A stretch of DNA of 64,000 nucleotides from Phyllosticta citribraziliensis (taxonomy: Eukaryota): positions 992,001 through 1,056,000 of the forward strand of contig NW_027117339.1 in the NCBI RefSeq assembly GCF_038025025.1. The letters are read 5' to 3'. A model generated the notes under the pieces. It was not told where the DNA came from, made no database searches, and saw nothing but the letters and a program-made list of their open reading frames with translations. Shown here one piece after another: positions 1 through 64,000 of this stretch (the stretch's first letter is position 1; every line of letters begins with the position of its first letter). Both the position numbers and the translations under genes were made by a program.

Positions 1-272
1 AAGCCGGCAGACTCACGATCCGTGAACGAGGGAATGGCGGTTATGTAGAACATAGCGAATAGATGATTTGAGAAACCAGTTCGTGTATTGTGATGAAGTC
101 CAGATGACTGAGATAAGTTCGCGACGGGAGGTTCCCGTCGTGTTGGATCTGTCACGTGCACGCTATCCCTTTTTGGTATCCGACAGGTGGCCGGCATGGA
201 CCACCCGTGCTGCTCCAACTCCATAGTCCCTCAGCATCCAGCTCCCCAGCGAGAACACCACGCCAGCTTCCA

Positions 273-1196
273 ATGGCTCGATCGAGATCACAAATGTCGA
301 GCTTCAGCTCGCTGCTCGCTTTCCTCGCCCTGGCGGCTTGGATTGTCCCGGCAAAAGCTCTCTACCTCTACATGGAAGGAAATGGCCAAAAGTGCTTCTT
401 CGAGGATCTGCCCAGCGACACCATGGTTGTTGGTGAGTACGCCGCGCCCGGCTTGACATTCCTGCCTATTCTCCTCTTCCAAACATCTGTCAAGCCCGAG
501 AGATTGCGCGCTGCTACCTCGACGCGCCCAAGGTTACACCCAGCTAACCCGAAGCTTTCCAGGCCACTACAACATGGAGCACTGGGACCACACCGCACGC
601 GCCTACGCTCCTGACCCCAACATCCAAACGTACATCAGCGTGGAGGAGACTTTCGACAACGACCACCGGATCGTGTCGCAGCGCAGCGCGGCCAAGGGGC
701 GCTTCACCTTCTCGGCGGCCGACAGCGGCGAGCACCGCATCTGTCTGTCGCCCATCGGCGCTCAGGCTACGGCTGGAGGCGTGTTTGGTGGCCAGTCCGC
801 AGGCAGCATCCGCCTGACCATCGACATGGCGATTGGCGCCACCAGCCAGATTGAGAGCAACGACAAGGGCAAGATGCAGGATTTGCAGCAGAAGGTGCGC
901 GATTTGAACGCGCGGTTGCAGGATATTCGCCGCGAGCAGGTCTTCCAGAGGGTAAGTAGGGACACGACGTTCCGTCAAACACCCCTGGACAGCATATCGG
1001 AGGTTTGGAAGCTTTGAGGGGCTAACATAGCTGTGTTTGTCTCTAGGAACGCGAAGCTGAATTCAGAGATCAATCCGAGTCGACGAACGCCAAGGTCGTG
1101 CGCTGGACGCTGATCCAGGTCGCGGTGCTGGGCGTGACTTGCGCGTGGCAGCTGTCGCATCTGCGGGCCTTCTTCATCAAGCAGAAGCTTACTTAG
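273..1196 (+). CDS. p24/emp24-gp25L family cargo receptor (Erp1-like), 3 exons
   Basis: Signal peptide, then [18 protein letters not shown], a GOLD domain ([17 protein letters not shown]), coiled coil, [22 protein letters not shown] helix and FFIKQKLT tail. Exons 273-432, 563-951, 1047-1196 with GT-AG introns and GCTAAC branch points. Confidence 0.93.
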
Positions 1197-2512
1197 TTTG
1201 CCCATTTCTTGTCGGAGGGGTCAGACGAAGAATACGAGTTAATTCTGTTTCCACTATGGTCAGCGTAGTTGCGTTGACACTCGGACATCAATACCTAGCA
1301 TGCGTGGGGGCGTTGGAAGATGGATTCAAAATGACAAGGGATTCTGCTCTGCACTGACTGACTGTGTGAGAAGAGGCGTTATAAACTGTGCTCTGGTACT
1401 CTCCTCTGCGGTACACGTACGCGAATGAATGCTCCCAAAGCGCACGCGGACCTCATCCTGCCATTTCGCTGCTATTTCGCGGCGCAAGGGAAAGAAAAGA
1501 ACGCCGAAAGAGGGGAGCATTCGACGGCAGAGTAGCGAAAATCGACCTGGCTCAGGCGAAGAGTATCGAAGGACATCGTTGACGAACGAGGAGCATTCGA
1601 CCGCGTGACTGAACATCCAACATCGACCAGAGGCATAGATTACCCACACGTCTTGGATATTTGCTCTATCTTTTCGCGGGTTTCCATTCTGAAATTGAAG
1701 CCATCATCAATATACACTGACATGTCAAACTTTCAACAGGACTTCCAGCTATCTTCTCTACGTTTTAGGGATGTTTTTCAAGACAGATGACGACCTCTGT
1801 ATTGCATCAAGGCAGACAAACAAGGCAGAAATTGAATCTTCGCATCGACAAAAAAGATAGGCGTGGCGCAATGTCCCAGCGTCTCCCGTCGCGCTCAGCG
1901 GCAAGGCAGCACCTAGTGATTTACGCGCCGGCGGCCCGCGCCGCGCTGCCGCAACTCTCTGCAGCCAATCGCGACGGCTGAGGAAAGGGATCCTGTTTGG
2001 AGAAGAGGAGCAGAAAGTAGATAAGAGCCAGTCATTGATTTAAACCTGTCGGGGAGCCTCGGGGGCTGGGGTGGCGCGAGGAGAATGAGGTGCAAGCGGA
2101 AGTAGGATGATGAAATGCTGGCTTTTTGCAGACTCTGTAGAGCACAGACCCAAGGCGCAGCACATAGAGGCGGATGAGAGTCTTTTTACAGTCTAATAAA
2201 GGCTTCTTAGAGACTTGTTTGACAGAGACAGGGTGGTCAGGTCCCAGTGAGGCAGAAAAGACGAAGTGGGAGAGGCACGGGAACAGGCAGCGATGTCCGT
2301 TTGGCAAGTGGCTCAGACCAAAGTTGCGGCTATGTGACTGTCTGAAGCGGCTGAGGTTGAAGTGAAAGGACGAGGTGTTGGTGATTTAAAAGTACGTCTG
2401 GCACTTGTCTTCACCCGGCCGTCAACACCAACTCGTCAACCACCACATCCACCGCACCTCACGCACCCGACGATTCCCGCGACCACCACGTTCTCCCCGC
2501 TACTTTTGCAAC

Positions 2513-3572
2513 ATGTCCAGCATGGATGCGTCTTCTCTCCGCGTGGAATGGGGTTCCGTCACCATGAGCTCCGCTTCTGCTTCGCCCAAGCCCAGTCCTG
2601 AGGCCCTGAACGAGTATCCCGCAGAAGATTCTGCCGTGGTCGTCGGACGCATACTCTGGCTGCCACGGCTGGAGGAGCTGGAGAAGAATGCGGTCCAGCA
2701 AGTCCATCCAAGGGCCGAAATTGGGGCTGAGGCCTATGATCATCCAGTCGTCGTCTGTTCGCGGCCCTCCCGGACCAGAGTCCACTTCCACATCGTAAGT
2801 TTCCCGGTTCGGTGTCCAGTCTTCAGTCACCCGTAGTCAATGCCAGTCCGAGACTAACGCACAGCAGATCACCTCATTCCATGGCCGAAGCCTGGAGCAG
2901 AGGTTCGGCCGCCATCCCGCCAGCAAGGCAGACCAGAAGCGTCTCGCCTGGTACCTCCCAATCGCGCCATCCCAGTACCATCCACGATCTCTGCACAACG
3001 AGAACGGTCTCGGGAGCCCGCGCATCTCGCTCGAAAACGGCAAGAGGATGATGAGGAACTACTTCATCAATGTGCACACAGTCTACGCCATCAACCGCAA
3101 GTACCTTCGCCCGTACTACGGTCTGATCAACGGCGGGGCGACGGAGCATATCCTCGACCAGAATTCTGTCGAGGCGATGTCGGCTTGGAGCAAGAGGCTG
3201 ACGCAGTACTCGCCGGGTCCGCAATATCTCGTGCGACAGCAGCGCCCCACCTTGCTCCATCAACCTGTCGTGCCTAGAAGCCAGCGCGAGACCTGGCGGA
3301 AGACGAAGACTCAGGCTCCACCAGTCCCTCCCATCCAGCCAGCCCGCGCCGAGGTGGGCTCCGAGTGCCCGTTCTTAGTACTTTTGAAGGCTGCGAGCGA
3401 GTCGCCGAACACTGCTCGCCAGGCGTTGAGATCCGGACGTATTTCGCTGGGTCTAGCTCTCGGCGTGGTGGCAGCCATTGTTTGGCTCTTGGGCCTGCTG
3501 ATGATGTGCCTCCACATGATCTTCAAGCTCGCATACTGGGGAATCCGCGCTGCGGTTCGCGCGCTGGGATAG
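2513..3572 (+). CDS. Hypothetical protein with PemK/MazF-like motif order and C-terminal TM helix, 2 exons
   Basis: Exon 2513-2794, intron 2795-2867 (GTAAGT, ACTAAC, CAGCAG), exon 2868-3572 in frame with the 3048-3572 ORF. Motifs GRILWLP, HPVVVCS, ITSF, YLPIAP, YFINV; hydrophobic C-terminus. Confidence 0.75.
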
Positions 3573-3617
3573 AAGCACATCTTTCGAGCAAGATTTGTTC
3601 CGTGTTGCTCCTTGACT

Positions 3618-4751
3618 TCAACCGGCCGAAGAGTTATTATGAATCCACTTGAGGGCAAGAGCTGCGGGATGTGGCGGTGCGATTCCGGTCTCAGGAGCAT
3701 TGCCGTCGGAACTGCCATCGTTCGTGTACTTTTCTTCCAGATCATGGATCAGTTTGGCCCGCGAGTCCTCCGGTATCAGGTTTCTTGCGGCAAGCACAGT
3801 ACGAATGAAAGTCCAGATGGATTCATGCCGCCATCGAAAGTCGTAGACAAGCGCCAGGACATTTTCCATGATTTCGCCTATCAGATCCTCGTGGCCCCTT
3901 GCTTCTCGTCGACAGAACATGAACGACAAAAAAGCCCATCCAGAGGTGTCGCTCGGATTCTTCAAGCACCATTGGTGTGTTTCTTGCAGGAGCCTTGCGA
4001 ACTCGCTCTGATAGCCGCACTCGGGCTTGTCTCCCAGCCGCTCGGACAGAAGCTGAACGAATTTCCGCATAAAGTGCCAAGCATGGTAGTTCTTTGGATG
4101 GCTCGTAGTGGCATCCTTGACCTTTTCCCAATGCTGAGAAATCAGCCAGCGAGATACTGCAGTCTTTTCGTCGACGCTGGAGTCGCCTTCACAAGCATCG
4201 CCTGCAACATCCTGCGCCCAAGCTATTTCGATGTCCCAGTAGTTCCGGGCAATCCAGAGGCAATGGGACCACAGAGTCGGAGACTTGGTATGACGGAACA
4301 GGGGGGATGAGAATAGAGTAAATAGGAACATCAAGTCCTTTCTGACCAAGATCGCCAAGTCAGATTGCCCTGCAGTTCCTTCTCTTTGGGCGGCCAAAAG
4401 GTAGCGCTTCCGGTAGTTGGCTGCGGTTAGATGCTCAGGGTCAAACAAAAGCATGATGCGAGTGGCATCCATTGCCTGCAGTGCGGACGGTCCGGTCAGT
4501 GCATGTCTTGTCTCGAAAAAGACTTTGCGAGCGGCGAGAAAGGCGTTGAAAATAACCGCCTTGGGGATTCCGGCGGACCCTTCCTCTTCGTCTTCTAAGA
4601 GCAGAGAACCTTCTGGAGGAGATATTGCAGGCGGGAGGATCTCAATCTGAATAGTGCGGGATTCATATTTGTTGAACATGTCAACGAGCGCTCCATAGGC
4701 GCGCAATTGCATTGCTCCGCTGGTTTTGCCCGAGGATTTTGAAGAAGACAT
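3618..4751 (-). CDS. Protein prenyltransferase alpha-subunit repeat protein (PTAR1/Ecm9-like)
   Basis: Intronless ORF from ATG 4751 with LLFDPEHLTAANYRKR, HTKSPTLWSH, HPKNYHAWHFMR and NPSDTSGWAFL PPTA-type repeats. Confidence 0.88.
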   Translation of the reverse strand: MSSSKSSGKTSGAMQLRAYGALVDMFNKYESRTIQIEILPPAISPPEGSLLLEDEEEGSAGIPKAVIFNAFLAARKVFFETRHALTGPSALQAMDATRIMLLFDPEHLTAANYRKRYLLAAQREGTAGQSDLAILVRKDLMFLFTLFSSPLFRHTKSPTLWSHCLWIARNYWDIEIAWAQDVAGDACEGDSSVDEKTAVSRWLISQHWEKVKDATTSHPKNYHAWHFMRKFVQLLSERLGDKPECGYQSEFARLLQETHQWCLKNPSDTSGWAFLSFMFCRREARGHEDLIGEIMENVLALVYDFRWRHESIWTFIRTVLAARNLIPEDSRAKLIHDLEEKYTNDGSSDGNAPETGIAPPHPAALALKWIHNNSSAG

Positions 4752-5005
4752 GTCGGGCAGAGAGGGAAGAAGACGTCGAATCGGCGGTCCTCTTCTTGGG
4801 CTGGAGAGCAGCAGGGATAGCTCCAGTTCAGTGCTTTGGTTTGATGGACGGTCGACGACCAACAACGACGGGAAGAACGGAACCGACGTCAGCCCTGACC
4901 GTCCCCGCGGGTAACGCACGGACCAGGGGACCAGAAGCTGGAGACCAGATTTCCGCAGAAGACCATGGACTTGACAACATCACAGCTCGGAAACTCTCTG
5001 CCACC

Positions 5006-5845
5006 ATGGCATCCCTCCTTTTGGTTGTGTTTGTCCTCTCGCTCGTGATACACATCGTCAACACCCTCGGTGCGGCTACTATCAACGACCTGGTGAGTCC
5101 AGCGTCGCAAAACTACCTGGCGCTTCCCCCACGTCTCTTCCGCTGCCGCTGTCAGCGTCCCATCATCTTTCTTTCTATCCTTGGGATACGATACGATTCC
5201 GCATGCTGACTCTTCGTGTCTTTCCCACCACAGCTATGGCTTCTCTACAACAAGCTCCCGACACCAAACTCTCACGCCGCCCGCGACCAAGCGCGCCTCC
5301 GCAGCGAAGTCCTGCGCCTCAAGAAGGAAATGAACAGCGTGAGCGCGCAGGATGACTTTGCGCGCTGGGCCAAGATGCGGCGCGCTCACGACAAGGTGTA
5401 CGCCGAATACCAAAAGACGGGTACGCACATCAAGAGCAACCGCATTGCTTTGACCTCCGCGCTAACCTGCGCCCACGAACGAGCAGAATCGTCCCTCAAA
5501 TCCTCGCGCACCTCCTTCGACCGCGCCGTCTCGACGCTCCGCTTCCTCGGCACAAACGGGCTGCGCTTCGCCCTGCAGTTCTGGTACGCCAAGCAGGCCC
5601 TCTTCTGGATCCCGCAGGGCTGGGTTCCGCGCTACGTCGAGTGGATCCTGGCGTTCCCCAAGGCGCCCATGGGCAGCGTCAGCATCCAGATCTGGGGCAT
5701 CGCGTGTGCGAGCGTCGTCGGCATGGCGGGCGAGGCGCTGGCGGCGTTGTGGGTGCTGGCTATGAGGAGCAGGGTGCAGCAGAAGAAGGAAGGGCTGGAG
5801 AAGGAGAAGCCTTTGCCTGCGGAGGGCGAGAAGAAAGAGCTGTGA
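5006..5845 (+). CDS. GET1: GET complex subunit Get1 (WRB), 3 exons
   Basis: N-terminal TM, coiled coil with SAQDDFARWAKMRR, PKAPMGSVSIQIW. Introns 5093-5233 and 5421-5486. Ends EKKEL. Confidence 0.95.
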
Positions 5846-7821
5846 TGGACATGGGTCGGTAGTCAAAATGAATGAAGAGACGTCGATATTTCAAGAGTAC
5901 AGTCAGGGCCATGATCACGGGGCGAATAGGTCCCTCAGTGAACCCAAAACAGACGGCAAGTCTCCTGGGTAAAATGGCCAAAAAGCGAAGGATAATCGTT
6001 CAACAAGCCTCAAATCGTCCGGAATGACTTCAAGCTTCTACTGTCGTAGAAGAGACCTCGAAGGCGACATAAAAATATCCGTCGGGGATGCACTTCTGGC
6101 CTCTGACAGTCACAGGTCAATCAAGAGTGATGAAGAATGATTCAAATATCAGATTATAGCTCTATCTACACTACCGACGTAAATGAACATCACGCATGTC
6201 TCTCACAAGATGGACGCCGCTTCCTCATTACCGGGCGAGGTTCAGAAGCAGCAACACGACGTGAGCATTGGGCTTTTTTTTTGGAAACACCTCAATGTTG
6301 TTCGCTATAGGCGTTCTTTTTGAACTCGTGACCGTGGGAAAGTATAAGATCGCCGAGTCTTCGAAAGCGCCAAACCGTAGGGATAGGTTGGGGGGGATGG
6401 GGCTTGCCTTTGTGTTTTTGATATTTTGCGGACTGGGTTCTTGGATGGAGGCCATGTCTCCGCTTTGCTTACCTTGATACTGACTTTGTTGTGGTAGAGG
6501 TGCGAGTAGTACATAGCTACTGCTGCTGCCGGCGCCTCATTGACCAAAGAGAGCCAAAAATGAAGCCAATGTCGTGACGAGAGCGAATGGCCTTTTGCTT
6601 CCCAGTCCATCCGTCACGACTCTGTCGGCAGGTAGTCCGGCGCTCAGTGAACCGACGAGCGCTGCTGAACGCAAGACCAGTCTGGCGATGCAGCAGGGAC
6701 CTCGGTGGTTCGCAGAAGCCCATGACTCCAGTCTCTTGTTTCCGTCATCGATGCCATCAATCGATCGAGACCAGAAGCAGACTGGCGCATGTCGTCCATG
6801 TTTTGAAGGCCGACAGGCGATCCAAAGAGCCAGTGTCCGGATATGTCCCCATCATCGCGGTCCATCGTGTTGTTGACTTGTGGCAGCGGTCGTCATTCGA
6901 CGGCAGTGGGAGCGGCTCAATGTCCACTGTAGCCACATACCCAGCAGCATGAAAGCATCCTGATCAACGACGGGTGCCGACGGTCGTGTGCGAAATTTTG
7001 AGGTTGTCCATGTTGTGTTGTTGTGTTGTTGTTGGCAGGTAGTCGTTGCGCTTTCAGAGCAAGGACGGCAGACAAGAAAAAATAGTCGGCGGCGGGCCGT
7101 GCTCACCCACGCGAATCGCCGACTTGCCGACCTGTCGGATGCCCCCTGGGCCCTGGCCGACTCGACACGAACCAGGGCAACCAAGCAAGCCACCCGAGCC
7201 CGTGGCCATGGCCGGCGCCGACCGCGGCCCCGAGGCGCTCCGACCCGTTCCCACCCGACGCCCCCCCGCCGTTCGCCGCTCGGAGGCGACGCTGGTAGGT
7301 AGGGAGCACATCCCCTTCCGATGTCCTGGTGTTTTCTTTTTCGTGACATGGGGTTGGCTGGATGCTAGCTTCTGGCACTCAACTGTTACGCAAAGCGGGC
7401 CTCGAGCTCAACGGTTGGTAATGGAATGAAAAGGCCGGAAGAAGACGGGAAGCGTCAGGGGGCGAATTGGCCTACGGGGTTTCCTATTTGCCCCTGGCTC
7501 ACTTGAGAAGCTGAGCTGTGCGTTGCATCGCTCGCTCTCAGAAACAAATGGTCAGAATGTGGGGTAGTGATTTGTTCATCGTTAATGTTCATTTCATGTT
7601 CAAATCATGCTGGGATATATATACAAAAAAAAGCCCGCTTTTTGAAAGACCATCCAAATGTGGGAAATGCCGCCGTAAAACAAAAAAGTTGTCCTTTTTC
7701 TCATGAAGAAGTAGCCGCGGATGAGCTGGACGAGCCGGCGCAGGCTCACAACTCAACATCAGCCTGGAAGTCTAAGTGGTATCGTCAAAGTGGTTGGATT
7801 GGTTTGTAGACGACGTCCAAT

Positions 7822-9308
<1,487 letters not shown>

Positions 9309-9319
9309 TGTGGCGGGTT

Positions 9320-10100
9320 GGTGGGAGTGGAATCGAGTTGAGCGATGGATGTATTGAGGGCGGCCGGTGGCCAGAGAGAGGAAAGACGCGGTTGATATTT
9401 ATGAAGGCGGTAGCTTGAGCTCGGGACACGGAGGGCAGAGCTCAACCCTGCGTAGTCGCACGTCACAGGGCAGCCTTGGGCGCGTGGGTAGCGTGGGAGA
9501 GGATGCCGGGTCCGTCGATGATAGAGGGGAGCAGCAGCCGGCGGCGGGGTGGTGCCATTGGCTGGCGTGCATGCTGCCTTGGCCCAAGGCTCGATCAGGA
9601 CGGCTGGATCAGATGCGGGACGAGAGGGACAGCTTCGCCCAGCTCGAGCGTCGCAGATAAGGCAATGGGCGACGATTGGTCCCTGGAATTCTGCTGTTCA
9701 TTTCTGACCGTCATCGGCCGTCAGGACAGCCGTTTTGCGGAGGCTCTGTTTACGTTACACTTTGCTCGCTGCGTGTCGAGGCGCGCAACAGGAGCGGATC
9801 TCTCCCGGGCACAGGGGCTCGCTGCGACCGAACATCACGCGAGCCGCCACTGCAGAAAATTCTGCTAGGTACATGTAGGTATGCTCTGCCATGCCAGGCG
9901 ACGCCGTTGCATCTCCGCGCATCCATCCCCCAAGGTGCATCCAGCGCATCCCACGTCGTCCGTCGTCAACTTTTTTTTCCGTTCGCTTCCAGGATATAGA
10001 TCATCTCCAGCCAATGGATTGCCTGCCTCTATAGCCTCATTGGTCGTAGATTATCTCAACCCCTGTCGCTCCAGGGACCTTGCTTCACGCCACACTCCGG
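9320..10100 (-). promoter_or_regulatory. gdhA upstream region with TATA-like element and scattered GATA motifs (possible AreA/Nit2 sites)
   Basis: CATAAATA on the minus strand near 9396-9403; GATA motifs at about 9394, 9520, 9656, 9993 and 10052 (either strand). GATA is short and common, so function is inferred only from known nitrogen regulation of gdhA. Confidence 0.3.
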
Positions 10101-10184
10101 TAGCGGCCGCCAGTCGACCTGAGCCCGCCCAGCTTTCCTCCGCAACTCCTCCTCCGCAGCGCCCATCATGTCACCCCAATATCT

Positions 10185-11808
10185 TCATGCACAGTCCGTC
10201 GGATCCCAGTCTGCACTCGCAACCTTCTGTCAGCGCAATTACGCAAACCGCGGAAATGCCACCATCGATAGATAGGACTTGGAGCCGCGTCCACTGCCCT
10301 TCTCCCCGCTTGCCGACACCCGGCGTTGAACGGCATGACCTGTTCAATTTTTCGCCTTGCATGTCCAGCCTGTTGGAATATAGCCTTTGGCTGGCGGCAG
10401 CTTTGTTCGAGCCGCGAACACATGTCCGGGCCGCGTCCGGGGAGAGCGTGGGGGATCCTGGGGTGGTCCCCAATCATGGCACGGTCTCCAACTCTGTCCA
10501 TTTTTTTTGTTTTTTTGGCAGTGTCAAAGGGGCCGACATCACTCACCTGTCACCAGATACTCGTCCAAGCCATCGAGCTTCTCCATGTCCTTCTCGCTGA
10601 TTTCAAAGCCCCCAATGTCGGCGTTTTCGACAATACGCTCCCTTGAGACGCTCTTTGGCAGTGGAACGTAGCCATGCTGCAAACTCCAACGTACGAGCAG
10701 CTGCGCCGGAGTGCAATTGTACTTCTTTGAAAAGGAGACAATGGTTGGGTGTTTCATCCTCAGAGCGCGCACCAAGGGGGCGTACGCCTCGACAATGATG
10801 CCATTCTGCTGGCAGAACGAAGTAATGTCTGTCCGCGTGTTGAAAGGATGCACCTCAATCTTATTGACTGTCAGCAATGTCTCGCCCGGTAAAAACAGCC
10901 ACGGACCTACCTGGTTGACAGCAGGCCGAACCCGAGGGCTAGAGTCGAGCAGCTCCTGAAGGTGCTTGACGCCGTAGTTGCTCACACCCCCAGTCTTAAC
11001 CTCTCCGTCTTGAATGGCGTCCTCGACAGCTCTCCACGACTCGAGACGTGCCTTTTTGCCTCCGTAGGGGCTGTGCAACAGGAAAAGATCAATGTAGCCA
11101 AGGTCGCAAGCCTTGAGCGACTGCTTGATGGCCTTCCTCGCTGCGTCATAAGATCCATTGGACGCGAGCTTGGTGGTGAAGTGAATGTCCTCCCTCTTCA
11201 GAGCATCCTTGTTGTTAGCGCTTTGGAGGAAAGCTTTGATGGCTTGCCCACTCTCGCGCTCATTGTGGTACATTTGAGCCGAGTCGATACTTTTGACTCG
11301 GAACGGGCGTCATTATCGGTGCAAGTCTGGAATAGAACATGATGATTGGGGAGACGTACGCACGATAGCCGGCCTGGGAGTTCCATCAGCTGGGTGATAA
11401 TCAAAGAATGAGGCTGAGGTTTCGGGGGGCATGTGCGTCGTTTGGCGCACGTGGCCAAGCTCTTGTCCGAGGGTCCATTGAGGTGTGGGTGGGTAAGATG
11501 GAGGCGGACAATGTATTCTTGGAACCTCAGGCAGGGTTTGGCGAGCCACGGATGGCGCCAGGCGTGCTACGTGGTATCCGGGTACATGGGGCGGGTACTA
11601 AGTAGAGCAGTGGATTACCTCGAGCGCATATTGCACGGCGTTGAAGGTTTCTTTGCCCTGGGTCATGTAGACGCCCAGGTGGATCTGCGGCATGGTGAGG
11701 CCGTTGGCAAGCTGACGGGCAGGTGGTTAGCTGGAACAGACACGAGCGCCCAAGGCTGCGCGGCGAAAGGCAACAGACCTTGACGCGGGTTCCCAGTGAG
11801 AAGGCCAT
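10185..11808 (-). CDS. Aldo-keto reductase (2,5-DKG reductase / Yjr096w-like), 6 exons
   Basis: [59 protein letters not shown]. 14-nt microexon at 11360-11373. Terminal exon DWDPTDCA* (10185-10210) follows a 336-nt intron (10211-10546). Confidence 0.93.
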
Positions 11809-12330
11809 TGTGAGTGCAATGGGGGAAATTGAGGTTGATTTGGGCAAGAAGAGATGAAGTGAAGCAGTGGATGGCGGGGTAAGGGTGGAGGTCAGGGCAG
11901 GACAGGAACAGAGGGAAGCACCAGGCATCTGATGGAAAGTTAAGGCTCCTGGCGATGACGACACCGGCGACCCAATCCCGCGGGCACGGCGACGGGCGGG
12001 CGCCCGGGCACTGATCTCAGCTTACGGTGCAGGGCGATCTTCAATCAGTTGCGCCTTGCAGCTGAACTGCAACTGATGGACGTCTGCACTGAGGTGAAGC
12101 GCCCCATGCAAGTTGGATATTGCGATTCCAGTCGGCGTCGACATTTTTGTCAGAATGGGCCCGCTCTGTTGCCTGGGTGTTGTTGGTTCTACACGAGACA
12201 GCCACCCACTGCACTCAACACCATCCGACATGGCCGACGTTGGACTGGGTGGACTCCGCTGGACCGGACCAGGCTGTCTGGGCTGGGCTGACATGCACGG
12301 CATGGTGTCTTGCCGCAGCGCATTGCTGCC

Positions 12331-12360
12331 CTGCGCTGCGCTGCGCTGCGCTGCGCTGCG
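12331..12360. repeat. (CTGCG)6 microsatellite
   Basis: Six perfect CTGCG units read directly in the intergenic sequence. Confidence 0.95.
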
Positions 12361-13061
12361 CGTACATGGTCCCGACTGCTACAGCCTCATGTCGCGCGCC
12401 AAATTGAGAGGCTTGGAAAAAGGAACGCACCTCACGCCAACAGCTGGGCCCGTCCGTCGACATGGCCGCGGCGCTGCTGGCGGCTGTCGTGCCAGGGCAG
12501 GTTGGCTTCAGCTTCTTCGACCGCCCTTAGTCATGGCCAGCCCAGGGCCACACGACCCTGACGGTACGGGAGCAGCACACATCAGATGGCTTCACGCCGT
12601 GGTTCCCTGCTCCCGTCCGCTTCCAAAAGAAGCAATGCGTCTGCTGTCGGCGGCTGCTCTGCTCCAGCTCCTGTCGTCCTAGTCCTGGCGCGTCTGCTGC
12701 GCGTCCGCCGAAGCTTGCAATTTACATTGTCCAGACAGAAAAATAAATAACAAGAGGCCCAGCGCCAACACTTGCGCTAGCGAAGGCTGCCATCCATCCC
12801 CATCTCAACTGAGGTACTTCCTTGGATTTCATTCATCGCATCATTTCTCTTCTCCACCGCCTCGGCGCCCTGATGCCAGTCCACCTTGCTTAAGCTCCCG
12901 CTGCTCCCTGCTCCCCCAATCTACCGGCGCCTCCATCTCAATATTCTTCATTTCTGCCACCACGAGCTCTCTCCTCTGCTCCCTCCCGCCAGCCGTTGGG
13001 GCGCGCGACCCAGACGCCGGCTTCGTCGTTCCCATTGCGCCTCCTGACGCCGTGCCCGCCC

Positions 13062-13790
13062 ATGGCCTACCCCAACGTTTCCAACGGCTTTCCAAATGCC
13101 TCGTCCTCGCGCTCTGTTCCTTTTTCCAACTCTGGCCCGCCCTCCGAAGGCCCGCGAAGAGCCATGATTGGCGATCCGCAGTTCGACATATTCGAGTGGC
13201 ATCCGGCCTATCAGAGCTGCCAGCGCTACTTTCTCGACCACGCCCAGCATGACGGCTCCGTCCAGGCCGTCGCTGCCCTCGTCAACATTTGTCTCCCTTT
13301 CCAATGGTCTGCGAATCCAGTCATGGCCTCCATGAGCATTGCTCCTCCCGGCACCGGCCCGACAGCCTATCCCGCCGCTAGCTGGTCTAGACATGCGTCC
13401 GCCCACGCGCCGAGACCCGGCGCTCCCGCGTGGGTTTCTCTGGTGCCATTTATCCGCCGTCTTGTGGTTACTGGTTTTGACCGCGACGGCGTCCTCCACG
13501 GATTCTTCGGCGACGACTGGCGAAAGGGCATTGGCCCAATCCAGGAATGCGAGCGCCGCAACTATCTCTTCGCCGCTAAGAGCGTTGGCTGGGCCAAAGT
13601 CAAATACCAATATGACATGTCTCCCCACGAAACGGTACCTTTTATGAAGCCGCTCCAAAACGTTCAATTGGAAGAGATTGAGAGCGCCGAGAGAACCTGG
13701 AGCGAATGGCTAATGATGGAGGACTGGATGGTTGGCCCACGCGCCCCAGAGGCGATGGATGAGCCTGGGGATAACATTGCGCCGTTATGA
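13062..13790 (+). CDS. Conserved fungal hypothetical protein (often auto-annotated 'ilp is an apoptosis inhibitor')
   Basis: Intronless ORF with the family blocks FDIFEWHPAYQSCQRYFLDHAQH, LVPFIRRLVVTGFD, LHGFFGDDW and ERRNYLFAAKS. The function label is unvalidated. Confidence 0.85.
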   Translation: MAYPNVSNGFPNASSSRSVPFSNSGPPSEGPRRAMIGDPQFDIFEWHPAYQSCQRYFLDHAQHDGSVQAVAALVNICLPFQWSANPVMASMSIAPPGTGPTAYPAASWSRHASAHAPRPGAPAWVSLVPFIRRLVVTGFDRDGVLHGFFGDDWRKGIGPIQECERRNYLFAAKSVGWAKVKYQYDMSPHETVPFMKPLQNVQLEEIESAERTWSEWLMMEDWMVGPRAPEAMDEPGDNIAPL

Positions 13791-14396
13791 TGTTTGTTTG
13801 ATGATTGAGCTTTTGCTGGGGAAGCGGGATTGGAGATTAAGCATGGCGTCGCGAGCAGGGAGTCGGGGAGCACCACCTCAGGCACCCAGGTGCCTTCCTT
13901 CTGATGCCGCGCAGCGGAGGTACATAGGGACGCGGCACACCACCATGATATCACTCGGCATGCATCACTCAAAAGTCACGATCAGATGGTCTCTGTAATC
14001 TATTCGGCAATTTTCTTCTGCTTCCTTACTTAATTGTTCAGTGTACGAGTGAGTGTGGTGCCCTGGACATGACCCGCGTGCAGCACGCCAGACAACCGAA
14101 GCAGGGGGGAATTCCGTCATCGTCCGCGCTTACTAAGAGCCCTGATTCGCTGAACCGAACCCTGCGGGCCGCTTCCCTCCCTGAAGCGTGAAAGCCGCTC
14201 CGCCCCACAACCCGGCCTACCTGAGCCACACACCAACCAAGAGCCACTACACTTGTTTTCCAACCTCCACGCCCAAAAGAAAGCACATGCCAACCAAGAT
14301 CGCCATGTGAGGCGGTTGCTCAATTCAGTCCCGCGGCATCCATTCTTCTTCTCTCTCGGACATCGCAGCACGCTTGTCATCAACACCTCCCTCACC

Positions 14397-17300
14397 ATGA
14401 CCAAAGTCAAATACACTTGGGATATCTTCATCGATGGTTGCCTGAGGAAGCGCCTTGCCACCGACGACTACGACAGACTTGCACGCGATCTGCAAGGAAG
14501 GATTCCCAAGGACGGCGCTGCGCTTTCAGAGGCCCTGCTTCGACCCAAGACTCTCTCCGAATTCTACTTTGACCCTTTGGTGGTCGTCTACCTCGAGAGG
14601 TCGCTGGCATTGGATCTTTTAGACCCTCCACAGGTTTTGGAAGCCCTGTTCCGCCATGCGAGAGAGGCAAACACGGCTACCGACAGATCCCAGCCGAAAG
14701 CATGGAATGTGAAGCCTCCACCATCCTATGTCTCGCCAGGACTCGAAGAACTCGTCTTTGCCAGATTGTCAAGAACGTACATGATCAATGAAAGACCGAA
14801 AAAAGTCTCCGAAGCCCAAAAGACCCTGGCACTCTTGACCAAGTGGATGTCTACCATGAGCTCAACGCAAGCCGCCGAGTCGGTCATCAATTCAATTGCA
14901 GAAGGAACCCAAGGCCACCGCACAACCACCATCATGAGCCTTGGACTGCTTGTGATCGCTGTACTGGAACACCCGAAGATTGCCGGAGTTCTAGAAAAAG
15001 CCTGTCCAAGATGTAGGCCCAGGCACTCTCATATGCAAGATCGGTTCACGAAGCGAGACACTAATCATTTTTACTTGTTTTGCAGGGGTTTCAAAGGCGT
15101 TGTCCGAGTCGATCACGGCGTTCATGCCGCATCTCAGCCAGTCGTCTCTGCAATTGGCTGATAGATTGGGAATGCTACAAAAGCAATACTCTCTGTCTGA
15201 CCATGCCGCCAACGCTGTAGATGATGGATCTGCCCACAACGGCCTCGACGTCGCGGTGCTCCAGCTTGAGACGGTAATGGATCTTCCTGTGATCAACACC
15301 AGAGCCGGCCTCTACGTCTTCGTCAACTCCTTGGTACGTACCTTTCACAAGTTGTGCATAAAAGCTGACATTTTTAGCTCTCCGCCCGTCCTCTGACCGA
15401 CGACCATATGATCCTCAACTATCTGCAGGCTCGATACAAGGGCGATATCCAGTCTTTGGCAATTGACCTCATCACTGCCTCTTTTGATGTCCTTGCTGCC
15501 AATTCCAATTCGGCTTACAGGAGCGAGACAAACGAAACCCTATTCAACTTTCGGTCGTTTCTCGTAAACAAAGTTCCGACTCTCCTAACGGTTCTCGCCG
15601 GGTCAATGTTCCCGCCTTTGACACCAGAGCTGTGCATTACTCAAGCTCTCAACCACATTGATAGAAATGCGTTTCCTTCCTTCTCTCAAGCCTTCGGGGA
15701 CGGGGTAAGCGTCAATAGCGCATTCTCAGATGTTCGTCAGGACTTTCTTTTTGCGTGCGCCCTCCACCAGCTCATACCCGAAGCCAGCATTGAACGCCTT
15801 CTCGGAGAAACACCCATGAATGGTGTCTCTGAGAAGCACGTTAAAGAAAATCTAGTGGCACAGTGTTCGAATAATTTTGAGCGCGTAGAAGAGTACCTCA
15901 ATGAGATGGAAGGTATGGATGGGAATGCGGGAACCATTGTGGCCGCCATGACTGAGGTAGGTTGACCGCAGCTCAGGTCTCGTCGTGAAAGCGCTAATCC
16001 GAACGCGCAGGTGATAAGAAACCTTTGCATGGCCCGAGATACTGTTTCGCTCAAGACAATATGCAATGCATTGTCACGGAAACCTCGCTCTCTAGACGTA
16101 ATGCTGCAGTACACATCACCAGCGAGTATACTGCAGCCTCTATGTCAGCTTCTTGATTCATGGAAGCACGAAGAGGAGCAAAGTAAGGTCGCCACAGGAA
16201 ACGGTCGGGTCTTGGGCTGACTTGTCTTAATCACAGGCGAATACCAGCCAGTGTATGACGAATTTGGCGCCGTCTTGCTACTGATCCAAGCATTCGTCCT
16301 GCGCCATGACCTCAAAAGTGTCGATCTAGGAGTCGAAGACGGGTCATTCATCGCCCAGCTAATCGAACGAGGTCATGTGAGCCTTGTGATAGAAGAGCTC
16401 AGTGAAGAGCAAAAGAAGTATCTGGATGGTTGGGTACGAGGTCTGTATGGATCCGACGGAATCAGCGACGATCTCCTGAAGAGCTGCAGGCCGCAGGATT
16501 TCTACCTCCTGGTCCCAACAATTTTCAGCGGAACTATATATGCATGCTCGGTGGATGCTGTCAGCATCGACGACGTCAAGTCTGGCCTGGAGTGTAAGTT
16601 TGATTCTTTGTTTCGAATGACTTGAAAGCTCATCAAGTATAGTCCTTCTCGAAACCTTCCTACTCCCTTCGCTTGTCGGCGCCTTTACCTGGATGACATC
16701 GCACGCGCTTGAGCAGACGCCGAAAGAAATCGATTTTACCATTCAAATACTCTCCCGACTCATCCGCCCTAACTCAATATCAGGCGATGCGCAAGCGATC
16801 CACAGCTCCATTGTCTCGATGGTAGCACGGCGACTTGAACACTGCCTTAGGAAGCTTCAGTATCGACATCCGTCTAGGAGTGATATTAGTGGGCTGCTCG
16901 ACATCATAGGTTCCAGCCACGATTACGAAAGGACGCCCTTCTGCTCCTCTCCCGAGATCGATGCTTGGATAGCAAACTCGGGTGGATCTTTCCGCCACGC
17001 TATCAAATTTTCATTCCATAACCTCGTCGTTTGGAACGGCCAGTCAGACATTCACCCTACACCCCCTCCCTATTCTCACCGACAAATCTTCTCTGCGCTG
17101 CAAATTGTTGGCGTTTGCAAGGTCCTACGAGCCATCCTTGAGGAGATCAAGAACCAAACAGCCAACGGCACTGGAGCCGTGGCCCTTGATGTGGCTGTCA
17201 ATCTGATCTGTGCCCCTCTTCACGTCAACAGCTGCACTCCGGTCTCCTGGCTCGGCTGCCCTGTCCCTTCCCCCCACCCACCCCGCACAACTCTGAATCT

Positions 17301-17754
17301 GCGAGAGATGCTCAAGCAGGAACTCGACGATCCAGCAGCGCTCATGGCCGACCCGGGCCTCGCTGAGGCAGCCGTTCGTCTCCATCGTCGTGTCGAGGCA
17401 CAACTTGCCGGTCCGCAGCTCGAACACCTCCCAGCGGCAGGCCTTATGCAAGGAATCGAAATGACTGCCACCGGGGTTGACATGGGCATGGGAGTGTCAG
17501 CAACGGGCGACACTAGTGCTGCCAGCGGGGCACAGGCTTCTGGAGCAGCAGCCGTGGCACCGGGTGGTGACATCACAGATGAGCTGGGCCTCGGAGCCAC
17601 GGGCACAGCAACCGGTATTGACGGACTAGGAGACCCCTCTGGTGGTTTAGACGGCTTGGGGAGTATGGACGACATGCTGGATGGGGCGGCGGCTGCGGCT
17701 GCGGATGACGATGTGTTTTCGGGCTTGGTCTTGGAAGACGAGTATAACTTTTAA
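14397..17754 (+). CDS. MED5: Mediator subunit Med5 (Nut1), 6 exons
   Basis: PVINTRAGLYVFVNSL, LITASFDVLA, FRSFLVNKVP, DVRQDFLFACALH, YQPVYDEFG, CRPQDFYLLVPTIF, LLETFLLPSLV. Five GT-AG introns join the ORF pieces in frame. Confidence 0.93.
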
Positions 17755-18359
17755 ATTGGGTTGTCTGTTGGTTTGGTTCACGAGAGGATTTTGGATGGGG
17801 TCGAGAGACAAATTTAGCTCTGTGTTCAGGGTGTGGCGTGGTTTGGTTGAAGGGTCTAGTCGTCCCACTGATGATTGGGAGAAAAGATCAGAAAGCGACA
17901 AAGAAGGGACAAGTTCCCCACGTGCTCATGGTTTAAAGCTTGCGCAACCTTAAAAGACGGCTGGAAAGAAAGGGCGCGAGGCCATGGAGCCTGCTCTGAG
18001 AGTTGGGTTTTCTAACTAATCATCTCTTTGAAGTCAATGCCGTCTTTTCTTCAGGCGGACAGCTTCTCTGGAACTCTGGGAAGGCTGAGTGGTCTGGAAA
18101 TAGAAGAGTGTAGGCCTGGTCGGATTCCAAAAAAAAAAAAATAAAAATAAAAAATTGAAGGGCTTCGGCTGGCATCCCACGTCGCCAAGGTTGGTGTTGC
18201 GTCAGCAGCAGCAAGGGTCGCGGGCGCCAAGGCTGCTCTCGCGGGAGCTGTCCTCTGGACACCTGCGCGCTAAAACGCCACTGGTAGAGTCCAATGTACG
18301 CTGTAGGCCTTGGGCGACATAGCTCCTCCACCTCCGTGAGCGACCTGCTGAAGGCGAAC

Positions 18360-20485
18360 ATGTCTCCCACACAAGAGACGGCACCGTCGCTGCCACCAGG
18401 TGCGTTGTTCCCAGATCATCCCTTGACCTTGCCCAGCCCGTCTCGATTCGCTCCCCATGAAAGCACCAACCCATTGCCCGGGTTCCTGCGGCGCAAAGCT
18501 GACGTATATTTCGATACAGCTCCTACCACGCCAAAATCGAAAAAGAAGAAGAACAAGAAGAAGGGGGCTGCCCCAAAACCAGAGCACAATGCCACCGACA
18601 TCCAGGTGAACGGTGCCACCAGCAATGCCGCCGGGGGCGATGCTGAAGACGCCGAAGCCGACGACGACGTGGAGTCAGTGCATTCGTTAGAGGTACTGTA
18701 CTTTCGCAACGATGGAACCTCAAACCACCACAACCAGTCTCGGGGCTGATTGCAGTTGTAGAAGCCATCTCCGGACAAAAAGGCGAGACCCAAAACACAG
18801 GCGAACGCGCAGGACCATCAAGCAGATCCCGACACACGGCCCCAGAGCAATGGCTCCGCACGCACAAACACCACCTCTGCCGCTCCACCGCCGTCGCCGC
18901 CGAAGCAAACCCCTCCCCCGGAAATCTCCTCGACAACCATGGACGCCGACACGACGGACCGGCTTGATGCCCTGGCCAAAGAACGCGACACGCTGCGAGA
19001 AGAAGTGACGCAATTGCGCAAATCGCTCGAGACGATACAAAGCAAGCATGAGTCGGAGTTGGCAGATCTGCAATCCCAGCTCACCGAAACACAGGTGGGC
19101 AAGGAGCAAGCAGAGAACCAGTACAAGGATCTCCGGGGAAAGGTTAATACAATCAAGACTCAGCTAGGGGAGCGCATGAGGGCCGATGCTGAGGAGCTCG
19201 AGCGGACTCGCGCCCAGATTGAGGATTTGGAAGAGCAGAACCGCCGGGAGCGCGAGGAAGCCGACGCACTGGACGAGGAAAATAAGCGGCTCCGGAAGCA
19301 AAAGGAGGAGCAGGACAAGGAGATAGAGGAGCTGAGGGGGCGGGCGAGCCTGTCGCAGCAGAATTGGATCAAGGAGCGGGACGAGTTGATACGGCGCGAG
19401 GCATACGCAAGGGAAGAATTTGAGACGGCAAAACAAGCTATGCAAGACTGGGAGGTGCTGGCCATGGAGGAGAGATCACTGCGGGAGAATCTGGAGGACA
19501 AGGTGTCGGAATTGGAGGAGCAAGTTAATGGATTGAAGGACGCATTGGACCGGACAGTCAGCGACCGGGACGCACAAACTTCGACAGTGGATGGACTGCA
19601 GAGAGCGCTGCGGGACATTCAAGATGGTCAGCCTCACAATGGATCTGGCGTCGTTGCAGGACTCGCTGACAGGAAACAGCACGTAAGAAGGAACTGCGCG
19701 AAATCGTCGAAAACTCCCAGACCCAGCTCGACAGCTTACGCACACAACTCCAAACGGCGGAGGATGCTTCGAGGAAGGCCAAAGAGGAGCAAGAAAAGAC
19801 ACAAAAGGAGCTCGAGAGGGCGCTGCCGTTTGAGAAAGAGGTCAAGGAAAAGAACCTCCTGATCGGCAAGCTCAGACACGAGGCCGTCATCCTCAACGAC
19901 CACTTGACGAAGGCGCTGCGCATACTGCGCAAAGGCAGACCGGAGGACAACGTCGATCGGCAAATCGTCACGAACCACCTGCTGCAATTCCTCGCCTTGG
20001 ACCGGAGCGACCCCAAGAAATTCCAGGTGCTGCAGCTTATTGCTGCATTATTGGGGTGGAACGACGGTAAGTCACGACCCTGATTCTACATGCATATCCC
20101 CATCTTTCTCCTATTCGCACCAACTAACGCCCTATCAACAGAACAACGCGAAGCGGCCGGCCTCTCCCGCCCCGGATCCACCGCCACAGCCGCCAACTCG
20201 CTGCGCGTGCCGCTGTCGCCCTTCCGCCGCACCCCCTCGACGCCCTCGCTCAACACCGACCTCCTGCTAGCCGCCGACACGACGTCGACATCTTCAGCCG
20301 CCTCGCACACCAGCTCGGCGCACGCCGCCTCGGCGCAGGCGAACAAGGAGAGCCTGGCCGAGCTGTGGCAGAACTTCCTCGAGCAGGAGGCGCTCGAGGG
20401 CAGCAGCCGGGGGCCCAGCCGGCGCGAGAGCGCGACCAGCGACGAGAAGGAGAAGGAGGCGAGGGGGCTGGGTATCTCGTCGTAA
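18360..20485 (+). CDS. RUD3: Golgin Rud3 / GMAP-210-like (coiled coil + GRAB domain)
   Basis: Long coiled coil; EVKEKNLLIGKLRHEAVILNDHL; GRAB motif NVDRQIVTNHLLQFL...KFQVLQLIAALLGWND; C-terminal SLAELWQNFLEQEA. About 4 introns; 5' exon boundaries less certain. Confidence 0.88.
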
Positions 20486-21213
20486 CAGCACGGCTGGCTG
20501 GCGGCGTAAAAGCACGAGAAGAGGAAGAAGAAGAAAAAATGTGCAGCGGGGCCGACGTGGCAGCATGAGGTTGTTCCACTTCTGCGGGTGCAAGGCACTT
20601 GTCGCGAGACCCTTTATTTCCATCTACGGGGACTGGTATCTTTTTTCTTCACTGTTATTGTCGGTGTTGTTGTTGGGCGGGAAGAGTGTATGTGCTATAT
20701 ATCTGTAATGACTGAGACGACGACTGCTCTCTCTTGTGGTGGATTGATTGATTGCTTGAAGAGCGAAGCGTGGGTTGGTAAAGAGGGCGGTGGGCAAGAC
20801 GTAGAGGTGGGCCAGCAGATGCGCCGGTGGATAGCCAGCCAGCCGAAAAGGTTGAATCGTACATTGATGCATTCAGAAGTTGTACTGTGTGTATGTCGTT
20901 CGCTGTTGTGTGCGCTCTACCAACTTTCGCAGTAGGTCCAGGAGGTCACGCCGGAGAGGTCCTCGGGAAGGGACATTGATTCGCCTCTTGCGAAGTTCCT
21001 CGTTGCACGCCTGTGATTTCTGGAAGTATCTTGTATCTGGTAGCGCTAGGAGACGAAGGAATGGAAACACATCTTTGCAAGGTCATGTTATCTGTTCTCT
21101 CTCTTTCATTCGAGTCTATCACAGTGGGCGTCAAAAGGTATGACAACGCCCGTCCATTCACTGCGCCTAGAAAGCTGCTGCTATTTACCACCCACAGATA
21201 GACTTGGGTATTG

Positions 21214-24200
21214 TCACTTTCTCCGCCCCTTCCCCTTTCTGTTCGCCTTGTCTGGAGACGCCGACGCGGATGGCGATGCCGAAGCAGTGGGCGAAGGCGA
21301 AGAGAGAGAGGCCGTGGCAGCATCTGTCTTCTCCTTCGCACCACCACTCTTCGCATGCGGGTCGTCGACGGCAACCAATTTCTTCGAATCACCGTCATCA
21401 TCCACCTTACCGGGACTCGACACCGTTGCCCCGTCGCCGTCGAACCTCGTCCCCAACGCCTTCCAGAAAGCCTCCAGCCCCACGAAACCCTCTCGATCCC
21501 ACCGATCATCTGCCCGCACACAGTCGTAGCAAGCCCAGACGGCGCAATCAGGCGCACTGACGCTGCTTCCGACCAGGTAGCACAACTGGCCCTCCTCATC
21601 ACTAGGAGCGTCGCGGTGCTGTCGCTCCCGCCTTTCCTTTCCAGCGACAATCAGGGTCTCGATTTGCGCCAAACAGCTGCCGATATCGTCTACAGCTGTC
21701 TGAATTTCCCACTTAGACTGGACGCCAAGGTCCCAGGCGCGGAAAAAGTGGTTGGCGGATCCGAGGTATTGCTGCGACAAAGCGGCGTTGCTCCTGTCTT
21801 GCGACGACGAGGACTCGCCCCGACGGTTGTGCAAATAAAAGCGCTCGAGGTAAGCGAGGATGCTTATGGTGTCCGAGACTTCAGTGTGAAAGGTGTCGTT
21901 GTCGCGGAAGAGGACTGGAGGTGAGTGGTGGAAGTATGAGGAACTCTCTGCACTGAGGTCACTGGTGGGACAGCCAGCTTTGACAGTGCTGTACGTCATT
22001 CCCAGTTCATGCAGATAGAGAAGTACCGCACGATTCATGGGAGCACTCGTCGACAGAAAGAGGATTGGAGGATCGGGATCGGGAGGAGGGGTTGTGAAGT
22101 GAAGCACATCAAAGCCCGCGCCATACGTCGCGTCCCAATCAAACTTGTCGCCCGTTTGCTGGTTTTCGGCACTGAATGCCCGGATGATGCTCTCGGTGGC
22201 TTTCTCGTCCCCATTGATCACGGGAGTGGCGCCAGCCTTCTGTTTGGATGACGCTCCTTGGCCCCATATGAGGCGCGAGTCGGGACTGATAAAGGTTCCA
22301 ATATGACGGAAAGTAAGCGAGATACGCATGCCCATGTATAACGTTTCAGGCAAAACCTTCTCAGTCGAGGGTCGCTTGTCGGGCATAATACCGTGCAACC
22401 AGCAACTGTTGGTAGCAGGTCCTATAACCAAAGCAGAATTGTGGGGCATGGCAACCTTTTGAATTTCTCTGTTGCTGGTAACCGTCTCCCCACCGGAATT
22501 TGTGTTTTCAGACCGTTTTGTGCGAAGCCTCATGGTTCGCTGTGCGCCGAAACTGACATTGACAATGCTTGAGCGCCGAACAATGTCCAGAGTCTTGTCT
22601 GAGTGTTCGGAGATGTGATCACCGCCCTGGCGGTAGAATTGAATCAAAACGTGGTTCATGGGATGCTGGACCAGCTGCTCGACACGCTTGCGGAGGAGCA
22701 AGACCGAAGGAGAGAAATGCAGAAGCGGTAGGCTCTGGTCCGACGGATGTCTATAGATGGGCTTTGACCCATCCGGACCAACGTCACCTTGCACAGCTAC
22801 AAGACGCGGGACCTCTCCAGTGGCGTGGAGCATTTTCTGAAACCGGACCTCGTTGCAGAGCTTATCGAATACTGACTCCTTGAAAGGACGAGTCGTGCCA
22901 GGCGCGTTGACCTCATCAGATAGGAAATCGTGAACAAGGTGGGAATCCCCCTCTCCGATAGCGTCAGCTGGGCCAAGGGTTGGCAACGTAGCTGGAATTT
23001 TAGACTTCACGGGACGTTCTCCGTCCTTAAGGACCCGCTGCGTCGGGAGAGGCGATCTGGGAGGTGGACCGCTGTTCTCCGTATCTGGCGGCCGGTCGTT
23101 GCGTGGGGTTGTAGAAAAAGGGGCTCCCGGGGCTGAGGTACGTGGCGATGTGTTTTGAGAACTTGAAGATGAGCTGATGGCGGAATTTGAATTTGCTGCT
23201 GGAGATGCCTGGACATGTTTTTTCGAACTCGAGGATTGTTCAGATTTGCTTGTGTCGGTCCGGCGGCGCATGCGAACGTGAGACTTTGTCGAGCCTGAGT
23301 TTCTGTGCACTCGTGGAGGTTTGCCCTCGCGGTTTTCTGCCAAAGGACTCTCCAGGATTGACTCATCCAAACTACCATGCTGGACCGGTTGGTGTTGGGA
23401 AGCGCTGCCGGATACGGGAGTGTCCTTGATGTTCAACTTTTTCAGCATGTCTCCAATGTCATGGTCATCGCCGGCAGTGGCGCCGTCTTTGCTCGTACTT
23501 TGGTCACTCATCTCCCCCTGGCTGTTGCCAGTGATCCTCTTCATCGCATCGTCAAACGAAATCAGATAAGCACCCATGTATTCCACCATTCGCTTCATGG
23601 CCTCCTGGTGCCTGTCGAGTTTCCGGTAGCCAATACAGTCGTCGATCAAGTAGATGGTGATTCCATGACGAGCGGCTTCCGCAGCAGTTGCGTAGACTGA
23701 TATGTTGCTGATGCAGCCACACACGAACAGCTCGGTGATGAGGCGGGTTCGCAGCGTGAGAAGCAGATTTGTACCCCTGAGAGCCGAGTACCAGCGCTTG
23801 GTGACGATGATATCGCTGGACCTGACTTCTGAAGCAATATCGTCGGCAAAGGCAGCTCCATGGCCGCCAGCAAGACAGATGCCCGAGCCGTTTGCAAGGA
23901 ACAGCTCTTCTTCCGAGGACGGATCCACGGGAGACTCGATTTCGTCTTCCCGATTGCGTTCCGTGACGCGTCGCAGAAGATCAGCAGGCCGACGTCGTGA
24001 GCGGCGCGAGCGTGGCAAGGGCAAGTCTGACGGCTGAAGCTCAGCCTCGGTCAGGCCAGGACCGTCATCGTCATGGCCGCTCGACCGCTTGCCGGAGACG
24101 CTTGTGATGACGGCATCCGCATCGTCCGAACCATCAGACGCTGGCTGAGCTGGGTCGGCCTCGGTGCGCACCCAGATGATGCTTCCTGCATGGTCACGGA

Positions 24201-24366
24201 AAGCGGGGATTATTTTTTTGATGCGGTGCAGCAGGCCGTCGGGCTTGCTGACGGGCAACTTGGCAGTGGGAGAGCAAAAGTCATTCTGCAGGCCAATGAC
24301 GATGAGGGCCTGGTGAGTCTGAAAAGATGGTTGGTTCTGGGCGAGGAGCTCGAAGATGGACGACAT
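21214..24366 (-). CDS. Multidomain protein: isochorismatase-like + AlkB-type 2OG-Fe(II) dioxygenase + GST-like C-terminus
   Basis: Intronless ORF. ALIVIGLQNDF / VTKRWYSAL / FVCGCISNISVYATA (cysteine-hydrolase fold); EHSDKTLD...WLHGI...RISLTFR (AlkB HxD...H...RxxxxxR); SDTISILAYLE and YLVGSSVSAPD (GST-like). An in-frame upstream ATG also exists at 24738. Confidence 0.88.
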   Translation of the reverse strand: MSSIFELLAQNQPSFQTHQALIVIGLQNDFCSPTAKLPVSKPDGLLHRIKKIIPAFRDHAGSIIWVRTEADPAQPASDGSDDADAVITSVSGKRSSGHDDDGPGLTEAELQPSDLPLPRSRRSRRRPADLLRRVTERNREDEIESPVDPSSEEELFLANGSGICLAGGHGAAFADDIASEVRSSDIIVTKRWYSALRGTNLLLTLRTRLITELFVCGCISNISVYATAAEAARHGITIYLIDDCIGYRKLDRHQEAMKRMVEYMGAYLISFDDAMKRITGNSQGEMSDQSTSKDGATAGDDHDIGDMLKKLNIKDTPVSGSASQHQPVQHGSLDESILESPLAENREGKPPRVHRNSGSTKSHVRMRRRTDTSKSEQSSSSKKHVQASPAANSNSAISSSSSSQNTSPRTSAPGAPFSTTPRNDRPPDTENSGPPPRSPLPTQRVLKDGERPVKSKIPATLPTLGPADAIGEGDSHLVHDFLSDEVNAPGTTRPFKESVFDKLCNEVRFQKMLHATGEVPRLVAVQGDVGPDGSKPIYRHPSDQSLPLLHFSPSVLLLRKRVEQLVQHPMNHVLIQFYRQGGDHISEHSDKTLDIVRRSSIVNVSFGAQRTMRLRTKRSENTNSGGETVTSNREIQKVAMPHNSALVIGPATNSCWLHGIMPDKRPSTEKVLPETLYMGMRISLTFRHIGTFISPDSRLIWGQGASSKQKAGATPVINGDEKATESIIRAFSAENQQTGDKFDWDATYGAGFDVLHFTTPPPDPDPPILFLSTSAPMNRAVLLYLHELGMTYSTVKAGCPTSDLSAESSSYFHHSPPVLFRDNDTFHTEVSDTISILAYLERFYLHNRRGESSSSQDRSNAALSQQYLGSANHFFRAWDLGVQSKWEIQTAVDDIGSCLAQIETLIVAGKERRERQHRDAPSDEEGQLCYLVGSSVSAPDCAVWACYDCVRADDRWDREGFVGLEAFWKALGTRFDGDGATVSSPGKVDDDGDSKKLVAVDDPHAKSGGAKEKTDAATASLSSPSPTASASPSASASPDKANRKGKGRRK

Positions 24367-25406
24367 GACGGGAGAGGCTAGACCGAAAAGAGAGGGGCAG
24401 TTTGAAGGAGAAGGGAACCAACGTGAATTTTCGAGGCCAGTCGCAACGCAACAGACGGCGCCGCGGCGGCAACAAATAGCAGTTGTGACGTTGCAATGGC
24501 TCCGGCTCACATCGTGGCGGCAGGGCTGGACATGGTCGGTTTGACGCGCTCGAGTCGCGTGTTGGATTGGGCGGCGGAGCAGCTCGCGAAGCGAAGGAAG
24601 GACAAGGCCAGGACGAGGACGAGGACGAGGACGGGGACGGGGAGGGACGGACTTGGGTGTGCGGCCTCGATCCAACAAGAGTGCTGACTCGCCTGCGGAC
24701 CGTGAGGTGGTGGTGATGGACGTGTGGTGCTGGTGCATCCCGCAGGTCCAGGGCCAGGGCCAGGTCCAGGTACAGACAGATGGACAGTACAGTGCGGGCG
24801 CAAAGTCGCACCGCTCCGGCTTCCCGTCTTCCGCTCCTTCAAGTCTCCATCGTCGTCACCACCACCACAACCTAACCCTGCCCGCGCTGCAGCTGACTGA
24901 GGTCAACACCACACTGCACAGGGCAGGGAGCAATGCCGCCCCGGAGCTTCTGGCCACTCACCTCCCACCTCGACTGCGCTCGTGCCTCGCCATCAACGAC
25001 ATCCTCCCAACTGCCCGGGACTCGCAATATACACCGGACCCCATCTCGCTGTGCCGCTCGGCCCCCGTCACACCCAATCCAACTCATCGTCCTGGCTCAT
25101 GCCTCGCTACCAACATCACTCAACTTCTGTCCCGACCCTGTCATGACCGGTGCACGTTCCTCAGCACGTCTGCTTGGCTGCCGGCCATCTCTCGCCCGAA
25201 CAGCCAAGGAGCAAGAGCTATTTCCCTTCCTTCGGGTCTGATCGTACGATGCAAAACTCACAACTATCATGCACTGCCTCTTCCTCCGCTCGAAGCGCCA
25301 AGCCCACCTTCTAGAACGTCCCTCTTCTTCTGAACCCTGTGGACCGGGCGCTGTGGGGCCTCTGCAAGCTTAATGTCGTTCCGCTACTTCTTTTTGCCGC
25401 CCGTCT

Positions 25407-27018
25407 TCACTTCCCAAAAAAGGACGTGATTTTCTTACTTCCTTCGGCAGCTTTCGGCTTGCCTGGTGACGACTTGGGTTGCGCCTTCCGCTTTGCCTGC
25501 TTGACCGGAATATTCGTTTTGGCCGTCTTTTGGGCCGGCCGACTCTCCGTTTCATCTGGTCCTTCATTATCGCCGCAGTCGCCGCCGTCGTCGTCGTCGT
25601 GCTCCCGCTTGACACCATGCTTGATTTTTCCCAACGGACTGCTCGCCTCTTCTGCCTTGATCTGGGTCTCGACTTGTGCGTCGGCATCCTTGCTGTCCCT
25701 CTCATCAATCTGGTCCGATTCGACAGTCTTTTTCTTTTCGTCGGCTCCTTTGCCCTGGGATTTTTGGTTGCCAAAGAAATTGGCAATATTGTTCTTGTTC
25801 TCCTTGCTGTCGATTGGGATGATAAACGACGGCGAATCATTGCCTACCTTGCCCACATCTTTGCTGACCGCATAGCATTCGAGTTCCCCGTCATAAGGTT
25901 TGAGGAGGGACTGCAATTCCTTGGTCCACTCGTTCCGGTTCGGGTCGAGCCAAGTCCGGAGCGCTTCGGAACCATTGTCGAGGATGACGGGCATCCGGTC
26001 GTGGAGGAACTTGAGCTGCTTGTTGGAGTCGGTCGTGATGATGGTGTAGGTGTAGAGCTTTTGCTCCGATCCTGCACGTGCAGATTAGCGCTGTCCAGTG
26101 TGGATGTAACGTTGCCGCATGACAGACGCAGCAGAGTACCTTGTACCTTCAAATTTGACGCAATCCCACAGTCCAGCAAAGCACATCAGCTGACCGTCCT
26201 TGCGCTTCACAAAGTGCGGTATCTTCTCCTTGCCATTGTTCTTCTTGAGCCATTCGTAGAAACCTTGGGCAACCACGATGCATCTCTTGCGGTGTTTCAT
26301 CGAGTTCCACAGCCCCCGGTTCTCGATGAGGCTGTCGTCCCTACAATTGATTGTTTTCATCATTGAGCCGTAGTCTGGGTTCCGCTTCGTCCACGAGGGA
26401 ATGAGCCCTGCAAGCAAGTCCGTCAGCTTCCTCAACACTTCCGAACAGCGTCACATTCGATAGCTTTGTGACCAGGGTTTCTAGCCAATCCCTTGACAGG
26501 CAGATGGCAGGGCGTTTAAGCGAAACTGTCTTTATTCCAGGGTATTGATTTTCCGCGATATCTCGCATCGCATCTGGCCGTGCTCCACGATCCAGATGAT
26601 GAGGCCGGGGCCTCCTTAAGCACCCGACGTAGCCAAAAGCAACAAAGCGAGGAATGGAGCACCTTACCCCATTTCATTGCCTGCAGCATATACTTTGTTT
26701 CCTGGGGGGTGTCTTGTCCTGCTTGGGCAGGAGGAGCGTCGCCATCAGGTGATTCTTGGTGCTGCATGTCGCCCTTGTCCTGCTCACGTCCGGGGCCAAT
26801 AGCGGAGGAATCAGCGCGATAGACCAATCCATGGTAGCCCGGTGCGAAGTTGTAGCTCTGGCGCACTTCGTCATCTCCCGGCGCATCCTCACAGGGCATC
26901 TGCGTCTGCTCGAGCGCCCGCCGAACCTCCGAAGGCCGCTGTGAGTCTCATTAGCCATAAATTGGTAGAACCACTTGATGGAAGGATGAACCTGATGGAG
27001 TGCATAGCGTCCGCACAT
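25407..27018 (-). CDS. SRAP-domain abasic-site processing protein (HMCES/YedK, DUF159), 4 exons
   Basis: N-terminal MCGRY (catalytic Cys2), YNFAPG, MKWGLIPSW, INCRDD, RCIVVAQGFYEW, FAGLWD, HDRMPVIL. Ends KKITSFFGK. Confidence 0.95.
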
Positions 27019-27213
27019 TGTGGACCCAGTTTCTGATGTGCCAATGAACGTAAAGGAAAGGTGTTGTCCGGTTTGAACAAGAGACATTGCGGAGCTATGC
27101 CGTCATTCCCGCGCTTTGGCCAAGCCGGCGTCTGGAGCTTGAGACGGGCACGTTGGCCGTAGGGCTGAACAAAACATCGACCTCAGAGCTTCGTCTGCTC
27201 CCCCAATCTCGCC

Positions 27214-28665
27214 ATGTTTGCCCGAGCGGCCTGCAGAATTCCGCTGAGGATAATTCCGCGAGCGCCTGCGGCGCGTCAGTCCCCCCGCATTGGTGCTCGC
27301 ACATTTTCCAGTCTTCCGACCCAGACGAGACCGCGCCTACAGTCGCCACAATTGACCCGCGTCGGCCGCCGCAATGCCTCGAGAAGGACCTTTATCGAAG
27401 GCTACAAGGCTCTATGGAGGGACTCGCCCTTCCAGCTCGTGCTGGTGACCGCCATTATCGTGGGCTGCATGGGGGTATTCGCATGGCTGCCCTTCTGGTA
27501 CATGCAACACCAAGTCAAGCCATACCACAATTACCCAGAGGAGGTGGCAAAGAAGCTCCGCCGAGCCATATACTATAGCAGAAGGGCGTCTTTCCAGCCA
27601 AAGGAGGTCATTCGGTATTACCGCGAGGCGCTGGCCCTCGCCGATGAGCTCGGCATGGACCCGTTCAGCGACGAGGTGCTGGGCATCCGAATCCAGATGG
27701 CGGGCTTCTTCGAGCTCAAGCTCTCGTCTCATCGGTCCGCAATCGATATGCTGGAGCTGGTCAAGAATGACTGCTATTTGTGGATGGACAAGCTGGGCGA
27801 CAAGCATTGGACCGACGGCAAGCGGACGAGGGTCTTGATCCGCATCATGAGCATCCACACCAAGCTGGGCGAGTTGTACTCGAACCAGTACGTCAAGGAC
27901 TTTAACAAGGCCGAGGAAAATCTGCAGACGGCCATTTCAATTGCCATTGGAGAGAAAATGCGGCGCCAGCGCGATGGCGTCAAGGTAGGCGAAGGCGACT
28001 GGATCGGCGACGACGAATTAGGAGCCGAAATGGAGCGTAGGCTGCCCCCATCCCCCTAACTCTTATTACACGATTGACCTGTCCTTCCAGAGCTCGGCCA
28101 TGTCTATGAAGCCAGCGATCGACACTTCCTCGCGGCGCCGCTCTTCCTCCAAGCGATCCGCCTGTCCCCCAAAGACTCGTGCCACACGGCAATCCTCATG
28201 AACAACCTCGCCATCTCACTCGCTCAGACGCGTCCGCCCTCCGGCCCTGCCTACAACTCGCCCGTCTTCGAAGTCACCACCACCGAGCCCAGCCAGCAGA
28301 AGTACATCAACCAAGCAGCGTCGGCGCAGAAAAAGTACCACGACGAACAAGCCGCAAATGCCGCGGCCATGGCCGCTGCCGCGCAAGCTATGCCCTCGCG
28401 CACCGAGCAGGGCCGCCTGTGGGCGCAAAAGGCGATTGAGTTGACGGCCAACATCAAGCCGCCGGTGCGTGATGAGGAGTGCGACCTGGCGTGCGCCGTG
28501 GCGACGCACAATCTGGGCGAGTTTGCGGAGATGGAGGGACGCATCAAGGAGGCACGCAAGTGGTACAATGAAGCGAAGAGCCTAGCCAAGGCGATTGGCT
28601 TTGAGGAGGGGGTCCAAAATGCGGATGAGGGAGTGAAGAGATTGAAAGGGAGGAAAGATGCTTAG
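27214..28665 (+). CDS. Mitochondrial TPR protein, Mgr3-like, 2 exons
   Basis: Arg-rich presequence, single TM helix, YPEEVAKKLRRAIYY, GMDPFSDEVLGI, CHTAILMNNLA, CDLACAVATHNLGE. Intron about 28037-28090. Confidence 0.8.
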
Positions 28666-29340
28666 TGTACTATGGCGACAAGACTTCTATGCAGAGCATT
28701 CATCCTAGGTACGGAAAGGAAACTCATAGGAAGCATATGGACGCCCTCCAAGCCATCTTTGGCCAGACGCTCGGGAGAGTTAAGCCCCCAAGTCCGCACG
28801 AGTCCCTTGTTGTGCGTGCCACTTACGACACCAACGGAAACCTTGGACGCGATGAAGATTTCAAAGAATAATGTGGAGGTCCGAGGAAGCGAAGCTCAGA
28901 TCACAGTCGAGTTATGTGGACTTTATTGAGAACTCGACCTCCAAACAACACGCGGTATGATTGTGAAAAATTAACATCTGTTTTGCTTTATCTCATAGCG
29001 CATGCTATGTGGGTATCTATTACAGTAACGCGTAGCGTGAGTTTCCTCGCCTTTTTCTCCGAAAGCATTTTCCCCCTGTTCGCCGACCTTTCCTATTCCC
29101 TTTTTGACCTTTCAATCCTCGTTTAATATCCCAATCAGTCTTCGTATCTTCATTTCGCGTCCTGTCTGTGTGGCCCAATTTCAGTCCTCCAGTCAGCCTG
29201 TTCGTGTTTTTCTTAGATGCCCAGAGCCTTCGCCCAACGATACCAATTTCACTGTTTCCATCATTCACCTGAGCCATTGTCGTCGTAGCCGCAAGCCATT
29301 CACAAATCCATCGGCTTGTTTCCCTCACTGCTTCGGGCGC

Positions 29341-30259
29341 TTAATCCGGATGCTCCGTGTCTGACAACAAGATGGGCTCCGAATTAGTGTCTCCAAGCAA
29401 AGTGCTGCTTCCACTAGGCCCTGCCGCACCTGATTTCTCGATCGCCCTCTTGGAACGGTTCGACTTTTTCATGACCATCGGGCGCTTGGGCACAATAATT
29501 TGTTTCCCTTTGCTTCCTTGCGGAGCTTTTGCAGCCACCGTGGAGGCGATGGCCACCGTCTTCTTCGGCGGGGTCTTCTCAGGCTCACGCTCCACGCGTC
29601 CAAAGCTCCAGCTGCTGAACCTCTCGCCCCACGTCCGGCTGCTGTTGGACGACAGGTGGAGTCCGTCGACAGCAGCGGCAGCAACGTCTGACACTTCGGA
29701 GGCGAGAGAGGCGGAGCGGGCTCGGCGACGGTTCGAGTCATGGACGTCGAATTCGAGGGCACGGTTGTGATTGTTGACGTTGTCGCTCGAGGCTCGCGGG
29801 GCGTGGAGGTCGACAGCTGCGGCAAGGAGGCGCTGTCGTTTGCGCGGTCGAGAGTTTGCAATTGCGTTTGGCTGCTGTTGTTCCTGGTTTTCGGTTTCCC
29901 AGCGAGCAATGATGGCATCATCAGCAGGACTGGCCATGCTGTGGAAAGAAGCATGGTGGTCGCAGCCGTCGCAGGTGAATGACGATGAGAGCTGTGTAGT
30001 TGGTTTGTTAATTTTGCACGCAGTTAAAGACACAGACGCGTGGATAATTGTAGCTTCGCAAGGAGAGGCCCCAGAGCTTGGAGTACGAGAGAAATTGAGA
30101 GAATGCTGGAAGGCGGACGCGTACCTTCAGTGGGTGCAGCATAAACCGGAGACAAGGACATTTGGGCGAGAGCAACGAGTCCTTGTGATTGCACGGACCT
30201 CGCGGAGGCGTGTAATTCATCTGCCTCCAGATGGAGTCTTTGGAAAAGGTTGGAGCCAT
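29341..30259 (-). CDS. Hypothetical protein with N-terminal Cys/His cluster, 2 exons
   Basis: MAPTFSKDSIWRQMNYTPPRGPCNHK...CPCLRFMLHPLK, intron about 29992-30124 (GTACGC...CAG), then LSSSFTCDGCDHHASFH and a disordered tail with RPRKRQR. Confidence 0.75.
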
Positions 30260-30603
30260 GGTGAAGGCTCTGCCGCAGTGGCCCTCGTTGCAGAGAGAGA
30301 GTTGTCGAGAGTTGGGGAGGCTGGGGAGGCCGACGCGGTTGCATGTGCTCGGGGAATGGCTGGCTGGCTGACCGGGGTTACGCCACTTAGCTCCGGTTGA
30401 CATTCCGAGAAGGAAGCCGCGGTGCCTGGAGAGGCTTGGCGCCCCACCCTCGGACTAGGCCATGATTCCGCTCCGCTGGCGCGACCTTCCAGTTCCCGTC
30501 GCGAGCTCTCGACCGTGTCGTCGTTTCCACCTCAGCTACCTAGGTTACCACCACCGTTTACGACGCAAAACAACTTGGTTCCGGCGCAAGAAGGGTCGCG
30601 ACA

Positions 30604-31507
30604 ATGCCCAAATATGAGTTCCCCTTGAACCGCAATCGTCTGAAGCTTTACTGACTGCGTATCCACATTTTTGTAGGTGCTCCAGAACCTCCGCATCACC
30701 GCAATCGACCGCATGAAATGCTAACACGACTGGTCAAGGCGATTACTGCGATGTCTACCTCACTCATGACTCGATGAGCGTGCGCAAAGCCCACAACAGT
30801 GGCCGCAACCATCTCCGTAACGTTGTTGAATACTATCAACGTACGCGCCACCACCTCGACCTGCGAAGGACCTGCGGGCTGATGACAAGATAGAGATCGG
30901 TCATGAAAAGGCGCAGAGCGTCATCGACTCCATCACCAGCTCATACGCTGCCGAAGGCCAGCAGAATCCCATGTTCCAGCCTCTAGGAGGAGCGCCTGGC
31001 GGTTTCGGGCCTCCGCCATTCCCATTCCCCCCGGGTTTGTCAAGTCCAAAGGCTTCCACCCTAGTAAATCACTAACATATTTCAGGTGGAATGCCTCCTC
31101 CTTTCGTTGGCGCCCCAGGAGCTCGTAAGTGTCCCTACTGTCTCGTCTCTTCAATACAAAGATCGCCGCATTGACTTGTTCAATTAGCTGGCGGCCGTGG
31201 CATGCCCCCAAACATGCCCTTCCCTCCTCCGAACATGCCTCCTGGCGCCGCCCCGCCGCCTGGACAGATGCCTTTCCCTCCCTTCCCGCCGAACGCATCG
31301 GGTTCGCCCGCGCAGGCCATGCCCTTTCCTCCACCTCCAGGCGCTGTGCCTCCGGGAATGCCACCCAACTTCCCATTTCCGCCCGGAGGTCCTATCGCCA
31401 GTGGCGGGAGCCCTTTGCCGCCGCCTAGCGCTTTTCAAGCGCCTCCAGGAATGGGAGGTCCTCCGGGTGCCCCGCCTGCTTCTGGGCCTCCTGGAGCAGC
31501 GAGATAG
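30604..31507 (+). CDS. YHC1: U1 snRNP protein C (U1-C/Yhc1), 6 exons including a 6-nt microexon
   Basis: Reconstructed [51 protein letters not shown] (matrin-type zinc finger) plus a Pro/Gly/Met-rich tail. Exons 30604-30613, 30667-30672, 30739-30840, 30894-~31034, 31086-~31124, 31188-31507. Confidence 0.95.
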
Positions 31508-34500
31508 AATCACAGCTGGGGACACTGAGGTGGATATTCAAGGAAAAGAAGGCGTTGTCAACTGGCGCTCAAAGGAGTTTAGGCACAGGGCTGGGATTGT
31601 CTGCGAATTGATTCATGGCCAGTCGAGAGTTTAGGTCTCGAGTAGATCCGGATATACGGTGCAGAAGGCAAAGTGTAATTGAAGTGAGCCTGACCACAAA
31701 GACATCCGACCCTTGGAACCATCGGCTTGCGAGGTGAGATCTGTGTCATCTGCTTGCGTGACGTCGGAGAGTTTGGAAATCCACATGGACGTGGCGACTT
31801 GGAGGGAAAGATCGGCTCGACATTCGCTCCATCTGCACGCTTGTATGACGTCCACTGATTTACTAGACGGATACATCCCGAGTAGTACCATATCTTACTT
31901 TCGCACCACTCTGCAGGTAGGCAAACGTCTCCTCCAATCTGAGTTTTGAGTGAGCCTCATTTTCACCTAATATTTCACTTGCTAGTGCTGCACTATGTTA
32001 ACGACCCCCATCTACAACAGAGCCATGCATACTCAGGACCCGATCGCGACTCAAAGGCTCCAGAGTACATCTTCGTGGTCACGAGGATCGTCAAGTTGAC
32101 TGGCTTGGCACACATCACTGTTCCGACCTTGTGACGACAGCAGGTTTTGCGGTCTTGTGCTGCCTTACTGTTCAGGGATCGCCTCTATATCTCCCTTGAA
32201 CATGATATACCAGATTGTCACACGTGGGATGTGCTGATTCGAACGGTCAGACCACCAGATCCAGCGACGTCAGATTTGTTCGGCCATGCAAGTAACCATC
32301 TCAGACAGTGTTGTCCTTGCGATGTGCGGGAGTGCCACCATGAATAGCGCAGAGGCTCGCCGCAAATGTCGCCGTGGTCAAAGTACGCCTTTCTCTAAGC
32401 CTGGAAGATATGGCCTTCCAAGTAAGGAGAGACACCAAAACAGTGTCAGCTGCGCAAGAAGTTGTCGTACCATCGTCGGCCCTAAGATGAAATGTCGTGT
32501 TGTTTCCGGGACAAGGCCTTCGTGTTTGGTTGCGGTCAAGGAGGCAACAGAACTGCCGAAGCTCGCATTGACTGCCCCTGAAATGTCAGTGAGGCCCATC
32601 TCACCAAGGCAGAGTCTAGAACCGCGCACTTACGAAGGCGCATTGTAGGTGTTTAGCCGACATGGTCGAAACGTTGCGTGCCGCCTCAAACAACCACAGC
32701 TCCCGGCAACGATGCGTTCGCCTGACGACTGAGGCAGAAACTCGGGAGTATCGTCTCCATCCAGAACTCACCAAGCTAACTATTTCCTGAGAGTTTAACC
32801 TAGCAACTCTTGGTCTCACTCGACTTTCTCCTTTGACTGCGACGTCACTCTTTCCCAACAATCTCATCCCTGGATTTGAGATCCATTCGTTTACGATCCG
32901 ATCAATACTGATCGAATTCCACCACACTGGCAAGAATTTCGATCTTCGGTCACTTCGTAAATCCTCAGCCACGAAATGGGCAAACGGCGTGGCGGACGCC
33001 TCAACCGCGAGAGGCGCCGGCCAACCGACGGAAGAGGCGTCTTCCCACCCCCATCTCACCAATGACATTTCTTGAAATACGATCGAGCAGATGGTGGTTG
33101 GCGACCACGGGCCTCGCCACCACCCCACCAAATAGACACAGCGAGCCAGCCACCCAGTGGGATGGACATGATAACGCCGAGCAGCTGTAGCGCGGTATCT
33201 GAGCCGGAGAGGCAGCCGAGACCAGACTATCAAAAGAGCCGAGACGCGAGGGGCGACACACGTAAAGACACGATGGCAGAAGCAGGATTTCCCGTCGCTG
33301 ATGGTTGTTCAGAGCAGCTGCGCCGGGCTCGGGCGACGACCCGGCCACGACGGGCCCGCGGGCACTTGCAAGGAGGAACCCGCCCCGAGGACGGCGGACA
33401 GGGAGGCTGTCAACTGCCACTAGGTCGACGTAAGATCGGTGGCCAAGCCCAAGACATTGCAGGCGGGCAGCCTCAGCACAGCCGGCTGGGCGGGCGGCAG
33501 TTGCGACCATGACGTGCATTGGAATGGAAGGATAAATCGGGACAGTCCAGAAGGTGGCAGTGGCAGGAGTACGGTAGTAGGCCAGCGGGGCGAAGCGCTG
33601 CGGTGCGTGCGGTGCGGATCGGGCCACACACAAGTTGCTATTATTGCAGCGTGGCACCCGTGGGAGCGCGGCGAGCGTCTGAAGTCGAGGCTTGTCTGCC
33701 ATGATCGGCTGCTTGGGAGAGCGCCCGCGCGACTTGGGAGAACTTGGGACGCAGGGAAAGGGGGGACGCGCCGCGTGCGCATCGCCTGTGGCTGTGTTCG
33801 GCCGTCGACCGCACGTGTTTTCTTGCTGGGGTCTACGCTGTAGGGCGTTGCATTTGTTATATCTCTATTTTTCTTGGTTGGTTGGTTCTTCCATCTGGCG
33901 ATTGCGATGATGATTTGTCGATCGTGGCGTCAGGTTAGTCGATGCACTTTTTTATTGGCTTGCGCTCGGAATGTTGTCCGCAACGAGTGTGGTTTTGCTA
34001 CGCTGCTGCACCATCCTGAGATGGCTTCGTCCTCCCTCCCTCAAACTCTGAAACTAGGCAGACATGTGATTGGCGACGTCGGTGACACGAGTACGTTGGG
34101 GTCGGCCGAGACGTGTGGGAGTTGAGATTGATTCGTGTGAGAGAGTGCCCCCCAACTTGTTTGGCCACTGTGTTTTATCTAGAACGAATGTAACGATGAC
34201 ACCTAGATTCAATGATAGAGACGTCATGCTGTGGAGTTTTTTATAGAGGCTAAGAAGATCTCCGGGAATGGAATGTGAATTTGCCAAAATGCAGTGACTT
34301 CATACACGAGACTGGTAGAGAGGCATTTTTCACAGCAGAAGAGTGCTGTTGTGACTGTATATCCGTTGTATGTACACGACGCAGCGCAAACAGATTGCGC
34401 TTCCAAAATAAAGAAAACTCCCCTTTAGAAACTAAGTGTGCCCTCGGCATCTCTAACACTGAATCTCTATACCGCGGCATGTGGAAGTCCCAGGCAGTTG

Positions 34501-34867
34501 CTAGAACTGGAAGAAAGATAAAGACAAGAAGAAGAAAAAGTATGGCTCGGGAAGAAACTTTTTTTCGTGGGAGCCGCGCGTCGTGCATGCGGAACACAGA
34601 TGGACGCGGGAAGATAAAACAAAAAAAAGATAAGGGGAGTACGTGGAAGAGGGATGGATAAGGCGCAGCAAGAAAAAACGATTCAAACTCCATGCCTTTC
34701 AGCTGCATAGAACAAACCCAATTTCTGTGACCAGCTGCAGCCCTTTCTATTCTGCCACCCGCTCTCCGGAGCAAGTGGCCTACCCGAACCAAATCGGAAG
34801 ATTTCAAAAAGATCAAAGCCCGCCCCTGAAACGCCGCCTCGCATACGCAATCAACAATTTGACGCTT

Positions 34868-36773
34868 TTAGGATGATTCCGTCTCTTGCTGACGCAGCTT
34901 CTGCGCCTCCAACCTCTCCATGCGCTGGGCACGCCATTTGGGGCCCCATCGCCATTCGATGATCTGGCTCGGGGCGCATATTGCGACGACGCCGGCGAGA
35001 ATCGCAAACAGGACCGTGGGGGTTAACCTGTCGGGTCCCAGTGCCTCCTCGGTGAAACTCACGCCAATGGCGCCAACCAGACATCTTGCTAGGTTGTTGG
35101 CGGCTGTTGCACTCGCACTCTTGCCGGGATAGAGGTCGACAGTAAGCGTGTTGTTTACGTTGAGCACGGCGGTGGCGGCATAGCCCTGGACGAACTGGGC
35201 AATCAGAGGCAAGGCGAGGATGGCACGCTGGTCGTGACGGAGGCAGAGTCCATAGGCGACGGTGGCGATGACGAAGATGGCTGTGAGAAAAGGAACCTGA
35301 GAGAGGCGGGCGCGCTCCAGGGGAAAGTCTGCGGGTGGTTGCTTCTTGCGAGGTGGCTGGCCGTTCTTGAGGTGGTATGCGGTGCTGTACGCAGCGTAGT
35401 CCTGATCCATGGTGCGGCCGGCAATGATGGAGCCAAGGATGCAGCCGACGCCGTTGGGAATGAAGGATGCGCCGATTCTAAAAAGCATAATATGTTAGAC
35501 TTTGTTGATCCTGATGGTGAAAAAATACTAGGCAGAAGTGCATCTGGAAGTTTCAGGAGACGTACTCAACAGTTCCAAGGCCATAGTACTGAGTGAGGAG
35601 GAAGGTCATGCTGGAGGTGACCATGGAGTATACCGTATAGACAATGGCGCCGAAGAACAGAGTGCAGGCGACATCCTTCTCTGTCAAGAACTTTGCGGGC
35701 TCCAAAAAGATCCTCCACGACAGTTTCGGGAGCTCATCCAAAGTGGAAGCGGGATCTTCAGTCTCAGCAAAAGCCTTGGCCTTTTCGCATTTCCATGGCG
35801 CGAACGGCGAGAGAAGCGGTGGGTACATGAGATTGTTGTCAAGAGGAACAGAGCCGTTGCCTGCGATACCCCTGTGCGTTTCGGGGAGGAAGACGACGAG
35901 GAGGAGGGTAACAGCCGAGCCGAAAATGCAAAGAAACCAGAAGATCGAGCGGTAGCCCAGCGTGCCACCTAGGACTCCTCCAAGCACGGGACCAAGGGCG
36001 AGGGCGGCTTGACGAACTGCAAGAAAGTATCAATATCTGCAGTTTCGACGTCTTTAGTCGAAGGATTTGACATACTTCCTGCAAAGAGGCCAATGAAGCC
36101 ACCTCTTTCCGCAGGTGGTGCAATGTCTGCAATCACTCCGGCACCTAAGGCTATCAGTAATGATTCTGATATGTGTAGCACACCTACGATCGTGGACGTA
36201 CCGATTGAGATAGTGGACGAACTGCCAGCTGCCTGGAGTACGCGAAAGACCATAATCATGTGGATGCTGCTTGAAAGTGCCAGTCCAATGTTGGCTCCAA
36301 CGAAAAGCTAAGCAAAAGAAGTCAGTTAGCAGAAGCGCTCGGGTGAAAAAGCACACTGAATTCGATGACTTACCAGCAGGGTGTAGATGAGCACCTGTCG
36401 ACGACCAACACAATCTGCGATAGGACCCCAGATGGACGGAGCAATACCTTGTGCAACCATGTATACTGTCACAGTGAGTGACGTGGTCTCCGGCGTCGAG
36501 TGAGTAGCTTTGGCAATAATCTCGAGCGCTGGGAAGTAGATATTACTGGCGAGGGGAGAGAAGGCGGCAGCAAGAGAGACGAGGAGAACAATTCTAGGAG
36601 GTCTGTCAGATATGTCTCCTCGTTCGCAAGAGCTGTGCGACTTACGCAAGTTTCTGCCTTCGAGTGTAGACATGGTATATTGGTTCGGCCTTTGGCTCTT
36701 CGAAATATTCAGATTTAGCTCCTTCTGGCGAGAAGAGCGTGGTCGAAGACCGCTTCGAGGGTGCCTGTGACAT
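34868..36773 (-). CDS. MFS drug:H+ antiporter (DHA1, Qdr-like), 6 exons
   Basis: FSPLASNIYFPAL, WGPIADCVGRRQV (motif A), FRVLQAAG, IADIAPPAERG, LGPVLGG, YRSIFWFL, FLPET, DLYPGKSASATAANNLARC. All introns GT-AG. Confidence 0.93.
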
Positions 36774-39311
36774 GGCGATTCCAATGCTCCCAGCTAGGGA
36801 CGGACAATTCCTTCTAGACCTTTATGCGAGGCTAAGGTTGGGAGGCCAGAAAATGGAATCGAAGTAAGTTTGTTTGTCCGTGTTTTGCGTTTTGCCCGAT
36901 GGAGAAACCGATCGGAGAGGATTGGGGCAGTGCTTTTTAAAAGAAAATGCACTTCGGTGCTGCTCTGGGGGAGAAGAAGTAGTAAAAGAGTCCAGAACGA
37001 GGACCGGAGATGCTTATCTCCAAGGTGGTCAGCGTTGTTTCAGCAAAGTTCTTGGGATTCTCCAAGTCGAACTTGGCCCACAAAATATGAGACCCTTGGT
37101 ATCGAAGCTTTGCTCAAGTACGTCGGAATTCCGAGCTTGGCGGACATGATCGCCTTACTATAGTTGGTGCCTCTTGACACGCTCCTAACCTCGAGAATGA
37201 CGCGGCCAGGGCCAAGCATTGAACTAATGCAGTCAACTGTGGGTTAGCTGCAACCCGGCCATCCCGCAAGCTTGTGACTACAGAGCTTCTCTAGAGCCAA
37301 TCCCGGATGACGTCTTGGTATCCGGCTCTTGGAATTTTATGGGATTCCTCTCATCTTTTTGTCGGACTTCCCGGATTTGCTCAAAATTGCTCAAACAAAT
37401 GGGTCTAGATTGCGGGCCAAGCTCATCACTTGGAACCTGTTGCTGACATTGAAGTGGATGGCAGACTTGCGACGGTGAGTGAAGGGCGTAGAAGCACACC
37501 AGATCTGCCAGCCAAATGTTGACAGGACGATGAGCAGCCCAAGGATCTTTGCACCTGCATCTGATAGCTCCTTCTGATGGTCGAACTGGTCAGGCACGGC
37601 GTCGGTCAAGCCAAAGGGGACATTTCTCCGTCTAGACCATGGGAACGCCGTCATTGGACAAGACTGGCACGTACGGACCGACACTCCATGCAACGGCGGC
37701 TGTACGTTCTAGCAAGCCGCGTGTGACGGTAGGCTGCGCCAAGGTGAAGCGCAGGTAGTCCCGTTTAGGAATGTCTGGGCCAAGGTCTACTGCAGTGTTT
37801 AGGCCTCGCAGCCAAGGCCATGAAGTGCTTTGGAAGGTATCAGATTCGATTGCTTGTCCGATGACGCGACAAGCTTAGCACCAGGAGGACACGGAGCTGG
37901 CGTCCCGGACCTGCAGACATTCGGACTTGTCAACACAGTTTCGGTAACAGAGGGCGGGCAGCTTCGGGATCTTGGCTTTTCGAGGTTACTGCCGTGGTAT
38001 CTTTTGACGAACTGTGAAATTCTCGCAAAGGTTGACTGAGACCTAACCACCTGCGTCAGCGGCTTTGATCCGAAGCATCAGTCTCACCTGTCGAACTTGA
38101 CTTGACAGAAGCGAGTAAGGACTACCAGAAGCGCTGATTAGCATTGTGGAGATGGAGTAGCAACGGATGCTTGAGCTTAGGCAGCCTCACAGATTTCGTC
38201 TTGAACGGATGATCCATGGAAGAAGTTCTATAGCACCGGAGCAGTGCCACAGTGCCATGGAATTCCCATCAGCCCTGGTTAGCGCACTGCCACCGTCACG
38301 GAACGGTAAGCACCGGGAGGCGTAGCGGCGAGGAAGCGTTCGACAGGTGCGCAGCCACTCAGAATGTCTTGATTGTTGGCTGGGAGAATGACGTGCCAGT
38401 CCTCCTGCCAACGAGTCAGCCGCACACAAGCCCGACACGTGCTTACTGCGGCTCCACACCTTATTTTGACCGTCTGCTTTACAGTACGTTTGCTGCTCCT
38501 CCAGCGCCACGACTCTGACGCTTGCGCGACGTGGCGACGTGTTAGCTGTTTGGCATCCGCTAAAGACGGCCCGCTACCTTACACCCTTGACGACTGATCT
38601 GCCTATCCGCAGGATCAACGAAGCCGCTTTCGTCACGGCCCTTGGCGTAGATACCAACACTATAAGACGAGGCACTTGTAAACAGTGTGTAGCTCCAACA
38701 AGGAAGCGCCATCTTGCAAAATTCCATGTCGACTCCTGGGCATCGCGGTTCAAGAGCGGTTGCGCGCATGGTGGATGATCGATCGAATTGTTGGAAATTA
38801 GCGCAGCGGCGCATAGGTTAATGAAAAGTCAACATCTATCTTGATCCTCCTCCTTCTGTTCTTCTCCTTGCCCACTGTTCTGCCTGCCTTACGACTTGTA
38901 ATTATTTAGAAAAGGAAAGAGACGAGGACAAAAGAGGAGCAAACGCCGTGAAAGCGGCTCCCGAGCCGGGTATATCGGGCGCTAGAATTGCCCGCAATGG
39001 TATTGGTTGGCTCTGGAAACAAGAATCTTGGCTTGATCAGCCGACGAATGGTGCGAATAAACCGTATGCTGGAAGCTCGACAGTCGCAGGCCGAGTCGCG
39101 CGAAAGTGGCCAGTCCAGCACATCTCTCGTTGGGAGGAGGGGATCGCGTGCGAGGCTGAGTCGAATCTGCATGGATGGTGTTGCAAGGACACATGTGTAG
39201 TCCCGCATCACAGCATGCCCCCCGTTGCTCGTCGTGTGCTCGATGAGCTTGCGCTCCGAATTCTTGGAGCTTGGTCAAACTTCCACCCGCGAAACATCAA
39301 GATTCACCCCT

Positions 39312-40737
39312 TCAGTCGGACTTCCAATGGCTGGTCAATCTCCCATCGTCATCTGCTCTGCCAAGATGTAACTCGATGGCATACAACGCCATGGTTGCTG
39401 CAAGATTGACCCAGCGCCATAAGTTACCACCGGCATCGCCGCCTTGACTGGTCCACCATTCGCCAGCCGCATCCCCGTTGTTGCTGGTCGAGGCGAAATG
39501 TTGCATCAGCAAGCTTGTGTACACGGCAATCAAGATGCTCGGACTGAACCAGCTGAGAAATCCCATTACACGGCCAGCCTCGTCATCATCATCCAAAGAC
39601 GGATCCTGAGTCAGCGCACGAGCACCAGATTCGCGAACTGCTGGGATGATTCGCGCAGCAGCTGACATGACGAACACCCGGTATGCGAGAGAAATGATGA
39701 CAGAAGGAGTGATGGTCATGATCGCAGCGACGATGAAGTTGAAGGCCGAATGAATTGTTGACGGCAAAGTTGAAAGGGCATGCATAAGCGTGGTGTAGGA
39801 GGCCATGATGATCGGAGGCAAAGGTGGTAGCGCGGGCTGTACTGGTAGAGGTGGGACTTGCTCCGGGTGCGAGGGTTGGTAGTCGGTAAAGATTTGGTAA
39901 ACGCAGAGGGTGACATATGCGAACTAGTGCAACATGATATCAGCAAAGACTTGGTGTGAGTGTGGACAGGGAATCTCACGAGCAGAGAGCTTTCCACTGG
40001 ATTGCCGCGGCCGCTTCCGATGCCCCATGAGCACAAGAAGACGGCACAGGTGAGGGAAGCCCCGATGAGAATGGCGTCAACAGTGCCGATTCCGGGAAAG
40101 TTTGTCAGTCGCCAGAGAAAATAGACGGAGCTCGATAGGATGCTGGCGGACAAGGCAAGAAGGCCAATCTGGCAGGTCATCAGTTTTGGGCTAACATGTC
40201 CACAAGTTGTCGGCTTACCATCCACGTATCTCCTCTCTCCCTATTTACCAACCAACGCGTGATTTGGCCCAGAGCTTGAATCACCAACAGACTGCAAAAG
40301 CCTTCGCCCACCTGAAATACGGGGACAGAGTACCGCAACAGCATGTCCCAGCCCCCGATTGTCAAGCTCTCAACAAGACCTTGTCGTCCAAACAGCCAGT
40401 CGCCGACGGAATGGTATTCGGCGCGTTTGGCGTCAAATGTCCCCTCCACCCAGCTTCCACTACCATTCGAGTCCACCGAGAACTTGTTCAGGCTCCATAT
40501 CATGAGGGTGGGTATGACGATCCATTGTGACCAGGAGATGACGGTGACGAGGACGTTCCTGAAGCGGGAGTGGTCCGGAGTAGCCAGTCGGAGAGACGAG
40601 TGGAGGAAGTAGAAGCTAGAGAGGGAGAGCGAGAAGGCAAGGCCGCAGGTTCTGCCGCCGACATCGAAGGTGAGAGGGATGGTGAAGATGATGAGGGCCA
40701 GGAACAGCACGGAGGACACGGCTCGCGTGAACCACAT
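39312..40737 (-). CDS. ICE2: ER membrane protein Ice2, 3 exons
   Basis: IPLTFDVGGRTCGLAFSL, GEGFCSLLVIQALG, GRGNPVESSLL, FSPSILIAVYTSLLMQH, WRWVN; multiple TM helices. Confidence 0.92.
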
Positions 40738-41474
40738 GGGCGCGATTCAGCCGGGCCGCGGAGTCGCTGGCTGGCTGTTTCGATGCGAGAGAAGGACTGC
40801 GCGCCCGGGCGACGCGCCAGACGCGCGGAGAAGAACAGGAGGACGGTGGTCGCGAGGGTTGGCGGTGAGGGCAGAGGGAGCTGGGTGGTTTTTTTTGGCG
40901 GAGGATGAATCGTGGCTCCCGCGTCCAGATTGAGCCGATATCGACGTCCGTCTTCACGTGCCGGCAACGCAGCGAGGTGAGCAACGGCGAGGAACTCGAA
41001 GGTGGTGGGGAAGTCGGTCGAAGAGTCGAGAGATGGCTCAGAACAAGCGGAACAGGACTGAAGGCGAGGACCAAGGGCTGTCGCGTGCTTTTTCAACGGC
41101 AGGGCCACAGCACAGCCAGGGTCGTGGCCAGGTTGATGATCCGCCGATGATGGAGTTTCCACCTCAGTCAGCTCGATGGCGTGCGTGCCTCGCAACGGGC
41201 CAGGGAGCAGTCGGGTAGAATCAAGTAGATTCACGTCATCAGTAGCCGCCAGCCTCGTGCAGGTGGACTCGACCTGACTGTCGTGACATGCAGCGCCTAT
41301 AATGAATGAACAAAAGTTGCGGCGTTTCACCAGTGGCACCGCGCTCTAGGTCGCCGGCCCGACCAGACCTCTCTGTCTGTCCCGCCCCGTCGCCGTCGGA
41401 CTCGGTGCGTCCAAGCTTCAGCTCGCTTCTCGTCCTCCAGTCGCGTTTTTGCCGTTGTCACCATTGAATCTTGA

Positions 41475-42685
41475 ATGCGCATCCAACTGCCCAATCCTGC
41501 TCGATTCGTGCGCCTCAAAGCTCCGTCCCCATTTTCGCCCTTCGCCTTTTCGCCAGCTCATCTCCGCATGACTTCTTCATCTCCTCAACCCAAACGCCTC
41601 AAGATGACCGGCCCGCTTATTGGCACCCACAAGTTTGTGCCACCCGCAATGCTGCTGCGCCCTCGACTAACCTGATTTTTCCCTTCAGCGGCCACTTCCA
41701 CGCCGACGAAGCCCTGGCAGTTTTCCTGCTCCGCACGCTGCCTACCTACGCCGACAGCGCCCTTGTCCGCACTCGCGACCCCGCTGTCTTGGACACCTGC
41801 CACACTGTTGTCGACGTCGGCGGCGTCTACGACGACGGTAAGAGGCGTTATGACCACCACCAGCGCGAGTTTTTGGAGTTCTTCCCCGACCACTCCACCA
41901 AGCTTTCCTCTGCAGGTCTGGTCTACAAACACTTTGGCAAGGATATCATTGCACACCAAACTGGCCTCGACATTGGCAGCGAGCAGGTTGCCATTCTGTA
42001 CACGAAACTCTACGATGACATAGTCGAGGCCTTTGACGCCAACGACAATGGCATCTCGCAATATGACACCAAGGCCCTGGCTGGCGCCGGCATCGAGAAA
42101 CGGTTTGAGAACCGCGGCTTTAGCATTGCATCGGTCGTGAATCGCTACAACTACAACTTTGTCAAGGACGAGGGCAAGAGCAAGGAGCAGCTGCAGAAGG
42201 AGGAAGACGAGCGCTTCCTCAAGGCAAGCCAATTCACAGGCGAGCAGTTTTTGCTCGAGCTTCAGGACAAGCACCTCAACTGGCTGCCGGCGCGGACGTC
42301 GGTCAAGGCCGCTTTCGAGGCGCGCAACCAGTACGACCCCCAAGGCCGCATCATGGTGTTGAAGCAAGGCATGCCGTGGATGGACCACTTGTACACGCTT
42401 GAGAAGGAGGCCAACACTCCGACCGAGTCTCAGGTGCTCTATGTCCTGTTCCCAGAGAACGACGAGCCGGACAGCAAGTGGAGGATTCGTGCTGTTTCGG
42501 TCGAGGGCGGTGGCTTCGACAACAGAAAGGACCTGCCCGACGCATGGAAGGGTGTCAGGGATGAGGCACTGGACAAGGTCTCGGGCATTGCAGGCGGAGT
42601 CTTTATTCACGCGAGCGGCTTCATCGGAGGCAACAAGACGTTCGACGGGGCGCTCAAGATGGCCCAGAAGGCGCTGACGCTGTGA
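41475..42685 (+). CDS. MYG1: MYG1 (UPF0160) exonuclease / metal-dependent hydrolase, 2 exons
   Basis: IGTHNGHFHADE across intron ~41633-41688, RTRDP, VVDVGGVYD, YDHHQ, KLSSAGLVYKHFG, DANDNGI, FIHASGFIGG. In-frame ATGs at 41475, 41568 and 41604. Confidence 0.96.
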
Positions 42686-43236
42686 TGGGGCATGCCATCG
42701 GCCGTAGTCATGAAGGCCTGGCGTGATGGAAAGGTATGTAGAAAAAGCAATGATTCTCTCAGTATGCTGGAACAAGAACCTGGATGCAGCTTTGCCGATT
42801 GACAGGCTTTTGGGCACCGGCACTGGAGGCCTGGTGAAACTGGGTGCCTGTCGAGAATCGCGAGATTCCAATTATCTTAATAACTTGGCGGAGGCGATCC
42901 CGTTGCTTTTTGCCGTTTACGAGGAACAACCAACCAAGAACCGTTCCGTTGCGGGATCGATGCGGCTAGAAGCGAGGGCGGTGAGCGGCGGCTGGGGTGC
43001 GGCAGGGGTCCGTCAGAGTTACGTCATTCGCGATCCGACTGGATAGGTAGACGGAGTGCACTTTCCCTTGATGACTTCACAAACGCATCCGGATCTTGCT
43101 CACCCTGATCGACTTTTCAATTTGCCCCATCTCCCCTCTTGAAAAGGCCGTCATTTGAGCTTTCTTGTTCTAACAACTTTCCTCTGAAACCTCCTCACCA
43201 GAACAACTCCGACACGACTTGCTATTCTCAAGAATC

Positions 43237-44447
43237 ATGGCATCAACTCATTCTCTCAGTGCTGAGAAGCTCTTCTCAGTCCAGGACTGGGTGTGCTTGG
43301 TCACAGGAGGAGGCACTGGCATTGGCTTGATGGCAGCTCAAGTTTTGGCAGCAAACGGCGCCAAGGTCTACATCACTGGCAGAAGACAAGAGGCGCTCGA
43401 GCGGGCCGCTGCACAGCATCATCCTGGTCATCTGGGCGGCGAAATCATTCCCTGTGGTCCCTGCGACGTGACCAAAAAGGACGACTTGGACAAGCTCTAC
43501 CAAGAAATCTCGGCCAAGGAGAAGCACGTCAACTTGCTTGGTAAGTCATGACTTGGGTGCCTGCAGCAATACAGCTCTAATCCGAACAAATCAGTCTGCG
43601 CCGCTGGTATTGCCGGTGAAAAGGCCGAGCCCGACCAAGAACATGCTGGATCGCTTAAGGAGAAGCTGTGGAACAACGAGTCCTTTGAAGGTTGGAACGA
43701 AGTCTACAACGCCGACGTCACTGCCGTCTACTTTACCACCGTCGCCTTTCTTCCTCTGCTCCAAGCTGGCACCGACACCCAGGGCCACCTCTCGGCGTCG
43801 GTCATTGTAATATCGTCAATGAGTGGCATCATGCGACATGCCCAGGGACACTTTTCATACAACGCAGCCAAGGGAGGAACTGTTCATTTGACCAAACTGA
43901 TGAGCGCCGAGTTCCAGAAGCTCAGAATCAGGGTGAACAGCATTGCGCCAGGGTAAGAAAGAATGGCCCCCTGAGGCCGCCGGTCAAGGTTGCCGGTCAA
44001 TGTCGACGTGGCTAATGGCAAAACTCAGATATTTCCCTTCGGAGATGACGACGAAGTCGAGTGGGTCTGATCAAAAGAGTCACCTGCCGGCGGAGAAGGT
44101 GCAAGAGAAGGGCCACGTCCCAGCTGAGAGACCAGGCAGCGACGAGGAGATGGCACAGGCAGTGGTAAGTGGTATCCAATCGATGGGAATTTCCTGCAAC
44201 GACGAGCGTGGTGATGGGGACGCCCCGCCGGGTTGCTTGGCCGAAAATGTCAAGCCACCGCGCTCGCTTGGGGCTATCAAAAGCACTGCCTTGGTTGTGG
44301 CGGCAAAGAGCCCCGCAAAGCGACACACGACGATAGAACAGGAGGCTAACAGTGTTGTCGCAGTTGTTCTTGACCAAGAACGCCTACGTAAACGGCGAGA
44401 TCCTGGCCGTCGACGGTGGAGTGCTGAATGTCGTGTCGGGCAGGTAG
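43237..44447 (+). CDS. Short-chain dehydrogenase/reductase, 4 exons
   Basis: LVTGGGTGIG, SYNAAKG (YxxxK), IRVNSIAPGYFPSEMT, YVNGEILAVDGG. Introns 43541-43594, 43953-44028, 44165-44363. Confidence 0.95.
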
Positions 44448-45670
44448 CTGGGTGACGCAAGACGAAGAAGACGAGACAATGCACATAGTTTGACGGAACA
44501 ATGATGAAAACTTACGACGGAAACAGATGATGGCAGAGCAGCCAACGCCGTGGCTGAGACTGCTGTCTCGCGACGCGCCCGGCATGTGATTACGTATGTG
44601 CAGCGAGACGTGACCGGCGGAGGCGGAGGGTGGGCAGGCTCGAAGCGGAAGGTAGATAGATTGGGAATGTGGAGTAGCCGTGTGCCTGGGACGCGGAATG
44701 CGTGTGGTCGCCATGGGTTCTGCAGAATGGTTCCTCGGGACGAGCCAGAGGCAATCAATCGTCGCCATGGCGCAGTTCGCCTTGGGGGAAAGCCTCGAGC
44801 TCTGTTTCAGGTGCCGTGCCTTGACATGGACGCTTCGCACCAGCCTTGGCTTCCGTTGCGGATGCAGCACACAATCTTCGAACACGAGGCTGCTGCTGGC
44901 AATAGGTAATGCAGGGTGTAGCTGTGGGTGCTGCGGGAGAGCTGCGCAGCTGGGGCCTGAGGTGGCTCCGGCCAGGACCAGCGGAGTGCCAGGCCCCGGT
45001 GGAGGGCCCCCCCTCCCTCCCGGTCGTCCCTTGCGCCGCACGGGCGGGCCGTGGGTCCTCGGGCTGCCTCTAGGTGGTCGAGTGGGTGTTGTCGTCCACA
45101 GCACTCACTGACCTGACTGTTGTCTTATTCTGCCTCTTCGCTCTTCGGTTCTGCCGCCATGACGGCCCCGCTTGCCTCTGGCCATCTTACTTCCACTTCT
45201 TCCTCTTCGCCCTCCTCCTGGAAATTTTAAATCACGCTTCGGCGCACTGCCATTGCGCGTTCCATGACCGGCGCGCCTCTAGCGTGTCAGCAACGACTAG
45301 ACGCCAATTCCCTACCACGCCCTCAGCCTTACGACAGCCTGACCTGACCGCGCCGTGATTGTCCCTTTCGCGACATCCAGGTCCCTCCTCCGCCCCCCCC
45401 CGGCCAGCTATTCCAGAGCTTCTGGCCCCAACCGCCGCCGTCCCTCACGCTTTCCTTCCGGATGGGTGACATGCGCTCCACCTCCAGAGTCTCCCGTCCC
45501 TCTTCGCCGCCGCCGACTAACGCGACTCTCACCTCCTTTCCTGTCCACCTATCGCTCCGCATTTCCACCCTCCTGCCCGCCGTGTCCCTGACGCGGGCCG
45601 TATGAGCTGCCTGCTCCAGCAAGCCGATCCCACGAGCTTAAACCGCGGGAAGGCCCGAATTCGCCCAGTC

Positions 45671-48600
45671 ATGGTGGTAAACCCTCCAAACCACCACGGC
45701 AATGAAAAGCGCGCTGCTGCCGCTGCTCGGAGGCCTCAGAGCCGTGGCGCAGCTGGGGGGACAACTCCGCAACAGAGGGACGCTCAGCCGAAGGGGGGCG
45801 CCTCCTCCTCCTCCTCCGCCGCCGCCGCACACGCTCACCAGCCGCGACCGCACCGGGCCGCAGCACACGAAAAAGAAAGACAAAAGCCACCGAGTAAGGA
45901 TGGGCGCGCGCAAAAGGCGGCCAGCGAGGTGGCGGGCTTGAAAGACTATGTTTGTCGCCCCATTCCAAGTGCTCAAAAATTGTCCCGAGTACATTTGCGC
46001 TCGACATCAACTGACTAGCCGTGTTCGTGCAACTTGTGCTAATGATTGCTGTATTTGTAGCAACTGGGCGACTGCCTGGGCAAAGGCGCTTTTGGATCCG
46101 TTTACCGAGCCCTCAATTGGAACAATGGCGAGACCGTGGCCATCAAGCAGGTCAAGCTGACCGACGTGCCCAAGAACGAGCTGTCAGTCATCATGACCGA
46201 AATCGATCTCTTGAAAAAGCTCAACCACCCCAATATTGTCAAGTATCACGGCTTCGTCAAGGACAACCAGTCACTCTACATCATCCTCGAGTATTGCGAG
46301 AATGGATCGCTGCATTCCATTTGTAAAGATTTTGGAAAGTTCCCCGAGAACCTGGTCGCCATCTACATGAGTCAAGTGCTTTCAGGGCTGTTGTATCTGC
46401 ACGAGCAGGGTGTCATCCACAGGGATATCAAAGGCGCGAACATTTTGACAACCAAGGAGGGACTGGTCAAGCTGGCTGACTTTGGTGTGGCGACCAAGAC
46501 TGCGGACCTCAGCGAGTCCAGCGTTGTTGGAACTCCCTACTGGATGGCCCCCGAGGTCATTGAGTTGTGTGGTCCAACTACGGCGTCCGATATTTGGAGC
46601 CTGGGATGTACTGTCATTGAGCTGCTTGAGGGCAAGCCTCCATACCACCAGCTCCAACCTATGCCAGCTCTGTTTAGGATCGTCAATGATGACCATCCAC
46701 CATTACCAGAGGCTGCCTCACCGGTGAGTAGTTTATCCTGCGTAGCAATAACGGGCGGGGCTAATGTGTGCAGGCCGTGCGAGACTTTTTGATGCAGTGC
46801 TTCCAAAAGGATCCAAATCTAAGAGTCTCGGCGCGTAAACTGCTCAAACACCCATGGATTGTAAACGCAAGGCGGGTTGACTCTGTCGTCGAAACGCGGC
46901 CGACCAAATACGATGAAGCAGTCAAGAGTGTGCAGGAGTGGAACGAAGCTCTCAGGTCCCCAACTCACGACACACTACGTCGGGTAGCATCCAAGCCGCT
47001 CTCGTCAAGCCCCGTGCCCCCACGGAAAGAGCCTCCTCCAAAGATTACAGCCCCTGCACCACCTCAACCGGGAGGACTTCGCGTCGAAAAGACCAGGACC
47101 GTTACAGACCTTTACGCATCACCCGAGGACGACCAAAGTGATGACTGGGACAAGGACTTTCCAGCGCCCATCAGCCCCAGCGCCCTCAGAGCACCTCACA
47201 TGCGTCCACACGACAATTTTGCCGGACAGCTTAGCTTTGATAAGTTGAAGGCAATGGCTTCTACAAACTGCGACACTGTGACTGAAGAACCGAGCTCAGA
47301 GGATCTCTTCGAGCAGGCTATGGCAAGAGGCTCGATTTTCGACCAATCCGATCCTTTGGAGACGATCCGGCCTTCGTCGGCGTCGAAGCAAAAGCAGGAT
47401 CGAGAAAGGACCGATCGACCTTCCCGGCAGCGAATGGGAACAGAGCCAAAGACTCAGTTTTACCGCCCATTTTCCAAAGGTTCTACTGGCATGGATGCCA
47501 ATCACGGTTTAGGCGGCCCAGCGAAGTCTCCCATGGCCTATAGGGAGAATTCTATCGAGGACTACTCGGATCTCATGCCCTCAGATGACGCGGCGTTCCA
47601 GAGGAAACTGCAAAGTCTGAAAGACCGGAATCACAACGAGTACACCCCTCGTTTGTTCCAGATGTCAGACTTGACAAATCCACCTCTCGCTGCGCAGGGC
47701 GCGAAGAAGGCCGACAGTCTTCGACACAAACCTGGAAACAAGCCGAATCAAGGAGATCCGTCCAAGAGACCAACCTCTCGAGTCGAAATCGAAAAGTATG
47801 CCGAGCACGAGGAGGAAGATTTTGACGACGTCTTTGGCAATGATGGAGTTACTCCCGCTTCTCTGAGGACAAAGCAAGAGAGCGACAGCGGAAGCGAGAG
47901 AGGAACCCTGGGTCGGATCAATTCGAAGCTGAGCGGAAGCTGGTTAGGCGATGACGAAGACGAAGACGACCCGTTCGCGCAACTCGAAGAAGACTTTGAC
48001 GAGATGGACCAAGAAAAGAATGTCGCACGCGATCGCCATGCACGCCTCATCAGCATAGTATCGGATATGGTCAGCTCGTTGAAGTCGCAGCCGGAAGATG
48101 TCCCATTCATCTCAGATCACATGGTACGTGAAGACAGAATGAATGGATTTGATGTGCGCTAAACTAATTCAACAGCTACAAATTCTTCTCGAGTCTCCAG
48201 AAATGAAGAACACCATCATCAGCTCCCATGGCATGCTTCCGATGCTGGAAATACTCGAGTCAACACCGAGCCGCGACGTCATCCTGAATCTGCTCAAAAT
48301 TGTCAACATTATCATCCTAGACAACGTCGAGATTCAAGAAAATCTCTGCTTTATCGGAGGAATACCCATTATTACGAGATTTGCGCACCGCAAATTCAGC
48401 AGCGAGATACGACAGGAGGCTGCCGCTTTTGTCCGGCAGATGTACCAGACGAGCACCCTGACATTGCAGATGTTTGTCGGCTGCGGAGGACTCAAAGTGT
48501 TGGCAGAATTCCTCGAAGAAGACCTTGAAGACGAGAGAGATTTTGTTCTCATTGGCGTTAATGGAATTTGGAGCGTCTTCAACAATTTGCAGGGCCCGAC

Positions 48601-51103
48601 GCCGAAGAACGACTTTTGCCGGATATTCTCGCGGAGCAGCGGATACAGCGTCTTGTATCCACTCAGCTTGGTCTTGAGCAAGGTCTTGGAAGAAAGAGGC
48701 GAGGTGGCCGAGTTGATCCAGGAACGAATTGTTGGCATCTTCATGCTCTTCAGCCAAGCTGAAAACCACGTCAAAGAGATTGTGGCACATCGAATGGTCC
48801 TCAAGCGGGTGCTCAAGGACCTCCAACGCATGAAAGCCTACAACCAAATCACCATGCTGAAATTCATCAAGAACCTCTCCATGCTCGCGTCGACCCACGA
48901 TTCTCTTCAAAATTCAAACGCCATCGAGGTTCTGACGGATCTACTAAGCCTCAGCATGGATCGCGACCACTTCCGGGAAGTCTCCAACCAGATCCTCAAC
49001 ATTCTCTACAATCTTTGCCGGATGAGCAAGTCGAGACAAGAGGACGCGGCCTTGAATGGCGTCATTCCGCTACTACAAAAGATTGTGAGAACGGACCTGC
49101 CCCTGAAGGAGTTTGCGCTCCCCATTCTCTGCGACATGGCACACTCTGGAAAGCTCGGCAGAAGTCACTTGTGGCAGCACAAGGGCCTTCAATTCTATAT
49201 CAGTCTCTTGTCGGATAAGTATTGGCAGACCACTGCGCTTGACGCAATTTCCATCTGGCTTCAAGAAGAGACAGCTCGGGTTGAGGAGGCTTTGATTGAC
49301 AATCACTTCCCACGAGCGATGATCTCTTGCTTCAACAACCAAGAAGCTTCTCTCGATGCTTTTGAGAGCCTTCTCGAGCCGCTGCAACGAATGCTCCGGG
49401 TGTCTCCCCCTGTGGCTGAGAAGCTCGCACACCCGGAACTCTTTTCTCGCACTGCACAAAAGTTGTACACTAAGAAGCCCGTCGTCCGCCTGAATCTTCT
49501 CCGCATAATCCGCAGCATCTGCGACTCGACAGAAGAGACTGGTGGCGTTGCTCCGCTCATGAAGCAATGTGGACTATACGACTCGGTCAAGCACCTAGCT
49601 GGATCAGACCCAGCTATCCTGGTCCGCGAAATGGCCAATGACCTGCTGAAGGCTTGCGAGAATCCCACTATGCTCTCTCCCAGCACGAGAAGAAGCGCCG
49701 AATACAACCGTTCGCGCCCTTCGAGCGTGAGGCGACAAAGCGTCACTTTCAACACGCATGGGTTGCCAAACCCGATGCACGGCGGGATGGTCCTGCCTTC
49801 TCCAACCCCTCCCATCGGCTCAGAACTCCGCCGCCAAGGAAGCTTTTGGGATGGGACTGAGAGCCCTAGGAATGTCATGCTCCTGGGACCCAGCCATAGC
49901 TTCGACAGCGGCTTGATATCTTCAGGACTGTTGCCGTCAAGGCCAAGCTCAGCAAGGTCGAACTCATCGCGTCCTCTGTCGCGACAAGGAAGCGGGGACA
50001 GTGTCGGTGTTTTTGCTGTTCCTCACCGTCCAAGGACTCGTGATGGCAGCGGAGACAGTTCCTCTTCTAGCTACATGAGGCCGCGGACTAGGGATGGCAG
50101 CGGATCATCCGACTACCGACTCAATTCTCACGCGCGAGATGGGAGCGATTTCCACAAACGCCCGCACACCCGCGACGGCAGCACCAGCAGCGTCTCGACT
50201 GCCGTGTCTTCATGCAGCCAATCTCGCGACTACCTAAACATTTACTCAAAAGCATCCGCCTTTGTCCAGGAACCAAGCTCCCTCTGGTACGAAGAGTCGG
50301 GATCAATGGGGAGTAGCACTCCAACTGCAATTCCAGAGTCGCCAGACGAGTCTCACCAACGACCATCTTCCTCAAAAGCTTCGCGCCTGCCCGTCAACGT
50401 CCGGCCACCATCGTCTCGCCGCGCAAATGTCTCGCAACATCCCAATGGCATTGTCTCCAGTGGCACCGACTCGATTGGAAGCGAGCGCAATTCTGCCCTC
50501 TTCGCCGTCGGCACGCCACCAAGGGATTCTACACATCTTGCCAACTTGTCAAGTCCTGTGGCCGTCGCTGCTACACCTAGCTCGGGTACTTCACGTGCTC
50601 CGCAACAGCCTTCGACGCCGCAACACCCGCACAATCCATCGTCGTCCCTGCAGGGTGGCCCATCGACGCCGCATACAGGCCAGCGCCTCGCGGTGCGTCG
50701 GCGCCGCCAAACGAGCTCTGGCTTTACGCGCCGCGGTAGTAAGCAGGAGGACTTGGCGCGCGAGATTGGACATGCAAATGTCTACGCTCGGCGAGGTAGC
50801 AAGCAAGCGGAGATGACTGGTGCAGATGGTGGCACTGGGGGAGGAATACTAGGACGGCGAGGCAGCAGGCAAGCAGAGCAGCTGACTGGCGGAAGCGGTG
50901 CTGATGGCAGCTGGGGTACGGGAAGCGGTGCTGGTGGAGTTCTGGCAAGACGGGGCAGCAGACAGGCGGAGCAACTTGGTGGGTCAGGAGTGACGACGAG
51001 TTGGAAGGATCGAGGTACTGGTAAGGACAGGGAACGAGAGCGCGAGAGGGAAAAAGATAGGAGCACCGTCACCGCGGACGACAAGGGGGGCGGTGGGGGT
51101 TAG
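45671..51103 (+). CDS. sepH: Septation initiation / mitotic exit kinase SepH (Cdc15 / S. pombe Cdc7), about 1739 aa, 4 exons
   Basis: [50 protein letters not shown]-repeat region ([36 protein letters not shown]). Exons 45671-45949, 46061-46723, 46774-48123, 48176-51103. Alternative in-frame ATG at 45602. Confidence 0.95.
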
Positions 51104-53314
51104 CAACGACAGTATGCGTCCTTGTCCCCTGCCAACTCCAACAACCTCGACGCCATTATTGTCTCCCCTTCCGTTTCTTCTTTTGTATCCACCCCTGTGT
51201 ATCCTGCTTGTCTGCGTGCCAGAATGTCTGTTACCATCCCCTCTGCTTCGTCGTCGTCGTCGTTGTCTACTGAGCCTTTTCCCTCCCTTGATGATGTTGC
51301 TTCCCTTTCCAAGCCCAAGCACCTCGTGCCTTCGCTTGCAACACTGCCTTCAGAAGGGAAAGCCACCGCGAACCAGGAACTCGAAGACGTCGACTGTCAT
51401 GGCAACAGCCCCGATCCGAGCGACAGCGGAAACACGGCCACACATTCTTCTATGGTCAACGCCACCATCATTCCCCCGTCCTCATGGTACCCACCAACGC
51501 CGCTCCCATCGTCGATATCGTCGAGCTCGACATCCTCTGCCGTGGTAGCACGCCCCCCGCGCTTGCGCAAGGATTTTCGCTTCGACCTGGCACGCGTGGC
51601 GCTGTCACTGGCGAGCGCGACGGCTGAGGCCTCTACCTCTTCCTCTGCGTCGACGTCGACGCTGTCTGCGGCGTATGCGTCATTGGTGGGAAAGAGCAAG
51701 AACGAAAATGGGAGTGCGAGTGGCAGGAGGGGCATGGAAGGGATGAGGAGGTGGAGTGGTGGATTGGGACTGAGTCTTGGGCTAGGACTGGGCTTAAGGG
51801 GCCAAAGGACGCTCGGTGGGAATGAGGAGGAGGATGACGACCAAGAAACGACGCCGGATCCGCCGCCGAAGAGCGAGTTGAGGAAATTGGGGCACGAAGG
51901 GCCTGTTCCTGGAGCGTTGGAAACTGAGGGACGCAGGGGTAGTAGGGGTAAGGGGCGCGAGGAAGGACGCGATGGCACTGGGGACACCGGTAGGACTACG
52001 AATACTGGAAGCGCTCCTAGGACTGTGAATGGATCTGGACGAATCGCCCCCACGGCCGTAGCTGGACCTAGCAAACCTCCTTATGGGCCTGGACCACATC
52101 ACCAGTCTTCCATGCAATCTTGCCGCGTCGGCGGCGGTTGTGGCCTAAAGGGGTATTCCACTCCATCCTCGACCACCGCGAACGCCAACGCCATAGATCT
52201 GGCGCGCGACCTCGAGGTCCCCGTCGACCTGCTGCAGTTGATAGAGCACGACATTCTCGAGCTGCTGGACGCGCAACCAGACGCCGATGCCGCTGATCAA
52301 GAAGGGCAAGACGTGGGCATCAGGGACGGTGATGTGCGCAGGCTAGCGAGCAGCAGCTTGGATCTCGCGGGTGTGATGGACGCGGTCGAGGAGCTGGAGA
52401 GCTGCGAGGCGTCAGTCATTGCGGGTGAAGGGGACGAGGAAGAGGAAGGGGATGAAGACGAAGACGAAGACGAAGCGGCAGAAGAGGAAGATACAGAGGA
52501 CGTCGACGAGCGCGCGGGGGACCCGACATGGGGCGCAGACATGACGGACGAATCGCATCAGTGCTGGCGGGACCTTGCATATGCAGCAGCAGCTGCAGGG
52601 GTCGTCATGGTGTCACATCAGCAAGTGCGACAACGACAAACGTCGCGCTCGCGGTCCACGTCGGCATCGCCAACGGCGCCATCTGCGGGAGGGGTTTCGT
52701 CGACGGCAGCGACGGGCTCGTCTGCTTCGACGGCTCTTTCGCCTTCAAGCATCCGGTCTCTTTCTCTTGTCCTGGAAGAAGTCGAGGACAAGGACGCTGA
52801 AGCTCCCTCACCCCTGTTTGCGGCATCTCCATCGTCGTCTCCCCCTGGCCACTCTCCCTCGCCGCCGCTGCTGCCGCCCGCACCATCCCCTACGCCAAAC
52901 ACAACACCGTGCTCTCCACTCTCGCCAGCACCATCTGTCGCCGTAGGCAACAATCGCTCGCCCATGGCCTCACCATCTGCAAGTCCCCGCTCCATATCCC
53001 TTCCTTCTCCGCTCCTGTCCTCTCTCTATGGTACCACGCGCGTGCGCCGCGTCGCCAGCCAGCGCTCGCTGCGTAAGACGGCACTGCTGCAGGCTGTCCT
53101 GGCCGAGATGGCGGGACCGCTGGCTGAAGAGGCGGGTGAGGAGCGCATGGCGAGGGCAAGGCTGTTGAGGAGGACGCTCGCTGCGCGTGCCGCTGCGAAT
53201 GCGGAGGCGGATGCGGTTGCGGGGTCCGACGATGATGGTAGTGGCGAGAGGAGGGCGAGGGCAAGAGGAAGTTGGGAAGGATTGGGGAGCGTCGGTGGGT
53301 GGGTGTATTTGTGA
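51104..53314 (+). CDS. 736-codon low-complexity ORF in frame with sepH: read-through extension or separate gene from ATG 51224
   Basis: No stop between the sepH TAG (51101-51103) and TGA (53312-53314). Ser-rich, acidic (EEEEGDEDEDEDE) and Pro-rich tracts all fall in this frame. No recognised domain. Confidence 0.6.
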   Translation, partial: QRQYASLSPANSNNLDAIIVSPSVSSFVSTPVYPACLRARMSVTIPSASSSSSLSTEPFPSLDDVASLSKPKHLVPSLATLPSEGKATANQELEDVDCHGNSPDPSDSGNTATHSSMVNATIIPPSSWYPPTPLPSSISSSSTSSAVVARPPRLRKDFRFDLARVALSLASATAEASTSSSASTSTLSAAYASLVGKSKNENGSASGRRGMEGMRRWSGGLGLSLGLGLGLRGQRTLGGNEEEDDDQETTPDPPPKSELRKLGHEGPVPGALETEGRRGSRGKGREEGRDGTGDTGRTTNTGSAPRTVNGSGRIAPTAVAGPSKPPYGPGPHHQSSMQSCRVGGGCGLKGYSTPSSTTANANAIDLARDLEVPVDLLQLIEHDILELLDAQPDADAADQEGQDVGIRDGDVRRLASSSLDLAGVMDAVEELESCEASVIAGEGDEEEEGDEDEDEDEAAEEEDTEDVDERAGDPTWGADMTDESHQCWRDLAYAAAAAGVVMVSHQQVRQRQTSRSRSTSASPTAPSAGGVSSTAATGSSASTALSPSSIRSLSLVLEEVEDKDAEAPSPLFAASPSSSPPGHSPSPPLLPPAPSPTPNTTPCSPLSPAPSVAVGNNRSPMASPSASPRSISLPSPLLSSLYGTTRVRRVASQRSLRKTALLQAVLAEMAGPLAEEAGEERMARARLLRRTLAARAAANAEADAVAGSDDDGSGERRARARGSWEGLGSVGGWVYL

Positions 53315-54563
53315 GGTGTGCCGCCGGTCGATTGAGAGGCAGACCACTCAAAGGTCGCGTTTGCTGTGTTGGATGAAGCGGAAGATCCGCAAGACTGAGT
53401 TCAAGGCCGGAACTTATCCATTACCGCCTCATTTCATTTGTATAGTCTTTTTCTCATTTGGCTTGGTTCGGTACGCTGGGTCAGAGCGTGGGGCGTTTCG
53501 CGGGATTCGGATTCACAGGTCAAGGGTTCGCTCTCTCGGTTCCTCTTATTGCGCGTCTTATTTCCGGTCTGTCATTTCACCAAGCCTTGTTGTTGTTTTG
53601 GTCCCTTAGCGTATCTCGTGCTTCAATCGCATTTTCATAAAGAAAGCTCCACCGCAGGGTGACCCATAGTCTGATAGCGTTATTCTCCAAGATTTGTTTT
53701 CTTGATCCGCTTCATGCTGTCTACTGGCTCCACTATCTTCGTATCGCACATACTTGGTCAAATTGTTGAGTCTGTTCTTGGTACTACTGGGCCCTGCCTC
53801 TTAACTGTCAGGCGAACTCCTGTCCACTCCTTTCATGATGCTTCGTATCCAGATATGTATGCCTCTTGCCAGAACTCTTGATTACTATACGCTGCGGAGA
53901 AGCAAGAGGCGGGGGCCATTCGGGGTTTCCCCGCTTTTATTACACTTCGTCAACAGTGCGGCGCCTCCGCTCTGGCCAGATCTGTTCCTGTTGTATTGAT
54001 GCTTCCATTCGAAAGTTATCTGCTCTCGCCACCTCGGAAGCATGTCGTTGAAAGCCAGATCCTGCTTTTCCTGGATCGCGTGGACGAGCTCGTCGGATGG
54101 CCGGGTAGAGTCGGATACCGGCGCCGCTTTTGATGATGGCGTTCTGGAGGCCAGGTGGATTTTAGCATGAAGTTGATTCAGTCAGTCACGGGAAATTATT
54201 CCGTGGGGGCTTTTTGGAATGGAACAGCGCATCTGGTTTCACCGATCAGACAACAGTTGATAGTAAACAGTTTTGGCGAACACGACACACGCGAGCGAGA
54301 GAACTTCGAGGAGACAATGTATGGTGACAAGAAATTAATTCATTTGCGATGCCAATGAGTGGACACAGATCCTCTATCCGTCCGTCACAGGAGCTGTTGA
54401 AGACGCCAGCCCCAAAATCAAGAGCCGGTGTACACCCAAACGCAGTACCATGTCTTGAGCCAAAAATCCGTGGACCCTGTGGCATGTCAGCGACTAGTCG
54501 AGCACAGGTAGGGAGAAGATGTTCTCCCGTCCACAAAATGGGGGTGTCTCACCCAAAAATCCC

Positions 54564-55415
54564 CTACGAGTCGTCGTTCTTGCCGTCCCAGTGGCCCTTC
54601 TTGAGAACGATCGTTACCACGGTCAGCTCGCCTTTGAAGTGGCACTTCACGAGCACTTGACTCTTGATGATTCCGCCGCCGCCGTTATCAGGTACATCGT
54701 CGTATGGTGCATGACAGTAATCGGGGTCCGTCGGGTCATCACAAATCAAACCGTCGTCTTCCTTCTTTGTATGATCGCTGCCATCACCGATGGTGGAGGT
54801 CTTCGTCTCCTTGGTGCATGTGGCTTGGAACGTGAGTTCGCCGACCTGGTAATAATAGATGCCTTTCAGTTCGTCTTCATTGACTGGTTCACCCTTCTTC
54901 TTCTTCATGGCACGCGGAAGAGCACTACATAATCATTAGCGCTGCTCATGTCGTAGGTTATAAAGAATGGACAGTGAGGCCTACGCTTCCGAGTACTCCC
55001 AGACGATCTTGACGTAAACAGTGACCGTCTCCTTCGTGACGATCTCATTGTCGTCAATGTTGATGATGAAGGCCGTTTTGATGCGCTCACAGCGCTGGAA
55101 ATCTTTGGTGTTTTGTACACCACTATGGCAAAGCGTGTAATATTGCGTGTTCGGGTTGTAGGTTGAGAAAGAGACTTCGTAATATTCGAGTGTCCCTTCG
55201 AATTTGATGTCGTAAACGACGACACCCAAGACGTCGTCCTTGGTATAATCGGGCTTGTCGGGGGGGTTGTAGCAACCCTCGACGTGGTCACCTCCGTTTT
55301 TACTATCGCAAAAAGGTTGGTCGTTGCGCCGTGCGAGATCCTTGGTGGGAGGCTCAGCTGCGGGTGCGGCGACAACCAAAGCCGCAGCAAGTGGGAGGAA
55401 GTTGAGGAAACGCAT
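54564..55415 (-). CDS. Secreted, probably Kex2-processed, Cys-containing protein with two related modules (effector candidate), about 263 aa
   Basis: Signal peptide MRFLNFLPLAAALVVA, short pro-peptide ending DLARR. Intron 54925-54984 (GTAGGC, GCTAAT, TAG) joins the 144-aa and 114-aa ORFs in frame (EAALPRAMKK). The 3' end is uncertain. Confidence 0.8.
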
Positions 55416-55749
55416 AATGAATCAGCGCTCAAAGGAGACCAGGTAATGATGTCTGAGTACAATGCGGGTGTTTTGTATTGGCCTCCGACGCTTGATGATA
55501 GTCCGATGCGGGCAAATCGTCTCTAATATATAGCAAACCAGTTCTGCGGCTCATCTCCACTCTGCTCACCACCACCTTCGTTTGTCCGTCGGTTGGCCGA
55601 AAATAGAGACAAGAGAGCAAGGAAGGTCGTCTGTGCGTCTAACTGCCTGTTAAACGTGACTCTGATCGAAGAGTATTGGAACTTTGCTTGCGCTGTCCTG
55701 GCGAAGTTTCCCAGTGTTGAGGCGAAGGTACAACGGGAAGCCAACAAGC

Positions 55750-56860
55750 ATCTAGGTCAAAGCCGTGCTCTGCCTTTCAGGATACAATTGGTCGTAGAGC
55801 AGCTTTCCGTCCTCCGCCATAACCTTTCTGGTAAGTTGCTTCCTGGGGTAAGAGTATTTTCGTGTTGATTGGATCGCGAGACCGTTGGGGATTGGCCGGT
55901 ATATTTGGGCGGATCTATCCGAGTGGCCATTGGCCTCCTCCGACGAATTCATGGTAGGGATGACCACTGAGAGAAGCGGTATTGATGACAAGGAATCCAG
56001 GACGCAGCTTACCCGTATCGATGAAGTAACTTTGTGGATTCAGGAACGTTTGCAGTACCAAGAGCCAGGAACCGCGATCCGGAAGCAACAGATTCCCGCA
56101 TTTGCTGCTCGGCCATGTGCAGTGTTCTGGAAGGTTTCTTTCATCTGAAGTGCATCTTGCCAGCCGCTTAACCATAGAAGGAAAGCATTGAACACCAAGG
56201 CTAATCGTCTGTGACTGAGAAGCCAACCCGGGCGAATTGCGTCCTGTATAGACATCAAATTGATTCTGGGCGACGATTGCAATCATTACGCAGAACTCCG
56301 CTTCCTTCCACCAAGATTTGGGCTGGCGCATGCTGATCGGAAATTTGATCGGTCAATCAATGGAAGCAAGAAAACGGGCGTGGAGAAAACACTCACAGGT
56401 AAGCTTCAATGAAGCCACTCCGGACTATCCGTTGTCTTTAAAGATCCTCATCTTGAAGAAGGGCGTCATATGTTGGACAGTAAAGAAACGGTTGGCCGTT
56501 CTGATCGTTGAGAAGGCAGTAGAAATATATCCTTTGAGCAGCTGGAGAAAAGCGTCACTGTATCGTCGCTATGCACAGCCATTTTCTAGGCCAACAGCAT
56601 TGCGTGTCCCTTCGAAGCAGAGCCGCAAGTCCGTGAAAACAGCGCTGCTGTTTCTTTGGGTGGAGGTGGGGGACTGCGGTCCATGCACACTGCAGGTAAC
56701 TGTTAGCTCAAAGCTGGAAGTCAAAATATCAAAATCGATATTGTGCGATAATACACTTTTTCAAAGCCACATTCAGGAATTTGGTCCAAAATAACAAGGC
56801 GTTGGGCTCGATGAATTAGCCCGGAACGGAAATTTGTGCGCAGGCTTTATCCTTCAACAG
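55750..56860 (-). pseudogene. Probable degraded gene relic of unknown family
   Basis: Minus-strand intron-like segments (acceptor GCTAAC..CAG near 56690; GTGAGT..CAG 56333-56396; GTAAGC..CAG 55967-56012) flank protein-like frames broken by stops, e.g. IYFYCLLNDQNGQPFLYCPTYDALLQDEDL*RQRIVRSGFIEAYL. Confidence 0.3.
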
Positions 56861-59258
56861 GAATATGCGTATGGCGGAGGACCAACATCCCGATGACCAA
56901 GAGCACCGTTGTAATTTGCATGCCATCCGGAAGAAAAGCAGACCAGTCGGACAAACATAAGATCCCGAGAGAACTGGCTTCAGAAAAGACAATTTCGCTT
57001 TTCAGCTCATTGCATCATGATTGTGCACCAGCGAAGATTGTGGAGGATGAGGTGAGGTGAAAGCAAAGCTGAGGTAGCTGCTGAAAAGGAAATTGATGCA
57101 GCGCAAAGTGCTGAACAGTCAGCCATATCGGTTGAGCTGTCAGCACATGAGCGATTGCAGCCAAGCCCGGACAAGACGGTTTTCCGGTGAACATTGAAGC
57201 TTGTGGATGGGTTTACCCTGCAATGCGCGCTCCAGGATTCTTGTGTCTTTCACGTAGCTCGCGACGCGTGCCGAGCTGCCGATCAAGTGTTACCATCCAA
57301 ACAATCCTAAAAATATCCGATTTGCTGTTTACCGCGAGTAAACTGATCAAGAACCCAAAGAGTCGAAAGAACGACATGATGAGACAAAACTTTGAGGATC
57401 TCTAACCTGTCTGTTGTGTGAATTTGGGACCGGCGCAGTCCAGTCTACATTTACCAGCGACATATGGATGGTGTTGTGCCGTCGCAAGAGTGATGGGAGC
57501 TGGCGGCGTTTACCGCTGGGGTGCTCAGAATGGTCGCTAGGCGACCAATCGAACATGGCAAATATTGCGGTGACTTTCGGGTTGCGTGAGCGCGCGACGG
57601 AAAGAGAGGGCCAAGGGAAGCAGAACCTCGGCTGCGAAACCCCCCGGTAGGAAACCTCTTGGTGGACTGTCTTCCAGACTGAAGCTTCTGACCAAAATAG
57701 AAAACCGTGTACCTGCAGCATTGAGGTGAAAGTTCGACAGGACCAAAATTCGACAAGGATCAAGTCACTACATGCTTCCATACTGGCCAAGACCTCTGTG
57801 TGGTACCGTTAGCAAGCCGAGATAATGATGGAGAAGACGCAGAAAAGCCACTGTGGCTTGACGTAGGGGAATGAAATCTTTCAATTACCACTGTGCGCCG
57901 CAATTTCGCTCCAGCATTCTGGCAGCATTCAGCCCAATTGTCTTGGAAGCATCGCCGTTGGTTTCTAGAAGCAGGCTAATTTTGGCTTGGCAAGTTAACG
58001 TAGTCTAGCTTTCTGACTTGCAGCCTAGAGGTGGGCTGTTCCAATTTTGTCCGGGAGGTTGAAAGCCAAAAGGAACAAAGGTTTTCGGCCGTCAGATGAC
58101 CAGAGGACGCGGCGAATGACGGCTGGATCGAGGCGCCTTGATGAATGAATCTGCGTCCTTCCGCTCTGGTACGCATAATCTTGGATTGGGGATGGTTTGA
58201 GTTGATGTCGAGTGCGTGCTGGAATCTGGTCATGAACGAAAGCTGAGCGTAGCTGAACGGAGTAAGATGGATTGAAGAACCCACCCGGTCCCGTCAACGG
58301 GAAGGACCTCAAGTCGGGTCGACCGATGACGTTGATGGACCGGACCGTCTCGGGACGCTCGGACCCACCAAATCACGTGCACCCCACCGGTCGGCGCGAC
58401 AAACAAAACTCGTCGTCCTCTCGGGCTCTCCTTCCTTCTTTACATAAAACTTCAGGTCTCGATCAACACCCTCTGCCTTCGCTGCCTCGCGCGCAGAGGG
58501 TGTACTCTTCTTTATTCGAGTTGGAGGACCAAGAACGAAATAGTCGCCCTTTCTAATCCCGCTCCATCTTCAGTTTAGTGTTGTGGGTTCGCTTTGGGCC
58601 GACAAGTCTTCCTCTTTTCTCAGTGATGTTACTTTTCTTGCTAGCGGCTGTGTGACTTGAGTGACTTTGGTCACAGGGCGTCGTCCGCGCTGCTGCACAT
58701 GCTCTTCGTTCGTGTTGCGACCAGGGGCTGCTTCCGCTCCCCAGGATGGAACGGTGCGGTCGGCTGCAGGCCATGACTCGAATTGTTGAGATCGACTGTT
58801 GGAAAGCAGTGATGTTGCTTCAGATTGGAGACTCGAATATGCAGGAACGAAACCACGCTCGTGGTTCAGGATGACCGGCAGAAGCGAGGCGTGGGCAAGC
58901 TGTACATGGACCAAGTCACCAAATGTCTATCCAAGGCAGGAATCAGGAACGTGCCCTAGGTGTTGAGGGGTATGAGCAGGCGGGGTAATAATGTGCTCAG
59001 GCAAGACCAAACTCTAGACCCTGGATCTCTCTCTGTTTGAGACAAGGTATTGATCTTGGTCGACGAGGAACAACGTGGATTTGACTGCGCTGACCCTCTC
59101 ATAGCTGTAGACGCCTGCTGAGAACACCATCGACAAACGTCCTCGCGTGCCATGACGCACCCATCGTTGAAATAAATGTGCCTTGCATTCTATACGAATA
59201 CCAAATAGTCCCACGAGTGTATCAATCCTGCGCCACCGCGTTGTAATGAACCCATCCT

Positions 59259-59556
59259 CTATTCGACGCTCTTGGTTTGGCCGTCGGCCTCGCCCGAGTT
59301 GACCTTCTTGCCCGTCTTCTTGATGGTGTTCAGAACGGTGTCGTAGTCGAGCGAATCGGCGGCGACGACCTCTGCGGTTTGCGACTCGAGCGAGATGTTG
59401 TGCGACTTGACGCCTGCGTAGCCACAGTGATTAGAGCAGTCGTGAGGAGGGCTGGAGGGCGTACGCACCATCAAGCTTCTTGAGGACACGGTCAATGGCA
59501 CCAGAGCAGCCGCTGCAGCTCATGGTGACGTTGAACTTGTAGACGTGCTCAGACAT
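59259..59556 (-). CDS. ATX1: Copper chaperone Atx1, 2 exons
   Basis: MSEHVYKFNVTMSCSGCSGAIDRVLKKLDG (MxCxxC HMA motif) and IKKTGKKV. Intron 59414-59468. Confidence 0.97.
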
Positions 59557-60047
59557 GGCGGGTGGTTGTTGGCTTCTTGGGAGATTCGGAGGTTATGGTG
59601 GTCTTTGCGAGGATGGAGAGGCTAAGGTGTGGAGGAAGGAGTCTTTGTACAAAGGGAGAGGGAGAGGTTGGCGCGTTGCGTGCTTGTTGGCTTACGGGGT
59701 TTATAAGCGTGGTCGGAGTTCCGCAGAGCCAGAGCGCGCGTTTTCTGAGACAAAGTGGACAAACGACGCCCTCGCTTCCATGGCTTCTTGCTGACCTGTC
59801 ATTGGCATGGGCTGCCACTCTGAAACCAGTGTAGTTTAGGTAAATGCAACGCCCCTCCCCATGTGGAGAGGCCCGTGGTGATCGCAGACTGGAGCGTCCC
59901 CAGGTCCAGTCGCGCCGTACGGAGGTACCCTGGCAGACGTCACCGCCCGACCGAAGACGCCCCGCCATGTATTTGTCCTGCGCTCGGTGAGCCGCAACAG
60001 TAAACAACTTCCAGCCTGGCAGGCCTTCCTTGCCCCAACCCTGCAGA

Positions 60048-62996
60048 ATGGCTTCGTGCGTCCTCTCTCGACCAACACGTCGACAATCCGACTGATCTTT
60101 ACGCAGGAACATGCTCCACCTTCCATTCCGGCGCTCGCACGGAGTCACCTTGTCCGACTCTATCAAGCAGTACATATCCAGCAAATATGACCAGCACCCG
60201 GACATGTTCGCGGCCGACCTCGAGGCCATCGATTCGTTGCGATCTAGCGCCATCAACTCCATCGAGCCTCATGCGAGCGGGGTCAGGAAACTGCAGGCCT
60301 ATGCTGCCCAGCTGGTCTGGATAGGCGGAAAATTCCCAGTAGATGTATGTGAGCTACGATGGCGTCCCATTCTGACGAGGCTCACACCATACTTCAGATT
60401 GGCGTCGAGTTCATGTGGTATCCTGCGTTGGGCTACAACACACAACGACCGAGTACGGTAACGCGCAGCGGCTGGAGTATAGCAACGCTGATTCAGTGAG
60501 CACAGTATCCGAGAACAACATCCGCTTCGAATTGGCCAACATCGTATTCAATCTTGCTGCCATGTACTCGCAGCTCGCCACCTCCACCAATCGAACCACC
60601 TCCGACGGCCTCAAGTTGGCCTGCAACTACTTCTGCGTCTCCGCTGGAGTCCTCTCACATCTCAAAACCACTATAATACCCGACCTGCGGACAGCACCAC
60701 CCGAGGACATGGATACTATGACGTTGGAAAGTCTTGAGCACCTCATGCTGGCGCAAGCGCAAGAATGCTTTTGGCAAAAGGCTGTGAAAGACGGTCTCAA
60801 AGACGCATCAATATCGAAGCTGGCGGCCAAAGTCTCGGACTTATACGTCGCTGCTGGGGACTGGGGAATCAAGTCGAATGCCGTAAGCAGCGAGTGGATA
60901 CACCACACGACTGCGAAGCACCACCACTTTGCAGCGGCAGCACAGTTTAGGGCGGCGCTTGACTGCCTGGAAAAGCGCAAATACGGCGAAGAGGTGGCAA
61001 GGTTAAGAGACAGCCTGAACTGCGCGAATGAGGCGCTCAAAGAAGCTCGCTATATTAGTAAAGCGGTCCTAGGTGACTTGAACGGCCTCAAAAACAGAGT
61101 TTCGGAGGATCTGAAGCGCGCAGAAAAGGACAACGACATGATATACCTTTGTATGTCCACATTGGCTTGCGCAGAGAATTTGCCAACTGACGAGCTGAAA
61201 TAGTGCCCGTACCACCAAAGTCCGAGCTCAAGACTCTTGACCGAGCGGGCATGGTAGCGGCCAAAATTCCCAAGGAAATTTCCGACCCCTTGTCCATGCT
61301 CGGGGACAACGGCGAGCTTGGGCGGCCGTTATTCTCCAAACTGGTGCCGTACTCGGTGCATGTGGCTGCAAGCATCTATGCCGACCGCCGGGACCGTTTG
61401 GTAAACAAGACAATAGACGAGCTGGAAGATCTCACGGCGCGGATACACGAGTACGTCATCGCCATGACTGCACTGCCACAACCGCGGAGGCTGAGCTAAC
61501 AACTCGCAGGGTCCTCAAGTCCCTCAATCTCCCAGGATCGTTGCAGGCGCTGGAGAAGCCCCTTGGGTTACCGCCGGGACTTGTGTCACATGCGGAGGAA
61601 ATCCGCCAACAAGGTGGTCTTGACCGGATTTACCGATCCATTGATGAGACCGAAGGATTGAAAGATTCAGACCGCGCTGTGTACCAAGAAGGCGTAGATC
61701 TGCTGAGAAGCGAGGCTGCCGAGGATGAGCGCGCTCGCCGAAAGTACGGGACGGACCGCTGGTTACGCGCGCTGTCGACAGAGGCGGCCAAGAAGCTCTA
61801 TGCTCAGATTAGCGAGATTGAAGGCTATCTGAGCAGCGCAGCCAATAGCGATGGCATTGTGCAGGGCAAGGTCAAGGAAAATGAATCCTTGATACGGCTG
61901 CTGAGCGGCACGGACCGGGATCTGGAATCGTTTGTCCCGAGCAGTCGACGGGTGAGCATGACGGCGGAGGTGGAGCGGGAGGCGAGTAAGCTGCGAGGAT
62001 GCCTGAATGAAGTGGCGCGGTTGGAGAGCCGGCGAAAGAAGAAGATTGAGGCTTTGAAGGCCAAGGCCAAGCAAGACGACATCAGTAAGCCGAGTCCCTT
62101 GTCCTACACCAACACCGACTCTGGGAAACATCGCTAACATTCTGCCTATAGCTCCTTCACTCCTGTCAGAAACGGCCCGTCTCGAGAGGGCATATCCTAT
62201 GCAGCCCATTGAAGCGATCCAGTTCGAAGACCTTTTCAGCGCACACCTCTCAGAAAACTGGGACCCCGAAACGAGCGAGTTGCTCTCTTCAGAATCCCAG
62301 CTTCAATCAACGCTAGTATCGCGCCTCACAGCAGCCAATGCCGCCTTCAACGCCGCGCGCGCGCCTAGTACCAACAAGTCATCCTCAGACCGCGAAGCGG
62401 CGCTGCAGAAACTGGAAAACGCCTACTTCAAGTACAAGGAGGTCATATCCAACCTCGACGTAGGGCGCAAGTTCTACAACGACCTCGCCAAGGTGGTGGG
62501 CCGGTTCCGCGAGGACGCGCGCGCCTTTACCTATGGGCGGCGGGCCGAGGCGGCGAGCTTCGAGCGCGACATTGTCGAAGGCATGGAGGGTCTCGTCATC
62601 CGCGAGGAAGGCCGCCGCCGTGAGGAGCAGCTCAAGGGCGAGCGAGAGAGGCAGGTTCGTGCCAGTATGCTTGCTGGGCAGCCAGTCCCATCGGCGTTTG
62701 ACGTCAATGCGGGCTCTCCCCAACAGCAGCAACCGCAACAGCACCCACAGCCCCTTGGCAGCGGGAACGCAACGCCTCTGCCTGCGCCGACGCCCACTCG
62801 CGCCAGCTTTGTCGAGGGCGTGCAGGCGGGCGCCGCTGGGCCCTCGACCAATGGCATGTGGTCGCCTGAGGTGGGCATCCGCTTCGGTGGGCCCCCTGGA
62901 GGCGCCGCCGCGGCTGCACCGCAGCAGCAACAACCGCCCGGACCAGACGTACAGAACCGGACGTGGGATCCGAGCATGGGGTTGAAGTTTGGGTGA
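60048..62996 (+). CDS. palA: pH-response regulator PalA/Rim20 (BRO1 + ALIX V domain), about 7 exons
   Basis: MASNMLHLPFRRSH, YDQHPDMF, FELANIVFNLAAMYSQLA, LMLAQAQECFWQKA, YGEEVARL, DNDMIYL, LQALEKPLGLP, GRKFYNDL; C-terminal WDPSMGLKFG. Confidence 0.95.
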
Positions 62997-64000
62997 GATG
63001 GAGTGTTTTTCTGCAAGAGTCTCTCATCTGAGGGCGGCAGCGCACGTGGGGCAGATTTGTCCGGTGGTGGTCCAGGGGGTGGCGGTGCTGGCTGATACCC
63101 ATCGTACGGGGCCGTTCACCCGCTACGGCCGGCGTCGACACCACTACCACCGCCACGATGGGTCCTCATCACCACCGCCATCCTGTCATCTCTTTCTCAC
63201 TATTGCATTACTTGAAATTTTCAAGATTAGCGATTTGGGCATTTGATGTGCGTGTTGGCAGTAGACTGCATGATTGAAGGGGGGCCGTGAGAGTGCTAGA
63301 AAGGTGAATTTCATGAAGCTAGCAGGGGAAGACAGGAGCTGTGTGAAGCGTAATTGGTCAGTATACCCGACAATCTCGAGCACCATTGCATGTGTCCGCT
63401 CCGGACATGAATATTCTCAACTTCTTCACCCTTCACAATTCTTCCACGCTTGGACCCGAGCACGTCCAAGTGAATGAAGCAAGCGAGCAGTCGTCGTCTC
63501 GTCCCTCTTCCTGGCTGGAAAGTGACATGTCGGCAATCGGCAGTCGATTGTGGAGTTGACCGAAGCAAGGGGTGCAGCTCACTCGAGCAACGACATGTCA
63601 AAAACAGGGCAGAGGTTTCGATGAATCAGGGTCTTGGTGGACTGAGTGCTCTGGCAAAATGATGAGCCGCCAAAGAGGGCGTGGAAGGAGGAGGCTTAGA
63701 GCGATTTATCTTGTGCGGCATTTTTCCAGAGAGAGTTATTTTGATGGCGGAGAGCGAGGGGGAAAAGAGATGGAGCGTTTGACCATGGACAGACGAGAGG
63801 AGGTGGATTAGTTGGGATTACAGGAGTGCTGTATTGTGAGCAGACACAGAGGGGACACAGAGCTGGCGCGGAGGAGGAGCGAGGCTTAGACACGGTGGTG
63901 CGGTGTTTTGGGCTCAGCAACGGAATGAGAAAGGAGCAACAATAATGTGGGCAAACACAATGACGGTGATGACCACCACCATGACAGCAGGAGAGAGTGA

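Follow-up and report, generated by a model that had tools for sequence, protein, structure and literature searches.

How the U1-C gene at this locus comes to encode the start of its zinc finger is not apparent from ordinary splice sites. The window, i.e., the whole 64,000-nt stretch of DNA that was analysed, is from Phyllosticta citribraziliensis, and 30604-31507 on its + strand is a fungal U1-C (U1 snRNP protein C) gene of a Phyllosticta-like Dothideomycete. The coding sequence of 618 nt encodes 205 amino acids, and the N-terminus read from the spliced window sequence, MPKYFCDYCD, places the C2H2-type U1 zinc finger, MPK[FY][FY]CDYC, at residue 1. When exon 3 was translated alone, it matched Pfam zf-U1 (PF06220, E 2.5e-17) over profile positions 7-38 of 38; since the match begins at position 7, exactly six residues are missing upstream of exon 3. 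A protein search with exon 4 returned 361 homologues at E <= 0.001, many of them named U1 snRNP C. An Rfam search of the entire window gave no hits, and Pfam searches of six neighbouring ORFs gave a TPR match and nothing else.

A sequence-only reading had proposed that the first six codons are distributed across three exons, and that removing 30614-30666 and 30673-30738 restores MPKYFCDYC. The joined pieces do give MPKYFCDYCD, in agreement with contigs from 4/4 runs, and each of the landmarks proposed (ATG, ATGAGT, CTGAC, ATCCAC, ATTTTT, GTAGGT, TAG, CTAAC and AAG) lies where it had been placed. The resulting structure is given in Table 1.

Table 1. Features of the U1-C gene, in window coordinates
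Feature	Position	Strand	Evidence
5' untranslated region	30531..30603	+	spliced contig starts; no ATG inside
Coding exon 1, ATG CCC AAA T (M P K + first base of codon 4)	30604..30613	+	sequence, contigs
Intron 1, AT..AC, 53 nt	30614..30666	+	absent from contigs of 4/4 runs; homologous AT..AC introns in 11/80 loci
Microexon ATTTTT, 6 nt	30667..30672	+	AT+TTTT between exon 1 and 30739 in 4/4 runs
Intron 2, GT..AG, 66 nt	30673..30738	+	sequence, contigs, relatives
Exon 3, remaining U1 zinc finger, ending ...YYQ	30739..30840	+	zf-U1 match; contig pieces in 4/4 runs
Intron 3, GT..AG, 53 nt	30841..30893	+	joint 30840 to 30894 in 4/4 runs
Exon 4	30894..31034	+	contigs, homologues, spliced translation
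Intron 4, GT..AG, 51 nt	31035..31085	+	joint 31033 to 31085, cut +1, in 4/4 runs
Exon 5	31086..31124	+	contigs, spliced translation
Intron 5, GT..AG, 63 nt	31125..31187	+	joint 31124 to 31188 in 4/4 runs
Exon 6 coding part, proline-/glycine-rich tail, stop TAG 31505-31507	31188..31507	+	contigs, spliced translation

Intron 1 has the donor ATGAGT (30614-30619), the branch motif CTGAC (30651-30655), whose A is 12 nt from the 3' end, and the 3' end ATCCAC, with its last base at 30666. The microexon completes the Tyr4 codon, encodes Phe5 and contributes the opening base of the codon for Cys6, which is the first zinc ligand. In intron 2 the donor is GTAGGT (30673-30678), with a TAG at 30674-30676 inside it, the branch motif is CTAAC (30721-30725) and the 3' end is CAAG, with its last base at 30738; GCGATTAC begins at 30739, after the AAG.

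The spliced product was seen in contigs from four public runs of four studies, one contig each, all of which read ...AAATAT+TTTT+GCGAT..., the message predicted for the junctions 30613^30667 and 30672^30739. Two of the contigs (X1 and X2, organism A) show no difference from the window, and the others (X3, organism B, and X7) are from relatives. X7 alone is recorded as RNA; the RNA status of X1-X3 is inferred from their five clean joints and 5' adaptor letters, sequencing-adaptor letters standing immediately before the contig start in X1 and X3. All five introns are missing from each contig; depth over the introns was zero in all four runs, a value which, coming from contigs, is uninformative on retention. 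As aligned, the contigs link 30615 to 30739 with TTTT between, the aligner having slid the microexon's AT onto 30614-30615. A direct AT-AG splice from 30613 to 30739, giving MPKCDYC, is contradicted by the TTTT insert. Thus the six bases are an internal exon that has two real introns around it and is present in the mRNA (4/4 contigs), and the AT and the AC are the 5' and 3' ends of an intron that is genuinely removed (4/4 runs).

The contigs start at 30531 (X2), 30544 (X1), 30550 (X3) and 30591 (X7), and 30604 is the first ATG within 30531-30620. It had also been claimed that no GT-AG solution restores the N-terminus. We enumerated 4,091 in-frame GT/GC-AG models with at most two introns of 35-600 nt and ATGs in 30100-30741, and none of the 4,091 gave MPK[YF][YF]C. 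Two aromatic residues precede the first Cys in 53 models, all of which begin with an ATG located at 30462 or upstream of it and give ...AYPHFCDYC; these ATGs lie outside the transcript because the contigs start only at 30531-30591. Two objections, that the AT..AC ends reflect an assembly error or that a different upstream GT-AG exon supplies the start, were examined and no evidence was found for either; relatives, contigs and the enumeration contradict them. The contigs start downstream of every alternative ATG. A30614 and C30666 themselves are based on the assembly and on relatives, and the same two-base state is found in 11 independent metagenomic loci and is implied in Phyllosticta paracitricarpa (below). 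We consider the chance that either objection is correct to be negligible.

For a comparison of intron 1 across fungi, 80 metagenomic fungal U1-C loci were collected in a search from an alignment of 16 database proteins. In 44 loci the sequence is contiguous, with no intron at either site. An intron with GT..AG ends is present at the phase-1 site in 21 loci (17 distinct sequences), and AT..AC ends are found at the same phase-1 site in 11 loci, all distinct. Among the rest, L013 is without intron 1, L075 is cut upstream, and L019 and L056 are cut at the contig end. Mixed ends, AT..AG or GT..AC, occur at the intron 1 site in none of the 80 loci, and the covariation of first and last base, directly observed here, is all-or-none: with the window included, 12 AT-AC versus 17 GT-AG distinct sequences give a Fisher p of 1.9e-8, ignoring relatedness. 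Several AT-AC loci are on long contigs, e.g., L046 (840 kb) and L061 (88 kb), and are therefore genomic DNA. RNA editing is ruled out, as the AT..AC state is present in the DNA of many loci. The 6-nt microexon is found at the same place in 20/80 loci, 10 AT-AC and 10 GT-AG, and L013 has the same six microexon bases joined to exon 1. From the window alone, TG..CA or GA..AT would be further possible readings of the intron 1 cut. Those cuts are ruled out by the relatives' sequences: the relatives' microexon starts with T, and therefore the cut is AT..AC. The boundary is also fixed by the AAAT+TCTTCT junction of L013. The length of intron 1, 50-57 nt whether the two-intron form is AT-AC or GT-AG, is consistent with a single homologous intron; across 10 representative AT-AC introns, AT and AC never vary and the interior shows no conservation. 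Transcripts and relatives thus confirm the AT-AC intron 1 and six-base microexon in U1-C of P. citribraziliensis.

We then asked which spliceosome the signals of intron 1 resemble. The donors of the 12 AT-AC introns, window included, are ATAAGT (10), ATATGT (1) and ATGAGT (1); G is at +5 in 12/12, and a CTRAY branch motif lies 11-12 nt from the AC in 12/12. Donor positions +2 to +6 and the branch site accordingly follow the major-spliceosome consensus. The U12 donor motif is ATATCC. AT..AC termini would be expected of a U12-type, minor-spliceosome intron, and the ATATGT donor of L046 has four bases in common with the U12 donor; the donor motif itself, however, is found in 0/12 introns. In these introns 0/12 donors are ATATCCTT-like, in accord with the claim made for the window's donor, and 0/12 branch regions, all CTRAY, are TCCTTAAC-like; in 21 loci the same intron has GT-AG ends and donors of the GTAAGT type. 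Moreover, U12 splicing has been reported missing in Ascomycota and Pezizomycotina in the available text of PMC2846911. A U12-type intron 1 is therefore very improbable. Intron 1 is best read, from its motifs, as a U2-type intron with compensated first and last nucleotides (A1/C-1), and those motifs, together with the published absence of U12 splicing, suggest that it is removed by the major spliceosome.

The whole account, namely a U1-C gene with a genuine U2-type AT-AC intron whose ends are compensated, followed by a microexon, and with no need for a regulatory role, is probably correct. On this account the intron 1 donor would be an ordinary fungal GTRAGT in which A replaces G at +1, the branch would be a CTGAC of the ordinary kind, lying 12 nt from the 3' end, and C would replace G as the last base; the joint change would preserve the non-Watson-Crick contact required by the second catalytic step. 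After it come the 6-nt microexon and an ordinary GT-AG intron. GT-AG is presumably the older state at the intron 1 site. AT-AC may persist mainly because a reversion at one end alone, whichever end it is, would stop an essential gene from being spliced, leaving loss of the whole intron as the only easy way out. Because reversion to GT..AG needs two simultaneous changes, conservation of AT..AC is expected without a regulatory role.

The AT-AC state occurs in Dothideomycetes, i.e., the Phyllosticta-like window and Cenococcum-like loci, and in a Chaetothyriales-like contig (Eurotiomycetes). Four of the loci (L054, L063, L064 and L068) had their best U1-C scores against Cenococcum and Glonium, and the centractin gene neighbouring U1-C in L061 is 91% identical to that of Cladophialophora immunda and 86% to those of Cyphellophora and Exophiala. 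U1-C similarity resolves the Cenococcum-like group only. Some top taxonomy scores, e.g., that of L043 against Stylonectria, are probably due to the low-complexity tail. The window's upstream neighbour gene is shared only with intron-less U1-C loci, and the AT-AC loci are not placed by synteny. In a tree of 74 loci and 147 coding bases, 8/55 branches were starred; six changes are needed for AT-AC and well-supported branches force only two of them, so that one origin and several are not separated. Database models extend the distribution. P. paracitricarpa model P0001 starts with MSDYC, which matches the one GT-AG model from the ATG at 30614 and the GT at 30618; position +1 of the intron thus seems to be A in that independent genome too. 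A start of MPKY followed by K or R, which requires A at +1, is found in models P0120 (Rhinocladiella), P0009 (Villophora) and P0005.

U1-C stabilises U1/5' splice-site pairing. With an AT-AC intron in a gene whose product takes part in recognising the 5' splice site, feedback is an obvious hypothesis and a cheap one to test: the A(+1) donor would be a built-in sensor, with removal of intron 1 needing full U1 snRNP and U1-C activity, and scarce or excess U1-C would shift the share of retained-intron, stop-containing RNA and so feed back on output. Such a sensor would account for so odd an intron in this particular gene, a stop would be reached after 16 codons if intron 1 were retained, the AT-AC state has persisted in two or more classes of fungi, and human U1 snRNP proteins are linked through splicing feedback (PMC3798272, available text). 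Positions +3 to +6 are RAGT in 11/12 AT donors versus 5/17 GT donors, a contrast that is, however, confounded by relatedness, five of the 17 GT donors being one GTAACC cluster. Among the 10 representative AT-AC introns, no conserved element beyond the splice signals was found within intron 1, and the conservation of the ends is in any case expected from the two-hit barrier to reversion. Further, the 44/80 intron-free loci and the 21 with GT-AG at the same site indicate that such a device is dispensable in many lineages. No contig retaining intron 1 was found in the four runs, where assembled contigs drop rare forms. We regard a sensor at the intron 1 donor as unlikely.

The possibility was also considered that intron 2 is the regulated step, if there is one. 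With its conserved off-consensus GTAGG donor, placed 6 nt after the AC acceptor, intron 2 would be removed slowly, and a frame-shifted transcript would result. The donor is GTAGG[T/C/A] in 10/10 two-intron AT-AC loci, in the window and in L013, whereas the six distinct GT-AG two-intron loci have GTAAGT, GTGAGT, GTATGT or GTAAGC. This tie of GTAGG to the AT-AC state is something that a purely neutral account fails to explain, unless by shared ancestry; GTAGG is possibly just inherited. L013, a whole contig of 1,030 nt that is 81% identical to L071, lacks introns 1 and 3 and keeps intron 2, and is most simply read as a partly spliced transcript. So read, it would point to intron 2, not intron 1, as the slow step, and it hints that a relative of L071 may make an unproductive isoform in abundance, compatible with regulation. 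The case nevertheless turns on a single contig, which could alternatively be a genome after loss of two introns, and in the four window runs the assembled form has intron 2 removed. Regulation at intron 2 is more doubtful still than a sensor at the intron 1 donor. A broader version, in which the A(+1)/C(-1) intron, the 6-nt exon and the GTAGG donor together are a conserved U1 snRNP dosage sensor that predates the split of Dothideomycetes and Eurotiomycetes, is also improbable, to about the degree of the intron 1 sensor. If it were true, the making of productive U1-C mRNA would require recognition of both unusual 5' splice sites, which lie 59 nt from each other, and U1-C would set its own level via retention and decay of unspliced RNA.

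The account preferred here, a compensated U2-type intron followed by a microexon, has consequences for annotation. Gene finders limited to GT/GC-AG introns and without 6-nt exons cannot reach the true U1-C N-terminus. Among database U1-C relatives, 34/120 have the full MPK[FY][FY]CDYC start and 72/120 start later, the later-starting named models including Phyllosticta, Cenococcum, Glonium, Venturia, Emydomyces, Emmonsia, Talaromyces, Cladonia and Lepraria. The AT-AC/microexon structure explains some, perhaps many, of the truncated models. Not all truncations are due to AT-AC, because many entries come from intron-ignoring callers.

The classic type II AT-AC example is a sodium-channel intron. 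Intron 1 of U1-C is like the U2-dependent ('type II') AT-AC introns of animals and plants in having AT..AC ends with a GT-AG-like donor and branch, and those introns are removed by the major spliceosome, are very rare and are often conserved between species (PMC1557818 and PMC7072748, available text). Unlike them, it is in a lineage reported to be without the minor spliceosome, spans just 53 nt and lies directly beside a 6-nt exon, and its host gene encodes a 5' splice-site recognition factor; further, the homologous intron is found in both GT-AG and AT-AC states among related fungi. U12-type AT-AC introns share its terminal dinucleotides but differ in donor and branch motifs, and its host lineage is reported to lack their machinery. 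No paper on an AT-AC intron or microexon in fungal U1-C was found in the literature searched, which covered few subscription journals.

Mutagenesis in yeast and mammals, with engineered reporter and actin introns, showed that G1A is rescued by a G-to-C change at the last intron base. Such first/last compensation, which is referred to in the discussion of PMC4299874 (available text), would explain why A(+1) is functional only alongside C(-1). The distribution of 12 AT-AC, 17 GT-AG and no mixed introns is a natural counterpart of those mutants, differing in that the U1-C state is naturally fixed and kept in at least two fungal classes. The locus would be a clean natural case of first/last base compensation in the major spliceosome, with one intron position either GT-AG or AT-AC and never mixed. 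Covariation between the first base of an intron and its last one has also been discussed for Aspergillus telomerase RNA (PMC4299874), whose 5' splice site, AUAAGU, corresponds to the ATAAGT of 10/12 AT-AC U1-C introns (PMC4299874 and PMC3603654, available text). In each case an ATAAGT donor would be handled by a filamentous ascomycete's major spliceosome. A(+1) of the telomerase RNA is paired with an AG acceptor, step 2 is blocked and splicing halts after step 1 (PMC4299874); in U1-C it is paired with AC, and both steps are completed to give mRNA, a direct and testable contrast. The cross-regulation of human U1C and U1-70K is a precedent for coupling U1 snRNP protein levels by alternative splicing (PMC3798272, available text), but gene, mechanism and organism are all different from the fungal U1-C case. 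Finally, the microexon of Trichoderma Xlr2 is another internal exon of very small size from a filamentous ascomycete; according to the available text of PMC11121469 it is alternatively included as a switch, whereas the U1-C microexon supplies obligatory zinc-finger residues and is present in 4/4 assembled transcripts.

All the bases quoted in the sequence-only reading, which had proposed a U2-type AT-AC intron followed by a 6-nt microexon in the U1-C gene, were found in the window when 30001-31800 was read. Translation of 30741-30839 aligned to positions 7-38 of the 38-position Pfam zf-U1 profile (PF06220; E 2.5e-17). Since the match begins at profile position 7, exactly six residues are missing at the start of the exon-3 finger, the first zinc-binding Cys among them. 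When 30604-30613 and 30667-30672 were joined to the sequence from 30739 onward, the product read MPKYFCDYCD; the full CDS is 618 nt, encoding 205 aa with the stop at 31505-31507. Retention of intron 1 yields a 16-letter peptide and an early stop on translation of the window. A TAG lies at 30674-30676 inside the intron 2 donor, as previously stated.

Features of the U1-C gene and its neighbourhood in the window
Feature	Position	Strand	Basis
Exon 1	ATG 30604 to T 30613	+	window sequence
Intron 1 donor ATGAGT	from 30614	+	window sequence
Intron 1 branch motif CTGAC	30651-30655	+	window sequence
Intron 1 3' end ...ATCCAC	ends 30666	+	window sequence
Microexon ATTTTT	30667-30672	+	window sequence
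Intron 2 donor GTAGGT	from 30673	+	window sequence
Intron 2 motif CTAAC	30721-30725	+	window sequence
Intron 2 3' end ...CAAG	ends 30738	+	window sequence
Exon 3 start GCGATTACTGC	from 30739	+	window sequence
Joint 1, TTTT in between	30615 to 30739	+	contigs, 4/4 runs
Joint 2, GT..AG	30840 to 30894	+	contigs, 4/4 runs
Joint 3, GT..AG	31033 to 31085 (cut +1)	+	contigs, 4/4 runs
Joint 4, GT..AG	31124 to 31188	+	contigs, 4/4 runs
Neighbour ORFs, within 29341-30518	29341-30126 and 30008-30454	-	
Open frame, TPR_12 match	28078-28665	+	tetratricopeptide repeat, E 2.2e-7

Transcript contigs came from four public runs in four studies: X1 and X2 (organism A), X3 (organism B) and X7 (RNA-Seq, plant metagenome label). 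In each run one single contig spans the gene. Joint 1 is that of the predicted message: the aligner carried exon 1 (AAAT) on across 30614-30615, whose AT matches the first two bases of ATTTTT, so that TTTT remained; thus the proposed splicing to MPKYFCDYC is seen in all four. Over the aligned pieces the contigs differ from the window at 0 (X1), 0 (X2), 16 (X3) and 28 (X7, record 5) positions. Only X7 has RNA as its recorded library type; X1-X3 are taken as RNA because five introns are cleanly removed and adaptor letters stand immediately before the contigs that begin at 30544 and 30550. Two further X7 contigs end ...ATGCCGAAGTACTTCT ahead of exon 3 (loose ends before 30739), and are MPKYFC messages from other fungi in the same sample. 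Upstream, a 3,161-nt X1 contig covers 30350-30518 and stops 13-32 nt short of the U1-C contig start, so the two transcription units lie very close. In 14 intron-less loci (e.g. L012, L016, L017, L023, L067) the minus-strand ORFs have relatives on the upstream side of U1-C, making this gene a conserved neighbour; it had no Pfam match. Rfam over 1-64000 gave no family at gathering score, and no tRNA, snRNA or snoRNA was recognised.

To the earlier statement that no GT-AG solution restores the N-terminus can now be added an enumeration of models that start at any ATG in 30100-30741, use at most two introns (GT-AG or GC-AG, 35-600 nt each) and enter exon 3 in its frame without a stop. None of the 4,091 such models gave MPK[YF][YF]C. 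Two aromatics preceded the Cys in 53, all ...AYPHFCDYC after extension from ATGs at 30103-30462; these were rejected because those ATGs fall outside the transcript, whose contigs start only at 30531-30591, and 30604 is the earliest ATG within 30531-30620. One GT-AG model, using ATG 30614 and GT 30618, starts MSDYC. With exon 4 as query, 361 proteins were retrieved. The best of them, a model from Phyllosticta paracitricarpa (97% identity across the matched part), has this same MSDYC start and no first Cys. In that independent genome too, position +1 of the intron thus seems to be A.

A search with an alignment of 16 of the 361 proteins recovered 80 U1-C loci on metagenome contigs. The 5' structure was contiguous in 44 (MPKFFC in 37, MPKYFC in 7); 11 had a single phase 1 GT-AG intron after ATGCCNAAR-T; 10 had GT-AG, 6-nt microexon and GT-AG; and 10 had AT-AC, 6-nt microexon and GT-AG (L043, L046, L054, L055, L057, L062, L063, L064, L068, L071). 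Single loci had the AT-AC intron without intron 2 (L061), intron 2 without intron 1 (L013), or a cut upstream (L075), and two were cut at the contig end (L019, L056). The suggested comparison of intron 1 across related fungi found AT-AC at 11 of 80 loci, against 44 contiguous and 21 GT-AG. Among distinct sequences, window included, there were 12 AT..AC and 17 GT..AG introns at this site and no mixed AT..AG or GT..AC (Fisher p 1.9e-8, relatedness ignored). A TG..CA or GA..AT cut can be written from the window alone, but the relatives' microexon, TCTTYT, does not let the cut slide, hence AT..AC. The contigs that carry the AT-AC loci are long in several cases (L046, 840 kb; L061, 88 kb; L043, 12 kb), which places the AT-AC state in genomic DNA. 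The Chaetothyriales-like L061 (1130-1210) has the AT-AC intron with neither intron 2 nor microexon, so the AT-AC state is independent of the microexon arrangement.

The 12 AT donors were ATAAGT (10), ATATGT (L046) and ATGAGT (window). G at +5 was present in 12/12 AT vs 9/17 GT donors, and RAGT at +3 to +6 in 11/12 vs 5/17; five of the 17 GT donors form one close cluster. A CTRAY branch motif lies 11-12 nt before the terminal C in all 12 AT-AC introns. AT-AC and GT-AG two-intron forms have an intron 1 of the same size, 50-57 nt, as a single homologous intron would predict. When 10 representative AT-AC loci were aligned, the intron interior was not conserved; only AT..GT, CTRAC, AC, the microexon and GTAGG stood out. 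A U12-type identity was rejected: in agreement with the sequence-only reading, none of the 12 donors, nor any branch region, resembles the U12 motifs. U12 splicing is moreover reported missing in Ascomycota and Pezizomycotina (PMC2846911).

The window is Phyllosticta-like (Botryosphaeriales, Dothideomycetes), and for L054, L063, L064 and L068 the highest scores, by a wide margin, were with U1-C of Cenococcum and Glonium (Gloniales, Dothideomycetes). The centractin gene adjoining L061 is 91% identical to that of Cladophialophora immunda and 86% to those of Cyphellophora and Exophiala, placing L061 in or near Chaetothyriales (Eurotiomycetes). Three database models, P0120 (Rhinocladiella), P0009 (Villophora; Teloschistales, Lecanoromycetes) and P0005, continue without a break into the intron, giving MPKY+K/R, which requires A at +1; P0005 continues ...EHSSVG, as expected from CAC|TCTTCT|GTAGG. 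The GT-AG loci with a microexon scored best against Helotiales U1-C (Venustampulla, Lachnellula), and those with a single GT-AG intron against Sordariomycetes. We infer that GT-AG is older and that AT-AC arose once within the Dothideomycete/Eurotiomycete/Lecanoromycete part of the tree, a single origin that a locus tree built on 147 nt is too weak to test.

GTAGG[T/C/A] serves as the intron 2 donor in the window (30673-30678), in L013 and in each of the 10 two-intron AT-AC loci; the six distinct GT-AG two-intron loci have GTAAGT, GTGAGT, GTATGT or GTAAGC there, never GTAGG. This pattern may reflect shared ancestry or a constraint. The TAG of GTAGG is also the first AG downstream of the intron 1 branch point. 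L013 is an entire 1,030-nt contig from a relative of L071, 81% identical to L071:100-1178; introns 1 and 3 are missing from it, and intron 2 is present and puts the sequence out of frame. It is most simply read as a transcript spliced in part, with intron 2 removed last or retained; alternatively, two introns that are not neighbours may have been lost from a genome. L013 also supplies, for another species, the precise AAAT|TCTTCT junction left by the AT-AC intron.

These structures bear on annotation. Among 120 database relatives (P0001-P0120), the N-terminus is complete in 34; 38 begin within the finger (MSVRK or MYLTH), 7 at DYC without the first Cys and 27 only ahead of exon 4. In 3 the reading frame runs on across the AT donor, and 11 are otherwise odd. 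In P0104 (Lachnellula suecica) intron 2 is read through (MPKFFCKSS...). Most Pezizomycotina relatives in the database thus lack the true N-terminus, and many such entries are output of intron-blind gene callers; named fungal genome annotations also start MSVRK, MSDYC or DYC. Full-text searches with few subscription journals in their scope turned up general surveys of non-canonical splice sites, PMC7072748 among them, and no paper describing an AT-AC intron or microexon in fungal U1-C.

Mutagenesis discussed in PMC4299874 shows that the second catalytic step involves contact between the two terminal bases of the intron, A at +1 being incompatible with terminal G and compatible with terminal C. 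Given this compatibility and the completed splicing in mRNA, intron 1 is most likely a compensated major-spliceosome intron. Reversion of a single base at either end would be lethal, the gene being essential, which would explain why AT-AC is conserved; the only easy exit would be loss of the whole intron, and 44/80 loci have none. It was also suggested that the weak donor could make U1-C output depend on U1 snRNP activity. The odd intron does sit in a gene for a splice-site recognition protein, its retention brings an early stop, its donor is strong beyond +1, and splicing cross-talk among human U1 proteins is a precedent (PMC3798272). We nonetheless consider autoregulation unlikely, given that intron 1 has no conserved element, most loci dispense with the device and the two-hit barrier suffices to explain conservation.

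U1-C intron 1 is best placed among the U2-type AT-AC introns, an already known kind; in fungal annotations AT-AC is rarer than CT-AC, with only 46 AT-AC introns in one table of PMC7072748. A close comparison is Aspergillus telomerase RNA, whose 5' splice site AUAAGU, a conserved sequence (PMC3603654), is paired with an AG acceptor and halts after step 1, full splicing being regained when G is put back at +1 (PMC4299874). Ten of the 12 U1-C AT-AC introns share the donor hexamer AUAAGU, but in U1-C the acceptor is AC and the mRNA shows both steps completed.
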